A stretch of DNA of 64,000 nucleotides, from assembly GCA_001567355.1 (NCBI GenBank), contig JYNZ01000002.1, positions 71,477 to 135,476 of the forward strand. Direction: 5' to 3'. The first letter of the stretch is position 1, and every line of letters begins with the position of its first letter. The notes beneath the pieces were generated by a model. The model worked only from the letters and a program-made list of their open reading frames with translations. It made no database searches and was not told the DNA's origin. The stretch comes from a candidate division WS6 bacterium OLB20 (GTDB lineage Bacteria; Patescibacteriota; Dojkabacteria; B142; OLB20). Positions 1 through 64,000 of this stretch are shown here, one piece after another. The translations under genes and the position numbers were made by a program.

Positions 1-429
1 TGTCGGCAGCCAGTCATCCTGGTGAATCGCCCGCAGCGATGTCCTGACAGCCTCAACGGTCAGAAACAGATCGTCGGACTGAATAGCATTGCGAAATTCC
101 CGGCGCAACAGGTCAATCAGAGTGTCGCTGCCCGTGCGCTCACCCGCATCAACTATACGCTTGAGCGTCAGGCGCCAGAATGCCAGCAGCTCACGCTCAA
201 TCAGTTCGTTAAGATCGATCTGTACAAACAGCTGACGTGCATGGTTTCGGATGTACTTGCTGTATAGTTCTTCATGTTCGAGAAAGTGACTGAGCATTGA
301 GCCTATTCCCACCCGTTTCATACCGATTACCTCGACGGATTGCCGTCTGCTGATATGTTCACCAAGACGAGCAAGATCACTCTCCCGGTAATGAGAATCA
401 AGGTTGGGTTCTGGTGTACTTAGTGTCAT
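1..429 (-). CDS. hypothetical protein, partial (runs off the window start). Minus-strand ORF reading ...MTLSTPEPNLDSHYRESDLARLGEHISRRQSVEVIGMKRVGIGSMLSHFLEHEELYSKYIRNHARQLF...
   Basis: Translated by hand from the reverse complement of 1-429. It is open to the window edge and lies 42 nt upstream of the NUDIX gene on the same strand. Candidate starts are ATG at 429 or ATG at 321. The track ORF 22..267(+) is antisense to it. Confidence 0.4.
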   Translation of the reverse strand, partial: MTLSTPEPNLDSHYRESDLARLGEHISRRQSVEVIGMKRVGIGSMLSHFLEHEELYSKYIRNHARQLFVQIDLNELIERELLAFWRLTLKRIVDAGERTGSDTLIDLLRREFRNAIQSDDLFLTVEAVRTSLRAIHQDDWLPT

Positions 430-470
430 GTGCGTATTGTAGCGCAGAACTGTTCCGGATCTTACTGATG

Positions 471-1058
471 TCAGGAATTTGTCAGGTAGTCAGCGATTGC
501 TGTCTGCAAAATACCCGGCAGTTCATCGTGGATCCAGTTTGTGACCGGAAGCCTCCCGGCCATACTTTCGGTGTACAGATCTGTCAGGTCAAACCAGGCG
601 ATTGTCTCGATCTCTTGCTGATCAAACTGCAACTGGGTATCATCCGGCAGCAGGGCGGTGAATACATAGATATACTCAGTCTGAGAATCTGTTCCCGCTA
701 TGTACGTATCAGCGAGCCGTGCCTTGAGTGCGACAATACCGAGTTCCTCCTCCATTTCGCGCGCAAGCCCGGTGACAGCCGTCTCGCCATGCATAAGATG
801 GCCACCCACAGCCACGTCCCACATTCCAGCACCAAGATCTTTAGTAAGCGAACGCTGCTGCAGCAGCACCTGTCCATCTGTGTTAAACAGCCAGCAGTGA
901 ACCACCTGGTGAATCAGTTCAGGGTTTGCATGTGCTTCGTCACGTGTGGCCCTGCCAATCACATTTCCCTCACGGTCAACAATATCAAGCAGTTCTGCGT
1001 CCTTGCTCATAGGAATAAAAATATACTTCTGCATCATACCAGAAAGAACATGCGACAT
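471..1058 (-). CDS. NUDIX hydrolase
   Basis: Nudix box GGHLMHGETAVTGLAREMEEELG (GX5EX7REUXEEXGU); 195 aa. Confidence 0.8.
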   Translation of the reverse strand: MSHVLSGMMQKYIFIPMSKDAELLDIVDREGNVIGRATRDEAHANPELIHQVVHCWLFNTDGQVLLQQRSLTKDLGAGMWDVAVGGHLMHGETAVTGLAREMEEELGIVALKARLADTYIAGTDSQTEYIYVFTALLPDDTQLQFDQQEIETIAWFDLTDLYTESMAGRLPVTNWIHDELPGILQTAIADYLTNS

Positions 1059-1076
1059 GATAAAATACTATGAGCC

Positions 1077-1979
1077 ATGGTAGCAAACAGAGCAGAAACA
1101 AATTCAGTGGTTACGATCTCCAGTCGCGAACTGACAGGTATGCTTCCGCATGCACGTCCGGATTTTCACACATTTGCACAGACTCATTTTGCATGTACAG
1201 GTCTCCAGTCAACAGAAACAGAGCTTGAGTCACACTATATTCGTGCATACGGACCGGATCAGCTGGAGCTGATTGTATCAGCAATACCCGAGACGGCAGC
1301 TGTTATGCGGCTTGTCCGGTCTAATAGAGACAGAACCGAAATTACTGCTGTCAGTGTTGATGGTGCGTTTTTCAGCAGGGAGGTATATGCTGCAGAGCAG
1401 GGAAGCGCTCAGCAGGTGCTGGTCTCCCGTCACAGATACAAAGATTCAGGTGCTGCCAAGCAGATCGAAGTGACAGTGCCCGTCACGTATCACGAAAGAT
1501 CCGGATTGTGGAACAGACCCGGACAGCTTTACGCACGGGCAGTATTTGCTGATGAGCCAATGCCGGGGATTCCTCCCTATGACTTTGTCTGCCTTTCCCC
1601 TGCAAGCAGGATAAGCTACCATATGCTACCGGTGATTACCCCTGATACCTATCTCGAAGATGAAGACGCCACCATGACTGATGTCTCGGACTGCACAAAG
1701 GCTAAAATTCTTCGGATAGAACGGGGGGAACAGGATCTTGTTGTAGCGTCAAAATATGGTTATGCTCTACTTCCCGGTGAGATCAACTGGAACGAATCCT
1801 TCACACCGGAACAGTTTGGCGGCTCCGTCGTCTATTCTCCCAACGGTACAGAAAGTAATACAGTTAAACATCTGTCAGCTTCCGGGACGCGTGAGTTGCT
1901 TCAGGCTCGCAGACCCAAGCCCAACCCTATTAAAAAGGCACTGGTCATTGCTGCAAGCCTGATCGGCAGAAACGCTTGA
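1077..1979 (+). CDS. hypothetical protein (300 aa)
   Basis: Long ORF with typical codon usage; no motif I recognise. Confidence 0.45.
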   Translation: MVANRAETNSVVTISSRELTGMLPHARPDFHTFAQTHFACTGLQSTETELESHYIRAYGPDQLELIVSAIPETAAVMRLVRSNRDRTEITAVSVDGAFFSREVYAAEQGSAQQVLVSRHRYKDSGAAKQIEVTVPVTYHERSGLWNRPGQLYARAVFADEPMPGIPPYDFVCLSPASRISYHMLPVITPDTYLEDEDATMTDVSDCTKAKILRIERGEQDLVVASKYGYALLPGEINWNESFTPEQFGGSVVYSPNGTESNTVKHLSASGTRELLQARRPKPNPIKKALVIAASLIGRNA

Positions 1980-2184
1980 CGGACTGCTCCTTCATCAACT
2001 ATTGTAAATGCATTCCTTCGGGGCAGGGTGAAATTCCCAGACCGGTGGTACAGCCCACGAGTCTTTCTGCTAACTACAGACGACATGATCCGGTGTGATT
2101 CCGGAGCCGACGGTACAGTCCGGATACGCCAGTGGCGTAATTCTGCTGACAGCAGGATATAAGAAGGACAGTCACCGCAGCTGA

Positions 2185-3195
2185 GTGCTGCGGGTGCTGC
2201 ATTTACCCCGTTGGACCATCTTACCTGTTAGCATTCTCACTATGAGAGGCAAACAATTTGCTGGTCCGGCACTGGTAATGATTGCAGCTGCTCTGTGGGC
2301 GCTTGACGCTCTTATCAGGACGCAGCTTACTGCAATCATTCCCTCCGCCTGGATCGTTTTACTCGAGCATCTGGTCGGTTTTCTGCTGCTGATGCCGCTG
2401 TTGCTTAATAACAGAAAGCGGATCAGTACCATGACGAAGCGTGACTGGGTTGTCATGATTGTACTGAGCGCGGTCAGCAGTGTTGCAGGCACGCTGCTGT
2501 TTACAGAAGCACTGAGCAGAAGCTTTGCCGGTTATGACTTTGTGACGCCTGTGCTCCTTCAGAAGCTGCAGCCGCTGATCGTAGTCCTGCTTTCTTTTGT
2601 TGTCCTGCACGAACGCCCGGGTATCAGGTTTTATGCGCTTATCCCGGTAGCACTGATCGGCAGTTACATGATCAGTTTCGGGACAGATCCCGTAACGGTA
2701 GATCTCAAGCAGCAGACCGAGGTTGTACTGCTGGCTCTTGGAGCTGCAATAGCATGGGGGAGCGGCACAGTAATGAGTAAACATCTGCTTGTTAAACTTG
2801 ATTTTGCTGAAGCAACAGCGCTGCGGTTTTTGTTTGCAGTGCCCCTAAGTATTGTTGCTATCGCACTGACCGGTCAGCAGCTGGACACATCTGTTCTGAG
2901 TTTTGATGTCATAATCCGGTTTGTGGTGATTGCGTTCTCAACAGGCGCTGCAGCTATCCTTCTGTATTACCGCGGTCTCAAGCTGACGCGTGCGTCTGTT
3001 GCAACATTTGCAGAACTTACGTTTCCGGTTGTCTCTGTTCTGATTGCAATCACAGCACTTAATCCCTATGGTGCGCCGCAGCAGTTATCGCTGGCAAATC
3101 AATTTGGTATAGTACTGTTACTTATAGCCATCATTCTGATCAGCTTTGAAGCAGACAGACGAAAACTGGGTACAGGCGACGGTGCTCCACGGTGA
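2185..3195 (+). CDS. DMT/EamA-family membrane transporter
   Basis: About 10 predicted TM helices with a two-fold EamA-like hydrophobic pattern. The true start may be the ATG at 2242 (MRGKQFAG...). Confidence 0.65.
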   Translation: MLRVLHLPRWTILPVSILTMRGKQFAGPALVMIAAALWALDALIRTQLTAIIPSAWIVLLEHLVGFLLLMPLLLNNRKRISTMTKRDWVVMIVLSAVSSVAGTLLFTEALSRSFAGYDFVTPVLLQKLQPLIVVLLSFVVLHERPGIRFYALIPVALIGSYMISFGTDPVTVDLKQQTEVVLLALGAAIAWGSGTVMSKHLLVKLDFAEATALRFLFAVPLSIVAIALTGQQLDTSVLSFDVIIRFVVIAFSTGAAAILLYYRGLKLTRASVATFAELTFPVVSVLIAITALNPYGAPQQLSLANQFGIVLLLIAIILISFEADRRKLGTGDGAPR

Positions 3196-3535
3196 CCGGC
3201 AGGGCAGGACTATCGGGTATCCGACAGTCAACCTGGATCCGTCACTGCTGCCTGTAGACCTGACGCGCGGTGTTTACGCATGCACTGTCAGATACGATGG
3301 TATGACCTATCTCGGTGCATTATACTTCGGTCCCAAGCTTGTTAATAATAAAGAGGCCGATGTGCTTGAGATACATCTGCTCGAGTTTAACAAGACAATT
3401 TACGGCGAAGAGATTCAATTCAAACTGGCGGATTTTATCCGGGGAGTTATGGATTTTGATTCGTATCCGGATCTCCGTAAACAGCTGATGGCGGATATAG
3501 CTGAAATTGAGGAACGTACGCATGCTGCAGCTTGA
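3146..3535 (+). CDS. riboflavin kinase domain protein (monofunctional RFK-like)
   Basis: GRTIGYPTVNL motif (RibF C-terminal GxPTAN). 129 aa with no FAD-synthetase domain upstream. Confidence 0.6.
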   Translation: MKQTDENWVQATVLHGDRQGRTIGYPTVNLDPSLLPVDLTRGVYACTVRYDGMTYLGALYFGPKLVNNKEADVLEIHLLEFNKTIYGEEIQFKLADFIRGVMDFDSYPDLRKQLMADIAEIEERTHAAA

Positions 3536-3914
3536 TCAGGTGAAAACAATAGCCGTCGTGGGCGTCTCTGAGAATGCAGATAAATACGGGACCCGTGTAT
3601 ACAGGACATTAAAGAGCAGAGACGGATTGAACGTACTCGCTATTAACCCCAAACACAAGGAACTCTGGGGAGATCAGGTTTGGCCTGATCTGGTGGCAAC
3701 AGAGCAGCGGATTGATCTTGCCGTGTTTGTTGTCCCCCCGGGTGTGGGGCTTAGGCTGCTCGATGATGTCAGACTTGCTGGTATTGCTGCTGTCTGGCTG
3801 CAGCCTGGCGCAGAGTCAGAGCAGGTTATTGAAAGGTGTCAGGAATACGGAATCGAATGCATCCATGATGCATGCATTATTGTGGACGGCTACGGTATGC
3901 GGTTTCTCTACTAG
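3522..3914 (+). CDS. CoA-binding protein (YccU-like)
   Basis: IAVVGVSENADKYG...PPGV Rossmann/CoA-binding pattern; 130 aa. Confidence 0.65.
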   Translation: MLQLDQVKTIAVVGVSENADKYGTRVYRTLKSRDGLNVLAINPKHKELWGDQVWPDLVATEQRIDLAVFVVPPGVGLRLLDDVRLAGIAAVWLQPGAESEQVIERCQEYGIECIHDACIIVDGYGMRFLY

Positions 3915-4061
3915 TTACGTTGTATGCCATCAATATTTCAGGGAGAGGTTGAAAGCAAATCTCTTGCAGGTTATTACATACACTCTGCAGGGTCGCCAGA
4001 GTAACTCTCAGGAAAAACTGACTGAAAACTGATTCAGTCTGAGGTGAATCGCTGCTAGGTC

Positions 4062-4277
4062 TTAGCCGTTGTTTCCAACAAACCTGAATGCAGGGAATAC
4101 CTGACCCTGGGTTGTTTTGCCAGCGGCCGTGATTAGTGTAGAATTCAGCGCTGGTACATTCAGAGTATCAGCAGCACGTTCCTGTCTGACCCAGCCTTCG
4201 CCTTCAGGAAGTTCGGTTATGTCGTGTACGACTGTCGTTCTGTCTCTGTCTGCCATGATAGGTGCGAGATCAGTCAT
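4062..4277 (-). CDS. small hypothetical protein (71 aa)
   Basis: ORF divergent from the 4379 gene across an AT-rich promoter region. Confidence 0.3.
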   Translation of the reverse strand: MTDLAPIMADRDRTTVVHDITELPEGEGWVRQERAADTLNVPALNSTLITAAGKTTQGQVFPAFRFVGNNG

Positions 4278-4343
4278 AATAGGAATCTAATATACTTTAA
4301 TTATACCTCAGATACTATAAGATTTTCAAATCTGAGGGTGGTT

Positions 4344-4352
4344 TGTTATAAT
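4344..4352 (+). promoter_or_regulatory. extended -10 promoter element TGTTATAAT
   Basis: Perfect TGnTATAAT in a ~100 nt AT-rich intergenic region, 26 nt upstream of the ATG at 4379. Confidence 0.5.
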
Positions 4353-4378
4353 AATAGTTATATATTACTAATATATAG

Positions 4379-5997
4379 ATGGAGTATCATTCACAGCGAT
4401 TGGATGGTGAGTCTGCTCAAGCAGTACTTGCAGAGACAGATGAGCTGTTTACGGCAGAATCCTTTGCATCTGGAGATGCAACACGGATAGAGTTTCCCGG
4501 CTTCAAAGATTCGGATCTTCCGCTGGATATGATGCCTGTAGATGTATTTAACGGACCTGCATCAAGAACAGTACAAGCTGATAATTCACGAACAGTTCGC
4601 ATGGTCGCAAAGGTTGATCTTACGAACGACCCGCGCAGCAGCACGTACGTCGTACAGCCTGATACAGAACGTATTCAGTTTGGTTACCATGTTGACGCAG
4701 CCGGAGTCTGTACAGAGGTTTCACTTTCAATGATGATTCAGCAGAAGCAGGGACGTGTATTTAAAAACGGGGAGCTGCTTCATGTTGAGAAACTGAGCCT
4801 GAATGATTCAAGTGCGGTTACGGCAACAATTGCAGCCTATGAAAAAAGCGTCACAAAACTTGGAGCGCCAAACCATAATGGCAACTATTTTGCATACCTG
4901 CTCGAACAGGCCCAGGCAAACAGGGAACTTAAGGATCAGTATGACCTTTCGCACAGTGAGGCATTAAGATTGAACTGGGCGCTGCTTGTTGATGAGGCAA
5001 TCTCGGATATTGCAAATGCTGTAGAAACCTCTCTGGTTAGAGTAGCTGAAGAATATGACAGAATGATGCTTGGAGAGGATATTGGTGAAGGACATCCGCT
5101 CTTTGCTTTGTATGCTTCTCCGATTACCTCGGGAGACACTGCAGTCGTAGACAGATCTGATATTTACTTCGGTGCAGTAGGATCCGTTGTTCAGGAAATG
5201 CTCGCCTCACTCTCGCATCCCCACAATATGCCGGTCGAAATGTTGAAGGAGCGTGAACCGGTACTGGCTGACAAAGCGCCGGTTGACATGAGAATCCGTG
5301 AACGGAGAAGTACGTACTATGAGGGTGCGCAGCCACCGCTGTCAATCGCGCATGAATTTGCAGGTATTATGTCAGATAGAAACAAGCGCAACATTTTTCA
5401 GCCGATGCAGTCTGATGCGTGGATCAGCAAGTTCAGCGAAATGTACAATCTTGAGGACTTCTCCGCTGATTACGGTTCCCCGCTCGTCAGGCTGATGCTG
5501 CATTACTACACAATGCGCGGCTATATCGGTCAGAACACACTGGATAAGGCAGTCGGCAGGCACTACCAGATGGATCCGTGGGATCCGTTTTTGTACTGCT
5601 GGTGCAGAAACAGCATGAGCTTGCTGCTGGTGAGATAGACAGCGAAACAAGGATTGAAGTGTTTAAACAGATGACAATACCGTTTATCAACTCGCTCACA
5701 TCGCTACTTATGCAGTACGCACCCGGTGTTAGGTTTATGTATCTGCACAGTGATGAGAAAATGGAAGGTTTTGACAGAACGCGGACATATGGACCTGTCA
5801 TGGAATCAATGCTGACCACAAGACGTAAACGTCCAGGTGAGCGCGAACTTAAACCTGGTACAGGTATGCTTGCAGTTGCTCAGATGATGACTCTTAACCT
5901 TGATCCTCCGGATACTGCTGACACAGATGAAGGTAGTTCGGAAGACGATTCACAGAAGCCGGGCCACAGCAGGGGCAGAAAGAGCTGGCTGAAGTAA
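4379..5997 (+). CDS. hypothetical protein (~540 aa), interrupted by an apparent 1-nt indel at the T5 run 5588-5592
   Basis: Track ORFs 4379..5638 and 5578..5997 overlap in different frames. Adding one T to the run gives a continuous ...MDPWDPFFVLLVQKQHELAAGEIDSE... reading. Confidence 0.5.
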
Positions 5998-6057
5998 CGG
6001 CTGCAGGCAGAGGTAAAAAGGCACCCGCACGGGTGCCCTTTTTAGGTCTCCCAACAA

Positions 6058-6432
6058 TCAGTAGATACCTGCCACTTTAAATGGCGAGTTGTGCATCATG
6101 ACAATATCGCCGATCTGTTTTCCCATAAGTTCTGCATAGTTGGCTGCATCAACCCAGATAGTGGCGCCAATTTTGGTTGAGACAAGTTTGACTGTTGATC
6201 CAGCCTGAACAATAGCCTCATGCACGATACGTCTGCGACTGTACCGGGAGAGATGGCGCTTGTACTTTTCAATATTGCTGCTGTGCAGTGATGCTCTGGA
6301 GAGCAGCTGAAGATAATGCTTGTTTGAAAGAGACGGTTCCTGCTGGGAGAGTCTGGATTCGATCTGTCTGAGGGTAATGTGCTCCTGCTTAATTAATGCT
6401 TTAAGTGCTGCTCTGACAGTTTGTGCTTCCAT
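6058..6432 (-). CDS. GreA/GreB-family C-terminal-domain protein (Rnk-like regulator)
   Basis: C-terminal VQAGSTVKL...IWVDAANYAELMGKQIGDIV resembles the GreA FKBP-like domain (GS.V.L..., A...S.SPLA.AL.GK.VGD). It is short (124 aa), as Rnk is. Confidence 0.4.
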   Translation of the reverse strand: MEAQTVRAALKALIKQEHITLRQIESRLSQQEPSLSNKHYLQLLSRASLHSSNIEKYKRHLSRYSRRRIVHEAIVQAGSTVKLVSTKIGATIWVDAANYAELMGKQIGDIVMMHNSPFKVAGIY

Positions 6433-6572
6433 CTGAGATCAGATGTAACATGTAATGTATTTTATAAAACGAATTCTTCTGATTTCATTACCCGAAAATT
6501 AACAGAACACTGCATAAGTTGCCGGCGTATTTTTCTGATCCCGGCGGGCAGTGATGCTATAATTGCTCATTC

Positions 6573-8166
6573 ATGGCGTTACCCCAGTCGATTACACAAC
6601 TCGTGGCCGCTCACGTGCAGGACAGAAAACGGCTGGAACACAGCGGGGCGCTTCCACAGCTGTCCGTAAGCAGGACTGCCAGTGCAATGGCAAAGTTTTA
6701 TGAGATGGTTCGCAACTCTCTGGAGTACGAGGAAGACCATCTGTTACGAAAGCGAGCCATCAGACGTGTACTGATGCGCATGGGTATACTCAGACGCGAG
6801 GTCACAGAACAGCTTGCACGGGACGTCGTGCGAGAGATGATCTGGGCAAACTACGTTGCAGGATATCCGATACCTGAAACATTACCCCAGTATGTCCAGA
6901 AAAGCCTGGCGAAGTACAGGAAGCTTGTTGTTACCTACATTCATACTTACGGTCACCGTCCTGACGGAGATATCGCCCGGTTTATATATTCCCTGATGGC
7001 CGTCGAGGTTGAGCGTATTCTTGTGCCTCACTCTGCACAGGATATGCAGGTTAATGCCATGTATACGTTTCTGTTACCCATGCAGCTGTTCAAGGACGCC
7101 GGTATCGAAGAAAAAAACATTGCACTGCAGACCTACATCGCTTCTCATCGTGCTCTGCTTAAATCAGATAATGATATTATCTCGTACTATCTGTTTCATA
7201 ACGCTTTGCCGCACTGGCCAAATCCACCTGCCGATTACTACCAGTTTGCTGCACGCCAGCTGGAACGGATTGTCAGAGATATCCGTTCGCAGCTGGGAGT
7301 ATATATCAATCCCAAGCTGACACATGAGGTTGTCAGGCAGGGTATACCATTCAAAATTATTGATCTGATCGTCAGGGACAATCCTGCAGGGGCTGAGGCT
7401 GTTCTGGATGATTCGGGAGCCCTTGATGAAAAGATCGAAGCCGTTGCAACTGACGAGTACCGAAAGATCAAGGGTAAACTTAACGGGACTATTATCAAGA
7501 GCATAATCTACCTGTTTATTACCAAAGCAGTATTTGCTCTGCTGGTTGAGGTTCCCTACGAACATTTTGTTCTTGGTCACATTAATTACTTTACTGTCGC
7601 GGTTAATGTGATTTTTCCGCCGGTGATGCTGTTTATGATCGCCAGCACATTCAGCATTCCTGTGCGGTCAAATACAGCCAAGCTGAAAGAGATGATCCAT
7701 ACTATTCTCAACCCCACAAGTGTTGATATGTCTGCGATCCGAAAGAACTATGCTGATATGGGCAGCCCTTTCCTGCGCTGGGCATTCCGGCTGTTTAATC
7801 TGCTGACATTTTTCGCGGTGTTTGCATTTATCATTACCGGTCTTCTGCTACTTGGCTTCAATATCGTAGGGATTCTGGTGTTTCTGATGTTTCTGACTAT
7901 TATCATGTTTGTGGCGCTTCGTCTGCGCAGAACCGCTACAGAAATTGTTGTGGTGCAGCAGTCGCGCAGTGTGTTCTCTCCGTTTCTGGATCTTGTATCA
8001 GTGCCGCTTTTGCGCATCGGCAGAGGATTGTCCGATACAGTTGCGCAGCTCAATGTATTTATTATTTTTTTTTGACGTTCTGGTAGAGGCACCGTTTAAG
8101 GCCGTAATCAAGGTGATCGAGGAGTGGACGGCGTACCTGCGTGACCGCCGCGATGAGATTGTCTGA
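6573..8166 (+). CDS. membrane protein, hypothetical (~530 aa); apparent 1-nt indel in the T9 run 8065-8073
   Basis: N-terminal soluble region followed by about 4 C-terminal TM helices. The track ORF 7909..8166 continues the reading frame after the T run (...NVFIIFF/FDVLVEAPFKAVIKVIEEW...). Confidence 0.5.
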
Positions 8167-8333
8167 ACATTCTGCGAAGCCCGAAAATTGCAGGGGCCTG
8201 TCAGCCCCGCCCCTGTAACTATTGTAGCGGAAAAACGATTAAACAATCTTTAACACATGCAGCAACAAGCGCAGATGTCTGCTGCTCCTGCTTTACCCCA
8301 CAGACACACTCACGTATAATTGATTGCTTAACA

Positions 8334-8744
8334 ATGGAAGACTTAAAGGGACGACTATTCACAGATGGTGGCGCACGAGGCAACCCGGGACCGGCAGGAC
8401 TCGGGGCAATCCTGTTTGCAGAAGATCATCGCATGCTGGGGTTTGATGCCCGTTATGGTGGCGAACTGACAAACAACCAGGCAGAATACCGTGCGCTCCT
8501 GATGGGGCTTGATCTGGCAATTGAACACGGAATCAGAGATCTGCTTGTGTATATGGACAGCGAACTCGCAGTCAAACAGATGAAGGGTGAATACCGGGTG
8601 AAAAACGACGATATCGCTCAACTGAAGACACAGGTTGACGCACGGCTCGCAAAGTTTGATTCCGTCGGTTTTATCCATGTTCCGCGCGAGCAGAACAGGC
8701 ACGCAGACCGGCTCGTAAATATTGTACTCGACTCACGCTCATGA
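8334..8744 (+). CDS. rnhA: ribonuclease HI
   Basis: TDGGARGNPGPAG...NNQAEYRAL...D...ADRLVN catalytic DEDD pattern of type-1 RNase H. A TATAAT-like -10 (cgtATAATt) lies about 15 nt upstream. Confidence 0.85.
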   Translation: MEDLKGRLFTDGGARGNPGPAGLGAILFAEDHRMLGFDARYGGELTNNQAEYRALLMGLDLAIEHGIRDLLVYMDSELAVKQMKGEYRVKNDDIAQLKTQVDARLAKFDSVGFIHVPREQNRHADRLVNIVLDSRS

Positions 8745-10285
8745 AAAAGCTTAATGTAGGAACATACTCCAAGGGATCAAGGTTGAAACAGGTTGAAAAA
8801 CCTGCCGGATCTGGAACATCCCGGCCAAAGAACGGTGGTGGACGTTCATCCCGTAAAGACAGACCAGCGACACGTATCCCGGTTAAGCGGGCAGCAATGG
8901 TTCTTGGTGGCCTGTTTTTTGCAGGGATGCTTGTATTCGGCTATATGCGGCTTCAGGCAATTAATGCCCGGGTGGAAAAATTTGATGAGGGCGGCAATAA
9001 AATCGAGTGCACAAACATTCTTAATCCTGAGTGCTGGACAGACGCATTCAAGCCGCAGCTCAAACAGACTGATGGCTTTACCAACGGTCTCGTTGTGGGA
9101 CTTGATACGAGGACGGGGGGATCTGATTCTCTGCGCAATACTGATACCATCATGTTCTTTTCGTTCAATCACGAAACGCAGAAGACAATGCTGGTTTCAA
9201 TACCCCGTGATTTCTATGTGCCTGTATACGCTACCAAGATAAACGCCATTTACGCGTTTACCGGTGACAGAAAGCCTGAGGATCCATTTTTCTATCTTAA
9301 GGAGACGGTAAGCGACATTGTCGGTCAGCCTATCCACTATTTTGCCACAGTACGTTTTGAAGGCGTCACAGAGGCCATTGACAAGATCGGTGGTATCGAA
9401 GTCTGTATTGAAGATACTCTCACTGCTCAGTATCCGAATGATGAGGCGACTGCATCAAGTCCTGACCAATGGTTGTTTTATGAGTTTGAAGAGGGCTGTC
9501 AGCAGCTCGATGGCGAGCATGCACTTGTCTGGTCCAGGTTCCGCTATGTAAGAAAGGGGCCAAGCGTTTACGCATCTGACTTCTCGAGGGCACGAAGGCA
9601 GCAGCAGGTTCTGGAGTCGGTAAAGGATAAACTGCTCGGTGAAGACAGCTCAGTGTCAGAGAAAGCAGAGTATTACTGGTCCCTGATCGAAACGTTCAGT
9701 GAATCAGTTACGTTCTACGACCTTGCGTTTGAGGACATACTGGCAGGTCTGGCGTTTCTAGATACTGCTGATAAAGATCCCGTAAATGTCGTTCTGGATC
9801 CTGCACTTGGGGGCTATAATTCGCTGATTTATGCGGACAGCTCCACTTCAGCCGGATACACTATCCGAGCCCGTGATGAGTCATACTCGGCGATTCAGAG
9901 CTACCTGGAAAGTATCTGGAAGTTCTCCGATTTCTGGAAGGAGCAACCGACAATTGTTGTGCGGAATGTTTCTGATGTCAAACTGCTTCCAGATGATCAT
10001 CCGGCAGTTGCTCTCAAGGACGATATCGAATTCTACAACGAAATCCTCTACTACAATGAAGAACAGACCGACCAGTTTGCAGGGATAAAAATCTTCGATT
10101 TCACCGCTGGCGAAGTGCCGGGAAGCCTGTCCTGGATCAGTGACTATCTGGGTGTCGACGTCTCTGAGGAGTTGCCTGAACAGTATGGTTTTGAACGAAG
10201 CAGTAAAGAAGAGGATATTCTCATCGTGGTCGGACCGGCAGAGCTACCCACCCCGACACCTTCTGATAGTCCTGAAGCTCAGTAA
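8741..10285 (+). CDS. LytR-CpsA-Psr (LCP) family cell-envelope phosphotransferase
   Basis: N-terminal TM followed by an LCP core (GLDTRTGG...NTDTIMFFSFNHETQKTMLVSIPRDFYVP...INAIYAFTG...VRFEGVTEAIDKIGGIEVCIED). Confidence 0.8.
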   Translation: MKKLNVGTYSKGSRLKQVEKPAGSGTSRPKNGGGRSSRKDRPATRIPVKRAAMVLGGLFFAGMLVFGYMRLQAINARVEKFDEGGNKIECTNILNPECWTDAFKPQLKQTDGFTNGLVVGLDTRTGGSDSLRNTDTIMFFSFNHETQKTMLVSIPRDFYVPVYATKINAIYAFTGDRKPEDPFFYLKETVSDIVGQPIHYFATVRFEGVTEAIDKIGGIEVCIEDTLTAQYPNDEATASSPDQWLFYEFEEGCQQLDGEHALVWSRFRYVRKGPSVYASDFSRARRQQQVLESVKDKLLGEDSSVSEKAEYYWSLIETFSESVTFYDLAFEDILAGLAFLDTADKDPVNVVLDPALGGYNSLIYADSSTSAGYTIRARDESYSAIQSYLESIWKFSDFWKEQPTIVVRNVSDVKLLPDDHPAVALKDDIEFYNEILYYNEEQTDQFAGIKIFDFTAGEVPGSLSWISDYLGVDVSEELPEQYGFERSSKEEDILIVVGPAELPTPTPSDSPEAQ

Positions 10286-11056
10286 TCAGCGTTTACGCGA
10301 GTATGAATGTGCGGTACGACCGGCATGAAGAAGTGCCAGTGATGCTGCCGCAATTGCTACAGCCTTAAATGCATGTCTTCGATGCGTACGCTCCTCAGCT
10401 GCAACTGACACATACTCAAAAGAACGGTGGTTGTGATGTTCTGCTGCATAATGAAATGCAGGCAGCATGTCATGTTCGCCGTCAAGTACAATGATATTGT
10501 CTGTTGTATTGCGAACAATGATATCAACTGCTTCGTGCAGCATGTTATCCTTTATCCGCATTCCGCCGGGTACGTTTCCGTTTGTAAACGGACGTGCTGC
10601 ATGCAGCATTATCCGCTCTTTAAGATTTTTTCCTGCTCCTGTGAGGATGGTTTGTGGGGTTCCTCCGGTCTGTGAGAATGCATTGAATTCATCATCGCTG
10701 TACAGCTGCACTACCGAGACCTGCTCGGGATTATCAGGATTCATAGCATTCTGCAGATCACTGATCCAGTCCTGGGCCCAGTTAAACTGACGCATACGGC
10801 CCGTAAGCACTTTCACAGACATGTCCGGAAACTGTTCCCGCATTTGCGCCAGTCTGAGGAGGCGCTCCTGGTAAAGTGCAAGAAACGGGTAATCTCTGAT
10901 AAAACTATCATCGTTCATCACACCATCAAGATCCATGATCAGTGTGGCAGGACCATTCATAGTTTCTGCAACGCTGATGACCCGGTTCATAGCCTCGTCA
11001 AACGAGGAATGCTTGCTACCGATAAGGTTTTCCAGTCCATGAAGCAGTACTTCCAT
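10286..11056 (-). CDS. HAD-superfamily hydrolase-like protein
   Basis: HAD motif I DLDGV (IMDLDGVMNDD); 256 aa. Confidence 0.4.
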   Translation of the reverse strand: MEVLLHGLENLIGSKHSSFDEAMNRVISVAETMNGPATLIMDLDGVMNDDSFIRDYPFLALYQERLLRLAQMREQFPDMSVKVLTGRMRQFNWAQDWISDLQNAMNPDNPEQVSVVQLYSDDEFNAFSQTGGTPQTILTGAGKNLKERIMLHAARPFTNGNVPGGMRIKDNMLHEAVDIIVRNTTDNIIVLDGEHDMLPAFHYAAEHHNHRSFEYVSVAAEERTHRRHAFKAVAIAAASLALLHAGRTAHSYSRKR

Positions 11057-11276
11057 GAAAAGTATTTATCAATGGGGGCATTATAGCAGAGATCTGGCGC
11101 AATGGCGCAGTCCTGAATTTGACTGTCAGGTACCTGATCAAAGCGGGGTATGGAACGGGGGTAGACTTACTTCAATTGGTGGAACAACACGGGACATACG
11201 GGTCTGGAACCTTTACCCTAATTTCATCATATAAAAATGAGACAAATAAGACACCTAAAAAAAGGAGTATCAAAAG

Positions 11277-12284
11277 TTAAGTCTCATTTAATTTCAGAAA
11301 TTCAGCCAACCTCTCATTAGTATTGAAGACATTGGAAGGTTCAAGTTCAAGTATTTTACAGACTAGGCATTCTGTTGCCCTAATGAACAGTTCCATTTCC
11401 TTTAAATCTAGATCTTTCGGTCGTTTACCAAAATGCACTAATTTATTTCTTGCATTAACTATTCTTCTTATTTCAGCTCTTGAATCACTGTTTAGTACGA
11501 GTCCAAAATAGTTGACTAAAAAGTACGTTATTTTGTACTCACCGGAGAGATCTTTTTCAATCTGCTCATCAGTGAATTCAACACCTTTCTTATTTGCTGG
11601 CCTTGGATTCAATGCTCCAAAGAGATGCTCCCACATAGCCCAGCAAAGAATGAATGTTGGTTCAATATCCATTCTCTGCATAGCTTGCTTGAAGAGAAAT
11701 AAGAAATACCCGTCCCCATATTTAGTTTTCCACTCTGGGGTAGATATTAAATCTAATATTTGATTTATCCCCTTCCCAAAGCCGACATCTGGTTGGTTAA
11801 CAAAGTAGTATTCATCATTCTCTCTTTCTGATTCTGTAAGTGTCTCAAGCGTATCTTCGTTAAAGTATTCTGCTTCATATGCAATTGAACACCTCAGTAT
11901 CCCTCCGTAGTTATACATTCTATGATCGGAGATTAGTGTTGGAGTATCATTGTGTACAGATTCTTCTACAGCAAAGACATTTCTACCTGTAAATATTGAG
12001 AGTACTAAGCAGATATCATTTAGCCTGGTACTATTTGTATTCCCCCATGGTAAACTTGCTTCTTTGTTTATTTCTTGAACTGTACCTGTAGCTTGATGCT
12101 GTCCGGTTTGTATATTGGTTGAGAATTCAGAACCAGAGCTATTTACTAACCACATCATTTTAGAGTGTGCTTCTTCGTAGTTTTCTAGACGTACAAACTC
12201 GTAACCATCTAAAGTCAGTCTTTGAACGTATACAGGGAATTCCAAGTTATAAATTACCATTCTCATTGTTTGTTCACTAATCAT
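11277..12284 (-). CDS. hypothetical protein in a low-GC islet; possible HEPN-domain (Abi-like) protein
   Basis: 335 aa at roughly 33% GC, markedly lower than the flanks. C-terminal RRIVNARNKLVHFGK contains an Rx4H HEPN-like motif. Confidence 0.5.
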   Translation of the reverse strand: MISEQTMRMVIYNLEFPVYVQRLTLDGYEFVRLENYEEAHSKMMWLVNSSGSEFSTNIQTGQHQATGTVQEINKEASLPWGNTNSTRLNDICLVLSIFTGRNVFAVEESVHNDTPTLISDHRMYNYGGILRCSIAYEAEYFNEDTLETLTESERENDEYYFVNQPDVGFGKGINQILDLISTPEWKTKYGDGYFLFLFKQAMQRMDIEPTFILCWAMWEHLFGALNPRPANKKGVEFTDEQIEKDLSGEYKITYFLVNYFGLVLNSDSRAEIRRIVNARNKLVHFGKRPKDLDLKEMELFIRATECLVCKILELEPSNVFNTNERLAEFLKLNET

Positions 12285-12690
12285 TTAATTAATCCTTAAT
12301 ACTGCAGCAATACGCTTTGGTACTTAGTGCATATACTTCAATATGGTACCCCTGAGGAAAGGAAAAGCATACTAGGCGGTATCAAATCAAGGTTTGAATT
12401 AACGGACAGGAAACTAATCCTCAAATAGATTTGTCAAAATTCACTCTTCATAGCTTCTTATAACCAATTTTTCAAGACAGAAACAGGACTGCAACGAATA
12501 TTTAGGCACCAGAAACGCAACCCTAGCAACAAAAAAGCTTAGAACTACAGAGTTGTTTATTTCATCTGTTTTGAAGAAATTTGGAGAATTATGAGGTACT
12601 TTGCGACTTTGAAAAAATTTAGGGCTGATTTAGCAAGCAGTGTATGTGTTTCTAGCGTCGAGAAACGGGTCTTGTCAGAACATAACAAAA

Positions 12691-12778
<88 letters not shown>

Positions 12779-12902
12779 CACACCGGTACGAATCGTTATT
12801 ATACCCCAAAAACTCCCGACAGGCTACGCAGTTTGCCTCTGCGACAGGAATCCCGTTACACTGTAGCAGTGTCAGGTATTTTTATCCGTTATACTCAGAC
12901 CT

Positions 12903-13319
12903 ATGGATCCAATTACTGTGCAGACAGTTGTAAAAGCACCGCTCGATCATGTCTGGAAGTGCTGGACGACTCCCGAGGATATTAACAGCTGGGCGTTTGC
13001 TTCTGCTGACTGGGAAGCCAGAGAGTCGGTGAATGATGTTGTCACCGGAGGAACGTTCAATACTGTAATGGCTGCAAAGGACGGAAGTGCGGCATTTGAT
13101 TTCAGCGGTGTATACACTGTTGTTGAGGAAGGTTCTCTGATCGAGTACGATCTGGATGACCAGCGACATGTGGTTGTAAAGTTTACAGAAACACCTGAAG
13201 GTGTGATTGTCACTCAGACATTTGACCCTGAATCTGAGAACGCACGGGACATGCAGCAGGAAGGCTGGCAGGCAATCCTCAACAATTTTAAATCCTACGC
13301 TGAGCGCACCGTCCGGTAA
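12903..13319 (+). CDS. SRPBCC / AHSA1-like (Activator of Hsp90 ATPase homolog) domain protein
   Basis: 138 aa; ...KAPLDHVWKCWTTPEDINSW... START/Bet v1-like pattern. Confidence 0.65.
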   Translation: MDPITVQTVVKAPLDHVWKCWTTPEDINSWAFASADWEARESVNDVVTGGTFNTVMAAKDGSAAFDFSGVYTVVEEGSLIEYDLDDQRHVVVKFTETPEGVIVTQTFDPESENARDMQQEGWQAILNNFKSYAERTVR

Positions 13320-13344
13320 TTTTTTACGTTCACTGATATCTCCT

Positions 13345-14223
13345 ATGATCAATATTACTCCATGTCTCTGGTTTGACAATAACGCCGAAGAAGCAGTTAC
13401 GTTTTATACCAGGCTGATTAACGGATCGTCCATCACCCTGATGGAAAAGCATCTGTGGGGCGAGTTTGAAGGCAGGGTAAGACTTGCCGAGTTCTCGCTT
13501 GGCGGACTGCCTGTACGCGCATTCGATGCTGGTCCAATGTTTAAATTTACACCAGCCACTTCGTTTTTTGTTGAAGTTGAATCTGAAGAGGAGGTTGACA
13601 GGTTATGGAACGCACTGAGTGACGGTGCAATGGTCAGAATGGATCTGCAGAAGTATGATTTCAGCGAAAAATACGGATGGCTAGTAGACCGTCACGGGTT
13701 GGACTGGCAGATCGGACTGTCTAATAAAACAAAAATATCACCCGCATTACTCTTTGTCGGAGAACAGTTTGGAAAGGCTGAAGAAGCAATGGATCTGTAT
13801 ACTGAGATTTTTCCGGATTCGGCTGTCGCCAGCAAGACACTCTATCCCGAAGGGTCAGGTGATGCAGAAGGTGCAGTAATGTACGGGACTGTGTCTCTGG
13901 CAGGCCTGGATCTGATTCTAATGGACGCAGAAGGATCGCATGACTATTCTTTCTCAGAGGCGTTCTCTCTGTCAGTAGACTGCGAGAACCAGAGCGAAGT
14001 TGACCTCTACTGGGATAAACTGACAGCCGGGGGAGGCAAAGAAAGCAGCTGTGGCTGGCTTAAAGACAGATTTGGTGTCTCGTGGCAGGTTGTACCTTCA
14101 GTGCTCGAGAAGCTGCTTGGTGATCCGGATCAGAAAAAGTCAGCACGCGTAATGGATGCACTGCTTGAAATGAAAAAGCTGTCGGTTGCTGACCTGGAGG
14201 CTGCCTATAATGAGGCCGATTAG
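13345..14223 (+). CDS. tandem VOC/PhnB-like (3-demethylubiquinone-9 3-methyltransferase-domain family) protein
   Basis: Two repeats of PCLWFDNNAEEA...GLxWQ (the second is PALLFVGEQFGKAEEA...GVSWQV). Start ATG at 13345, because the longer track ORF overlaps the upstream gene. Confidence 0.6.
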   Translation: MINITPCLWFDNNAEEAVTFYTRLINGSSITLMEKHLWGEFEGRVRLAEFSLGGLPVRAFDAGPMFKFTPATSFFVEVESEEEVDRLWNALSDGAMVRMDLQKYDFSEKYGWLVDRHGLDWQIGLSNKTKISPALLFVGEQFGKAEEAMDLYTEIFPDSAVASKTLYPEGSGDAEGAVMYGTVSLAGLDLILMDAEGSHDYSFSEAFSLSVDCENQSEVDLYWDKLTAGGGKESSCGWLKDRFGVSWQVVPSVLEKLLGDPDQKKSARVMDALLEMKKLSVADLEAAYNEAD

Positions 14224-14942
14224 CCCAGGTAGTCGATTGGGGTCGCGACCATAAATGTTCTGTCGTGTGTCGATGCTCTGCCTTCGTCCATCAGTTTTGT
14301 CATGCGTTCAATCATGATCCTGACCTTTGGATCATCAGGGTCAATGCCTTTCGGCAGCTGATTGCGCAGATGTTCAGGTCTGCGACCTGCGGGGTGGTGC
14401 ATTGTCGCAAGTTCATCTACTTTGAAGATCCAGTTCTTTCTGCCTTCAGGATTGTTCATATACTCCAGACTGTCAAATGAGCCTGCAGGGTCTGTCAGCA
14501 GTGCAATGCTGCATACCTGCCCGGTTTTGTGTCCGTCGTCGCCATGTATTCTATTGCGGTCGGGCCAGTTGATGCGAACGATCGGATTGCGAGGAAGTTC
14601 CTGTCCATCAAGCATATACATGTTCTGCAGGCGCTCATGTGTCATCACCTCAGCCTGGTGTATCTCGATGCCAGCGTCGAGTCTTAACAGCCATGGCATC
14701 TGCTGTACCCAGTGCAGACCGCGTAAGGTATGAACGGGACCGCGCATGGTTGCGTTCATATCCATAATATCTGCGTCAATTTGAAACAATTGAGGCGCGA
14801 CCTGGGCATCAGGATACATAATAATTCTCTCGGAACCCAGATGTTCACGGAGACGAGTGATTCCAAAGTCTGTGTAGCAGGGGAATACAGGATTAATACT
14901 CTCGGGATTTACACATTCAATTTGGTTGATAGAGCTGGACAT
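14220..14942 (-). CDS. hypothetical protein (240 aa)
   Basis: Clean ORF with no recognised motif. Confidence 0.45.
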   Translation of the reverse strand: MSSSINQIECVNPESINPVFPCYTDFGITRLREHLGSERIIMYPDAQVAPQLFQIDADIMDMNATMRGPVHTLRGLHWVQQMPWLLRLDAGIEIHQAEVMTHERLQNMYMLDGQELPRNPIVRINWPDRNRIHGDDGHKTGQVCSIALLTDPAGSFDSLEYMNNPEGRKNWIFKVDELATMHHPAGRRPEHLRNQLPKGIDPDDPKVRIMIERMTKLMDEGRASTHDRTFMVATPIDYLG

Positions 14943-15009
14943 ATGTTGATCTATAATGAATATATATTATAACGCAGCCCGAAGGATTATTCAAGGGGTA
15001 CGAGAGTAA

Positions 15010-15900
15010 TCAGCTCAGGATATCAGCCAGCAACGGAGCTATGTCGAGTATGGAGAACTTTTCTGACGCTATCAGGTCTGACCTTATTGAAGCATTGGTT
15101 GTAATAACCCTGTCAACTGCAGACGAGTGTATCCGCTCGGCAGCACCATTATCAAAAACATGTGTCAGCATGTATACGCAGTGTTCAGCACCCATCTGCT
15201 TAAGCAGTTCAGCTGACTGCACAAGAGTGCTGCCCGAACCGGTATAGTCGTCAAATGCCACCGCTGTTTTGCCACTAAGGCTGCCTTCTGGTGCAGAGTA
15301 GCTGACTTCGCCTGTTGATCGGTCACGCGATTTTTCAAGCTGTATCAGCGGCAGATCCAGTTTTGCCGCAAATGCCTGTGCACGTTGCCGGCCACCTTTA
15401 TCGAGAGCCACGCAAACAGCATTCTTCAGACCGCTCTCTTTAAACCAGTCCGAAAAGAGATCATACGGTATAACGTTGTGAGCCGGGATAGAAAAGCCCG
15501 ATAAAACAGCCGGTGAGTGTATATCGAGGACCGTTATCTCAGAGAAGCCCGCAGCCTCAACTATTCTTGTTACGACAGCGCTTGATAAAGGCTCGCCGGG
15601 TCTGAAGATTTTATCCTGTGGCGAGTAGCTGAGCCATGGCAGAACAGCATGTGTAGTTATTCTCGCACGGATAAGTATGTCCTGAACCAGCAGCAACTCA
15701 ACCAGCCGGTCGTTTACAGGTATGGTCAGTGAGCACAGCAGAACTGCATCGGTATACTGCGCAAGGTCAGAACTGATAAATACACCTGTTTCACCGTTGG
15801 GAAACCTGCGGAACTCAGGACATATCAGGTCAGTTCCTGTCAGTTGTGACAGACTCTCAGCCGCTTCAAGTGATACACCCCACGATACAATACATTTCAT
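15010..15900 (-). CDS. prs: ribose-phosphate pyrophosphokinase (PRPP synthetase)-family protein
   Basis: FPNGETGVFI (compare FSDGE), NDRLVELLL...ITTH..P.LSYSPQDK, and the PRPP-binding loop DDYTGSGSTL. Confidence 0.65.
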   Translation of the reverse strand: MKCIVSWGVSLEAAESLSQLTGTDLICPEFRRFPNGETGVFISSDLAQYTDAVLLCSLTIPVNDRLVELLLVQDILIRARITTHAVLPWLSYSPQDKIFRPGEPLSSAVVTRIVEAAGFSEITVLDIHSPAVLSGFSIPAHNVIPYDLFSDWFKESGLKNAVCVALDKGGRQRAQAFAAKLDLPLIQLEKSRDRSTGEVSYSAPEGSLSGKTAVAFDDYTGSGSTLVQSAELLKQMGAEHCVYMLTHVFDNGAAERIHSSAVDRVITTNASIRSDLIASEKFSILDIAPLLADILS

Positions 15901-15984
15901 GCTGCAATACTAGCAGGTGGGTAATGACTTTTTCAAGAAAACACCAGCCGGTGGCTGGTGTTTTGGAAAATCTTTAGGACTCGT

Positions 15985-16416
15985 TTATCTGACAATCATC
16001 TCTGACAGATAGAGGATCGGAACGTAACTTGCAAGGAAGTACGATGCAAACCCGATTACTGAGAGTACGAGCAATGTGAGCACTGACATGATCCAGCGTT
16101 CTTTGCTTGTCTGGCTTGCAGTTTTGTTCATATAGCGATATGCGGCAAGGAATCCAATCACGACGTACGTTGCAGACAGAATAAGCATTACCTGCTGCGG
16201 TGCATTAGGAGGAGTGACTCCCAGACGCTGGAACAGCACAGCCGAACTGTTACCGATTGTATACAGGTGCAACAGAACCAGTACCAGTACAAATGAGAAT
16301 GAATACACAATCAGGAAGACCTGGAGCATCTGGATCAGCGGGTCCACCTGTTTGGAAGCAGCTGTCTTTTTTACAGATTTGCTTTTCGATGCTGCCTTTT
16401 TACGGGTTGCCATCAA
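15985..16416 (-). CDS. membrane protein, hypothetical (Lys-rich N-terminus, 3 TM)
   Basis: Hydrophobicity pattern only. Confidence 0.4.
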   Translation of the reverse strand: MMATRKKAASKSKSVKKTAASKQVDPLIQMLQVFLIVYSFSFVLVLVLLHLYTIGNSSAVLFQRLGVTPPNAPQQVMLILSATYVVIGFLAAYRYMNKTASQTSKERWIMSVLTLLVLSVIGFASYFLASYVPILYLSEMIVR

Positions 16417-16475
16417 TTGAGCAGTAATAAGTAAGTATTACTCTACTGTAGGTGAAATACGGGAAGACTGCAAAT

Positions 16476-16943
16476 CTAGTTGTCGGAGCCACCGATGAAA
16501 TCTGTACCGCCGTAATTTGTATTTCCTGTGCGGACTGGTTCGGGTTGTACTGGTGCTGCAGCATTCTGTGTCACAGGTGTTGGAGGCGGCAGTGTCGGTG
16601 TCGGAGTGGGTTCGGCAACCGATCCGCTTTCGGTGATGCAGATCTCACCTTCTGATGTCGACACGATAGTGCCGTTTTCGCCACAGGCGCTGAAATCAGG
16701 CTGCTCCTGAGCAGAACCGCTGCGTAACTCTGCAATCTGACGCTGAAGGGATGCATTAAAAGCGACTGCCCCTGTGATGCTGATTGCGATCATCACAAAC
16801 AGTGCAGAGATTCCGGCAACGATCGCATACACAGCCCGCTTCTGATCATAGTCAACTCCGCTGAAAAAATCCCTGCTGGGCATTGCCTGACGGATTGCCC
16901 GGGAGATCCTGTTGCGACGTGTTGTCGAGGCTTTGATTACCAT
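16476..16943 (-). CDS. membrane-anchored Pro/Thr-rich protein, hypothetical
   Basis: N-terminal TM followed by a PTPTPTLPPPTP linker. Confidence 0.4.
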   Translation of the reverse strand: MVIKASTTRRNRISRAIRQAMPSRDFFSGVDYDQKRAVYAIVAGISALFVMIAISITGAVAFNASLQRQIAELRSGSAQEQPDFSACGENGTIVSTSEGEICITESGSVAEPTPTPTLPPPTPVTQNAAAPVQPEPVRTGNTNYGGTDFIGGSDN

Positions 16944-17041
16944 ACTAACAGTCTAGCAGGTTGTCCGGCAGCAGACCAGAGCTGTGCGGTACTCATACAA
17001 AACCATGCTATAATCCTCTGTTGATTTTTCAAACAGTATTA

Positions 17042-19715
17042 ATGAACAATACTCTCCTTGCAGGTATCTCGGTCGCCTTCATCAGACGCTTCAGAGTAAC
17101 ACTGCTGATATTCTTCGGCATTCTGCTGGTCGGGGCATTCACATACACATCTCTTCTCAAACGCGAAGGCTTTCCTGCCATTGAGGTACCTACAGCTGTT
17201 ATTCAGGCAACATATTTCGTTAATGATACTGCTGCGGTTGACGAGCAGGTGACCGCTCCGATTGAAACAGTCCTGCGCGAAAACGAATCTGTGGAACAGG
17301 TACGATCTACCACAGATGCCAACTTTGCAGTCTTTGTCGTCCAGTTTCGTGATGGTATTTCAAGCGAGGACGGGGTCGACTCGGTCAGGGGTGATATTGC
17401 TGAACGGCTGCAGTTGCCGGCTGAGGCAACTCTCGGTTATACAACCTTTAATGCCTCTAGTGTTGATGGTGAGAATGACATGCTCTTCAACCTCTACGGC
17501 GATGACGAGCAGGCTTTATATGCTGCAGCGCAGCAGGCTGTCAGCGGACTGAACAGGCTTTCGGTTGTAGGAGAAGCCTCGGTTATTGATCAGTACAGAG
17601 AGCAGATAAATCCGCTGACAGGTGAGCCGGTAACACTGCAGGTCTCGTTTAACAGGGTCGGCGTGCGCGAGCGGGAAGGACTTACCTTCTACCCGGCTGT
17701 GTCAGTGGGGGTGATCAAGAAGTCTGATGCGATCGGAACGGTTGAGCTGTCTGAAGCTGTACGTGAAGAAATCAAGCAGCAGCAGGATACAGATCTGTTT
17801 GAGGGCATTGAGGTAACCTACGGAGGAGACCTTGCTGACGTCCTGACCTCACAGATAGGGTCACTTGAAAGCAATGTTCTTTCGGGATTGCTGGCCGTAG
17901 TTGTTGTACTTTTCTTCTTTGTAAACTGGCGGGCATCCATAGTAACAGCCATTTTCATTCCCACCGTACTTGCCGCCACGTTTATTGCACTTCTGCTTGT
18001 CGGTTATTCGTTGAATGTGCTTTCACTGTTTGCAATCATTCTGGTACTCGGACTGTTTGTCGATGACGCCATTGTTGTTGTAGAGGCGATTGACTACCAG
18101 AAAAAGCAAGGGAAACAGGGTGTTGCTGCTGTCCGAGATGCAGTCAGAGCAGTCGGTGCTGCTGATATTTCAGGAACAGTGACTACACTTCTGGTGTTTC
18201 TGCCGATGGCGGCGATCTCGGGTATTCTCGGTGACTTTATCAGGCTTATTCCCATCACAGTAATAATCGCGCTGGCATTGTCACTCGTCATTGCCCTGAC
18301 AATCGTACCGCTGCTTTCACATATTCTTCTTACAGGCGAACATAAGGATACGACTTTCCCCGAGAAGATGCTGCATACAGTTTTTTACGGGTTCAGTGAT
18401 CTGATCCAGGGGGCAGGACGGCTGATGAGTGAATTCGTCAGACTGTACCTTTCGGTCCCTTTGCTTGGTGCAGGTATCGTCGTGCTTGCACTGGCTGCTG
18501 TCTTTGTAGGTGGCTCATTCGCAGGACAGCTTAAGTTCAGCATCTTTCCTGCACCTGACGATACCGACCAGATTAGTGTCTCGATCTCATTCCCGGAGGG
18601 ACAGCGATTGCTGATGCCCAGGATATTGCGACTGAGGTCGAACAGATCCTTACAGAAGAAGCAGGAGAGGAGATTATGTCCGTCAATTACTTTGGAGCGG
18701 ACAGCACTTCTGCGACTTTGAGTATCGAGCTGACTGAAATGGGAACGAGACCTGTGTCAGCCGAGATTACTGATGACCTCGAGGATGTGTTTGCTGACTA
18801 TGACAGGGTAAGCGTCAAAGTTGTGCAGAGCAGTGCCGGTCCGCCTGTGTCGGATTATCCGTTTGCGATGCAGGTGTTTTCTGAAGACCCTGCGGTACTT
18901 GCCGGCGCAACTGGCGAGCTTGCAGACTTCATCAGGGACATAGACCTGAGCAGCGAAAATGAAGTAACCGAGGTTGCAGTATTTAACCTTGAAACACTGA
19001 CTAAACTTGACGGAAGGCGCTTTGCTGAAGTCAAGGCAAAGTTTTCGAATCCTGAGGACAGTGCAGGATTACTGGAGATTCAAGAGCAGGTCACAGCGGA
19101 ATTTGATGAGGGCAGACTTGAGGATCTTAATCTCGAGAGTGATGCGCTGGGTTTTGATTTCGGTCAGGAGTCAGAAAACCTGTCTTCATTCCAGTCAGCT
19201 GCATTTGCACTGATTGTTGCACTGATTGCCATGTACGGACTCCTTGTTCTGCAGTTTAATTCCTTTCTGCAACCGGTACTTGTCTTTCTTGCGATACCAT
19301 TCAGTTTTGTCGGGCTGTTCCCGGGGCTTGTACTCACTGGCAACGCCTCAGCTTTTTTGTCATGATCGGTCTTACCGGACTGATGGGTATAGTTGTCAAT
19401 AATACAATCATGCTGCTGGACTTTGCGAATCAGGAACGTGCAGAAGGCAAGGGGATTATCGATGCTGCAGCTGATGCTGTAAAAATACGTTTCCGGCCGC
19501 TTGTCACCACCTCATTCACAACTGTTGCAGGTCTTCTGCCGCTTGCTCTCACTGATCCCTTCTGGGAGCCGCTGGCGTTTACCATCATCTTTGGACTGGT
19601 ATCAAGCACTCTGATGGTGATTATTGCGTTCCCTGCATTTTATGCTGCAGTGGAGACAGTCAGAAACGGACGCCGCTATCTGCAGCAGCGCATCGCAAAG
19701 GTTTTCGTATCTTAA
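17042..19715 (+). CDS. RND-superfamily efflux/export permease (AcrB-like), interrupted by two apparent 1-nt indels (~18592-18600 and T6 19353-19358)
   Basis: Three consecutive track ORFs (16961..18721, 18676..19365, 19362..19715) read as one AcrB-like protein. They include VLGLFVDDAIVVVEAI (AcrB has AIGLLVDDAIVVVENV) and 12 TM segments. The first ORF tail (QRLLMPRILRLRSNR...) is out-of-frame garbage. Confidence 0.7.
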
Positions 19716-19762
19716 CGCAGAAACAGATATAGCGTAGTATGTAGGCAGTAAGCTTAGATACC

Positions 19763-20179
19763 ATGCCGTCCTCGCTCCGCTATATGTTGCTGTTACTGTT
19801 TCTGATAGTACTGATTGCAGGATGTTCCGCAGTCATCACTTCTGTTGTGCTTCTGCCCTCACAGCGAACGTTCTGGCAGGTATGCCAGCCTGACGAGGTC
19901 GGTTTTTATGATGCTGAATACTGCATCTCCGTTGTTGAGGAACGTACCTTTTACCAGGAGCTAACCGGAGGCAGCACATTCTATCTTGCGATTGCCCCCT
20001 ACGAAGGTGATCCTGTCTATTCTCACCGCAAACAGTACAGTTTCAACCACGGCTCTGCTGATGTCTATCAGCATATTCAGATGTCTTCGGTTACATGGGA
20101 AGAGGAAGGCATCACGTTTACCGAGGCATCCGGGCACAGGCTCTTCTTTCCGTTCGAAATGTTTTCGGGCGGTCGCTAG
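19763..20179 (+). CDS. secreted/lipoprotein-like hypothetical (138 aa)
   Basis: Signal peptide with a ...LIAGCSAV lipobox-like cysteine. Confidence 0.4.
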   Translation: MPSSLRYMLLLLFLIVLIAGCSAVITSVVLLPSQRTFWQVCQPDEVGFYDAEYCISVVEERTFYQELTGGSTFYLAIAPYEGDPVYSHRKQYSFNHGSADVYQHIQMSSVTWEEEGITFTEASGHRLFFPFEMFSGGR

Positions 20180-20190
20180 GTATCCGTTTA

Positions 20191-20219
20191 TTGACAAATG
20201 GGTATACAGGGTATACTAT
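20191..20219 (+). promoter_or_regulatory. lexA promoter (-35 TTGACA, 17-nt spacer, -10 TACTAT) with an embedded inverted repeat GTATAC-AGG-GTATAC; candidate SOS operator
   Basis: Sequence ttgacaaatgGGTATACagGGTATACtatg lies immediately upstream of the lexA ATG at 20246. Confidence 0.45.
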
Positions 20220-20245
20220 GAAGCATACTTTAGTGAATATTGCCC

Positions 20246-20882
20246 ATGGCACCCCACCTCACTGCAACACAGGCATCAGTCCTCAAATATATAAAAAATC
20301 ATATTCTGGCACGCGGTTATGCGCCGACACTGTCAGAGCTGCAGGCCGCGCTGGGGGGGGATTACCAAACGTGCTGTTGTCAAACATCTTGAGGCTCTTG
20401 AGAAAAAGGGCCGGATCCTGCGATCAAGCAAACCCCGTGGTATTAAACTGATTGAGGTGCAGAATGAAAACCTGATGACGATGAACATTCTGGGGTATGC
20501 AAATGCCGGTGCACCCCTGGTGTACGCTGAAGAACAGAAGATCGGAGTCCTCCGTATTGATAAGAGTCTTCTGCCGGTGACTAAAAACGTGTTTGCGCTT
20601 GTTGTTAAGGGTGACTCAATGAACAGACGTAAACTTAACGGCACAGCACTGACCAATGGCAACTATGCCATTGTGGCCAACGATCAGCCGGTCAGTAACG
20701 GTGACGTGGTACTGGCTATTATTGACGGTTGCGCAACCATAAAATCCTACCGGCGTGACGGCGGTATTATTGTCTTGTATCCCGAATCAACCAACAGTGC
20801 TCACCGCCCTATTTATTTAAGCAGTGACAGCGACGGAACCATCTACGGCAAGGTGATCTCCGTCCTCGCTAACCCTGTCTGA
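20246..20882 (+). CDS. lexA: LexA repressor (S24 peptidase); apparent 1-nt indel in the G8 run 20353-20360
   Basis: The N-terminus MAPHLTATQASVLKYIKNHILARGYAPTLSELQAALGG continues, after removing one G, as ITKRAVVKHLEALEKKGRILRSSKPRGIKLI. It has the Ala-Gly cleavage site (NAGAP), GDSM serine and ATIK lysine. Confidence 0.75.
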
Positions 20883-20887
20883 TACAC

Positions 20888-21292
20888 ATGAACAGCATAC
20901 GCGGACAGCTGCTTGCGAGCAGCTCGGTAAGTGCCGGCTTTCCTTCTCCGGCAGAAGACGTCATTGACCGTACACTTGATCTTCATGAACTGCTGGTCAA
21001 ACATCCTGCTGCAACATTTTTTGTCAGGGTGCAGGGGCACTCCATGACCGGGGCAGGTATTGTCAGTGGTGATATTCTGGTTGTCGACCGTTCGCTTAAG
21101 GCGCAGGACGGGGATGTGGTTATAGCGCTTCTTGATGGAGAGTTTACGGTTAAACGTCTGCAGCAGCGTGGATCATCTCTGATGCTGATTCCGGCCCATG
21201 CTGACTTTGCTCCGGTACATATCCGCGAGGGTGATGACTTTGAAGTCTGGGGCGTTGTGACAGGTGTTGTCCGTGAACTGCTGCACCCGTGA
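20888..21292 (+). CDS. umuD: UmuD-like S24 peptidase (translesion synthesis accessory subunit)
   Basis: SAGFPSPAEDV (the cleavage site, compare CGFPSPAADY), GHSM, FTVKRL. Confidence 0.75.
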   Translation: MNSIRGQLLASSSVSAGFPSPAEDVIDRTLDLHELLVKHPAATFFVRVQGHSMTGAGIVSGDILVVDRSLKAQDGDVVIALLDGEFTVKRLQQRGSSLMLIPAHADFAPVHIREGDDFEVWGVVTGVVRELLHP

Positions 21293-22557
21293 TTGCCGTT
21301 GTTGACTGTAACAACTTTTTTGTTTCCTGCGAGCGTGTGTTTCACCCGAGGCTTCGTAACAAGCCGGTAGCTGTTGCTTCCAATAATGACGGCTGTATTG
21401 TCGCCAGGTCCCAGGAGGTGAAGGCACTGGGTATTCCAATGGGTGCTCCCGCGTTTAAGTGGAAGGATGTGCTGCAGCGCCATGATGTCAAAGTATTTTC
21501 AGGTAACTTTCCGCTGTATGGTGATATGTCCCGGCGTGTAATGAGTATTCTGCATGAGGTCGCGCCTGAGGTCGAAGTGTACTCAATTGATGAAGCGTTT
21601 CTTGATTTTGAGGGGTATTACAAAACAGATCTGCTTGAGTACTGTCGCGAGGTGCGTGCGCAGATCCTCAACTGGACAGGTATACCTGTCAGCATAGGTG
21701 TGGGACCGACCAAGACCATTGCCAAGGCGGCAGCGGATATTGCCAAGAAAAACCCCGAACTCGCCGGAATCGCAGGCACAGAGACACCTGGTTTTGATAA
21801 TTATCTCGAACGGCTTCCTGTCGGTGATATTTGGGGGGTGGGCAGAGCATTTACCCGCCAGTTGCAGAGCAGAGGTATTTTTACCGCAGGTGATCTGCGC
21901 AGGCTGTCGCTGACATGGGCACGGCAGCGCCTGGGCGTTGTCGGGCAGCGTACCCTGCTTGAACTTAAAGGCATCAGGTGTTTTGACCTGCAGCATGAGG
22001 TCCCCACACGTAAGGGAATTATTGCCTCCAGATCTTTTGGCACAATGGTTGAAGACAGGGATTCGCTGGCACAGTCGATCGCCCTTCATGCAACCCGTGC
22101 CGGTGAACGTCTGCGTAAAGACGGTTCTGTTGCAGGAGTTGTGCAGGTTGTCATTATGACAAACCGGCACCGCCAGGATCTGGCACAGTATTTTTCGAGT
22201 GCAACCTGCCGTCTGCTGCAGCCCAGCTCGTACACGCCTGACCTGATTGGTGCAGCTCATCGTGCCCTTGACCGGATCTACCGGTCGGGTTTCCTCTACA
22301 AGAAGAGCATGGTGATGCTGCATGACATTACGCCTCAGGACCAGATTCAGCTAAGTATGTTCCATACCTATAAGGACCGGCCGCGCGAGGCGCTGCTGAT
22401 GCAGGCGGTTGATAAGCTTAATACCCGGTTTGGCCGCACGCGCCTCCAGTACGCGGCAAGCGGAATTACAACCAGGAAGAAGTGGCACCCCCGCCGCGAG
22501 CATGCATCACAACGCTTTACGACAAGCTGGCAGGAGCTGCCGGTGGCATATCTGTGA
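21289..22557 (+). CDS. umuC: Y-family DNA polymerase (UmuC-like)
   Basis: MIAVVDCNNFFVSCERVFHP...SIDEAFLD... Y-family N-terminal palm motifs. Overlaps the umuD stop. Confidence 0.8.
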   Translation: MIAVVDCNNFFVSCERVFHPRLRNKPVAVASNNDGCIVARSQEVKALGIPMGAPAFKWKDVLQRHDVKVFSGNFPLYGDMSRRVMSILHEVAPEVEVYSIDEAFLDFEGYYKTDLLEYCREVRAQILNWTGIPVSIGVGPTKTIAKAAADIAKKNPELAGIAGTETPGFDNYLERLPVGDIWGVGRAFTRQLQSRGIFTAGDLRRLSLTWARQRLGVVGQRTLLELKGIRCFDLQHEVPTRKGIIASRSFGTMVEDRDSLAQSIALHATRAGERLRKDGSVAGVVQVVIMTNRHRQDLAQYFSSATCRLLQPSSYTPDLIGAAHRALDRIYRSGFLYKKSMVMLHDITPQDQIQLSMFHTYKDRPREALLMQAVDKLNTRFGRTRLQYAASGITTRKKWHPRREHASQRFTTSWQELPVAYL

Positions 22558-22585
22558 TATAATGATTATAGATTAAGAGGATACA

Positions 22586-23674
22586 ATGTCTGGTGAGTTT
22601 AATCTACCGGAACTGGAATCTGCACACGCTGCTGGCCGCGGAGAACTGCTGGGCAGGATTGTTGAGCGTGTGAGACGTCATATTGCAAATGAGCATGATC
22701 GTGAGCAGCTGCGACCCCGTAAACTGCTCGGACTTATGACCAAGTTTGCCATGGAGGTCGGCAATATGGTGAAGCCGATTGATCGCGGGCCGATAGTCTC
22801 AGGAGGAACGCTGGTGCAGGATGACAATTTCGTTGTCTATCAGCTGTACCGCAAAGCCCAGGAGGGAGATACAAGAGACTACAGAGCAGCCGGGGCACTG
22901 ACATACTTTCCTGCAGGATTGAATCTTCGTATTGAACCGTTTCTGAAGCGGACGCAGTCTATCGAGTCATATGTCAGACAGCGCGCTGTAAATCATCCCG
23001 GGACTGTAGCATGTATTGACGGGCCGACATTCCGCCTGCGGCAGCTGGGGCAGATTCTGGAGGATCACCCCGGGTACGCATCATACCTGATGAGCAGGCA
23101 CCCCCTGGCGACAGAGGCTGAAGTGCCAAGTGACTGGCTTATGATTAACGGTCAGGAAATGGTACCTATGCATGGCAGTGAAGGGCATCAGCGCGGTGCC
23201 ATCTATCAGCCCCGCTCCGGAGCAGCTGTAATTCTCAGCGAGCATGAAGCTGTTGCAATGAAAGATGCCGGTGAGCTGCGGGAGGGTATTGTGCTTGGTA
23301 CACCAGGATTTCTGACTCTGACAACAGATAGCGACGAACTTGCATCCATCAGCGTGGCATTAAACGGACGTATCCAGAATTATTCTGCCTTTGCAGAATT
23401 ATATGGTGACAACGATACGCTTTACGGTTATATCTACCTTAACCTGCAGAGGCTTACCCTGGAGGAGTTCCATTCGGTACTTTCGGGATATGCAGACTGT
23501 ATTCTGGAACAGCAGGGTACAAAAGACAAGACTATGCGAGCTGTTCTGCTGGAGCTGGAAGACAGTATGGCAATAGTGATAAAAGACGGTAAGCCTGTAA
23601 AAGCAGGTCAGGACCCTGAAAGTTCATCACATACTCGTAATTTTCATCTTATTCTTGAACATTCAGGTTCATAA
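22586..23674 (+). CDS. hypothetical protein (362 aa), fourth gene of the lexA-umuDC transcription unit
   Basis: 28 nt after umuC on the same strand; no recognisable domain. Confidence 0.5.
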   Translation: MSGEFNLPELESAHAAGRGELLGRIVERVRRHIANEHDREQLRPRKLLGLMTKFAMEVGNMVKPIDRGPIVSGGTLVQDDNFVVYQLYRKAQEGDTRDYRAAGALTYFPAGLNLRIEPFLKRTQSIESYVRQRAVNHPGTVACIDGPTFRLRQLGQILEDHPGYASYLMSRHPLATEAEVPSDWLMINGQEMVPMHGSEGHQRGAIYQPRSGAAVILSEHEAVAMKDAGELREGIVLGTPGFLTLTTDSDELASISVALNGRIQNYSAFAELYGDNDTLYGYIYLNLQRLTLEEFHSVLSGYADCILEQQGTKDKTMRAVLLELEDSMAIVIKDGKPVKAGQDPESSSHTRNFHLILEHSGS

Positions 23675-25175
23675 AGGCAGCTCCCACTTCATCCAGCAGA
23701 TCAGAGGCCCGCATAGCAAGCTGAGAATGTTTCTGTGCCGCGATGTCTCCAGCCAGTCCATGAATGTATGCACCAAGAATTGCTGCTTCCTCCGGTGACC
23801 AGCCCTGCGCTATCAGTCCAGTGATTATTCCAAGTAAGGCATCGCCTGTGCCGGCTGTAGCCATACCCGGATTGCCGCTGGAGTTGAAATGAACCTGTCC
23901 GCTTGCGAGCGCAACCATTGTATAGTGACCTTTGAGGACAACCGTGATGTTATGTGTTGCCACAAAGCCCTGCAACGCATCAAGAAGCTCAAATCCATCT
24001 CTCCATGAGCCAGCCAGGCGTTCAAATTCACCTGCATGAGGTGTAAGTACCGTTCCGGGTGGCAGCATGTCCAGCATCTCAGGTTCATCAGCCAGAATGT
24101 TTAACGCGTCTGCGTCCAGGACAAGCTTTGTATCAAGCTCGGATCGGGCGAGCAGATCCTCAAGCATTTCTGCAGTATCATGATGAGTGCCGATCCCCGG
24201 ACCGATCCCCGTTACAGTAAAACGGTCTGGATCAAAACCGCTGTCGGTGATGATGGTTTTACTACCGTCTGCCAGAACCATAACTTCTGGAAGAGCGTTC
24301 AGCAAAATATCATGCGCGGCTGCCGGAACTCGTGCACTGACCTTGCCGCTTCCGGCTACCAGAGCTCCCCGGGCAGCCAGTACAGCAGCGCCATAGGTAC
24401 CTTTTGCTCCTGCAATGATGTAACTGTGTCCATAGTCGCGTTTGTCACTGAACACCCTGCGAATGTTTGTTCTCAGCAGTTTGCCGGCTACCTCCCTTGT
24501 GGTCCAGTAGAACTGTCCTGGCAGCTCCTCCATAAATTTATGACTGATGCCGGTATGAGCAATATCAAAGCTGCCGACAAAATCCTCGTTGTCACGCAGC
24601 AGAAAGGCAAGGGGAGGACGCTCGAATGTGATCACATGATCAGCTGCGACTGCAATTCCGTCCGTACGTTCATCCATCAGCATGCCGCTTGGCACATCAA
24701 TTGATACAGTAAGACCTTCGTGTGAGTTAATATGTGTAATTACTGTTGCAAGCAGGGAGTCGTCAGCCACAGCACCGCTGATTCCGCTTCCGAGGAGCGC
24801 ATCCACGATTATGGTGTCCTTATTGTGCTCCGGCAGAGTGCTCTGATCTGTCAGTTCGTAAACAGGAACTGTCTGCATTGCGCGCAGACGTTCCGCCTGT
24901 GCGGAAAACTGTTTTGATGTATCCTTGCGATGGTTGACAATAAACACGCGCGGATCATATGCACGTTTTTTAAGAAGTCTGGCAACCGCAAGTCCGTCAG
25001 CCCCGTTGTTACCCTGGCCGCAGTAAATCTGAATCCTGCTTCCACGTTCGCAGCGACTGATCAGGTATTCACTGACTGCCTTTGCGGCACGTTCGATTAA
25101 TGTCTGCTCGGGCGTCCCTCCCGCAATTGTAAAGTTATCAGCGTCTTTTCGCTGTGCTGCAGTAAGAATCTTCAT
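23649..25175 (-). CDS. nnr: bifunctional NAD(P)H-hydrate repair enzyme Nnr (epimerase plus ADP-dependent dehydratase)
   Basis: N-terminal YjeF_N (IYCGQGNNGADGLAVARLL) and C-terminal carbohydrate-kinase-like domain (GPGIG...GNPGMATAGTGD). Start chosen at MKILTAAQ (25175) rather than the longer track ORF. Confidence 0.8.
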   Translation of the reverse strand: MKILTAAQRKDADNFTIAGGTPEQTLIERAAKAVSEYLISRCERGSRIQIYCGQGNNGADGLAVARLLKKRAYDPRVFIVNHRKDTSKQFSAQAERLRAMQTVPVYELTDQSTLPEHNKDTIIVDALLGSGISGAVADDSLLATVITHINSHEGLTVSIDVPSGMLMDERTDGIAVAADHVITFERPPLAFLLRDNEDFVGSFDIAHTGISHKFMEELPGQFYWTTREVAGKLLRTNIRRVFSDKRDYGHSYIIAGAKGTYGAAVLAARGALVAGSGKVSARVPAAAHDILLNALPEVMVLADGSKTIITDSGFDPDRFTVTGIGPGIGTHHDTAEMLEDLLARSELDTKLVLDADALNILADEPEMLDMLPPGTVLTPHAGEFERLAGSWRDGFELLDALQGFVATHNITVVLKGHYTMVALASGQVHFNSSGNPGMATAGTGDALLGIITGLIAQGWSPEEAAILGAYIHGLAGDIAAQKHSQLAMRASDLLDEVGAAFMNLNVQE

Positions 25176-25230
25176 ACAGTCATTGTAGATCAAGCTCTGC
25201 AAAAGCACAAAACTGCAGTATAATCGGTAC

Positions 25231-26506
25231 ATGCAGAAGCAGAATACCGACGTGACAATCATTGGAGGTGGTGCAGCCGGGATAATGGCTGCAATCACAC
25301 TTAAAAGAAAATACCCTGATAAACAGGTGATACTTACAGACAGAACATTTGCCCTTGGTCGCAAGATACTGGTCTGCGGCGCAGGCAGGTGCAATATTAC
25401 TAATGTCAATCTCGAAAACGGACCCCAGGGTCATTACTACGGAGCAGAAGCCTCCTTTGTGTCAGCAGTGATGGAACGCTTTGCGTACGAAGATATCGTG
25501 AACTTTTTTGCAGACCTCGGTGTCGAAGTGTACGTGGAGCTGAAGCGCAGTATCGGAAAACTGTTCCCGGTGACCAACAGGGCTGACACAATCACCGAAA
25601 TGCTCATAGACGAGCTCAACCGTCTTGGGGTCAAAGTGTGGCTTAACAGTGAGGTTACCGGCATAACGCCTGCTGATGAAGGGTTTGACATCCAACTGTC
25701 TCATACGGTACGCGAGCAGTCACTGACTCTGAGAAGTACGGTATGTATTCTTGCCGCAGGTGGAAAAACCTATCCTGCCCTCGGTTCAAACGGCAGCGGA
25801 TATGACCTTGCAGAATCGCTCGGGCACACGATAATCGAGCCTGTACCGTCTGCGCTGCCTGTTGAAGCAGAAAACGAGCTGTCAGATAAACTGCAGGGAA
25901 TACGAGTTGAGATGGAGGCCACAGCAGTCATTGAAGGAAAAGACGGAAAACAGAGCACTGATGAGGTGATGTTTACAAAGTACGGACTGTCAGGACCCGC
26001 AATTCTCAATATCAGTCGTGAGATCTCGATTCATATCAACCGTCATGGCGGTAGCAGTGCCGGGATCCGGTTGAACGCATTTCCGGGTCTGTCAGAAGAC
26101 AACGTAATCGAACTTCTTGAGAAGCGCTGGACAAAACGGCCTGATCAACTTGTTAATGTCAGTATGTACGGCCTGTTCCCGAACAAAGTTGCAGATGTCT
26201 TCTCAGAACTTGCAGGCCTTCCAGACAGAACGTCCGGTTCTTTGACACCGGCAGAAAAAAAAGAAGCTTGTCGCAATAATGACAGAGTACACAATTCCTG
26301 TTACAGCAACCCGCACATGGAATGAGGCAGAATTTACAGCCGGTGGTGTCGACACAGTCGAAGTCAACCCGGCAACACTTGAATCACACAAGCACAAGGG
26401 ACTTTACCTCTGCGGAGAAATATTGAACGTCGATGGCGATGTCGGAGGCTACAACCTTTCATGGGCGTGGGCATCCGGCTTTGTTGCAGGTAATCTGGGC
26501 GCTTGA
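25231..26506 (+). CDS. HI0933/BaiN-family FAD-dependent oxidoreductase; apparent 1-nt indel in the A8 run 26255-26262
   Basis: DVTIIGGGAAGIMAA...ILVCGAGRCNITN at the N-terminus. The C-terminal GGVDTVEVNPATLESHKHKGLYLCGEILNVDGDVGGYNL is in the other frame (track ORF 26279..26506). Confidence 0.7.
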
Positions 26507-26560
26507 CACTCTGCAGCCTGCAGCTGTACTCTGACATGCAGGTACACTATCTATCCCGTA

Positions 26561-27502
26561 ATGGAGCTGACTACTGAGATGCTGCGAAGCAATGGAAGGC
26601 TGACGCAGGAAACAATCACTGCACGGCAGGAATATGCCGGTATGGTAATTGCAGAAGGCCTGCGGGAAGGCCGCAACTATTCAGTCTACGGACTGATGGG
26701 CGGAGGCAAAACAGGTACTCTTGGTGTCGTTTGCCGTCTTATTCCTGATCTTGTCATGTTTAAACTCGCAGGTGCACAGCGGGGCAACGAGCAGGAAAAC
26801 TCCATCTGGCAGAGAAACGGTGCTCCGATAACCGGTGACGTCAGGCCAGTCAAATCAATCGCAGATGTTTACCAGCAGATCTGTTCAGGACTTGTCAGAC
26901 CGGGGACACCGATCAGTCTTAATGAGGCACAGTTTATGGCAGATTCGCCGGCTGATCTGATGCGCATGTATGAACTGGCTGCGAAAAACCGTAACGGAGT
27001 GTTTGCCGATTGTCTTGTGTCATGGTTTGACGGTCAGCCGAATGAAAACACAGAAGCAATTGTACACAGGTCTGATGCAGCTTTTTTCATGGCAGGATGG
27101 GACAGCTTTACCGGAGAGCCGGCTGATTTCACCATCAGACTTGTAGGAATAAAAAACGGCAGTGTGATTGAGCAGCATTCAGAAGATACATACTACCGGG
27201 GTATGACTGCAGTGCAGCGGATGCGTCTCGCAAATGCAGTTGATGTCAGTGTTTTCGGCAGTGGTCTGCGTATGATTGATCCTGACGGGCACCAGATCGG
27301 TGAGTGTACCGGCATGCCCTCGCATCACGCAGACCCGAGATACGCAATAGGAGCAAGCAGATACCGAACAGCAACTCTTGAGAATTATCACAGAATATAT
27401 GAAGCAGCTGAGATCAGCCTGCCCGCCGACAGTATCGTTCCGGCAAGTAAACTGTTCCCCCTGGCAAACCGCGTTGACTGGAATTCTGTCACTATTGATT
27501 GA
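26561..27502 (+). CDS. hypothetical protein with a P-loop-like GLMGGGKTG motif
   Basis: 313 aa. Its stop overlaps the start of the giant surface protein, so the two are probably translationally coupled. Confidence 0.4.
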   Translation: MELTTEMLRSNGRLTQETITARQEYAGMVIAEGLREGRNYSVYGLMGGGKTGTLGVVCRLIPDLVMFKLAGAQRGNEQENSIWQRNGAPITGDVRPVKSIADVYQQICSGLVRPGTPISLNEAQFMADSPADLMRMYELAAKNRNGVFADCLVSWFDGQPNENTEAIVHRSDAAFFMAGWDSFTGEPADFTIRLVGIKNGSVIEQHSEDTYYRGMTAVQRMRLANAVDVSVFGSGLRMIDPDGHQIGECTGMPSHHADPRYAIGASRYRTATLENYHRIYEAAEISLPADSIVPASKLFPLANRVDWNSVTID

Positions 27503-30500
27503 CAGGCGTTCCAGGTTTTTCTAGCATAAGGGTATCTGTTACCCGCTCTCTATTGACACTTCTGAAGAACTCTCTGCCCGTGCTGCTGATCCTCGGACTT
27601 GCAGCAATTGCGGTATTTGTTGTGCTTACTCTGGGCGAGAATATAGCCCCTGACGAATCTTCGGCCACGTTTGAATACGGAATTGTCGTCGAGCAGACCG
27701 GAGCCGGAACCGCTGACTACAAGGCAGGCGATACAGTCGAGCTCGAGATCAAGGCGCTTGTACCTCCAAATGATCCGGATGCCCCGGGTTCTGCTGAGAC
27801 TGTGATTACGTTTGACACAGGAGTCCTCGAATTTGAGGATATTACTGCTGCAGATGGAGTTCTTATGATTGAAAACACAGACACGCAGCCCGGAACAGTT
27901 GCAGCTGATTTTGTTAAGCAGGGTGAAGGCAGTTTTATCGGCGACGAAAACAATCGGGTTGTACTTGCCGTTCTCCGTTTTACGGTTCGTTCTGATCAAA
28001 ATCCTGCAGTTGCCGTTTCGGTGTCAGCTGAGTCCCGTATCGGCAATGAACCGATCTCTACTGCAAATGCTGCTATCGAGTTCCCGGTAATACTTTCGGG
28101 TACAGTGCCCGTCTGCGGCAATAACCAGTGCGACACCGGTGAAGGGTTTACCTGCCCCAGAGACTGTGCTCCATCGCCGACACCAAGCCAGACGGTAGTG
28201 GTAACCGCAACACCTGTCCAGTCAGCAGCATGTCAGAAGGCAGGAATCAATTTTGCGACTATAGTTCCCATTGGTGAGAACTACATTAACAAGGCGCGTA
28301 ATCTTAAACTGGGATACACCCTGGAACTTGCAATGAATCCGGGTCAGCTGGATGTAACAGAGGCATCTTTTCGCAGGACCATGCAGTCAGGCATGACGCC
28401 GATTCTCAGAGTCTGCTATCCCGGTGCTGAGTGTGGATTCAGCAATGTATCAACGTATGTGCAGTTTATTAATGCGCTTGCTGACAGGCTGGCAGGTGAT
28501 GGCACATTCTTCGTAATTGCTGGTCCAAACGAGCCGCTCGGTGAAAACTGGCTTGGTAATACAGAAGGTGATCCTGTCTCGACAGCTGCTGTGATTACTC
28601 CCTACATGAATGCGGTTATCAGCGGTGTAAATAAAGACAATGTAAAACTTCTTTCACCTGCTTTTAATATCACTCACCCTGAGTTTGAAAACCTGGTTGC
28701 GGCGATGACGCAAAGAGGTGCCCGTTTCTCCGAACTGGACGGGATAGCCGGTAACGGATACAACCTTGAAGGTTACAGCCTGGGAGGAACCATAACAGAA
28801 CTGATTGGCAGGGTGCGAAACACTTCACTCGGGCAGTACGATTTTTATCTGACCGAGACAGGTACATACGATTCTGAAAAAAACCCGCTCTGGACAGGGG
28901 TAAAATTACCTCATGAGCAGGCTAAGCAGAAATTCGCCCAGGAGATCACCAAGCTGAAGGCTGATGCAAAGATTAAGGCATTTCTCTTTTTTGACTCGTT
29001 TGCAAGCAATCCCGATCCGAACTTTGTCTACAACTTCTTCTCTGATGAAGAAATCAAGGCAATGATCGGTTCAGACTGCTACGGGGGTGCGCCGACTACG
29101 ACTGTGACACCATCGCTGACAGTCACACCGAGTCAGACAGCAACCGCCACTCCGTCCATGTCAGTAACCCCGACACCTGTCTGTCAGTATTTCAGTACAC
29201 AGGCGCGTGTGCAAAAGGATAGTGCTGATCCCTGGAAGCAGAATACACTCATCCAGTGCGGTCAGACATTTAATGTGGGATCGTTCCACAACGGTACTGA
29301 TCAGTTTGCCGCGGATACCATTCTTACCGTCTCCGATCCTTCGGGAGCGCTGAAACTCTATAGCAATGGTGATTCCGTACCCACTCAGCTGGAGGGCCGC
29401 TACACGTTGCGTGTCACAACCCGGGGTCAAAGCGGCGCTGCCTGTTTTGCATCTGCGTATGTGGAATGTTCAAATCAGCCTGTTGTCACTCAGTGCACAT
29501 ATCAGAATACACAGGCCCGGGTTCATAAGGATGTCACACAGGACTGGGTTCCATCAATGAAGCTCGCGTGTGGTGAGACATTTGAGGTAGGGAGCTTTCA
29601 TAATGGCACAGGGCAGTTCGCGCAGGATACACTGATAACCGTGCGCACACCTGATGGAACAACTGCAAACTATAAAAATGGTGACAAGGTTACAACAGAT
29701 ACTGCAGGTCGTTACGATGTGATCGTAACCACAGAAGGCCAGACCGGTCCTTCGTGCACTGATTCAGCATATGCGGTCTGTACCCCTGAAAATGTGATCT
29801 GTGCAGATCCCCTGCCATGTCCGACAGGCACAGTCCTGAGACCCGGAACAATGGATCCAAACGGCTGTCAGCAGTATTATTGTGCACCTCAGCCTACTCC
29901 AACTCCATCTCAGCGACCCTGTCCAACAATGCCTGTCTGCAAACCCGGAGAGATTCTTCTGCATGGCGATCCCGTGCCGGGGTCAGGTCTCTGCCCTGCG
30001 TATTTCTGCGTCCCGGCAAGTAATACCCTGACCTGCGAATCAGGATCATTTACCGAAGACTTCTCTGATCCGCTGCTGGATACACAGCTGTTCCGTGAGG
30101 AGGGTAAAGGCAGGACGACGCTTGAGGATGGAGTGGCAATCATCTCGCTTGATGTTGATACGTTTACAAACCATGTAACACACCTGCGCAAGACACTGAG
30201 CGGAAACTTCAGCCTCAGTGTCGAAGTGCTGGATGTCAACACAAACCAGCAGAATGGCGCAACAGGTGAACTGGGAATTCAGAGCCCTGCAGGACATGCC
30301 CATATCAACGTCGAAAACCGCGGTGGAGGAACAAAAATTATCGAGACAAATGTTCGTGTTGGAGATTCATGGCTGGGTTCCAGGACAGTCGATGTCAGCA
30401 GTGTCACAGAAAAGATAACGCTTACCATCGAACGGGTAAACAGCACATTGACGATGTACTACAGGATCGGTGAAGGACAACGGATGACTCTGGCACGATA

Positions 30501-31563
30501 CAGCGGATACTATTTCGGTGATGTGCAGGCACAGCTGTATTCATTTTCTAAAGGAACATTCCCCCCAAGTCAGGCTGTGTTTGACAATCTTACATTTGCC
30601 TGTCCTTCGGGTCAGAACACAACCCCTACGCTGACGCCGCGTCCAACAATAGTGGTATGTTCGCAGGATGTAATGCAATGCCCCGATGGCACCTATGTCT
30701 CGCGTGAAGCACGCCTCAACTGTGCATTTAAACCGTGTAATCCTGTACCTGCATATTGTGGTAATAAGATCTGTGAGGCAGGCGAAGCAGGGCCAGGTGG
30801 CAGCTGTCCGACTGACTGCCAGTCAGTGCGACCGACCCCAACCCCGACACCATCAGTGATTGTTACGGGCGTATCATCTCCTGTGCCTTCACAAAGTACT
30901 GCACCGACACCAACGATTACCGGTGACCCGATATGTACCGGTTACTCGTATACTGACTGGTCAGAATGCATTGACGGTAAGCGGGTTCGAACAGTGATCT
31001 CAACAGTGCCGGCTTCATGTACTGGTGGTCCCGCACCCGTCACAAAGCAGATATGCGGTGATGGTGATCTGGTCTGTCCGCAGGATATGAAAACCTGTCC
31101 TGACGGAAGTCTCGTGGCGCGAGACCCTAATAACGGCTGTCAGTTCCAGGCCTGCCCTGGTGAAAAAGCCGATTGCGTCGAAGTGCCTGACTGTGCGAAT
31201 CCAGCAGAGCCGGGTGCACCTGTCTGTCAGATTGATGGGTCAGTGAACTGGTGCCCTGGCGAATGTGTTCCCGTTCCATCGTGCGCATATGATGATAATC
31301 CATGTGCATACGCGCAGCCCGGTGTTATCTACTGCGAAAAAGTCGATGACAATGAGACTCCGGCAGGCAATGCGTGCGCGGCCGACTACGACCGGAACGG
31401 TACAGTGACTGCCCGTGACTTCGGTGTATTTGCACTCAACTACAAAAAAGACAGCATCGACTGCTCCCTTGATATCACCGGTGATGACTGCCGGCTTGAT
31501 ATCAACGATTTCCGTTTATTAGGACTTGTCTATGAAAAGGAATTATATTGTCCCGTTCCTTAG
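27499..31563 (+). CDS. giant (1,354 aa) cell-surface protein: N-terminal TM/signal, cohesin-like beta-sandwich, clan GH-A-like glycosidase TIM barrel (AGPNEP...LTETG), two tandem ~100-aa domains, Cys-rich mini-repeats, ConA-like region, C-terminal dockerin-like Ca-binding repeats
   Basis: C-terminal DYDRNGTVTARDFGVFALNY / DITGDDCRLDINDFRLL fits the dockerin pattern DxNxDGxVNxxD. PT/TPS linkers are present. Tandem repeat CQYFSTQARVQKD...AYVEC is followed by CTYQNTQARVHKD...AYAVC. The only start is a TTG at 27499. Confidence 0.6.
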   Translation: MTGVPGFSSIRVSVTRSLLTLLKNSLPVLLILGLAAIAVFVVLTLGENIAPDESSATFEYGIVVEQTGAGTADYKAGDTVELEIKALVPPNDPDAPGSAETVITFDTGVLEFEDITAADGVLMIENTDTQPGTVAADFVKQGEGSFIGDENNRVVLAVLRFTVRSDQNPAVAVSVSAESRIGNEPISTANAAIEFPVILSGTVPVCGNNQCDTGEGFTCPRDCAPSPTPSQTVVVTATPVQSAACQKAGINFATIVPIGENYINKARNLKLGYTLELAMNPGQLDVTEASFRRTMQSGMTPILRVCYPGAECGFSNVSTYVQFINALADRLAGDGTFFVIAGPNEPLGENWLGNTEGDPVSTAAVITPYMNAVISGVNKDNVKLLSPAFNITHPEFENLVAAMTQRGARFSELDGIAGNGYNLEGYSLGGTITELIGRVRNTSLGQYDFYLTETGTYDSEKNPLWTGVKLPHEQAKQKFAQEITKLKADAKIKAFLFFDSFASNPDPNFVYNFFSDEEIKAMIGSDCYGGAPTTTVTPSLTVTPSQTATATPSMSVTPTPVCQYFSTQARVQKDSADPWKQNTLIQCGQTFNVGSFHNGTDQFAADTILTVSDPSGALKLYSNGDSVPTQLEGRYTLRVTTRGQSGAACFASAYVECSNQPVVTQCTYQNTQARVHKDVTQDWVPSMKLACGETFEVGSFHNGTGQFAQDTLITVRTPDGTTANYKNGDKVTTDTAGRYDVIVTTEGQTGPSCTDSAYAVCTPENVICADPLPCPTGTVLRPGTMDPNGCQQYYCAPQPTPTPSQRPCPTMPVCKPGEILLHGDPVPGSGLCPAYFCVPASNTLTCESGSFTEDFSDPLLDTQLFREEGKGRTTLEDGVAIISLDVDTFTNHVTHLRKTLSGNFSLSVEVLDVNTNQQNGATGELGIQSPAGHAHINVENRGGGTKIIETNVRVGDSWLGSRTVDVSSVTEKITLTIERVNSTLTMYYRIGEGQRMTLARYSGYYFGDVQAQLYSFSKGTFPPSQAVFDNLTFACPSGQNTTPTLTPRPTIVVCSQDVMQCPDGTYVSREARLNCAFKPCNPVPAYCGNKICEAGEAGPGGSCPTDCQSVRPTPTPTPSVIVTGVSSPVPSQSTAPTPTITGDPICTGYSYTDWSECIDGKRVRTVISTVPASCTGGPAPVTKQICGDGDLVCPQDMKTCPDGSLVARDPNNGCQFQACPGEKADCVEVPDCANPAEPGAPVCQIDGSVNWCPGECVPVPSCAYDDNPCAYAQPGVIYCEKVDDNETPAGNACAADYDRNGTVTARDFGVFALNYKKDSIDCSLDITGDDCRLDINDFRLLGLVYEKELYCPVP

Positions 31564-32158
31564 TGCGCTGCTTGTTCTGCTGCCCGTTTACCCGGTCAGT
31601 GCACAGGAGGCTCCGCTGGTATTCACAGCGGATGCTGTAACCCTGGATGTGGGAGAGGAGATTGAAGTCCCGGTTAGCGTTCCTGCTGATCTCGACACCA
31701 ATGTGATTGAACTGGTGTTTGACTATGATGAAGAGAACGTTCTGATCGCCACTCTGCGTGAAGGACCCGGCACACTGGCAATCGATAAGGTGCTATCAGG
31801 AGGCAGGGCAGAAGTGACGGTTGCTAAAACCGGCAGCAATTTTGCAGCTGGTGATACAGTTGCAACGTTGCGTATCAGGCTTATCGGTCCTGCTGGATCA
31901 CAGGTCAGGTTTGCTGACGGTACAGCAGTAGCAGAGCAGTCTGTAGATGTTTCGTCCATGCAGGCACTCACTGTCACATTTGCGCATGAAGACAAGCTCG
32001 ATGACACTTCCGCAGAGGAAGACAGGCAGGCTGACCTCTTTGACCGGCTGCGCAGGCTTGACCCGGTCCTTCAGGTAGTCATCGGTGCTGCAGTTGTTGC
32101 CGGCCTGTTCTTTATTCTCATACTGGCACTGTTTATCCTGCGTAAACGCAACGAATAA
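31526..32158 (+). CDS. membrane-anchored cohesin-like domain protein (signal peptide, ~140-aa beta-sandwich, C-terminal TM plus RKRNE)
   Basis: Signal peptide MKRNYIVPFLSALLVLLPVYPVSAQEA, then LVFTADAVTLDVGEEIEVPVSV...IELVFDYDEENV...ATLRIRLIG, then C-terminal VVIGAAVVAGLFFILILALFILRKRNE. Confidence 0.5.
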   Translation: MSMKRNYIVPFLSALLVLLPVYPVSAQEAPLVFTADAVTLDVGEEIEVPVSVPADLDTNVIELVFDYDEENVLIATLREGPGTLAIDKVLSGGRAEVTVAKTGSNFAAGDTVATLRIRLIGPAGSQVRFADGTAVAEQSVDVSSMQALTVTFAHEDKLDDTSAEEDRQADLFDRLRRLDPVLQVVIGAAVVAGLFFILILALFILRKRNE

Positions 32159-32724
32159 TGCAGTACAGGTGCGAATGGGCACAGTCCGATCCACTGCTTG
32201 TGCAGTATCATGACACAGAGTGGGGAGTGCCGGAACATGACGATACGAGACAGTTTGAATTTCTCTCACTGGAAATCATGCAGGCGGGTTTGAGCTGGCT
32301 GACTGTTCTTCGCAAACGCGAAGGCTTTCGTCGGGTCTTTTACGGTTTTGATGTACCGCGTGTTGCCGCGATGACAGATCATGATGTTGAACGGCTGTTG
32401 CAGGATGAGGGTATTATCAGAAACAGAATGAAGATCGAGGCAATCATCAATAACGCAAGAGCAGTTTTGCATATGCAAAAGCAGCAGACCCTTGCAGAAT
32501 TTTTCTGGAGTTATGTAAACGGTGTCCCGCTGGACAGCAGAATCGCAATGGATGAGGACGTTCCTGCTTCCACACCGCTGTCGCACAGGATCAGTAAGGA
32601 TCTCAAGGCACATAAGTTCCGTTTTACCGGTCCAACAATCATATATGCCCATATGCAGGCAACCGGTATCGTAAATGACCACGAAAAGCGCTGCTTCCGC
32701 CATGACCAGGTCCATCCCCACTAG
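32158..32724 (+). CDS. tag: DNA-3-methyladenine glycosylase I
   Basis: WAQSDPLLVQYHDTEWGVP (Tag signature YHDxEWG). Confidence 0.8.
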   Translation: MQYRCEWAQSDPLLVQYHDTEWGVPEHDDTRQFEFLSLEIMQAGLSWLTVLRKREGFRRVFYGFDVPRVAAMTDHDVERLLQDEGIIRNRMKIEAIINNARAVLHMQKQQTLAEFFWSYVNGVPLDSRIAMDEDVPASTPLSHRISKDLKAHKFRFTGPTIIYAHMQATGIVNDHEKRCFRHDQVHPH

Positions 32725-32771
32725 AAGAGCTGCACTGCATCTGCTAGGATATAGCTGTACCCGTACTACTG

Positions 32772-33281
32772 ATGAAGACAATTGACCGTATTTTTGTTGT
32801 GATGCTGATTGTTCTGCCGTTTGCGGTTGCGCTTGTGCTTGTCTTTCAGCTTCTGCGCAATCCCAATATTGCTCCTGACGACACTGATGCGCTTCCGACT
32901 CCGACCTTTGCCGTCGGTCCTGTTACAGTCAGTCCCACTGCAACTCCAACGTTTGACTATGAGCCTGTTACCCCAACTGTAACTGCAACATATGCGATTC
33001 CAGAGGATACTGATCCTGCCACACCGACAACCCGGCCGCAGCATACGGTGACAGTAACAGCCACCCCAGTAGCTACAACCGCCGGCAGAAGCCCCACACC
33101 AACATCAGTCTCCACAGCCACTCCTGCACCTACTGCTTCAGCAACTCTCATTGCTGAGCTTCCTGATACGCAGAGCAGTGACCAGACGCTACTGCAGGTG
33201 CTTGCGGTCAGCCTTACGGTAGCATGTGTTGCCGGTGGACTGCTTACCGCCGGAAAAATTCTTCGCGGCAGGACACTATGA
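32772..33281 (+). CDS. Thr/Pro-rich membrane protein, hypothetical
   Basis: N-terminal and C-terminal TM segments with a T/P-rich low-complexity core. Confidence 0.4.
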   Translation: MKTIDRIFVVMLIVLPFAVALVLVFQLLRNPNIAPDDTDALPTPTFAVGPVTVSPTATPTFDYEPVTPTVTATYAIPEDTDPATPTTRPQHTVTVTATPVATTAGRSPTPTSVSTATPAPTASATLIAELPDTQSSDQTLLQVLAVSLTVACVAGGLLTAGKILRGRTL

Positions 33282-33916
33282 GGATTGTGATTGCCGATCT
33301 CCATCTCACTGACAGATATGACTCCCGGCTCGGGGAGTTTCTTTCTGGTCTTACTGCTGAAGCTGATGAACTGATAATCAACGGTGATCTCTGGGACGAG
33401 GATATAACGGAATTTGCGGGATTTGAACGTGCCTGGCGGCCACTGCTGCAGAAGTGGGCTGCTCTCAGAACAGTGTATCTTCCAGGCAATCACGATACTG
33501 ATCCGCTGCTTGCAGAAAAGGCATGGTTTGCTGCAGAAGTCTTGCCTGTCTACAGCTTTACAGACGGCAGCGTCAGGTTTCATATTGAGCACGGGCATGT
33601 CTTTGACACCGAGGGTCTTGTCAGAAGACTGGTACCGCAGCCGCTGCTTGGCCTGATAGCTCATGCCAACAGGGTAAGAACATGGCTGTGGTCGCGGCTG
33701 TTTCCGTTCACCCATTCATTCTCAGAAACAGAAACAGTGCAGCAGCATTCTGCACGCAAGCTGATAGATGCTGATGTTGTTATCTTTTCACACTCGCACA
33801 AACCACTTGCTGACAGAAGCTCCGGTCTTTATAACACAGGAGCCATTATGCACGGTCAGGCATCGTGGCTGGTCATAGACCAAGGCGCTGTAGCGTTGCG
33901 AAAAAGCACATATTAA
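33278..33916 (+). CDS. metallophosphoesterase (calcineurin-like)
   Basis: MRIVIADLHL...INGDLWD...LPGNHD...HIEHGH motifs. Confidence 0.65.
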   Translation: MRIVIADLHLTDRYDSRLGEFLSGLTAEADELIINGDLWDEDITEFAGFERAWRPLLQKWAALRTVYLPGNHDTDPLLAEKAWFAAEVLPVYSFTDGSVRFHIEHGHVFDTEGLVRRLVPQPLLGLIAHANRVRTWLWSRLFPFTHSFSETETVQQHSARKLIDADVVIFSHSHKPLADRSSGLYNTGAIMHGQASWLVIDQGAVALRKSTY

Positions 33917-33922
33917 GGTATT

Positions 33923-35236
33923 GTGGCTTCTATGGATACATATATGCGCCTGCTCGGGTCATTTATCGCCTTCAAAAGCGTTTCCACGGATCCGGCATAT
34001 AAGCAGGAGGTTACCGATACTGTTACATGGTTGCGCAAGGTTTTTGCCGAGGAAGGTGCTGCTGTTGAGGTTGTAGAAGGATATGACAATCCGATTCTGC
34101 TGGCCCGTTTTGATGTCGATCCTGATGCACCCCGTGCTCTCGTCTATGGTCACTACGATGTTCAGCCCGCAGACGAAGTGGATGGCTGGACGCATGATCC
34201 GTTTGTGATCAGCGATGCTGCTGAGCGTATTTACGGACGGGGTGTCGTAGATAACAAAGGACAGGTTCTTGTACATATTGCAACAGTGATTGATGCGCTG
34301 CATGCAGGTACTCTTGCTAAAAATGTCACATTCTTCCTGGAAGGTAATGAAGAGACCGGGTCACCACATCTTGCAGACTTTATCGAACACGAAAAAGAGA
34401 AGCTGTCTGCAGACTTTGCACTCGTGTCTGATGGTGAGGTCATTGGTGACACACCCGTTATCGAGACGGGATTTCGGGGAGGATTTAATGCGACATTGAA
34501 GCTGACGACCTCGTCTACGGATCTGCATTCGGGAATCTATGGTGGAGCAGTCCCCTCAGCGTCACATGAACTGACACTGTTGCTGGCAAAGCTGCTGGAC
34601 AAAGAATATACAGTGATGATCCCGGGATTCTATGATGCAGTGGATGAGATCTCTCCTGAGGAGAGTAAGGCGCTGGCATCGGTACCGTTTGACAGAGAGG
34701 AATACTACCGGATTTCCGGGGTTAAGGGATTAATGACCGACAACGTGTATACAGCAACAGGTCTCAAGCCGACAGTTCAGATTACGGGTATTGAAAGCGG
34801 CTACACAAAAGAAGGCTACAGAAACAGTATACCGGCAAATGCACGCGCAAAACTGAACTTCCGTCTCGTCAGATCACAGGATAGCAGTACGATAATCAAG
34901 CTGTTTCAGGACTGGCTGGGTGCAAATATTCCGCCCTATGTCACCTGGGTGCTTGATGTAAATGATCCGTATGCAGGCGTAAAACTTAACCCTGACGCAC
35001 CGTTTACCAGGGAGGCCGCATCGGTGCTGGAAAAGGTCTACGGAGTAAAGCCTGTATATAAATACTCAGGAGGAGGGCTGCCGATTGTCACATTTCTTAA
35101 AGAACATCTTGAGCTTGAGCCGGTGCTTGTCCCCCTTGGCAATGAAGACTGCAATATGCATGCTGTAGCCGAAAACTATTCAAAATCTCATCTGAAGAAG
35201 GCACTGGCCTTCAGCAGAGAATTCTTTACTCATTAG
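33923..35236 (+). CDS. M20-family metallopeptidase/dipeptidase
   Basis: YGHYDVQP...GRGVVDNKG...FFLEGNEETGS (M20 metal-binding and catalytic motifs). Confidence 0.75.
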   Translation: MASMDTYMRLLGSFIAFKSVSTDPAYKQEVTDTVTWLRKVFAEEGAAVEVVEGYDNPILLARFDVDPDAPRALVYGHYDVQPADEVDGWTHDPFVISDAAERIYGRGVVDNKGQVLVHIATVIDALHAGTLAKNVTFFLEGNEETGSPHLADFIEHEKEKLSADFALVSDGEVIGDTPVIETGFRGGFNATLKLTTSSTDLHSGIYGGAVPSASHELTLLLAKLLDKEYTVMIPGFYDAVDEISPEESKALASVPFDREEYYRISGVKGLMTDNVYTATGLKPTVQITGIESGYTKEGYRNSIPANARAKLNFRLVRSQDSSTIIKLFQDWLGANIPPYVTWVLDVNDPYAGVKLNPDAPFTREAASVLEKVYGVKPVYKYSGGGLPIVTFLKEHLELEPVLVPLGNEDCNMHAVAENYSKSHLKKALAFSREFFTH

Positions 35237-35246
35237 TTCAGATACG

Positions 35247-36122
35247 ATGAAGTTTGTATCAGGTGTTATCCGTTTATCCCGGTATCAGGAGGTTGCAGCT
35301 TCTGTTGCCGTTCTATCTGCTCTGGGAATGTTTCTTGTACACAGCAACGCCCTGGGAGAGATTACTGCTCCCACATTTCTGCTCGTTGTTCTGGGTAACT
35401 TTCTCGCGACAACGTTTGCTTTTATGATCAATGATGTCGAGGATGCAGAGGACGATGCGCGTGACCCCAAGAAGGCCAAACGCAATCCGATTTCTGCAGG
35501 AATGCTGACACATGTGCAGGGAACTGTTGTGTCAGTCGCCGTGGCTCTCACAGCAATGCTGATTTACACGCTGCTTGGTCCGATGCCGGCAGTTATCGGT
35601 GCCAGTGTTCTTCTGACCGGTTTTCTATACTCATGGAGGAAAGTGCGTCTCAAAGGCATGCCTTTTATCGATATGATCTCTCATGGTTACTTCCTCGGCA
35701 GCGGTGCCCTGCTGATTTCATTCCTCAGTTTTACCGAGTTTCATACCGAGGTACTGCCTGCATTTCTGGCAGTATTTCTGATCTCTCTCGGCGGTGACCT
35801 GTTTAATGAAATCCGCGACTATGAGTCTGACCGGAAAGCACAACTGAAGAACAGCGTAAGCATCATCGGACTAAGGGCAAGTATCGCACTGCGCTACATC
35901 GTAACGGCTGTAGGGCTGGTTCTTGCCGTGTGGATAGGTGTCAGTAATGCTGATGCATTAAATATTCACGTGACTGTCGCAGGTATTGTAATTATCGTGG
36001 CGCTTGCAGGGTGGCTTCATTTTGTAGCCAAACGGGATGTGCTTGACTACGACAATGCACTATTCTACAACACGCTTCTGGGTACAACCTTTGCTGTTTT
36101 GGTAATTTCGACGTATACTTGA
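35247..36122 (+). CDS. UbiA-family prenyltransferase
   Basis: INDVEDAEDDARD (NDxxDxxxD) plus about 8 TM segments. Confidence 0.7.
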   Translation: MKFVSGVIRLSRYQEVAASVAVLSALGMFLVHSNALGEITAPTFLLVVLGNFLATTFAFMINDVEDAEDDARDPKKAKRNPISAGMLTHVQGTVVSVAVALTAMLIYTLLGPMPAVIGASVLLTGFLYSWRKVRLKGMPFIDMISHGYFLGSGALLISFLSFTEFHTEVLPAFLAVFLISLGGDLFNEIRDYESDRKAQLKNSVSIIGLRASIALRYIVTAVGLVLAVWIGVSNADALNIHVTVAGIVIIVALAGWLHFVAKRDVLDYDNALFYNTLLGTTFAVLVISTYT

Positions 36123-36472
36123 CGTATGGCACAACGCTACCAGCAACAGTCGGTTCAGGATCTGACGATCGTCACGGATTCAGTGTGGCAGGTCTTCTGC
36201 TGGATATTCTCTTCTCCCCGTTAATCTTTGTGATTATCGGATATGTCCTGTATCAGGACATACAAAAAGCAGTTCTGCTTGCACTGTTTATCATCACAGC
36301 AATTCAGCTGATCAAACTGGTTATGCGTGTGTTTATGCTTGGTCTTAATGCCTTGACCCTCAACATCTTCGGGTTTGTCAGAAACAGTCTGAGGATCTTC
36401 AGCGCACTTGTTTTTATCGCCATCTACTGGTTTATCTACATTCTGATTTTCGGCTCCAACTTCAGCTTGTAG
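36119..36472 (+). CDS. small membrane protein, hypothetical
   Basis: 3 TM segments; overlaps the UbiA stop. Confidence 0.4.
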   Translation: MTYGTTLPATVGSGSDDRHGFSVAGLLLDILFSPLIFVIIGYVLYQDIQKAVLLALFIITAIQLIKLVMRVFMLGLNALTLNIFGFVRNSLRIFSALVFIAIYWFIYILIFGSNFSL

Positions 36473-36543
36473 CAACATTGCCTGGCTTGACAAATCAGGT
36501 GATGCGTAAATAATATAAACGTATTAGCTTAGACAGCAGAATA

Positions 36544-36927
36544 ATGGATGAAAAAAAGAAAATCCTGATTGTAGAGGATGAAAACGATGCCAGACAGATC
36601 TTTCTAGACATTCTGACAGATGCCGGATTTGATGCTATGGCAGCCGCAGACGGCAAGCAGGCACTTGAACTTATGCAGGAGAATAAGTTTGATCTTGTTC
36701 TACTGGATATTATCATGCCTAATATGGATGGTGTTCAGACGCTTGCCGAGGCAAAAAAATACACCGGGAAGTACGGTGACATGAAGATCGTCATGCTCAG
36801 CAATATCGGTGGAGATATCGCAATTGATAAGGCAATGAAGCTCGGAGCAGACGGTTATATGCTTAAATCAGAAACTGAACCGGACGATCTTATCGCTCTG
36901 GTAAAAAACTATCTCGGCGTAGCCTGA
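36544..36927 (+). CDS. stand-alone response-regulator receiver domain (CheY-like)
   Basis: KILIVEDENDARQIF...DLVLLDIIMPNMDG...KIVMLSN...; no output domain. Confidence 0.75.
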   Translation: MDEKKKILIVEDENDARQIFLDILTDAGFDAMAAADGKQALELMQENKFDLVLLDIIMPNMDGVQTLAEAKKYTGKYGDMKIVMLSNIGGDIAIDKAMKLGADGYMLKSETEPDDLIALVKNYLGVA

Positions 36928-36940
36928 GATACCACTTTAG

Positions 36941-38215
<1,275 letters not shown>

Positions 38216-38230
38216 TTTACAATATTCATC

Positions 38231-39235
38231 ATGAAAAACCTTTACATCGCCGATCTGAGGCAGGGAATGTCGCTGACCAGCGAAACGTTTGCCGTCCAGG
38301 ACGCATCCCAGCAGACTACAAAGTCCGGAAAACCTTATTACAGGCTGACGCTTAGGGACAAAACAGGATCAATTAACGGTCAGATCTGGTCAGACAGTTT
38401 TGCCAGTATTGAAAAAAAGGCGCTCACGCCCGGCAAGGTGATCATGGTGGATGCCGGTGTCGAAGAGTTTAAAGGTGCTCTGCAGCTTAATATCAGCAAG
38501 GTGACCGGTGTGGACGAGACTGCACTTGAAGAGTTTGTCGAGGCGTCTGATTTTGATAATGACGAGATGTGGGCAAGATTTACGGCACATCTGAACAAGA
38601 TCAGATCAGAGAGCATCCGGACCTTCCTGGACTCTTTTTTTGCGGATGAATCAACAGTGCGTCGTTACCGGGTTGCACCGGCAGCGGAGGATGTGCACCA
38701 TTCGTTTCATGGAGGTATGCTAGAGCATGTCCTCGAAATGCTTGATCTCGCCGCAGTATTTGAGACCTACTATCCCGAACCCAACTATGATGTTGTAAGA
38801 GCCGGTATCATGCTGCATGACATCGGCAAGCTCCAGGAGCTGGAGACAGTCGGAACGGTCGTTCAGAGAACAAAGGCGGGCAGTATGCTCGGTCATATCC
38901 CGATGGGATTTGCGCTTGTGCAGAAACATGGTGAAGGTGTTCTGACAGAAGAAGAGCTGCTAAACATTGGTCATATCGTTCTGTCTCATCACGGGCTACT
39001 GGAATATGGCAGTCCGGTAAAACCGGTTACGATTGAGGCCTCAATAGTCAGTGCGGTCGACGAGGCATCATCTCATGTGCGCATCTTCCAGAAGGTTCTG
39101 CGCCGTGCCAATTCTGAAGGAGACTTTACCGAGTATGACCGTATACTTGGTACGCGTGTTTATAAAAATGAAGCTCTCAAGAAAGAGTCATTACCTGATA
39201 CCGATACAAACGATGAACAATTCACCCTTACATGA
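38231..39235 (+). CDS. yhaM: 3'-5' exoribonuclease YhaM-like (OB-fold plus HD domain)
   Basis: N-terminal OB fold and an HD domain (HDIGK...LSHHG). Confidence 0.65.
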   Translation: MKNLYIADLRQGMSLTSETFAVQDASQQTTKSGKPYYRLTLRDKTGSINGQIWSDSFASIEKKALTPGKVIMVDAGVEEFKGALQLNISKVTGVDETALEEFVEASDFDNDEMWARFTAHLNKIRSESIRTFLDSFFADESTVRRYRVAPAAEDVHHSFHGGMLEHVLEMLDLAAVFETYYPEPNYDVVRAGIMLHDIGKLQELETVGTVVQRTKAGSMLGHIPMGFALVQKHGEGVLTEEELLNIGHIVLSHHGLLEYGSPVKPVTIEASIVSAVDEASSHVRIFQKVLRRANSEGDFTEYDRILGTRVYKNEALKKESLPDTDTNDEQFTLT

Positions 39236-39872
39236 GCTGAGTCTTGAGCAGTTGGAGAGTCTATACCGGGAGGTGTTTGATGACTATCCGGATTTTACGG
39301 TGCTTGACGAGGCGTACCGGTTTGCAAAAGAGGCGCATGCAGGCCAGAATCGTGATGAAGGAAGACCATATATCGTCCATCCTCTGCGAATGATAATCAT
39401 GATGTACAGGGATTACGGAGTCAAGGACCGATTGATGCTGATGGCTGCGCTCCTGCATGACGTGGTTGAGGACACACCTGTAACAATCGGAGAGATCAGA
39501 GAGCGCTTTGGCGAAAAAACTGCAGACTATGTGCTTGCCATGACAAGAACACGAGATGCCAGCGAAGACGAACGTCCCAATGACAAATTTGAAGCGAAGA
39601 AACGCAAATTCGCATATTTTCAGGATGCACCGTTCAAAATCCGTCAGCTTAAACTGTTTGATCTGATAGACAATATGGGTGACTGGCCGCTCTTTGTCGA
39701 GCAGCAGCATCCTACTGCCAAAAAGTTTCCACGCTGGCTGTTTGAATACAAGACATTTGTCATTCCGCTGGCGGAGTCCATCGGCCCGAAATACACAGAG
39801 CCGGTGACACAGATGCTTTCAACCATGAAGTCGCTTGGCTATGAACCTGTTGCAGGCAGTTACGAAGCCTGA
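39213..39872 (+). CDS. HD-domain phosphohydrolase, (p)ppGpp-hydrolase/SpoT-N-like
   Basis: AHAGQNRDEGRPYIVHPL...LLHDVVEDT (RelA/SpoT HD signature). Start ATG at 39213 overlaps the yhaM end by 23 nt. Confidence 0.6.
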   Translation: MNNSPLHELSLEQLESLYREVFDDYPDFTVLDEAYRFAKEAHAGQNRDEGRPYIVHPLRMIIMMYRDYGVKDRLMLMAALLHDVVEDTPVTIGEIRERFGEKTADYVLAMTRTRDASEDERPNDKFEAKKRKFAYFQDAPFKIRQLKLFDLIDNMGDWPLFVEQQHPTAKKFPRWLFEYKTFVIPLAESIGPKYTEPVTQMLSTMKSLGYEPVAGSYEA

Positions 39873-41575
39873 GCAGACTTTTTCTCCTTGCTGCTGTTCT
39901 TCCTGCTGCCTCTGTTAAACAGATTAAGAACAGTCAGAATCATCGGTTCACGCTCGGTTTCATCGTACAGAAGCTTACGTACTGAGCGGGATATTCTGTC
40001 ACGGATCTCGCGCTCACTGCTGTGGTCTTTAACGTCGGATTCGATAGATTTGCGGGCCGTCTCAGCGATACGATCGATCAGATCCTGATGTGTTTTGACA
40101 AACACAAACCCTCTTGAGATGATCTGCACGTCTGTTGCGCGCCTCGCCGCAACATCAACACTTGCCGAAATGACAACAACACCATAATTGGCCAGCTGTT
40201 CACGGTCACTTAAAACAACTTCTCCGATATCACCGACACCTGATCCCGATACGAGAACAGGATTGGCTTTAACATGTTTTTTTATCTGCCAGTTGTCGTT
40301 GTCAAGTTCAATTACATCGCCTCGTTTTGCAACGATGGTATGTTTGGGATCGACGCCAACACTGATGGCGGTCTGTGCATGTTTATGCAGAAACGACGGG
40401 TAGCCGTGGACAGGGATAAAGAACTTTGGTTTTACAAGATTGATCATCAGCTTCTGATCCTCCTGATAGCCATGTCCTGATGAATGCAGATCCATGATCT
40501 CAGCCTTGTGGAAGACTGTTGCACCTTTTTCGGACAGATCATCAATCAGACCCTGAACAAGCATGTCATTTCCGGGGATGATTGATGCGGAAAGAATAAC
40601 AGTATCACCCTTTTTGATATCAAGTTCTTTATGATCACCCCGTGCCATGCGCGCGAGTGCGGCAAAATGTTCGCCCTGCGCACCTGTTGCAAGGATCAGA
40701 ACCTTGTCGTCAGGAAGTGATTTTATGTTACGGTCCTGAACAAACAGATTGTCAGGGACATCGATATAATTGAGTTTTCTGGCGACAGCAATAATGTTTT
40801 CCATACTGCGGCCGGCTACGGCCACTTTACGGCCGGTCTCCTGTGCAATCGTGATTAGCTGATACAGACGTGTCAGCAGAGATGAGAAGGTCGCAACGAT
40901 AACCCGTCCTTCTGCGTTTTCTACGATGCCCTTAAGCGTTTCGTAGATGACACGTTCCGAGCTTGAATGACCGCTTTTAAACGAGTTGGTCGAGTCGGAC
41001 AGAAGTGCGAGAACGCCTTCCGAACCTGTTTTTGCAATACGATCGTATTCGCTTACAGGCTCATTCATCGGAGAGTTGTCAAACTTGAAGTCTCCGGTAT
41101 GTACAATTGTGCCAGCCGGAGTCTTGATAATAACTCCCATAGACTCAGGGATTGAATGTGTCACACCGAAAAATGAGATTTCAAAGCTGCCTGAGGCGAG
41201 TTTTGATTCTTTTGTTACGACACGGATATTAACCTTTTCCATCAACTCATGCTCTTCAAGCTTCTGTCTGATGACTTCGATCGAAAAGCGGGATGCAAAT
41301 ATCTCGGGAAACCCGAGGTCCTCAATCACATAGGGTAATGCACCGATATGGTCAAGATGGGCATGTGTGATAATGATGCCCTGGATCTTGTCCTTGTTGC
41401 GTTTTAAATAATCGATGTTCGGGATGACGTAGTCAACTCCGTACTGATCGGAAAGCGGGAACCCCAGCCCCACGTCAATGACGGTTATTTCGTCATTGTA
41501 CTCGATTGCGGTGCAGTTGATTCCAATCTCCTGTACGCCGCCAAGCGGGATAATTTTGATTTTTGAATTACTCAT
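39860..41575 (-). CDS. rnj: ribonuclease J (metallo-beta-lactamase/beta-CASP)
   Basis: IIPLGGVQEIGINCTAIEYND...IITHAHLDHIGALPYV... Confidence 0.9.
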   Translation of the reverse strand: MSNSKIKIIPLGGVQEIGINCTAIEYNDEITVIDVGLGFPLSDQYGVDYVIPNIDYLKRNKDKIQGIIITHAHLDHIGALPYVIEDLGFPEIFASRFSIEVIRQKLEEHELMEKVNIRVVTKESKLASGSFEISFFGVTHSIPESMGVIIKTPAGTIVHTGDFKFDNSPMNEPVSEYDRIAKTGSEGVLALLSDSTNSFKSGHSSSERVIYETLKGIVENAEGRVIVATFSSLLTRLYQLITIAQETGRKVAVAGRSMENIIAVARKLNYIDVPDNLFVQDRNIKSLPDDKVLILATGAQGEHFAALARMARGDHKELDIKKGDTVILSASIIPGNDMLVQGLIDDLSEKGATVFHKAEIMDLHSSGHGYQEDQKLMINLVKPKFFIPVHGYPSFLHKHAQTAISVGVDPKHTIVAKRGDVIELDNDNWQIKKHVKANPVLVSGSGVGDIGEVVLSDREQLANYGVVVISASVDVAARRATDVQIISRGFVFVKTHQDLIDRIAETARKSIESDVKDHSSEREIRDRISRSVRKLLYDETEREPMILTVLNLFNRGSRKNSSKEKKSAQAS

Positions 41576-41632
41576 AGGTAATTTATACTATCATGTTTCT
41601 ATAAACTAAATGGCCACTACTGGTATGTACAC

Positions 41633-42314
41633 ATGAAGATGCAGGAATTTCTGGCACGGAACAGAAAGGTATTCATTGCGGTCACACTTCTTGCGGCTGT
41701 CTACATTATACTATATATCGTCTTCAGGCAAAATCAGATCTCAAGAACAGAGATTGAAGAGTTTCTGGCACCGCTTGGAGCATGGGGGATACTTGCCGCC
41801 TATCTGATCCAGGTGCTGACATCAATGACACCGTTACCGGACGCTCCACTTGCGTTTGTTACCATGATCCTGTACGGGCCATACGCAGGGTCTGCTGCTA
41901 TCTTTATCGGTATGCTTACTGCGACCACAATCAATTACGCGATTGCTTCTCGTCTTGGCACCAGGTATATTCTGGGCCGGTTTCCGCTTACGGCCAGCTA
42001 TCTCAAACGCTACGGCAAGAATGCAACCTTTGAGTCACTGCTTCTGCTTCGTTTCTTTTCGTTTGTCACATTTGATATCGTCAGCTACATTGCCGCGCTG
42101 TCCGGCGTTCCGTTCTGGAAGTTTTTTTTTGAGCTCAGTCTGCGGCCTTATCCCCCTTGTGATTTCGCATGCGCTGGTATCGCAGGGGCTGTTTACAGAC
42201 AATCCGCTTGATATTGTGATATCATGGAGTATTCCGGCTGCACTTACACTTGCCGCTGCCTATCTGGCAAAACGCGCCCGTGTCAGCAGAGTTCCGCTTG
42301 ATGAGGCGCAGTAA
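41633..42314 (+). CDS. DedA/TVP38-family membrane protein; apparent 1-nt indel in the T9 run 42122-42130
   Basis: Track ORFs 41633..42211 and 41943..42314 join across the T run (...GVPFWKFF/LSSVCGLIPLVISHALV...). Confidence 0.6.
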
Positions 42315-42337
42315 CTTTCAATTATTACTAGATTCAA

Positions 42338-42817
42338 ATGTTTGGAGATCTTAACAGAGCAGAGATTATCGGTAACATCACCAATGACATTCAGGTCAGA
42401 TACACTGGCAGCGGCACAGCTGTTGCGTCGTTTGGTATTGCCACAAACAGGAGCTATCGTGTTGAAGACGAGTGGAAGGACGAGACGACATTCCATAATG
42501 TTGTTGTCTGGGGTAACCAGGCTGAACAGCTCGCGCAGCGCGCAAAAAAGGGCACACGGGTATACGTGTCAGGAAGGTTGCAGACCCGCAGCTGGGATGA
42601 TGCTGACGGTAAGAAAAACTACAAGACCGAAATCGTATCCGATGACCTGATTCTGCTAGATCGCTACGAGCGGGGTAAACTTGAGGGAGGGGCAGGCGCT
42701 GGCGGCAGCTTTAATGGCGGGTCTGACGCACCTGCGGCAAAAAGCTCTCCCAAGGGAGGCAGTGGAAAAGGCAAGAAGAACGATATGGTGATTGACCCTG
42801 ACGACTTGCCATTCTAA
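42338..42817 (+). CDS. ssb: single-stranded DNA-binding protein
   Basis: OB fold (...TFHNVVVWGNQAEQ...RVYVSGRLQTRSWDD), a Gly-rich tail and C-terminal DPDDLPF. Confidence 0.85.
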   Translation: MFGDLNRAEIIGNITNDIQVRYTGSGTAVASFGIATNRSYRVEDEWKDETTFHNVVVWGNQAEQLAQRAKKGTRVYVSGRLQTRSWDDADGKKNYKTEIVSDDLILLDRYERGKLEGGAGAGGSFNGGSDAPAAKSSPKGGSGKGKKNDMVIDPDDLPF

Positions 42818-42879
42818 TACAGCGCGCGCTATACTCAATACAACTGAACAGGCATTGACGGAGCAAACGGCTTACATTT

Positions 42880-43084
42880 CACAGAAAGCGATGTTGCTGA
42901 GAATTCGCACCAGCTAAGCCAACCCACTTCACGAGCCACAGAGCGATGAGTTCTGCGCAGCTTTGAGGCGATACTTCAAAGAAAGTGTTCTGCAGACAAT
43001 GCAGAAAAGCAGGGTGGTACCTTGGGTCTAAAGCTCAACCTTGTTCATCAGATCAACTGGTGAACTGGGTTGAGCTTTTTTTAT
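42880..43084 (+). promoter_or_regulatory. T-box riboswitch leader preceding proS
   Basis: The conserved T-box core AGGGUGGUACC (43010-43022) lies immediately 5' of an intrinsic terminator hairpin. Upstream is a stem-I-like region with paired AGCGAUG...AGCGAUGAG and a candidate specifier loop containing CCA/CCC (Pro codons) at about 42919-42930. Confidence 0.5.
43031..43084 (+). terminator. rho-independent terminator (T-box expression-platform terminator)
   Basis: aagctcaacc...ggttgagctt stem followed by a T8 run. Confidence 0.6.
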
Positions 43085-43099
43085 TGTTAGATAACTATC

Positions 43100-44821
43100 A
43101 TGAGATACTCTCAGCTGTTCGGCAGAACAAGTAAAGAGTCTAAACAGTATGACTCAAAAAATGCGACGCTGCTGACAAAGGCAGGTTTTATCGATCAGAC
43201 AATGGCAGGTGTCTATAAGTACCTGCCTCTCGGTCTTCGGGTCCTTACAAAAATCGAGAACATTGTCAGAACGCATATGGACGAAATCGGTCAGGAGCTG
43301 CTTATGACTGCTCTGGCTCCAAAAGAATTATGGGAGAAAACCGGCAGACTTGGTATTGATGTACTTATGGAGACTCGGGGGGCAAATGATGCCAGCAGAA
43401 AGCAGAATGATGCTTCATACATTCTTAATCCAACGCATGAGGACAACATTACACCACTGGTGGCCCAGTTTGTGCAGAGCTATCGTGAGCTGCCGGTAGC
43501 CCTGTACCAGATTCAGAACAAGTTTCGTAACGAGGCTCGTCCAAAGTCCGGTCTTCTGCGAGGGCGCGAGTTCAGAATGAAGGACCTGTACAGTTTTCAT
43601 GTCAGCAAGGATGACCTGATGAGCTATTACGAAGTGGCAAAACAGGCTTACGTGAGGACTTTTGAGGCACTCGGGATTGGTGATAAAACAGTGATTGCAC
43701 TCGCCAGCGGAGGCGATTTTACAGAAAATTTCTCACATGAGTTCCAGACCTTTTGCGAGGCAGGCGAAGATCTGCTGTTTTACGATGAAAAGACAGAGGT
43801 ATACTACAATCGTGAAGTAACTCCCTCGCAGGCGCCAGCTGTCTCGTATCCTGATAATGAAATGAAGGAACGTGCCGAAGTCTTGGGCGAAGGCATCATC
43901 GGTGTGTTGGAACTGGCTGAGTTTTTGCAGATCCCTGTAGAACAGACAACTAAGACGATGCTGTTTGTGGCTGATGAGCAACCCGTGGCAGTCGCTGTCC
44001 GCGGCGGCTATGAAGTAGACGAAGGTAAGCTTAAAAAGGTACTTGGTACCAGGACGCTACGTATGGCAACGGATGCTGAGGTCGAAGCTATTGGCAGCAA
44101 GGTCGGATATGTCGGGATTCTTGATCTGCCTGAGCATGTCCGGGTTATTATCGATGAATCCTGTGACAACCGGCTCAATTTTGAATGTGGTGCCAACAGA
44201 GAAAACTACCATACAGTCAACGTAAACTGGGGCAGGGACATACAAAAACCGGAACAGTTTTACGATATCAAGGTGGCGCAGGAAGGCGATATTAATCCTG
44301 CAACCAAGAAACCGTATCCCGTTCACAAAGCTGCCGAGGTGGGCAACATCTTTCCGCTTGAAACCAAGTTTTCTGATGCCTTCGGATTTACTTATACTGA
44401 TGAGTCCGGTGCTTCCCAGAAGGTATACATGGGCAGTTACGGCATCGGTACGACACGGCTCGTTGGGGTTATTGCCGAAGTGTGCAATGATGAGCGGGGA
44501 CTTGTCTGGCCAAAACAGATTGCTCCCTTCCAGGTGCATCTGGTAACAATCAGTAAAGGTGAGGATGAGGCATACAAGGTATCTGAAAACATATACGGCG
44601 AGCTTTCAGAGCAGGGTATTGAGGTCCTCTGGGATGATCGCATAGATGTGAGGGCCGGTGAGCAGTTTGCTGATGCTGACCTGATTGGAAACCCGGTCAG
44701 GATTGTTGTCAGCCAGAAGACACTCGAGCAGAAGTCAGTCGAACTGAAGCTGCGCAGCAGTGAAGACACTGAGATGGTAGCACTGGAAGATCTTGTCGAT
44801 CAGATTAAAACCCTGATCTAG
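43100..44821 (+). CDS. proS: prolyl-tRNA synthetase (bacterial type)
   Basis: MRYSQLFGRTSKE...LLTKAGFIDQTMAGVYKYLPLGLRVL... (compare E. coli ProRS MRTSQYLLSTLKE...). Class II motifs are present. Confidence 0.9.
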   Translation: MRYSQLFGRTSKESKQYDSKNATLLTKAGFIDQTMAGVYKYLPLGLRVLTKIENIVRTHMDEIGQELLMTALAPKELWEKTGRLGIDVLMETRGANDASRKQNDASYILNPTHEDNITPLVAQFVQSYRELPVALYQIQNKFRNEARPKSGLLRGREFRMKDLYSFHVSKDDLMSYYEVAKQAYVRTFEALGIGDKTVIALASGGDFTENFSHEFQTFCEAGEDLLFYDEKTEVYYNREVTPSQAPAVSYPDNEMKERAEVLGEGIIGVLELAEFLQIPVEQTTKTMLFVADEQPVAVAVRGGYEVDEGKLKKVLGTRTLRMATDAEVEAIGSKVGYVGILDLPEHVRVIIDESCDNRLNFECGANRENYHTVNVNWGRDIQKPEQFYDIKVAQEGDINPATKKPYPVHKAAEVGNIFPLETKFSDAFGFTYTDESGASQKVYMGSYGIGTTRLVGVIAEVCNDERGLVWPKQIAPFQVHLVTISKGEDEAYKVSENIYGELSEQGIEVLWDDRIDVRAGEQFADADLIGNPVRIVVSQKTLEQKSVELKLRSSEDTEMVALEDLVDQIKTLI

Positions 44822-44880
44822 AATGATGCGGGGCGGGGCAGGTTTACAACTTCGTCCCCGCAGCATGTGTTGTTCCTGAA

Positions 44881-45234
44881 TCAATTCTGATTTTCGACCT
44901 CATACGGCTCATCTGCATACGCATCATGAGTATGATAAGGCAACTCCTCCTGCGTAAACCCCGCACGCCACTGGCGGAGGATATTTCCTGAAGGTATCCC
45001 CTTTTTCCCTTGTGATTCCAGTTCGGCTTCAATCTCTTCTGCAACCTCCTTATCAAGTGTATTGATGATAACGTACTGCTCTTCGGTCCTACTCTCTACC
45101 TCAACTGTATCAGGTAATACAATATCTGACTGCTCACGTCTGTTGATCAAAGCATTCCAAATAACAGCAAGAAGAATGATAGTGCCGATGCCAATGATCA
45201 GAAATATAAGAAAACGTTTGTTGACTATTACCAT
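44881..45234 (-). CDS. small membrane-anchored acidic protein, hypothetical
   Basis: N-terminal TM followed by a Glu-rich tail; immediately downstream of the giant hydrolase. Confidence 0.4.
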   Translation of the reverse strand: MVIVNKRFLIFLIIGIGTIILLAVIWNALINRREQSDIVLPDTVEVESRTEEQYVIINTLDKEVAEEIEAELESQGKKGIPSGNILRQWRAGFTQEELPYHTHDAYADEPYEVENQN

Positions 45235-48200
45235 CAGCGTGATTCAAGAAATAATCGTAAATGGCTTTGGCCGGAACTTCTGAATTCATTTGCAATAGAT
45301 TCCCCAACCCACCTCCAATGCCAAGGCTCTTCATAATAGTCTGGTGTGCCACTCACGTAGGACTGTATATATCCATATCTGTGGGCATTATCTGCAAGCC
45401 AGTCATAGCATTGTTTACCCGCACCATTCTTAAACTCACGAACGGGACGACCATTATTTGGCCTGAAGTCAACTGCGGTTCCCAATTGATGTTCGCTATA
45501 GCAGGCGCAGGCGGTTCCAGTTCCCGCTCCACAACCTCCAGGCTGTGCATTCTGGACGGTGGCTGAACGGTAACCCCAGTTGAAACCGCATGCTGCAAAC
45601 GCCTGAGGTGCATTTACCTGCATATCGCTGAGCATTGAATCAAGCGCCTGGGCTGCGGGAGATATCAGGCGCAATCGGGTCTCCTTGTCAGGATCGTTTG
45701 CGTCCGAAGCGAAGTAGGGTAGACCGTGAAGATTTGCCTCGACAAGATTACCGGGTTCTTTAGGGCTTGTAACGCTGCAATATTGCTCTGGTAACCTTCT
45801 ATTCTGTCCAAGCGGATAGAGTATGAAATCTACTGATGATTCAAACGTTTCAGTATTTCCGTCTCCACCTGTCTCAATGGGGTTTGCTCCAGCCGGACAG
45901 ACCGGATCATAACCACGAGCAAAGTCCATAACTTCATCACAATAATTGTCACCACACTGGTAGTTGTCGGGATCTCCGTACAGGCAGGCACCGTAGTATC
46001 TGCGCGCTGCAACTTCAAGGGGGGTGTAATTGCGTTTTAGTTCTGGACAGTGATCAATCTCCCATCCCATGAAGAAATCAGGATTAACATCATATGGAAC
46101 ATTCTCTTGCCACCATTCGTCTCCTCTTGGCTCGTAACCAAGCACAAAGTTTGCATCCAGCCTGAATTTCAGACCGGCTGCACAAAGTGATGGGCCAACA
46201 TACGTTCTGTGTTCCACTACAGATACCGAATCTGTGAAGCCGAGATCCTGGATGCAGGCAATGTATTCGGATTCATAATTATTCATAACAACACCCCATG
46301 CTCCTTGGAGAAACTGCATTGGTCCTGCTGCACCTGCATAGTTTTCGGTTATATAAGCACGTTCCTTTGAATCACCTGTATAGTAGTCTCCAGTAATATC
46401 ACTGGTAAGACTTGTCTCACGCTGCATAATCGCCTTTAAAAATTCGGCTGGAACATCAACATTATCTGCAACACGTCTGATGAGACAGTCCAGTTCGGCA
46501 TACACATTGCCACCACCACCATCTCTATCCCTGCAAATTACCTCGATCGGTCCTTCGGGGTCAGCTACATCATCAATTGGAATCTCAGGCTGACAACTGG
46601 CAGTTGATGTCGTTGGGCAACCCATCAAGGCGCTATAAGCTGCAATCGGGCCAGGTTGATTAGGTGTGTATGGAGGGTTATTTGATGCGATCTCCATGTG
46701 AAGGTGGGGCCCACCCGAACATGCGTTACTGTCCATATCAAAATCACCAAAACGGGATAGAGGAGCAATAATATCACCTGTCTGATATGTTTGACCTTCA
46801 GTAAGACCAAGAGTATTAACATGATACATGAATAGAGTCGTTAGTTGGCCATTGAATTCACCCTGGTACCAGATAGCGCCACCAGCTGCAGCTCTGTTCT
46901 TGCAGTAAGAATATTCTCTTCCGGATCGCACTTTTACAATTGTTCCATCAAACGGAGCAACAACATCGCTTGGTCGCTGCGGATTCGTAATAAGATCGAT
47001 CGCATTAAGTGATCCGTGTGTCTGAACATATGCTCCATAAAGGCACTCTCCATTGAGAACAGGACATTCGTAAATACCAGGATTTGCTATGCTGCACTGT
47101 TGACTGCCACCATTGCCGCCGCCATCCCCAGGTTCGTTTGGATTTACCGAGAAGCCTGCACCTGATGATAAGGGGTCAGAAGATCTGTCCGAGAATAGCC
47201 ACTGCTCCAGCGGATCAGGTTCGTCCCAGTCACGCGCAATACAGTCACAGACATCACGGCCGTCCGGACAGCCGCAGTCACAGAAATCAAGCGCCACGTT
47301 TTTTTACATTGGTATCAATCAGCTGCAACTCGCCGCACTGCAGGTCTTTGAAGGCTGCCGCGCTATCGGGTGTATCAACATTGGTCAGAAAGATACTGAT
47401 ACGTTCCATCATGCGGGGGATCTGTCCCACCCAAGGATAGTAGTAGTTAAGATCAACTGCAGATACGCCGTTTTCCTCACCGGTACCTCCCATAAACCGT
47501 GCCAGCTGGTATCCTCCATAATGGACTGGCAGATACAGCTCCGGATCCGAGCTGTCACTGACAAACTCCTTCAGGTACATATTGGCGAGTTCGTCAATAT
47601 TAAAGTCCCCGTAAGGGTCGTCTCTCAGGTCTGCATTATATGCACTGACTGCACCAAGCAGGTCGCCGCCAAGGACAGATGCAGGGTCATACTCACCCCC
47701 GGCCCTGCTCAACGTAGCTGGACCGCTCTCGCTTGAGCTGCAGATCGTAGACACGCAGTCCCCATTCGGTCTCGATACCTGAGTTGACGTTATGGATGAT
47801 CTTGTAAGGAATGTTGATGCGCTCAAGCTGATAGACATTGTAGATATAGCGGGAAAGACCGATCATGTCTGTAGCATCGTAACCGCCACGCGTCCACCTC
47901 AGGAACGGATCACCGCCGGCCTGAAGTACTTCATTGCCGGGTGTCCTGCATGAACGGTAAATGCCATCAATAGCAGTCCCGCAGGTTACTTCCATGCCGC
48001 AGATGTTTTCCATAGGTATGCGTTCTCCACTCCAGGGGACAGTTTCACCTGGGCAGAATTCCTGAGACAGGCCTGTGGTGGGGTTAGTGCGAGATGTTCT
48101 GCTGACAAATCCTGCTTCCAGAGCATCGGGGTAGCTGCCATCAGGTTTGTCATAGTAGGTCCGTTCTGCAGTGCTGTCGTTGTCCTTAAGCAGACAGCGA

Positions 48201-51022
48201 CCTCCGGTGACCTTGATCTGCACCTGTCTGCTGTTTTCGGGTACGGTGACAGTGATACCGAACTCGGCATCACACATCTGTGTCCGGGTGATCACATAAT
48301 TCCAAGGCTTCTCAATCAGATATTCGTATGCACCTGATGGATCATCATTGACAAAATGTGGTTCGCGGCCGTCCTTCTGACGCAGGTTGTTGATCGCCAC
48401 CCCGGGGATTGAAGGGCAGAACTGCCCGTCTGATGCAAGAATGTTGCCCTCAGATCCTGCCAGCGCTCCCTGATTAAAGAAGTCAAAGATGCGTTTGATA
48501 AGCTGTGCCAGCCAGCTGTCTGACGTGTTCTGCGGAGCCAGGTCCGGTCCTCCAGCATGTTTAATGTTTTGAGTCGAGAGAGGATGCAGCCGCAGGATCT
48601 CGGTATCGAGTGCGTCAGGTTCGGTTTCGTTCCAGTTAAGAATACCACAGGCAGATGCACCCCCGAGCAGCGGGGTCTTTATGTTAACAGCATTACTTTC
48701 GCCACTTTGCAGAAACCTGGCCAGACCCGGGAACTCGCTGGTGAAGTATAAATTGAACGGTGCAAGCGTTCCATCCTCTTTAGGGTACAAAAAGCGCGGA
48801 TCTGTAATGTTTCTGAAGCTGAGTGGCTCGCAGTATGGTGTGTATTTATTGTCTTCCGTCTCGGCTGATGAAGCGAGGTATGCAATCAGCGGTATCTTAC
48901 GGATGCCGCCAGAGTAAGCAAACCCTGCAGTCCAGTATTTCTGTGTGTCATCCTGCGGACAGCCGTCTACTGGATAGGGTTTGTCAGCATCCGGCGCGTT
49001 TGTGTTGCGGTTGCCGGCATCGGAAAAATTGGGATCACAGTTGTTCAGTTCAAGCCCTACAGCAAGCCTGCCGTCAGGCGAGAGGGATTTACGCTCATCC
49101 TCTCCGTCTCTGTCCAGCAGCTCACCGTTAATGCGGTTGGGCTGCACTTCACAGCTGCGCAGCGTCCAGTGTGATGGCACCTCAAGGTGTTCTGCCGTTT
49201 CCGGATCAATCTGTGATGCGACACTGAGGTCAACAGGTTCAGGCAGAGCACGGATATTGCAGTCACCAAGACCGGAGAAGAGCTCGGCAACATCCGCATC
49301 AGTGAGATTCATCAGTTTCCAGTCTACGCCGGCGGTAGAGTTTCCGTTACCCTGACCAAGCGCATTAAAAAAGAGGGCGTAACTTACACGCTCGTCGGCT
49401 GCAATCGCTTCGACACCAAGTTTAAGGCGCGGGATGTTGTGCTCAAAGTCGCCGATCTCGTTAAGTCCCCATGGCTTGTCATCGGTCACAACGGTACGCA
49501 GAAATTCGAGCGTGTTTGGAATATCAAACTGCGTCTGACCGGGCACACCGCTGTAAAAGTTGAACGTCCACATATCGATATGCTCGGCGCCACCTGCAGC
49601 AACAAAGGTATTGTAGTTCTGCTGAAAACCGGGTCCGCCATCCTTCCAGCGCACGTTAAATGTCGGTCCGCCGATGATGACTTTGCTTGCTTCCGGTCCG
49701 GTCCGGACGGTATCAGCAAAGCAGCGGTAAAACTCTGCAACCTGGTTAAAGCGGGCCGGCGGGGGAACAGGACCTGTCGCCCAGCTTTCGGAAACAGCCT
49801 CATTGATCGGCGCCACGACAACTTCGCCGCTGTAGTTTGCCATAATGCTGTTTGTGATTTCGCCGACACGTCTGCCGGATGCACAAGGCGTACTTCCTGT
49901 CTTCTGGATCGAGACCTCACATGCCGCGTTCGGTACCCCTTCGTTACCTTCATCTCCATAGCAGTAGCGCAGGACACCGGAAAGTCCTGAGCTGTTGAGT
50001 GCCTGTACTGCAACGTCCTTGTGACTTGCTCCCTGCAGAGTATGCAGATAGTATTTCATTCCCCATGATTTGATCCGGTCATAGCTGGATGCCTGCACCG
50101 GTTCTGTCAGCAGGTTGACGCCAAACTTGTCGCATGACGCTGCGCCGGTGCTGCCAGTACCTGATCCACTTCCTGAGCCGGATCCCGATCCACTTCCGGA
50201 TCCGCTGCCACTTCCTGACCCTGATCCGTTGCCACCGTTACTGGCAGGAACGGATGACTCCCCGCTGCAATAGTCATCAAGCACTGCAACAGTCCGGGCG
50301 GCAAGCTCTCGATAGCCGTCAGCCGTCGGGTGCACGCCAAGTGGATCTGTTGAGGAGATCTCAATGCCGGTGCCGTTTCGCAGCGGCAGCCCCAGTCGTG
50401 TCGCCAGAGCACGGATATTATTGTTCCAGGTATCAACACCCTCGCCACCGCAGTTCTGATAGCCTGATGGAATAGTGCTCAGGATGACATTGATATCCGC
50501 GTTATCGAGCTGGTTGATGATATTGAGCATGTCAGCCTCGAAGGAGGAATATCCGCCATCGCCGCAGTCATTTGTCCCAAGCATAAGGACAGCATATGAG
50601 ATATCATCGCGTCCAAGCAGCCGTTGAAACTCGTCAAAGGTACGCTGCTGTTCGGAATTGGTTCCTCTGTTTAAGAACCATCTCGTGGATGCACCGACAC
50701 CATGCGCGTCATACGAGTCAGGAAAATACTCACTGATACCGAATGTAATGCTGTCTCCGATAAGCGCAACGCCCTGACCGTCAAGCGTGCAGGAGTTCTG
50801 GCTGAGAATGCGGCCGATGATAGTTTCGCTTGAGCTGACTATCGTTTCCGGACCGCCGTTCGCAAGACGTCTTGATGCTTCGCCACTGTCTGGCGTCGGT
50901 CGGAAGCTTGCAAACAGTATGCTGACAACTGCTGATGTGAGGACAAATGCAAGCATGACAGCCTGAGGACGCCGCCAAATATTCTGCAGCACATCTTTTA
51001 GTGTCAGTTCTGTTTCGTGCAT
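45234..51022 (-). CDS. giant (~1,930 aa) membrane-anchored multi-domain cell-wall hydrolase, from N to C: TM anchor, SGNH/GDSL esterase, (GS)n linker, clan GH-A-like glycosidase domain, large unknown region, M23 peptidase, lytic transglycosylase (SLT), M15/VanY-like D,D-carboxypeptidase. Track ORFs 47693..51022, 47287..47838 and 45234..47297 join across two homopolymer indels
   Basis: SGNH: LIGDSITFG...LGTNDCGD. M23: AIDL...VVAPFDGTIV...GGPHLHMEI. SLT: ENYAGAAGPMQFLQGAW. M15: SEHQLGTAVD...EPWHWRWVG. Removing one G from G5 (47696-47700, minus strand) turns ...EQGRG* into ...EQGRGEYDPASV. Removing one A from the A7 run (the T7 run on the + strand, 47299-47305) links ...NVKN to VALDFCDC. Confidence 0.6.
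50147..50236 (-). repeat. coding simple-sequence repeat (GGATCN/GGAAGT units) encoding a (Gly-Ser)15 linker
   Basis: Protein segment [29 protein letters not shown] lies between the SGNH and GH-like domains. Confidence 0.7.
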
Positions 51023-51115
51023 TAACTACTATCTTAATAGAAACACCTCCGGTTTTGAAGATGAAATGACCTGCTTTTATGCGCAGCGGCTATGCTGTAA
51101 ACTTGAACCAGTTAC

Positions 51116-51805
51116 ATGCATATCATGCCTGGAATAAACCTTGATGAGTACGGCGGTCCGGATGCCTTTACCTGGACACACGAATATCTGGTCAATTACC
51201 TGACTGCCGGTAAACACCGGATTGTAAAACGCCCATCGCTCAAGCATGCGTTTCGCGAAGTACTGCGCGAGGACTTTGTGCCGCAGGAGCTGAAAAGCCA
51301 GGCATATGAGGATCGCGAGCTCGACATCGGCTACGGAGAGGTGATCAACCGTCCAACGGTGACGGCAGAGATGCTGGAGCTGTTAAAAATCAGGATGGGA
51401 GGCACCTATCTTGATATCGGCACGGGGTCGGGATGGGTCGCAGCACTGATCGGCATGGCAGCTGGCGCTGAAGGTAAGGTCTATTCACTCGAGCGGGTGC
51501 AGTTTCTGGCTGATATCGCACGTATCAATCTGAGCAAGTACCCGGGCATTGATACTGTCAAGATCCTGTTCAGGGACGGCAGCAAAGGCATGCCGGATTT
51601 TGCCCCGTTTGACGGTATTCATGTCTCGGCTGCGTTTCCTGAAGTCCCGGAGGAATACATGATGCAGCTTAAGATCGGAGGTATCCTGGTAATCCCTACA
51701 ACGGATCGTACGATCCTCAGTATTGAACGTCTGAGTGAGGATGAGTTTGAAGAGTCGACCCATGAAGGCTACATTTTCGGGGAGGCCGGCAGCGGCATTG
51801 CCTGA
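51116..51805 (+). CDS. pcm: protein-L-isoaspartate O-methyltransferase
   Basis: LDIGTGSGW (SAM motif I)...FDGIHVSAA...GGILVIP. Confidence 0.75.
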   Translation: MHIMPGINLDEYGGPDAFTWTHEYLVNYLTAGKHRIVKRPSLKHAFREVLREDFVPQELKSQAYEDRELDIGYGEVINRPTVTAEMLELLKIRMGGTYLDIGTGSGWVAALIGMAAGAEGKVYSLERVQFLADIARINLSKYPGIDTVKILFRDGSKGMPDFAPFDGIHVSAAFPEVPEEYMMQLKIGGILVIPTTDRTILSIERLSEDEFEESTHEGYIFGEAGSGIA

Positions 51806-51879
51806 TTAGCACTCGACCCTCTCGATTGACAAATATGGTATAGTTCAGGTAACACACTTAAGATTAACAGTTAGGCACA

Positions 51880-54444
51880 ATGGCAGGTAATCCGTTTGAT
51901 CCGTTCGGCCAGGGTGACGACCCGTTTAACAGCTTCTCCAGCTATCGCGGCCCGAGTGAACGGACCGATATTACAGAATATTTTTCAGAACGTACTAATG
52001 CGGCTCTGCAGCGTGCAGCCGAGATTGCTGTAGCCAAGGGGCAGAGGACTATCGACAGTGAACATCTGCTGCTGTCACTGCTGCGTGATGGTGACCTGAT
52101 GAAACGGATCTTCAAGGAGCTGGATGTTGATCCGGAGGAGATGGCTGCGTACACAGAGACACTGATGAGCGCCGGCAATTTCAGCGGAACGTCAGTGGGA
52201 CTGACACCGCGTGCAAAACAGATCCTGCAGCTTGCATTTCAGGAGGCGCTTGAGCTTGGTCACAACTACATCGGCACAGAACACATTCTGCTTGCCATCC
52301 TGCGTGAAAATGAGGGGCTCGGTGCGCAGATACTGAGAAAAAGCACTGTGACACATCCCAAAGCACGTCAGGCCGTTCTTAAACTGGTAGGAGAAGGCGA
52401 CCGCGAGGGTAAAAAGTTTGCCGAGGCATCAGAAACGCCTGAGCTTGATAAATATTCCAAAGACCTGACGGTGCTTGCACGCCAGGGCAAAATTGATCCT
52501 GTCGTAGGTCGCGCTGATGAAATCACCCGTATAATCGAAATCCTTGCGCGCCGTAAAAAGAACAATCCGGTTCTGATCGGTGAACCCGGCGTCGGAAAGA
52601 CCGCGATTGTCGAAGGACTTGCTCAGCGGATCGTCACCGGAAACGTTCCGGATGTTCTTAAAGATAAAAAGGTTAAGTCACTTGATCTGGGAATGCTGGT
52701 TGCCGGTTCAAAATTCAGGGGTGAGTTTGAGGACCGTGCCAAAAAGCTGATCACCGAGCTCGAAAAATCAGAGCGTGAAGTAATTCTGTTTATTGATGAG
52801 TTGCATACCATTGTCGGGTCAGGCGCGCACGAGGGCGAACTAGATCTGGCAAACATGATCAAGCCTGCACTGGCACGCGGCGAGCTACAGGTTGTAGGTG
52901 CTACAACCTTAAATGAATATAAAAAGTACATCGAAAAGGATGCAGCCCTTGAACGCCGCTTTCAGCCTGTGCTAGTTGAAGAACCCACTGTTGATCAGAC
53001 AATCGAGATCCTGCGTGGCATCCGTGACCGCTATGAGGCACATCACCGGATCAAAATATCGGAGGAATCTCTGATCGCTGCAGCTCAGCTGTCAGACCGT
53101 TACATCAAAGACCGGTTTCTGCCTGATAAGGCCATAGACGCCATAGACGAGGCGGCAAGCAAGGTACGTCTGCGCGTTACCGCCGAACCTGAAGAGTTGC
53201 GACAGCTCAAGGCACGTATCAAAAAACTTGAGACTGAGCGCGAATCACTGAGTCATGGCGGCAAGCACAAAGAGGCTGCCGAAATAAAAGTCGAGATCGA
53301 AAAGCTGAAGCAGGAGGTCGTCCCGATGGAGGAATCCTGGAAACGTGATATCGGCACAGGTACTCCCGAGGTACTAGTATCCGATGTTGCCGAGGTTATC
53401 GCAAATATCACCGGTGTGCCCGTACGCGAGCTAAAGACCGACGAAAAAGAGCGCCTGTTAAAACTTGAAGAACAACTGCATGACCGTGTGGTTGGTCAGG
53501 ACGAGGCTGTGCGTATCGTTTCTGAGGCTGTCCGCCGGGCAAGGGTCGGACTCAAAAGTCCCAATCGCCCGATTGCAACGTTCCTGTTTCTGGGGCCGAC
53601 CGGTGTCGGTAAGACTGAGCTTGCAAAAACACTCTCCGAGATCATCTTTGGCGATGAGGATGCAATGATCCGGCTCGATATGAGCGAATACATGGAGCGG
53701 CATGCAGTGGCCAGACTTGTCGGTTCGCCACCAGGCTACATAGGACATGATGAAGGCGGTCAGCTGACCGAAAAAGTCCGCAGACATCCCTATAGCGTCA
53801 TTCTGCTTGATGAGATTGAAAAAGCACACCCTGATGTGTTTAACATTCTTCTGCAGGTCTTTGATGATGGACGGATGACTGACGGCAAAGGCCGGACAGT
53901 CGATTTTCGCAATACAATTATCATTGCCACAAGCAATCTCGGTTCAGACCTTATTCTTGAGTCACTTAAAGGCAAAAAAGAAGAGGCAGCAGAAACTGAA
54001 GAGAGACCCAAGAGCAAGGGACTGATCAAGATGAAAGATGATCGTCAGACCAGTGCACCTCAAAAGGGTGACTGGGACAAGACAAAGGAACAGCTGCAGG
54101 ATGTGCTGCGTTCCTCATTCAGACCTGAGTTCCTTAACAGAATCGATGAAGTGATTATTTTCCGTCCGCTGGAGCAGAAAGACCTGCTGCAGATTGTAAG
54201 GCTTCTGATAGAGTCGACACGAAGGCTGCTGCATGCACAGGGTATTACGCTTGAGATCACTGATGCGGCACTCGAAAAACTTGCAGAGCTGGGTTACGAT
54301 CCCCAGTACGGAGCTCGCCCGTTGCGGCGCATAATCCAGCGCGAAATCGAAAACGAGATATCACGCAGGATCCTGGCAGGAGACTTTGGTGAGGGCAGCA
54401 CTGTAAAGGTCGATTACACTGACAGATTTACCTTCAATTCATGA
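51880..54444 (+). CDS. clpC: AAA+ Clp ATPase, ClpC-type (two Clp_N repeats, two AAA modules, short middle coiled-coil)
   Basis: Clp_N repeats (SEHLLLSLL / TEHILLAIL), Walker A GEPGVGKT and GPTGVGKT, and a short M-domain, which indicates ClpC rather than ClpB. Confidence 0.85.
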
Positions 54445-55592
54445 AGATCGCACAGGTAAGTACTTTTTTCCATCCTGTAACAGGCGGTGTCGAGACACAC
54501 GCGCTTGAGCTGTCGCGTGAGCTGTCAGAACAGGGTCACGATGTCACAGTGCTGACGTCCGATTCGGCAAAGCAGGCACCGCGGATCTCTGAGAAGCGTT
54601 CCCGTTATCTGGGGGTGGAAGTGCGAAGGTTTCGGGCGCTGGTGCGACTGTCTCCGTATCATGTTTTCTACCCTGGATTGTTTTTTCATCTGCTGCGTAG
54701 CGATTATGACATCGTTCATGTTCACGGGTTCAGAAAACTTGAAGTATACGTTGCGTTGCTTGCAAAACTGCTGAAGCGCAAAAAGTATAAACTGGTGGTA
54801 ACCGGTCATAATCCGTTTCCAACAACATCGCGCAGAGCACGTTTTGATATGCTTGTCAGTCTTCATGACAGGACACTGGGGCGTTTGTTTACAAGGTTCT
54901 GTGACCACATGATTGCGCTTGTCCGGTCAGAGGCAAAAAGCTATGTCCAGCGCTTTGGTATGAGCAAAGACAGGGTCAGCGTCATTCCCAACGGTTTTGC
55001 CGAAGAATATCTTCAGCCCGGCTCTGCTGAACGGTTTTACGACGACTGGCAGATTGAAGATGGGAAATGGAGCGCAATTGTCGCCGGTCTCGGCCGCATA
55101 AACCAGGCCAAAGGCTTTCAGTATCTTAAAACTGCGATTGAAAAACAGAAGAAGGTTCTGTTTGTCATTGCCGGTGGTGATGACGGGTATCTCAGCAAAC
55201 TCAGGTTTGAAATCGGCGGATACAGGAATGTACTGCTGACCGAGCGGTTTCTGTCCACCGAGAAGATCCGTGATATGTTTGCGGCAACCGATCTGTTTGT
55301 CTTCCCCAGTCTGCATGAGGCGTTCGGGATCGTATTGCTTGAGGCCCTTGCAGCAGGAGTACCTGTAGTGTCAACTGACCGCGGCGGGACAGCAGAGTTT
55401 GTCAGGACGGATTTTGGAGTTCTCCTTCCACCCGGGGATGAGGAACTGTGGCATGATACAATTGCAGCACTGCTGGCAGATGAAAAAAAACTGGCTCAGA
55501 TGGGAGCGGCAGGCAGAGACTATGCCGGACGGTTCACCTGGGGGAAAATCAGTAAAAAAGTTGCTGCAGTGTATACATCACTCTTACAGTAA
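54441..55592 (+). CDS. GT4-family glycosyltransferase (group 1)
   Basis: EAFGIVLLEALAAGVPVVSTDRGG (the EX7E region). Confidence 0.8.
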   Translation: MKIAQVSTFFHPVTGGVETHALELSRELSEQGHDVTVLTSDSAKQAPRISEKRSRYLGVEVRRFRALVRLSPYHVFYPGLFFHLLRSDYDIVHVHGFRKLEVYVALLAKLLKRKKYKLVVTGHNPFPTTSRRARFDMLVSLHDRTLGRLFTRFCDHMIALVRSEAKSYVQRFGMSKDRVSVIPNGFAEEYLQPGSAERFYDDWQIEDGKWSAIVAGLGRINQAKGFQYLKTAIEKQKKVLFVIAGGDDGYLSKLRFEIGGYRNVLLTERFLSTEKIRDMFAATDLFVFPSLHEAFGIVLLEALAAGVPVVSTDRGGTAEFVRTDFGVLLPPGDEELWHDTIAALLADEKKLAQMGAAGRDYAGRFTWGKISKKVAAVYTSLLQ

Positions 55593-56450
55593 ATGCTTGT
55601 TCTTGGTTTAAAACATTCCTCACGCGGTATTGATTATGCTGTGGTTTCAGAAGGCAGTCAGTATGTCTCCGGCGGAAGCGTCGCTGACAGTCAGGGCTTT
55701 ACCGAAGAGATAGAACGCCTGACGGGACTGAAAACTTCCGATTATGACGTGGTAGCGGTTGCAGAGCAGGACAGGATCGAGGTACAGGGCATCAGGACGG
55801 TTGTGCTCCCCATGCTGCCTGCGCTTGCTCATGCACCATGGGCAAATGATGTGACGCTTGATATCAAAAAAGAGGATCCATCGTACCCGTATCTGATCTG
55901 GATCGATATTGATGACACTGCCACAGTCCTGCTTGCCGAGTCCGCCGATATTGTTAAGGCTGTCCACCAGATGCCAGAGGGGTCACTTAACCGTCTGGCA
56001 GATCTGTTCAGTAAGACGTTTGAACATGATCTGCTGGCTGCTGCTGACCTTGGTGATCAGTACGCAATGAACCTGAAACGCATTCCTCTGGAACGTAAAC
56101 TGACAGCACAGGCACTGATGGACCAGGTGGATGAGGCGCAGTATGATATCACCCCTGATACATCAGATACTGTGCATGCCGAGCTGGAATCGTTTCGTGC
56201 ATATGATACTGCAGCTGCACTGATCGACGCATACAGCGAGTCGGTGATCGCTCGACTTATTGATCAGGCACATACGCTTGGCGTCAGATCAGTCATGTAC
56301 TCCGGACCGCTTGTATTTAATGAACGCTTCCGTGTGCTGCTGGCTACTCAGACCGAAGAACTCGGGTATGAGCTGCGGCTGCCGCCTGTTGACTATGCCG
56401 ACAATGAGGCATTTGCTCTGGCTGTTTATGCCGAGTATTTTCCGGTCTGA
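55593..56450 (+). CDS. ASKHA-fold TsaB/TsaD (Kae1/YgjD)-family protein, probably the non-catalytic TsaB-like partner
   Basis: The C-terminus SGPLVFNERFRVLLATQTEELGYELRLPPVDYADNEAFALAVYA parallels TsaD SGGVAAN.RLR..L....G.....P....CTDNAAMIA. It lacks the HxxH metal site. Confidence 0.4.
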   Translation: MLVLGLKHSSRGIDYAVVSEGSQYVSGGSVADSQGFTEEIERLTGLKTSDYDVVAVAEQDRIEVQGIRTVVLPMLPALAHAPWANDVTLDIKKEDPSYPYLIWIDIDDTATVLLAESADIVKAVHQMPEGSLNRLADLFSKTFEHDLLAAADLGDQYAMNLKRIPLERKLTAQALMDQVDEAQYDITPDTSDTVHAELESFRAYDTAAALIDAYSESVIARLIDQAHTLGVRSVMYSGPLVFNERFRVLLATQTEELGYELRLPPVDYADNEAFALAVYAEYFPV

Positions 56451-56472
56451 ACTTCAGATGCTACAATAAACC

Positions 56473-56718
56473 ATGAATGACAAGAAGACAGCATTTGTAC
56501 CGAGCAGTGAGCTTAACGAAAAGCTGAAACGTCTTCAGGAGGAGATGCATCTTGGCTCTGCTGCTGAGGTTATCTCGCTTGCACTCTCGATGCTTGAGAT
56601 CTCACTAGGGCGTGAAGTCGAGGTGCGTGACAGCAAACATTCCTACAGAATCTCAAAGTTCTCGCGTTACAATCAGACAGTTACTCTTGACGATGACGAC
56701 AATGGCAGCAGCGACTGA
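56473..56718 (+). CDS. small hypothetical protein (81 aa; possibly ribbon-helix-helix-like)
   Basis: Short ORF with a helical amphipathic N-terminus. Confidence 0.3.
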   Translation: MNDKKTAFVPSSELNEKLKRLQEEMHLGSAAEVISLALSMLEISLGREVEVRDSKHSYRISKFSRYNQTVTLDDDDNGSSD

Positions 56719-57022
56719 TCAGGAACAGATGATGACGCTTGAAGACCTGGGAGTTGAGCAGGTTGAAGAGATACAGTCCCCCCAGCCAGCAAGGGACCTG
56801 AATATTGTGCAGGTTACCCGCGAAGATGCACGGGGCAGGGTGGCAACAATCTTCGTTGTCGGCTTTTTTTTCGTCCTGCTGGCAGGCATTATTGTTGCAG
56901 CGCTGGACGGCACCGATCGTGTCGGTTCTGTTACCAGTATCATGCTGGCTATCAGCGGCATTTTGAGCGGCCCGCTGGGATTTGTGATCGGGTATTACTT
57001 CCGCAGTCAGGAAAACCAGTAA
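56693..57022 (+). CDS. small membrane protein, hypothetical
   Basis: 2 TM segments (IFVVGFFFVLLAGIIVAAL / IMLAISGILSGPLGFVIGYYF). Confidence 0.35.
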   Translation: MTTMAAATDQEQMMTLEDLGVEQVEEIQSPQPARDLNIVQVTREDARGRVATIFVVGFFFVLLAGIIVAALDGTDRVGSVTSIMLAISGILSGPLGFVIGYYFRSQENQ

Positions 57023-57024
57023 CC

Positions 57025-57657
57025 ATGACTGAAGCTGATCAGAAAAGAAAAGAGATGGAAAATAATTCAGATATCCGCATTGTTGCAGTCGGTACTTCTG
57101 GTGTCGGTAAATCCTACCTCGAGCAGACTCTCAAGCGTGAGCTGGGGTTTGTACCGGTCCCGAAGATTACTGACCGCGCCGCGCGGGAGTCTGAGATCGG
57201 ATCCACTGATATAGTATTTGTGTCGCCGAAAGAGTTTACAGAACAGAAGGCAGGGGGCGAGTTTGTGTTTACGCTGGACTACAAGGGTCAGCAGTATGGC
57301 TGGCGTAAGGACGATTTTGACGCCATCACGGCATCCGGGCAGCACCCGACCATGGCAATTACACTTGAAAGCCTGCCTGCACTGCTTGAAACTGATCCAC
57401 GCTTTGTGCCGGTGTTTCTGCAGATTACTGAAGCACAGCTGCCGATGCTTGAACAGCGAATGCAAGATCGTGGCGAAGATGAGGCACAGATTCAGAAACG
57501 CCTTGAGCTTGCGCGCTCAGAGATTGAGCGCTTTAACACACCTGAGTATGAGCAGCTTGTAACCGATCACGGTGGAAGGGTGTTTGTGGTTGAAAGCGAC
57601 GATACTATCCCCGGACAAGTCATCCCCTGGATAAAAGAGAGATTAGGACTGGAGTAA
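57025..57657 (+). CDS. guanylate-kinase-like P-loop kinase
   Basis: P-loop VAVGTSGVGKSYL and ...EFVFTLDYKGQQYGW (compare Gmk ...E.A.V.G..YGT). Confidence 0.45.
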   Translation: MTEADQKRKEMENNSDIRIVAVGTSGVGKSYLEQTLKRELGFVPVPKITDRAARESEIGSTDIVFVSPKEFTEQKAGGEFVFTLDYKGQQYGWRKDDFDAITASGQHPTMAITLESLPALLETDPRFVPVFLQITEAQLPMLEQRMQDRGEDEAQIQKRLELARSEIERFNTPEYEQLVTDHGGRVFVVESDDTIPGQVIPWIKERLGLE

Positions 57658-58194
57658 ATCGAGCAGCTCCGGGAATTCTGAATACGACGGGTTTGTTCCC
57701 AGACTGAAGTGGCCTTCGTGTTCTTTAAGCAGTAGGTTTCCGTCCAGTTTTGCAGCAAGTGTTTTAGCCTCGCCCAGTGGAACGTACGGATCATCCTTTG
57801 AGTGCAGCAGACGGTATTCTTCAGAGAGTGTCTGCAGCAGATGATAATCAAGCGGAGGATTAAAGAGCTCTGTCAGTGCCTCCCAGCCAAGGTCTGTCAC
57901 AAATCCACTCACCAGCCAGACTGCATGAACAGGTTCTGCAGGCCGAACATGCTGCAGATACTGCAGCGCGGCAACCGCCCCTGAACTGTGACCGATCAGC
58001 ACTGCCTGCCCATCAAGAGTAAACGGCAGTTGTTGATCAAGAAACGGGTTATAGCGCAAAGGCGCAGGACGTTCTGCCTGTGGAAGGTCGGGGACAAACA
58101 CATTCCAGCCTGATACCCGCAGCTGTTCTGCCAGCCACTGGAACCAGTTGCTGTTTGCATTACTGTCTGTGCCGTGCAGGATGAGTACGTTCAT
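57643..58194 (-). CDS. alpha/beta-hydrolase, RBBP9/YdeN-like serine hydrolase
   Basis: ILHGTDSN...LIGHSSGA (nucleophile elbow GHSxG); 183 aa. Confidence 0.6.
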   Translation of the reverse strand: MNVLILHGTDSNANSNWFQWLAEQLRVSGWNVFVPDLPQAERPAPLRYNPFLDQQLPFTLDGQAVLIGHSSGAVAALQYLQHVRPAEPVHAVWLVSGFVTDLGWEALTELFNPPLDYHLLQTLSEEYRLLHSKDDPYVPLGEAKTLAAKLDGNLLLKEHEGHFSLGTNPSYSEFPELLDLLQS

Positions 58195-58210
58195 ATCTGA
58201 TTGTAGCAGA

Positions 58211-58966
58211 TCAGGACCGCATTAGCCTGCCCATGACTTTGATCAGTGTTGCTCGCAGACCTGCCCGCTGTGATTCTGCTGCCGGCAGTTCGGGAAGTGA
58301 TCCCGCTTCAAGGTCTGCAAGACGATCGAGAAGTCGCTGTCTGCTGGGTACAGTTATTGCGTTATGGGTCTGACTTCTGTCGGCTGTCCAGGCATCATAG
58401 TCGAGATGCAGCTGCTGCATCTGTGGAACAAGTTCCGAAACGACTGCCTGCACACTCGGCTCCCAGATTATGTCAACCTCCAGCGGCAGTTTCCTGCCAT
58501 CAGGAGCATGAAGACTTAGTACCGAACACAGCCGTTCCATCCATCGTGTCTCCATCTCACCGCCATTGATAAACAGCGTCAGACGGTTGACGGGGTCAGA
58601 AAACAGCGGATGCCGGAGTCCGCCATCTTTCTCTGTGCCTTCCCCCTGGATGAAGATATTCATTAGTGCGCCAAGTGGTATTCCGTGTCTGGTACCGTGC
58701 ATGATGACATCCATGGCACGAAAGTGCCTGTCAAGTTCGGCCAGGCGGTCGGTGCGTTTGAGCATGTAGTTGTACTCCTCTGACCGCTCAATACCGCCGG
58801 GGCAGGCACCCACTGTCTTAAAGTCCCGCCCAAGCGCGTACTGCTCATCCGGATCTGCTATCCTCCTCAGATAATCCTGTGTACCCGTCGCAATTCTGAC
58901 ACGGGATGTTATGCGCTCCATGGTCTCGATAATTTCAAGTTGTTCCTGTGATCCGAATTCCAGCAT
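58211..58966 (-). CDS. hypothetical protein (251 aa)
   Basis: Clean ORF with no recognised motif. Confidence 0.4.
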   Translation of the reverse strand: MLEFGSQEQLEIIETMERITSRVRIATGTQDYLRRIADPDEQYALGRDFKTVGACPGGIERSEEYNYMLKRTDRLAELDRHFRAMDVIMHGTRHGIPLGALMNIFIQGEGTEKDGGLRHPLFSDPVNRLTLFINGGEMETRWMERLCSVLSLHAPDGRKLPLEVDIIWEPSVQAVVSELVPQMQQLHLDYDAWTADRSQTHNAITVPSRQRLLDRLADLEAGSLPELPAAESQRAGLRATLIKVMGRLMRS

Positions 58967-59040
58967 AGATCGGAATTATACTATATAAGGTCTATATCGC
59001 TTAGTTGTGCAGTGCTTTTTGCCTGTAGTACAATCCACGC

Positions 59041-60390
59041 ATGGTACAAACCCATCATACACCTGCTGATACAGGTTCCCGCAGAACCGGTTTAAACACT
59101 GCGGTGGCGCTTGTTGCACAACTTCTTCCTGCCGCAGCAATTGGTGCCCTTGTTCTTGTGATTTCAGTCACAGTAGGTGTTGACAGCCACCCGGTCGCTC
59201 CAGCACCGGCGCAGCCTGTGCAGATGACACCGGTGCCGTTTTCAGATCTTGTACCGTTTACACTTGATATCCCCAAACAGTTCAGTGCCGAACGTAACGG
59301 CGTAAAGAAGCAGATGTTTCTGCCGCGAGGTTTTGAGATCTCGGTCTATGCGTCTGGCTTCAGTCATCCGCGGTTTTTTGTCTTCGGTCCCGCAAACGAG
59401 ATGTACATTACAGACAGAAGTACCGGTACAGTCAGTGTTGTGAGGGACCGTGACAATGACGGACGTGCTGACCAGACAGCAGTTGTGACCGGCGGACTTG
59501 ACCAGCCACATGGACTGGACCTGCACAATGGTGACCTGTACGTTGCAGAGCAGGGTAATGTGCATGTTTTCAGAAGTATCCGGCCTGACGGAACGTTCGC
59601 AGCAAGAGAAATTGTGATTGATGATCTGCCGGTCCTTGCTCCCCATGATGACAAGCATGTCTGGCATGCAACACGAACGCTGGTTGTAGGTCCGGATCAG
59701 AAAATCTATATTGCAGCAGGATCCGGCTGTGATCACTGTCTTGAAGAGGATCCGGCACGTGCCGCGATAATGCGTTACAACCTGGACGGATCGGGCAAAG
59801 AGCTGTTTGCACGGGGGCTGCGAAACACTGTCGGCATTTATTTTGAACAGACGCCGGCGGGCTACAGAATGTGGGGAACCGATAACGGCAACGAGGATAT
59901 CGGCGAGGACCTGCCGCCGGATGAGATCAATCTGATAGAAAAGGGGAAGGATTATGGCTGGCCTTACTGCTACGGAGATGACAGTGAGCAGCCGGGATTT
60001 GCTGGCAGCAAACCTTATTGCGAAAACGTTCAGACAAAACCTGTCGGACTCCTGCCGGCACACTCTGCACCGATCGGTCTGTCCATGATGCCTGCAGCAG
60101 GAAACAGTCAGAAACAGCAGTTTCCGGATGATTACAGCAGTAAACTGTTTATCGCACTGCAGGGCAGCAACCCCGGCAACATCCCGTCAGGCCAGCTACG
60201 GGGACAGAAGGTAGTAACCTTTGACACTGAAACACATGAGGTACGTGACTTTGTAACGGGCTGGTTTGACCCGGTCAGCAAAGAACGCTGGGACACACTG
60301 GTCGGCATCGGTTTTGACCGTAACGGTGCCATGTACGTATCGGGCAGGGATACCGGCTATATTTACCGTGTGGTCTATACCGGGGACTAG
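59041..60390 (+). CDS. membrane-anchored PQQ-dependent/soluble sugar (glucose/sorbosone) dehydrogenase-like beta-propeller protein
   Basis: N-terminal TM, then LPRGFEISVYASGFSHPRFFVFGP...GLDQPHGLDLHNGDLYVAE... (SGDH family pattern). Confidence 0.55.
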   Translation: MVQTHHTPADTGSRRTGLNTAVALVAQLLPAAAIGALVLVISVTVGVDSHPVAPAPAQPVQMTPVPFSDLVPFTLDIPKQFSAERNGVKKQMFLPRGFEISVYASGFSHPRFFVFGPANEMYITDRSTGTVSVVRDRDNDGRADQTAVVTGGLDQPHGLDLHNGDLYVAEQGNVHVFRSIRPDGTFAAREIVIDDLPVLAPHDDKHVWHATRTLVVGPDQKIYIAAGSGCDHCLEEDPARAAIMRYNLDGSGKELFARGLRNTVGIYFEQTPAGYRMWGTDNGNEDIGEDLPPDEINLIEKGKDYGWPYCYGDDSEQPGFAGSKPYCENVQTKPVGLLPAHSAPIGLSMMPAAGNSQKQQFPDDYSSKLFIALQGSNPGNIPSGQLRGQKVVTFDTETHEVRDFVTGWFDPVSKERWDTLVGIGFDRNGAMYVSGRDTGYIYRVVYTGD

Positions 60391-60449
60391 GACAGAAGTT
60401 TGTGCTGTCAGATGACGTCTGATACTCTTGTATCATTGCAATAACACAA

Positions 60450-61091
60450 ATGCTGCCAGCCGAAAAGCATCATCAGGACATACGTGAGCACTTGAATTCT
60501 GACAGTGCGTCTTTGTTCTGGCATGATCTGATTGCAACCCTCACTGCCACGCGCATGCTTACCTCAAGACCTGATCCGATCACAGCTGAGACACAGCTGC
60601 TGCTTGCCCGGACGGCACTTAGAGGTGAAATTCTTGCCAGGGCATACAGATTCGTCGAAAAGCATAATCCCTTTGATGCATCGGGCTTTGAGGATGCCGA
60701 GATTGACCTGAGCAGCCTGTTGATGCGCCGAGTCAGTTATGCACGCAGTCTGTTCTCGACAGTCACTCAAACAGGTGTGAATAATCCTGTTAGCGTGCAA
60801 ATAAAGAATGATCTGCTGCTCTTGTATATTGACTGTCTGCTGTTTTCTCTGGCCGCCGGATCGGGACTTGATGCACCAGTGCTGGACTACTCAGCAGACC
60901 CGAAACAGATCAGCTTCACAATCAATACCGCCGAGTTTGCTCCACCGGACGGCACAGGGCCGTATCAGCGATCATGGCATTTTACCTATGATGTTTGCAT
61001 GTTTCTTGCTTCAGCATTGAATATCACTACAGAGATCAAAGTCATGTCAGACCAAACTGTTTATTTATCCCATCTCAGTTCAGATGAGTAA
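60450..61091 (+). CDS. hypothetical protein (213 aa)
   Basis: ORF immediately upstream of, and overlapping, the receiver-domain gene. Confidence 0.4.
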   Translation: MLPAEKHHQDIREHLNSDSASLFWHDLIATLTATRMLTSRPDPITAETQLLLARTALRGEILARAYRFVEKHNPFDASGFEDAEIDLSSLLMRRVSYARSLFSTVTQTGVNNPVSVQIKNDLLLLYIDCLLFSLAAGSGLDAPVLDYSADPKQISFTINTAEFAPPDGTGPYQRSWHFTYDVCMFLASALNITTEIKVMSDQTVYLSHLSSDE

Positions 61092-61440
61092 AAAAGTACT
61101 GGTCCTCGAGGACGAACCATACTATCAGGAGATCTACCGCTCCGAAATCGGTCAGCATTTTACACTCGAGTTTGCAGATAATGGCGAGCAGGGACTTGAG
61201 ATTGTTAAAAAGCAGCAGTTTGACGTAATTCTTGTGGACCTGATCATGCCTATTATGAGCGGGATCAGATTCCTGGAGGAACTGCAGAAACTTAATCTGC
61301 AACACAAGCCGAGGATCATTGTGCTGACAACACTGGACGGAATGACAGACCGCGAGGACTGTTTTGCACGCGGTGCTGATGAATTTATTGTTAAATCAGA
61401 GACTACGCCAGACGAGCTGGTTGAAGTCATTAATGAATAG
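61084..61440 (+). CDS. stand-alone response-regulator receiver domain (CheY-like)
   Basis: KVLVLEDEPYYQ...DVILVDLIMPIMSG...RIIVLTT...; no output domain. Confidence 0.75.
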   Translation: MSKKVLVLEDEPYYQEIYRSEIGQHFTLEFADNGEQGLEIVKKQQFDVILVDLIMPIMSGIRFLEELQKLNLQHKPRIIVLTTLDGMTDREDCFARGADEFIVKSETTPDELVEVINE

Positions 61441-62992
61441 ACAGACCATTGTACAGACAGCAATTGCACTTCTGACGTACACGCTGCTTGGTGTCTACTT
61501 TATCTTCAGGGTCTATACAGTTTACGAAAGCTACCAGGTGCTTGGCGTATCGATTGATATGCTGGTGGTGATCCTCTTCTGGTTTGCTGAAGCGTTTATC
61601 GTGATCCAGAGTTCCAACTACTTTTATGATCTGTTTCGCGCGTTTTACGGATACAAGTACACCCTCAATGATATGCCCTTTGGTGTCACAGGCGTCCGGC
61701 CTGATGTCGACGTGCTGATCCCCGTGCATAACGAACCTGTCGGGATTGTCAGAAGAACACTGTTTGCTGCAACACGCATTGATTACGAGAACAAAACTGT
61801 ACATCTGATTGACGGATCTGATAAGGAGGAAAGTATCAGGCAGATGCAAGGCCTGACAGAGGAGATGGGCGTCAATTACTATTCTGTACCGTACCCCCGC
61901 CATGGCGCAAAAGCAGGAGCAATCAATGAGTTTCTGCAGGAAAGCGTTGCTCCGTACATTGTGATTTTCGATGCTGATTACCGCGCCAGCAAGGACTTTT
62001 TACGTGTGCTTGTCTGGCAGATGGAGGCGGATCCGGATCTGGCATACATCCAGACACCGCAGTTTTACGGAAACCTGCTTGAATCGTACACAAGCAGAGC
62101 AGCTCAAATGCAGCAGTCGATCTTTTACGAATACATCTCCGAGGCAAAGAGTATGGACAATGCCAACTTCATGTGCGGGACAAACCTGATCATCCGTGTC
62201 GAAGCACTAAAGGATGTCGGCGGTTTTGACGAGTCGACAATAACAGAAGACTATTCGACATCAGTAAATCTTCACAGCAGAGGCTGGAAGTCACGCTATG
62301 ACAATTACACCACAGCGTTTGGTAACGGCCCGGGAAATCTGGCAGAATACTTCAAGCAGCAGTACCGCTGGGCAAAGGGCAACTTTGACACAATGAAGCT
62401 GAAGCTGATGCCGATGATTTTTTCGTCGCGACTGACAATCAGCCAGAAGCGCGAATATATCATGTCAGGAACGTACTACCTGATCGGCTGGGCACGGCTG
62501 ACCATCATTCTCAGTCCGGTCCTGTTTATTCTCTTCGGTCTGCCGAGCTATCTGACGTCACCCGAGCTTTACCTGCTCAGTTATGTTCCATACTTTACTG
62601 TGACTACAATCCTGTTTTATGAATCGCTGTTTATCCGCAAATACCCGTTTCGTGAATGGGTGCTTGGTGAATCGCTGACATTTCTTTCCATACCGGTGTT
62701 TCTTAAGGCGTCGCTGGACAGTTTTCTGGGCAGAAAATCAACGTTTCAGACCACAGATAAGTCAGCTGAGGTGGATGTGTACACATTGCGTCAGCTGCGT
62801 CCCCAGCTTCTTATCATTGGTGTAAATCTGCTTGCAGCTGTTGTCGGCGTGTACAAACTTGCCAGCGGCAATCAGGACTGGGGGATTGCAATCAACCTGT
62901 TCTGGGTGGTGTTTCATTTGTTTTTTATTTCTTACTTACTGGCTATACTGTGGTATGCGAGACGACAGCAGGAAAAAAATTACAGGAGCTGA
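61433..62992 (+). CDS. GT2-family processive beta-glycosyltransferase, cellulose-synthase (BcsA)-like catalytic subunit
   Basis: DVLIPVHNEP, DGSD, FDADY, TED and QQYRWAKG (QxxRW) motifs with flanking TM helices. The start ATG overlaps the receiver gene stop, indicating translational coupling. Confidence 0.7.
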   Translation: MNRQTIVQTAIALLTYTLLGVYFIFRVYTVYESYQVLGVSIDMLVVILFWFAEAFIVIQSSNYFYDLFRAFYGYKYTLNDMPFGVTGVRPDVDVLIPVHNEPVGIVRRTLFAATRIDYENKTVHLIDGSDKEESIRQMQGLTEEMGVNYYSVPYPRHGAKAGAINEFLQESVAPYIVIFDADYRASKDFLRVLVWQMEADPDLAYIQTPQFYGNLLESYTSRAAQMQQSIFYEYISEAKSMDNANFMCGTNLIIRVEALKDVGGFDESTITEDYSTSVNLHSRGWKSRYDNYTTAFGNGPGNLAEYFKQQYRWAKGNFDTMKLKLMPMIFSSRLTISQKREYIMSGTYYLIGWARLTIILSPVLFILFGLPSYLTSPELYLLSYVPYFTVTTILFYESLFIRKYPFREWVLGESLTFLSIPVFLKASLDSFLGRKSTFQTTDKSAEVDVYTLRQLRPQLLIIGVNLLAAVVGVYKLASGNQDWGIAINLFWVVFHLFFISYLLAILWYARRQQEKNYRS

Positions 62993-63170
62993 GTATGCTG
63001 GAAACACAGTTCTTTGATGAGCTGGTATTTAAGACTGAAGCGATACTGAAGTTCAGAACAATTCATAAACAGTATAAAAAAGAAATTCTCAGTTACATAA
63101 GCAGGATGCGCGAGATCACAACAGAAAACATCGCACTTCTTAACAAGAATGCAGAAGAGAATAATCCGTC

Positions 63171-63365
63171 ATGATGAACACCTCTGCAATCCGATCGTAC
63201 TTCAGGGACCTGACATACAATCAGGAAGAGTCACTTGCGCTGCTTGAGGATATAAAACAGCAGCTGTCACTGCATGACTATGAGCGGGTGAAGGACAATC
63301 TGATTGAAAAGCAGATTATTATAACTAAAATTATCGACTATCTGGACAATGAGCAGGAAGCATAG
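63171..63365 (+). CDS. small hypothetical protein (64 aa)
   Basis: Short ORF between the GT2 gene and galU; weak support. Confidence 0.25.
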   Translation: MMNTSAIRSYFRDLTYNQEESLALLEDIKQQLSLHDYERVKDNLIEKQIIITKIIDYLDNEQEA

Positions 63366-64000
63366 TGTCAGGACAGCAATCATACCTGCAGGCGGCTTCG
63401 GGACACGCTTTCTGCCTGCTACAAAAAGCATTCCCAAAGAGATGTTTCCGGTCGGTGGCAAGCCCGTGATCCTGCATGTGGTCGAAGAAGCGGTTGCTGC
63501 CGGTATCGAACATGTTATTTTTATCACTTCACCGCAAAAGCATGCCGTTGAAGACTTTTTCTCCTCCAACCAGCTGCTTGAGGACTATCTTCTGGGCAGA
63601 GGAATGATGGAGACAGTTGGTCGCCTCAAGGAGATTCAGGGACTTGCACATTACAGTTATGTCCATACACAAGTTCCATACGGTAATGGCGGTGCACTGC
63701 TTGCAGCTGAGGAACTGATAGACGATGAACCATTTATTGTACTCTGGGGAGATGAGATCGTTCTGACAAAAGGTCCAACGAGGGCAGAGCTGTGTATAGA
63801 GACGTTTGAGGCTCACGATCTTCCGGTTATTTCAGCACTGCGGATAGCTGATCCCGGCAGGCATCAGAAATACGGTATGGCAGAGCTTAAAGATTTTGAA
63901 CAGGACGGGTCAGGCAATGTTAAACAGATTAGCCGGATTACCGAAAAGCCTGATCCAGGATCCAGTCCGTCCGAGTATGCCACACACGGAGCGTATGTAC
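63349..64000 (+). CDS. galU: UTP--glucose-1-phosphate uridylyltransferase, partial (runs off the window end)
   Basis: Hand-translated: MSRKHSVRTAIIPAGGFGTRFLPATKSIPKEMFPVGGKPVILHVVEEAVAAGIEHVIFITS... (GalU signature). Absent from the ORF track because there is no stop inside the window. Confidence 0.8.
   Translation, partial: MSRKHSVRTAIIPAGGFGTRFLPATKSIPKEMFPVGGKPVILHVVEEAVAAGIEHVIFITSPQKHAVEDFFSSNQLLEDYLLGRGMMETVGRLKEIQGLAHYSYVHTQVPYGNGGALLAAEELIDDEPFIVLWGDEIVLTKGPTRAELCIETFEAHDLPVISALRIADPGRHQKYGMAELKDFEQDGSGNVKQISRITEKPDPGSSPSEYATHGAYV

Follow-up and report, generated by a model that had tools for sequence, protein, structure and literature searches.

The analysed DNA most probably carries an autoregulated SOS operon, lexA-umuD-umuC, of the Dojkabacteria (CPR) bacterium candidate division WS6 OLB20, followed by a fourth gene (ORF4) that is most likely transcribed from a promoter of its own; from the sequence we put the probability of this reading at roughly 80%. 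It places lexA and an error-prone polymerase under one promoter with a lineage-specific repeated GTATAC motif, an arrangement that is ordinary in kind. If the reading is right, a bacterium whose genome is very small retains an entire, self-contained mutagenesis switch, with repressor, operator and Pol V in one transcription unit, and the arrays of GTATAC hexamers found in related genomes provide a comparative definition of the Dojkabacteria operator. The only points that could add to knowledge are the spacing of the hexamers, a possibly real frameshift in lexA and the orphan ORF4. Throughout, the window is the whole stretch of 64,000 nucleotides that was analysed, and the features discussed are collected in Table 1.

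Table 1. Features of the lexA-umuDC locus and its surroundings, in window coordinates
Feature	Position	Strand	Description
-35 hexamer TTGACA	20191..20196	+	lexA-umuDC promoter; TTGAC also kept in near-clade loci L001-L009 and L169
Putative LexA operator GGGTATAC-A-GGGTATAC	20200..20216	.	tandem repeat spanning the spacer and the upstream half of the -10 hexamer
-10 hexamer TACTAT	20214..20219	+	17-nt spacer after TTGACA; overlapped by the second GTATAC
Degenerate third hexamer GCATAC	20223..20228	.	aligned position is a perfect GTATAC in L169, the closest relative
lexA	20246..20882	+	two frames, 20246-20359 and 20352-20882; repaired product 211 aa
G8 run with +1 frameshift in lexA	20353..20360	+	orthologues have GGGAGGT or TGGGGGT
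umuD	20888..21292	+	134 aa; PF00717
umuC	21289..22557	+	422 aa; Y-family polymerase subunit of Pol V; IMS, IMS_C, IMS_HHH, DUF4113
Extended -10 element TGATATAAT	22555..22563	+	overlaps the umuC stop; 22 nt separate its end from the ORF4 start
ORF4	22586..23674	+	362 aa; KXK27309.1; three-sequence orphan family
nnr (YjeF_N/Carb_kinase)	23649..25175	-	convergent; shares 26 nt at its 3' end with ORF4

Genes and layout of the lexA-umuDC unit

Pfam domains and alignments identify the first three genes as lexA, umuD and umuC, in agreement with an earlier note on this DNA that had described an SOS cassette from the letters alone. The tight packing on one strand that it reported also holds, with gaps of 5, -4 and 28 nt at the lexA/umuD, umuD/umuC and umuC/ORF4 junctions, and the convergent nnr gene marks the end of the unit. 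The lexA gene, apparently the only copy seen in the 64-kb window, is split between two frames: residues 4-37 of the first match the winged-helix DNA-binding domain PF01726 (E 1.3e-7), and the downstream frame matches the S24 peptidase domain PF00717 (E 2.6e-19). Once one G is deleted, the repaired product can be aligned over its full length, winged-helix domain included, with 29 orthologues and is 83% identical to the LexA of locus L001, the closest intact LexA relative being P0124. The cleavage site A87-G88 and the catalytic residues S124 and K166 occupy invariant columns of the orthologue alignment, and in the recognition helix R42, V44, V45 and L48 are invariant across the set, with T40 and K41 nearly so. 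The protein thus has the build of E. coli LexA, with which it shares the winged helix-turn-helix and S24 domains, the Ala-Gly cleavage site and the Ser/Lys dyad.

The polymerase genes show a comparable likeness to their E. coli counterparts. UmuD shares 47% identity with its E. coli counterpart, and the alignment of the two sets A16-G17 against the C24-G25 cleavage site, S52 against S60 and K89 against K97. UmuC is a Y-family protein in both organisms, and its acidic residues D6 and D101-E102 are invariant in the alignment. The organization differs, in that lexA and umuDC form one operon here, whereas E. coli has them in two separate units. In three related loci (L004, L006 and L009) umuD seemed to be set off from lexA by a gap that might hold a promoter of its own; this was rejected, as the seeming gap is a longer UmuD N-terminus. 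Linkage of this sort is familiar from the lexA2-imuA-imuB-dnaE2 cassettes, in which the genes of an error-prone polymerase directly follow lexA and are regulated together with it; the enzyme is UmuD'2C (Pol V) here and ImuB/DnaE2 there.

The GTATAC hexamers over the lexA promoter

The best promoter-like site between 19500 and 24500 lies in front of lexA and matches 10 of 12 positions, bearing out the near-consensus sigma70 promoter (TTGACA, 17-nt spacer, TACTAT) described earlier. Its spacer and -10 element are covered, again as described, by GTATAC-AGG-GTATAC at 20202-20216, the core hexamers standing at 20202-20207 and 20211-20216 on either side of AGG at 20208-20210. The perfect form GTATAC-N3-GTATAC occurs once in the 64 kb and in none of 100 dinucleotide-preserving shuffles. 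Neither the E. coli-type box CTGT-N8-ACAG nor the Cheo box GAAC-N4-GTTC is present in the lexA promoter (20150-20250), so the contrast that the earlier note drew with those two boxes is upheld.

The hexamers are conserved at lexA. At least two GTATAY hexamers are found in 76 of 78 related lexA promoters and at least three in 58 of the 78, against at least two in 13 of 376 control promoters of the same loci (~3%), 4 of these 13 lying in the lexA intergenic region itself, in front of a divergent gene. Across 80 loci, the density of GTATAC is 18.1 per kb between -150 and +10 of lexA and 0.40 per kb elsewhere, a 45-fold enrichment, and in 32 of the 80 a pair spaced by N3, with one mismatch or none, stands 35-55 nt before the lexA ATG. 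Relatives carry arrays of two to four hexamers whose spacing (N3, N8 or N16) is specific to the clade; near-clade loci have TTGAC-N6-7-GTATAC-N3-GTATAC-yAT, the geometry of the window, and a Peribacteria lexA-recA operon has GTATAT-ACT-GTATAT. By comparison, GTATAY pairs occur in none of 80 umuDC loci of other phyla, collected from metagenomes by means of a UmuC profile (40-47% identity) and serving only as a negative control. GTATAC pairs seen within the lexA genes of distant clades were set aside as codons for RGI and VYDY.

We consider the GTATAC pair very probably this lineage's putative LexA operator, a role for which the earlier note had thought its geometry right and which its position over the lexA core promoter in about 76 of 78 loci, together with its rarity at other promoters, supports. 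Autoregulation is the rule for LexA, and we infer from the conserved sequences that the hexamers are bound by LexA, which would repress by this route. The sigma70-type promoter would drive lexA, umuD and umuC, and LexA bound to the tandem hexamers across the spacer and the -10 element would exclude RNA polymerase; on DNA damage, active RecA would bring about self-cleavage of LexA at A87-G88 by way of S124 and K166, and the operon would be derepressed. UmuD would then cleave itself at A16-G17 to give UmuD', which together with UmuC would make up the translesion polymerase Pol V.

It is very improbable, in our estimate, that the hexamers serve as promoter elements or bind some regulator of lexA other than LexA. 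The second hexamer overlaps the -10 element and could owe part of its conservation to promoter function, and the differences in spacing between clades are unusual for a dimeric LexA site, but the first hexamer is in the spacer, and others are found past the -10 element or close to the start codon, at positions that promoter function would leave free to vary. The motif is also missing at other promoters of the same genomes and, in clades where lexA stands alone, accompanies lexA and not umuDC. If the hexamers are the LexA operator, their clade-specific spacing around an otherwise invariant unit bears on how LexA sites change in evolution.

The 31 N3 sites were made into a position weight matrix (PWM), with which the window and all related loci were searched. 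The search for the repeat at other genes that the earlier note had suggested recovered it at the lexA promoters of relatives, but neither the window nor ~750 kb of related loci has it upstream of any further gene, so only autoregulation and control of the operon partners (umuDC, and recA in one Peribacteria locus) are supported. The PWM matches outside lexA promoters were rejected as coding coincidences or weak AT-rich sequence; among them, a match in L063 and related loci is coding sequence for the trxB peptide VYIVY, and one at 12228 lies inside a HEPN_Apea-like gene. Ribonucleotide reductase, reportedly a target in the 2017 study of LexA in Patescibacteria, was likewise dropped as a candidate, as the nrdR-nrdDG promoters in more than 30 loci have NrdR boxes and carry no GTATAC pairs.

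The element had been described as an inverted repeat, and a symmetric pair of GTATAC hexamers is indeed present; as GTATAC is itself palindromic, however, the element is as much a direct as an inverted repeat, and its flanks match as a direct one. In the window the longer reading is the direct repeat given in Table 1, and at the 31 sites the hexamer flanks show direct matches in 18/31 and 13/31 but inverted matches in only 6/31 and 1/31. The flanking bases therefore favour a direct repeat, and the recognition unit appears to be a single hexamer, (G)GTATAC(Y), repeated directly with a 9-bp period in this clade.

Set beside known LexA sites, the putative operator overlaps the core promoter as in E. 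coli, although its sequence is unrelated to the E. coli SOS box and it forms a direct repeat of 9-bp period instead of a 16-bp palindrome. It has tandem half-sites in common with the direct-repeat boxes GTTC-N7-GTTC (Alphaproteobacteria, Acidobacterium) and TTACACATATTTTWTACATA (Balneolaeota), but the half-site is a different one and the period is 9 bp here and 11 bp there; unlike in those boxes, the OLB20 half-site is a 6-bp palindrome, which leaves its orientation ambiguous. The Bdellovibrio palindrome TTAC-N3-GTAA resembles the inner ATAC-N3-GTAT in its N3 geometry and in a similar TAC/GTA core, whereas here conservation extends over the full GTATAC hexamers and into their flanks, which have no inverted symmetry.

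The source is an uncultured ultra-small bacterium of the Dojkabacteria, within the Patescibacteria/CPR. A validated LexA-binding motif of the Patescibacteria appeared in 2017 (Sanchez-Osuna, Barbe and Erill, Environ Microbiol 19:3465, PMID 28618189) and is listed by the same group with direct-repeat LexA motifs, so this kind of system is known. The SOS network reported there and ours come from the same superphylum and share a canonical LexA and a small, translesion-centred network, and the direct-repeat structure cited for its motif agrees with our analysis of the flanks. The proposal that the repeat may define the lineage's SOS box is therefore probably not new.

The frameshift in lexA

The lexA frame changes within the G8 run, as the earlier note had stated, and an uninterrupted frame is absent from this record. 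The gene calls of an independent Logan assembly (run SRR29904083) agree in length with those here (229, 117, 138, 187, 134, 422 and 362 aa), and the truncated 187-aa lexA product is on record for three contigs. Since the frameshift recurs in an independent assembly it may be real, and the simple reading as a homopolymer error is weakened by the fragmented gene calls that appear again on the Logan contig, a comparison made by gene-call lengths.

If the shift is a real mutation, the LexA repressor may not be made; with no DNA-binding LexA the operon, and ORF4 by read-through, would be expressed constitutively, and OLB20 would be a natural SOS-constitutive and potentially mutator lineage. We give this possibility somewhat less than an even chance. 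Besides the recurrence across assemblies, it is consistent with shifts in nearby acrB (twice) and in an HI0933-like gene, both of which have intact orthologues, and with the other ORFs checked in the window, which are not obviously fragmented, so that errors are not everywhere. Three of the four shifts, however, fall at or near homopolymers (G8, A8, T6), the usual signature of read errors; lexA is intact in the closest relative, L169; and the two perfect hexamers and the intact catalytic residues speak against a long-standing loss of function. A real frameshift is compatible with reading the hexamers as the LexA operator and alters only the present state of the switch.

The fourth gene

ORF4 is a lineage-restricted, fast-evolving orphan. 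Searches against Pfam, PHROG, PADLOC and PDB profiles gave no match, and large homology searches together with an exhaustive phmmer search returned only two relatives, both unannotated. The remote-homology and structure-prediction approach suggested in the earlier note thus led to two sequences and a low-confidence model and to no function: the AlphaFold model reached pLDDT 33 from a single sequence and 46 when all three were supplied.

The earlier note had put forward ORF4 as an SOS-regulated function coupled to translesion synthesis, and in its fullest form this would make the protein an SOS-induced partner of Pol V, a new accessory co-transcribed with umuC and acting on the polymerase or the lesion. 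We regard this as unlikely. ORF4 does follow umuC by 28 nt on the same strand, and as no terminator intervenes, read-through from the SOS promoter is possible; all three family members lie downstream of umuC, with two genes between in one relative, and in L082 a DNA_alkylation repair gene stands between umuC and the ORF4 homologue. Synteny extends over the entire surroundings (acrB ... nnr, HI0933, orf313), however, which makes the adjacency of ORF4 and umuC weak evidence. In the sister species and in L002, moreover, umuC adjoins nnr with no ORF4 between them, and the 80 umuDC loci of other phyla in the metagenome scan have no ORF4 either. The top Foldseek matches are Y-family polymerases, but they are weak (E at least 0.06, TM at most 0.19, for the model of pLDDT 46) and the PDB is very rich in Dpo4 entries, and hhalign against UmuC gives a probability of 0.13%, with no Y-family similarity. 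Still more doubtful is a hypothetical version in which the family is a new, fast-evolving Pol V accessory with basal expression from its own promoter plus read-through from the LexA promoter, its C-terminal beta-alpha-beta-beta-alpha-beta domain acting on DNA or polymerase in the manner of a Y-family little finger.

The predicted arrangement that we prefer is transcription of ORF4, most likely, from its own extended -10 promoter. Given this conserved element and the absence of the gene from the sister species, SOS control of ORF4 could arise by read-through but is not indicated. The operator is not conserved at this promoter: it is absent in the window and in L081, and L082 has a weak PWM match (score 12.8). 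The TGATATAAT 9-mer itself precedes all three members of the ORF4 family, and each of the five TGNTATAAT sites in the window is followed by a gene start after 10-27 nt.

The GTATAC repeat at the lexA promoter

The promoter, repeat and gene packing described in the earlier note proved accurate in every detail, and GTATAC-N3-GTATAC has a single perfect copy in the 64 kb and none in 100 shuffles. Its designation as an inverted repeat held only in part: the GTATAC pair is exact, but the hexamer is itself palindromic, so the label is not diagnostic, and the longer reading in the window is the direct repeat GGGTATAC-A-GGGTATAC. The flanks of 31 distinct N3 sites also favor the direct form (matches in 18/31 and 13/31, versus 6/31 and 1/31 for the inverted form), counts that are no more than indicative, given the relatedness of the sequences. 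Spacing between hexamers clusters at 3 nt (17 cases), 8 nt (24) and 16 nt (48), a more distant clade carries four hexamers spaced 16-8-16, and, at the position of GCATAC in the window, the closest relative (L169) carries a perfect hexamer, its third. The variable spacing and this third copy argue that the conserved unit is a single hexamer, set in clade-specific arrays.

Coordinates of promoter elements and interrupted genes in the window
Feature	Position	Remarks
-35 TTGACA	20191-20196	followed by 17-nt spacer
GTATAC-AGG-GTATAC	20202-20216	at lexA promoter
-10 TACTAT	20214-20219	
lexA	20246..20882	PF01726 in one frame, PF00717 in the next
TGNTATAAT sites	4344, 6555, 11080(-), 17006, 22555	each 10-27 nt 5' of a gene start
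acrB-like gene	17039-19715	two frame changes: near 18595; T6 run near 19354
HI0933-like gene	25201-26497	one frame change at A8 run (26255)

Eighty lexA loci were compared; they come from species-representative genomes, and nearly all carry a Dojkabacteria or unclassified CPR label. At almost every locus GTATAC is abundant in the 126 nt 5' of lexA (230 copies in 12.7 kb, or 18.1 per kb, versus 0.40 per kb in the remaining 737 kb). At least two GTATAY hexamers precede lexA at 76 of 78 promoters, and at least three at 58 of 78, whereas at least two occur upstream of 13 of 376 other genes in the same loci; four of these 13 control regions belong to genes divergent from lexA, with which they have one intergenic region in common, and the N3 arrangement is absent from the remainder. 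In the near clade (L001-L009 and L169) the layout is TTGAC-N6-7-GTATAC-N3-GTATAC-yAT, equal in geometry to that of the window, and GTATAT-ACT-GTATAT follows TTGACC at a Peribacteria locus where lexA and recA form an operon. No such GTATAY pairs were found at 80 umuDC loci from other phyla. This footprint argues strongly that the lexA promoter holds a regulatory site, as expected if the repeat is the LexA operator that the earlier note proposed. Since LexA autoregulation is the rule, we infer that the hexamers are bound by LexA far more probably than by any other protein, and LexA helix-3 residues are invariant or nearly invariant across the set, which fits a hexamer that stays unchanged. At one near-clade locus (L005, 5880-6000), the stretch from a GTATAC pair at -432 to lexA is taken up by TTGATAC(C/T) tandem repeats. 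Within lexA of the distant clade (L021, L028, L033, L036, L039, L041 and about 20 more loci), two GTATAC at +193 and +225, 26 nt apart in codons for RGI and VYDY, may be a chance effect of the codons or an operator inside the gene.

The lexA promoter contains no E. coli box and no Cheo box, so the putative operator differs from both, as had been claimed; it groups with the direct-repeat LexA motifs. A 2017 comparative and in vitro study addressed the SOS network of Patescibacteria and the corresponding LexA motif, which its authors cite among direct-repeat motifs (Sanchez-Osuna, Barbe and Erill, PMID 28618189), and we therefore regard the operator type as already known; the literature covered, outside which the original article lies, contains no text stating the consensus. 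By analogy, the system would behave like every canonical SOS switch.

Reach of the proposed control

The genome-wide repeat search that had been proposed was run in part, over the window and the 6-kb flanks of the 80 loci, with scans that included a PWM built from the 31 N3 sites. No further operator site was found in either; the few PWM matches away from lexA were rejected as coding coincidences, and the nrdR-nrdDG promoters hold NrdR boxes only. As read from the placement of the site, control would reach lexA and whatever shares its operon: umuDC at the near-clade loci L001, L002, L004 and L006-L009, recA in the Peribacteria locus, and, in the distant clade, lexA alone without operon partners. 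In many distant-clade Dojkabacteria (L045, 6655-9566; L063, 7508-10044), nrdG-nrdD-nrdR lies convergent to lexA, with clear NrdR boxes (ACAATATATTGT) at the nrdR promoters.

Operon proteins and the lexA frameshift

Downstream of lexA follow umuD, umuC and a 362-aa gene, ORF4, whose product has exactly the sequence of KXK27309.1 from candidate division WS6 bacterium OLB20; annotations place the LexA relatives in Candidatus Dojkabacteria, which belongs to the Patescibacteria/CPR. When the G8 run (20353-20360) is shortened by one G, it yields a 211-aa LexA alignable over its full length with 29 orthologues, with the Ala-Gly cleavage site and Ser/Lys dyad in invariant columns. UmuD shares 47% identity with its E. 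coli counterpart, with which its cleavage site and catalytic residues align, and LexA, UmuD and UmuC all have the features of their families, save for the interrupted lexA frame. The window UmuD (20888-21292) lies closer to UmuD of other phyla (loci L083-L162, up to 55-56% identity) than to its counterparts in L001 and L002 (42-49%). In the sister species, L001, UmuD (6655-6975) is only 106 aa long and lacks the catalytic Ser (GNQL for GHSM) and Lys, and thus probably cannot self-cleave.

Homopolymer read errors are suggested by shifts in lexA, where relatives read GGGAGGT or TGGGGGT at the G8 site, and in the acrB-like and HI0933-like genes, whose L001 orthologues have intact frames. However, an independent Logan contig (run SRR29904083) with identical ORF4 has the same fragment lengths called, including those of the latter two genes, a 187-aa lexA product is on record for three contigs, and the other window ORFs examined are not obviously broken. 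The lexA frameshift is therefore reproducible and may be a real mutation, with the odds leaning somewhat against it. If real, it would imply a population without DNA-binding LexA in which Pol V is expressed constitutively.

ORF4 and its surroundings

The earlier note took ORF4 to be co-transcribed and a candidate for SOS regulation. Read-through from the lexA promoter is possible because the 28-nt umuC-ORF4 gap lacks a terminator, but TGATATAAT, an extended -10 consensus, precedes all three ORF4 copies, ending 9-24 nt 5' of the start codon, and in both the window and L081 its TGA doubles as the stop codon of umuC. The window has five TGNTATAAT sites, all of them upstream of gene starts in the right orientation (chance expectation 1.4), a placement that makes it very probable that ORF4 has its own promoter; their closeness to gene starts suggests that this genome commonly uses extended -10 promoters with very short leaders. 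The PWM scan found no conserved operator at the ORF4 promoter.

Remote homology searches and structure prediction, also proposed earlier, yielded relatives for ORF4 and no annotation. Among 1.84 billion representative proteins there are two, P0122 (39% identity) and P0123 (23-25%); no others came from a profile search over 5.8 billion sequences, and no Pfam, other family, defence-system or solved-structure match was found. An AlphaFold model from the three sequences is poor (pLDDT 46; residues 200-325 at 55-83). Its Foldseek matches are insignificant and mostly Y-family polymerases, the PDB being rich in Dpo4 entries, and the hhalign comparison with UmuC has a probability of 0.13%; this likeness is a lead only.

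All three members lie 3' of umuC and before the convergent gene nnr. ORF4 diverges far faster than its neighbors: it is 38-39% identical to its L081 homologue, where the UmuC C-terminus reaches 82% and Nnr 68%. Gene content between umuC and nnr appears to vary. At L082 (1286-2751) two genes, for DNA_alkylation repair (PF08713) and for a short-chain dehydrogenase, separate umuC from the ORF4 homologue, and in L002 and L001 (LexA 83% identical; a species found in dozens of samples) ORF4 is absent and umuC abuts nnr.

A 313-aa ORF without a Pfam match (26561-27502) is syntenic and conserved both on the P0123 contig and in L001, where identity is 36%. Between acrB and lexA, a 138-aa ORF (19763-20179) with a lipoprotein-like signal (LIAGC) is found in L169 and missing from L001. 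The stretch 10000-14000, which has a lower GC content (0.43-0.44 versus ~0.50), may be an island; within it, a HEPN_Apea-like gene (11277-12284, minus strand) adjoins tRNA-Ser (12692-12779).

Follow-up and report, generated by a model that had tools for sequence, protein, structure and literature searches.

The DNA analysed was a 64,000-nt window of a contig from candidate division WS6 bacterium OLB20 (CPR; WS6/Dojkabacteria), which has a tiny genome. Two ORFs described in an earlier note on this DNA were present as claimed, at 27499..31563 (1,354 aa) and 31526..32158 (210 aa); both are on the + strand, as are all features located below. The larger, hereafter the giant gene, was read from TTG 27499; other possible starts are TTG 27553, equivalent to the start of the orthologue at locus L010, and GTG 27580, from which GenBank annotates a 1,327-aa product (KXK27314.1). 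The small protein is KXK27315.1 in GenBank (208 aa), annotated from ATG 31532, which is its likely start, and the giant and small genes overlap by 32 nt. The region originally delimited began at 26561 and also took in an unrelated thymidine-kinase-like ORF (26561..27502), but the giant and small ORFs within it were correct. The L010 orthologue of the thymidine-kinase-like ORF scored 20.3 bits against PF00265 (cut-off 20.6).

The giant protein starts with a hydrophobic segment, read from the sequence at residues 26-46 (27574..27636), which is probably a Sec signal peptide or a signal anchor; in the orthologues at L010 and L008 a hydrophobic segment comes after a basic stretch at the N-terminus. 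The adjoining domain, residues ~57-200 (27667..28098), is a cohesin. It had been called cohesin-like, and once isolated it exceeded the Pfam cohesin threshold at a borderline score (PF00963, match at residues 70-172, 26.3 bits, cut-off 24.1); the full-length protein scored 21.7 bits against the same cut-off. The L008 orthologue scored 26.7 bits with this model. Alignment of the small-protein family with the N-terminal domain of the giant protein by hhalign gave 97.2% probability (E 4e-11), which suggests that the two cohesins are paralogues.

Residues C245-C527 (28231..29079) were modelled by AF2 (pLDDT 85-98) as a clan GH-A-like (β/α)8 catalytic barrel, and the structural neighbours of the model were clan GH-A glycosidases in every case. 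The motif AGPNEP is found at residue 341 and LTETG at residue 451. The predicted acid/base is E345 (28531-28533), with N344-E345 of the NEP motif directly after model strand β4, and the predicted nucleophile is E453 (28855-28857), in the TETG motif within model strand β7. An R and the N-E-P, N-x-Y and T-E-x-G positions were invariant in the barrel family (12 homologues). The GH-A-like barrel that had been proposed from the letters is thus backed by the (β/α)8 model and by a Glu after β4 and a Glu in β7, each conserved in 12/12 homologues. Sequence identity to GH53, GH39, GH26, GH5, GH1, GH128 and GH158 was 7-16%, and none of these families stood out. The Pfam scan gave no match for the barrel domain; PF11790 (GH128) matched 3 of the 12 homologues weakly (best E 1e-4), and the PDB profile search returned GH128 and GH5 at E 0.5-1. 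There was no significant sequence match to GH128, GH158, GH26, GH5, GH53 or GH39, and the barrel appears best treated as an unclassified GH-A-like family.

The remainder of the giant protein is made up of spacer and beta-rich modules. A Cys motif, CGNNQCDTGEGFTCPRDC (28114..28167), lies before the barrel and recurs at residues 1087-1107. The two tandem ~100-aa domains that had been noticed were borne out at residues 560-663 and 664-764 (29176..29790): they are 53% identical (E 6e-36), each has conserved Cys, and AF2 modelled them as all-beta with moderate confidence. The L010 orthologue has one copy only. A further domain of ~190 aa, residues 846-1035 (30034..30603), is conserved in the L010 orthologue and had been described as ConA-like; this assignment was not confirmed, as neither Pfam nor the PDB gave a sequence match and the AF2 model, all-beta, was of low confidence (pLDDT ~30). 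A Cys-rich spacer containing Pro/Thr linkers spans residues 1054-1279 (30658..31335) and also occurs in the proteins at L008 and L011. The Pro/Thr-rich linkers, also among the earlier observations, were located at residues 224-244, 541-553 and 1125-1139.

The C-terminal module of ~60 aa, residues 1291-1354 (31369..31560), was read as loop-helix, linker, loop-helix, without an entering helix. Two EF-hand-like loops of 12 residues had been claimed here. Loop 1, DYDRNGTVTARD (residues 1296-1307, 31384-31419), is a canonical 12-residue Ca loop with D1, D3, N5, G6, V8, T9 and D12, followed by a putative helix (FGVFALNYKK), whereas loop 2, DITGDDCRLDIND (residues 1325-1337, 31471-31509), is a non-canonical 13-residue variant with Cys at the expected Gly and no acidic ligands at positions 1 or 3. 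The tails from six loci aligned with 19 invariant positions, four of them Cys. A six-frame search of the window, covering every ORF of 100 aa or more (33,560 residues), gave one match to a strict EF-hand/dockerin loop pattern, and 2,000 shuffled versions of the giant protein gave 0; related genomes conserve the tail over its whole length, so the match is not due to chance.

The refuting condition set in the earlier note, the lack of a cohesin or dockerin HMM match, applies in part. Of the HMM check that the earlier note had proposed, the cohesin part was positive for the giant protein, but the window's tail had no match to Pfam Dockerin_1 (PF00404) up to E 10 and scored below threshold with NCBIfam dockerin_GC (NF041540, 15.8 bits, E 0.014). 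As the cut-off is 29 bits, this tail is not an NF041540 member by NCBI's criterion. The model matched 5/6 tails (best E 1.6e-6) over positions 1-56 of 67; named 'GC-type dockerin domain-anchored protein', it was the sole curated model matching the tail, and no paper was found in a literature search for the family. Among the three related tails scanned beside the window's, two matched Dockerin_1 (best E 0.015) and two EF-hand_1 (best E 7e-5). In the PDB profile search dockerins were mixed with EF-hand proteins and all dockerin matches had E > 0.1; in one match, most of the module could be aligned with the C. cellulolyticum Cel5A dockerin (2vn5_B). AF2 gave pLDDT ~30 for the tail region. Taken on its sequence, the tail looks like a divergent dockerin.

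The small protein (31526..32158) is predicted to be a type-I membrane protein. All four features that had been recognised in it beforehand, the signal peptide, the beta-rich segment, the C-terminal TM helix and the RKRNE after it, were found again: the signal peptide extends to 31603, the cohesin domain spans 31604-31987, and the TM helix (32066-32140) precedes RKRNE on what would be the cytoplasmic side. The architecture of signal peptide, cohesin and C-terminal TM helix is that of the family. The Pfam scan gave no cohesin match for the protein's own sequence; the family member at L012 matched Pfam Cohesin at 41.8 bits (E 1.5e-10), and a five-member family profile (A1) recovered the members at L012 and L011 at 40.5 and 80.5 bits. 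With a seven-member profile the best 12 PDB matches were all cohesins, headed by the C. perfringens NagJ cohesin (2jh2, E 0.0045, ~100 residues aligned). The cohesin-like character first suggested for this protein therefore holds through its family, by the family profile, the Pfam score at L012 and the hhalign probability given above, and the protein is a cohesin by homology supported transitively. The cohesin fold is a nine-stranded beta-sandwich (jelly-roll); the single-sequence AF2 model of the small protein was poor (pLDDT 49), with six beta strands only.

Nine distinct tail-bearing loci were compared: the window, L010/L001-L006, L007, L008, L011, L012, L013, L014+L017 and L015+L016. A small TM-anchored cohesin gene adjoins the tail gene in 6/9 (the window, the L010/L001-L006 group, L007, L008, L011 and L012), at junctions that range from overlaps of 4 to 32 nt to a 15-nt gap. 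The more distant L013, L014/L017 and L015/L016 had no cohesin neighbour on their short contigs, and no gene with a tail lay within 10 kb of one small-protein family member (P0017, at L009). A Tag DNA glycosylase gene lies downstream in the window, L010, L001-L006 and L007, along with a metallophosphatase and an M20 peptidase where contigs extend far enough, and these loci therefore represent one lineage. The loci at L010 and L007 are syntenic orthologues of the window, and there are only about four independent configurations. L008, L011 and L012 keep the pair despite different flanks, different cargo or reversed order. At L008 the protein has the cohesin, Cys-rich region and tail in common with the giant protein and is without the barrel; at L011 the tail-bearing partner ends at the contig end; and at L012, where the gene order is reversed, a 504-aa enzyme has no cohesin of its own and only the tail in common with the giant protein (54% identity, E 1.6e-17). 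Other tails are carried by beta-helix enzymes (L013 and L014, the latter with CBM96) and by an unassigned protein (L015/L016), in C-terminal, internal or N-terminal position, so that the tail is a mobile module on unrelated enzymes. That tail and small protein belong together, the central proposal of the earlier note, receives independent support from the fact that their genes stay adjacent while cargo and order vary.

Among the closest parallels are the C. perfringens NagJ GH84 cohesin and NagH/mu-toxin dockerin (2ozn, 2jh2, 2o4e, 2jnk), which likewise occur on secreted non-cellulase glycosidases. These entries were the best PDB matches for the small-protein family, at the weak E-value of 0.0045, and 2jnk/2ozn were the best dockerin matches for the tail, also weak (E 0.16-0.36). 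The C. perfringens modules pass standard profiles and join soluble enzymes to each other; here, in contrast, the cohesin is on a dedicated single-cohesin membrane protein with a C-terminal TM helix, and the tail has four invariant Cys and a 13-residue loop 2. Cellulosomal single-cohesin anchoring scaffoldins (for example C. thermocellum SdbA or R. flavefaciens ScaE) are fixed at the surface, through SLH domains or sortase, and capture a dockerin-bearing partner. The same role is proposed for the small protein, whose anchor would instead be simply a TM helix at the C-terminus, followed by a basic tail; no LPXTG-like motif was seen upstream of the TM helix in the 7/7 family members inspected. 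Compared with cellulosomes, there is no multi-cohesin scaffoldin here, and the organism belongs to the CPR and not to the cellulolytic Firmicutes. Non-cellulosomal cohesins and dockerins, including those of Archaeoglobus fulgidus and ANME archaea, comprise single or few cohesins without large scaffoldins, with some proteins that have both modules, variable cargo and unclear function (PMC9012536). The noteworthiness first attached to such an assembly outside classical cellulolytic Firmicutes was overstated, since that article, citing Peer et al. 2009, treats these modules as well documented there and UniProt/UniRef names the small protein 'Cohesin domain-containing protein'. A limited full-text search found no published account, for CPR, of the conserved TM-anchored cohesin neighbour or of this Cys-stapled tail.

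The preferred reading, with a probability of about 0.6, is a two-gene cohesin-dockerin-type surface-tethering cassette in a CPR bacterium; related genomes contain the pair again, with other enzymes, and it is therefore probably a minimal surface-tethering system. The giant protein would be exported via its N-terminal hydrophobic segment, as a retaining clan GH-A glycanase whose long stalk consists of Ig-like, all-beta and Cys-rich modules, and its substrate is presumably a β-linked polysaccharide. Its tail would act as a divergent dockerin, with one canonical loop-helix predicted to bind Ca, one degenerate loop-helix and two presumed disulfides, and would bind the single cohesin of the small protein, which would be translationally coupled. 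The C-terminal TM helix and basic stop-transfer tail of the small protein would hold it in the cytoplasmic membrane, and the enzyme would be kept at the cell surface through the binding of its tail to this membrane-anchored cohesin. The N-terminal cohesin of the giant protein could capture a second tail, of another copy or of another tail-bearing enzyme, which would give a small multi-enzyme assembly.

A tail of this kind could also be a Ca-binding, disulfide-stapled stabilising or anchoring module for a non-cohesin target (envelope glycan, S-layer), in which case the cohesin-fold neighbour would be some general surface or Ig-like protein whose co-expression has another cause. EF-hand models outscore dockerin models on related tails, PDB matches of the tail are as often EF-hand proteins as dockerins, and the three more distant kinds of tail locus are without a cohesin neighbour. 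We nevertheless consider this unlikely: the tail resembles a typical dockerin in its loop-helix pair, in its size, in lying at the end of secreted carbohydrate-active enzymes and in its domain shuffling, the sole NCBIfam match of the tail is a dockerin model, and the partner gene encodes, in four gene arrangements, the very fold that dockerins bind. That the two genes have no functional relation, with adjacency as inherited synteny and the tail motif as a chance resemblance, fits the shared downstream genes of the single lineage comprising the window, L010, L001-L006 and L007; this is highly improbable given the three loci that keep the pair with other flanks, cargo or order, the shuffle control and the 19 invariant positions of the tail.

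Within a cohesin-dockerin relation, the tail may bind the N-terminal cohesin of the giant protein itself, closing a loop in cis or forming head-to-tail chains in trans; the small membrane cohesin would in that case serve tail-bearing enzymes whose genes lie elsewhere, or function as a competitor. Cohesin and tail occur together in one chain in the giant protein and in its L010 and L008 orthologues, the paralogy of the two cohesins points the same way, and proteins with both modules have been described in non-cellulosomal organisms (PMC9012536). As the main arrangement it is judged quite unlikely, because the L012 enzyme has no cohesin of its own, yet lies beside a small membrane cohesin, while the L011 partner, truncated by its contig, gives no information on this point; self-assembly and tethering by the small protein are not mutually exclusive.

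Returning to the tethering cassette, a wider and more tentative proposal, which we hold to be possible, is that CPR have their own cohesin-dockerin lineage, in which a disulfide-stapled dockerin with a single canonical Ca site and a dedicated TM-anchored single cohesin display interchangeable polysaccharide-degrading enzymes at the cell surface. Standard dockerin profiles may miss such tails, and the cohesin gene may usually lie beside that of the enzyme, with translational coupling between them. Among the displayed enzymes would be beta-helix enzymes and the unclassified GH-A family with its circular permutations, and their targets might be biofilm exopolysaccharide or the envelope of a host cell, the cells being ultra-small and probably host-attached. 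CPR genomes are tiny, and the cells are thought to be attached to, or dependent on, others; to our knowledge, little has been established about how they retain degradative enzymes on the outside. If the tethering reading is true, a compact one-enzyme/one-anchor cassette of the cohesin-dockerin type that relies on a membrane helix for anchorage and can exchange its cargo would answer this question in a simple, testable way, and known dockerin sequence space would extend to a Cys-stapled form missed by Pfam. It would not be a new principle, non-cellulosomal cohesin and dockerin modules having been catalogued since 2009. As for the barrel, the majority of its homologues are circularly permuted and three circular permutations occur in the family; an apparently unclassified clan GH-A family of this kind matters for CAZyme annotation of candidate phyla.

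In candidate division WS6 (Dojkabacteria, CPR) bacterium OLB20, from which the window derives, binding of a C-terminal tail to a cohesin most likely keeps an exported GH-A glycanase on the cell surface. The giant ORF (27499..31563, plus strand, 1,354 aa) was identical to KXK27314.1, annotated as a 'hypothetical protein' that starts at an internal GTG and has 1,327 aa. The second, small ORF (31526..32158, plus strand, 210 aa) corresponded to KXK27315.1, which already carries the UniRef name 'Cohesin domain-containing protein', and the two genes overlapped by 32 nt. Both ORFs, all motifs quoted in the earlier note, the Pro/Thr linkers and the tandem domains were present where that note had placed them. 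For residues 846-1035 of the giant protein, labelled 'ConA-like' in the same note, a PDB search with a two-sequence profile returned no match, so that label is tentative. The giant protein contained 54 Cys in total, with two copies of a CGNxxCExGE...CxxDC motif (28114-28167, residues 206-223; 30757-30819, residues 1087-1107) and a thrombospondin-type-1-like stretch, CTGYSYTDWSECIDGKRVR (about 30934-31020, about residue 1146). Motif and stretch were also present in the proteins of three related loci (L008, L010 and L011).

The strongest new evidence is the locus context of the tail and the small cohesin gene. In L010, a complete Dojkabacteria genome syntenic with the window, the order was thymidine-kinase-like gene, 1,159-aa orthologue, small cohesin gene, Tag glycosylase, metallophosphatase and M20 peptidase. 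The orthologue was 47% and 40% identical to the giant protein over its two halves, had one Ig-like domain compared with two in the giant protein, and its gene overlapped the small cohesin gene by the same 32 nt. In L008 the flanks differed, and a small cohesin gene followed the gene for a 913-aa protein with an N-terminal cohesin, a Cys-rich region and the tail, without the barrel. L011 and L012 came from the same MAG; in L011 a Cys-rich tail-bearing protein was followed by a small cohesin gene, and in L012 the small cohesin gene lay upstream of a 504-aa enzyme gene (4-nt overlap) whose product had only the tail in common with the giant protein. Overall, a dedicated membrane cohesin adjoined the tail gene in 6 of 9 distinct loci; near the small-cohesin gene of L009, a tail-bearing gene was absent.

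The metagenome scan also placed the Cys-stapled tail on right-handed beta-helix enzymes, one with a CBM96 after the tail, and at the N-terminus of one unassigned protein of ~400 aa (L013 232-1827; L014 1672-3822; L015 1231-2748; L016 2-1453), and a cohesin neighbour was absent on these short contigs. Across these proteins the tail was C-terminal, internal or N-terminal. Taken together, the loci show the tail as a module shuffled between secreted carbohydrate-active proteins. Two further hits (L018, L019) were discarded as false positives: the string 'DYGVFALNYKKD' occurs there by chance in a polytopic membrane protein.

The N-terminal domain of the giant protein scored 26.3 bits on Pfam Cohesin when scanned alone and 21.7 bits within the full protein (cut-off 24.1 bits). 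The small protein's own sequence had no match in Pfam or among PDB sequences, and a word-index homology search with it returned zero relatives. Exhaustive HMMER searching recovered four relatives of the same build (signal peptide, ~130-aa beta domain, C-terminal TM helix and basic tail), and two further members came from loci reached via the tail. With the resulting seven-member profile, the best 12 PDB matches were all cohesins (12/12), led by the C. perfringens NagJ cohesin (E = 0.0045, ~100 residues aligned). Genome and metagenome contigs scanned with a small-protein profile gave no matches. The L012 member scored 41.8 bits on Pfam Cohesin. The relation of the small protein to the giant N-terminal domain was visible only by profile-profile comparison (hhalign, 97.2% probability, E = 4e-11) and not by BLASTP (E = 0.23, non-significant). 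An AF2 model of the 210-aa protein from single sequence was poor (pLDDT 49). Based on the Pfam score, the all-cohesin PDB matches, the L012 score and hhalign, both domains were taken as cohesins, with the fold of the small one putative, and the two cohesin calls of the earlier note are upheld. Anchoring of the small protein by a sortase or PEP-CTERM mechanism was rejected, as an LPXTG-like or PEP motif preceded the TM helix in none of the seven members.

The tail (residues 1291-1354) shared 19 invariant positions, including four Cys, with the orthologous and paralogous tails of L010/L001-L006, L007, L008, L011 and L012. Segment 1 reads as a canonical 12-residue Ca loop (residues 1296-1307) followed by an amphipathic stretch to N-Y-K, apparently without an entering helix. 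Segment 2 (residues 1325-1337) has 13 residues, not the 12 first described, and reads as a variant with Cys in the expected Gly place. The window's tail had no Pfam match at all, and no PDB sequence match in a direct search. Among three related tails scanned beside it, Pfam EF-hand_1 and Dockerin_1 each matched two (best E = 7e-5 and 0.015). NCBIfam dockerin_GC matched 5 of 6 tails (best E = 1.6e-6), with the window's own at 15.8 bits against a cut-off of 29. PDB matches of the tail profile included the dockerins 2jnk/2ozn, 2vn5, 2ccl, 1ohz, 2y3n and 5nrk, mixed with calmodulin-type proteins; E exceeded 0.1 throughout, except for two non-dockerin matches near 0.04. In a 1,122-residue AF2 job the tail had a pLDDT of about 30, because its alignment depth was zero. 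Jointly, the profiles weakly indicate EF-hand loops and dockerins. The tail previously called dockerin-like resembles dockerins well in layout, size and use; its scores fell below the curated family thresholds, and therefore it is not a dockerin-family member by those cut-offs.

Homologues of the barrel (28231-29079, residues 245-527) were large CPR proteins, e.g. from WWE3, and in most of them the domain was circularly permuted. The window and L010 had the canonical order β1-β8, most CPR homologues β5-β8 then β1-β4, and P0012 and P0013, two of the homologues (P0002-P0014), β8 then β1-β7. After re-ordering, R, A-G-P-N-E-P, L-S-P-A-F-N, G-N-x-Y and T-E-x-G were invariant. One Cys stood at either end of the giant protein's domain (C245, C527). 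AF2 with the homologue alignment gave an eight-fold β/α barrel (pLDDT 85-98), with N344-E345 after strand 4 and E453 within strand 7. Foldseek with this model retrieved GH158, GH128, GH26, GH1, GH10, GH39, GH30 and GH5 enzymes, and a match of the sequence to any single CAZy family was not found. Other CPR proteins combined the barrel with a lysozyme-like SLT_3 domain or a GDSL esterase domain, a weak hint of cell-envelope or exopolysaccharide substrates. The 504-aa enzyme of L012 had no match in Pfam, NCBIfam or PDB sequence searches, and is perhaps a further glycosidase without a family assignment. Besides a hydrophobic segment at its N-terminus, this protein (L012 2233-3747) had a stretch, 'WLLYDEPEF', that recalls a GH-A β4 motif.

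In the most likely reading, the dockerin-like tail of the exported glycanase would bind the cohesin of the small, co-translated membrane protein and so keep the enzyme at the cell surface, with the giant protein's own N-terminal cohesin as a second docking site; we infer the binding, Ca dependence, disulfides, topology and substrate. A ligand other than a cohesin is the least improbable alternative: the related tails matched EF-hand_1 better than Dockerin_1, but the recurrent pairing of tail and membrane-cohesin genes makes it still unlikely. A giant protein that self-assembles through its N-terminal cohesin is slightly less probable again; in favour of this, the L008 protein carries that domain together with the tail, and against it, the L012 enzyme has just the tail in common. 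Mere synteny without a functional relation would suit the conserved order in L010 and is very improbable, the flanks differing in L008. Anchoring of the glycanase by the small membrane cohesin is accordingly preferred.

That non-cellulolytic bacteria and archaea carry cohesin and dockerin modules was already established (Peer et al. 2009, as cited in PMC9012536). MAG surveys already count these domains, and in one of them Dojkabacteria are listed as potential degraders of carbohydrates (PMC7038595). In a limited full-text literature search, no account turned up of the Cys-stapled tail, of the permuted GH-A family, or of a TM-anchored single-cohesin gene conserved in CPR as the tail's partner.

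The ORF at 26561..27502, which the earlier note had included in the system's range, overlapped the first possible start of the giant ORF by 4 nt. It encodes an unrelated P-loop protein, whose L010 orthologue weakly matched PF00265 (thymidine kinase; 20.3 bits, cut-off 20.6), and was ruled out as part of the surface system, though a conserved neighbour. Downstream of the small cohesin gene, 32158-35236 was syntenic with L001 and L010. It encodes a Tag-type 3-methyladenine glycosylase whose L001 orthologue matched PF03352, a Pro/Thr-rich protein (32772-33281) with hydrophobic segments at both termini, a metallophosphatase and an M20 peptidase. Elsewhere in the window, an FMN riboswitch (2010-2140; RF00050, 80.6 bits) lay upstream of ORF 2185-3195, and a tRNA gene was located at 12695-12779 on the minus strand.
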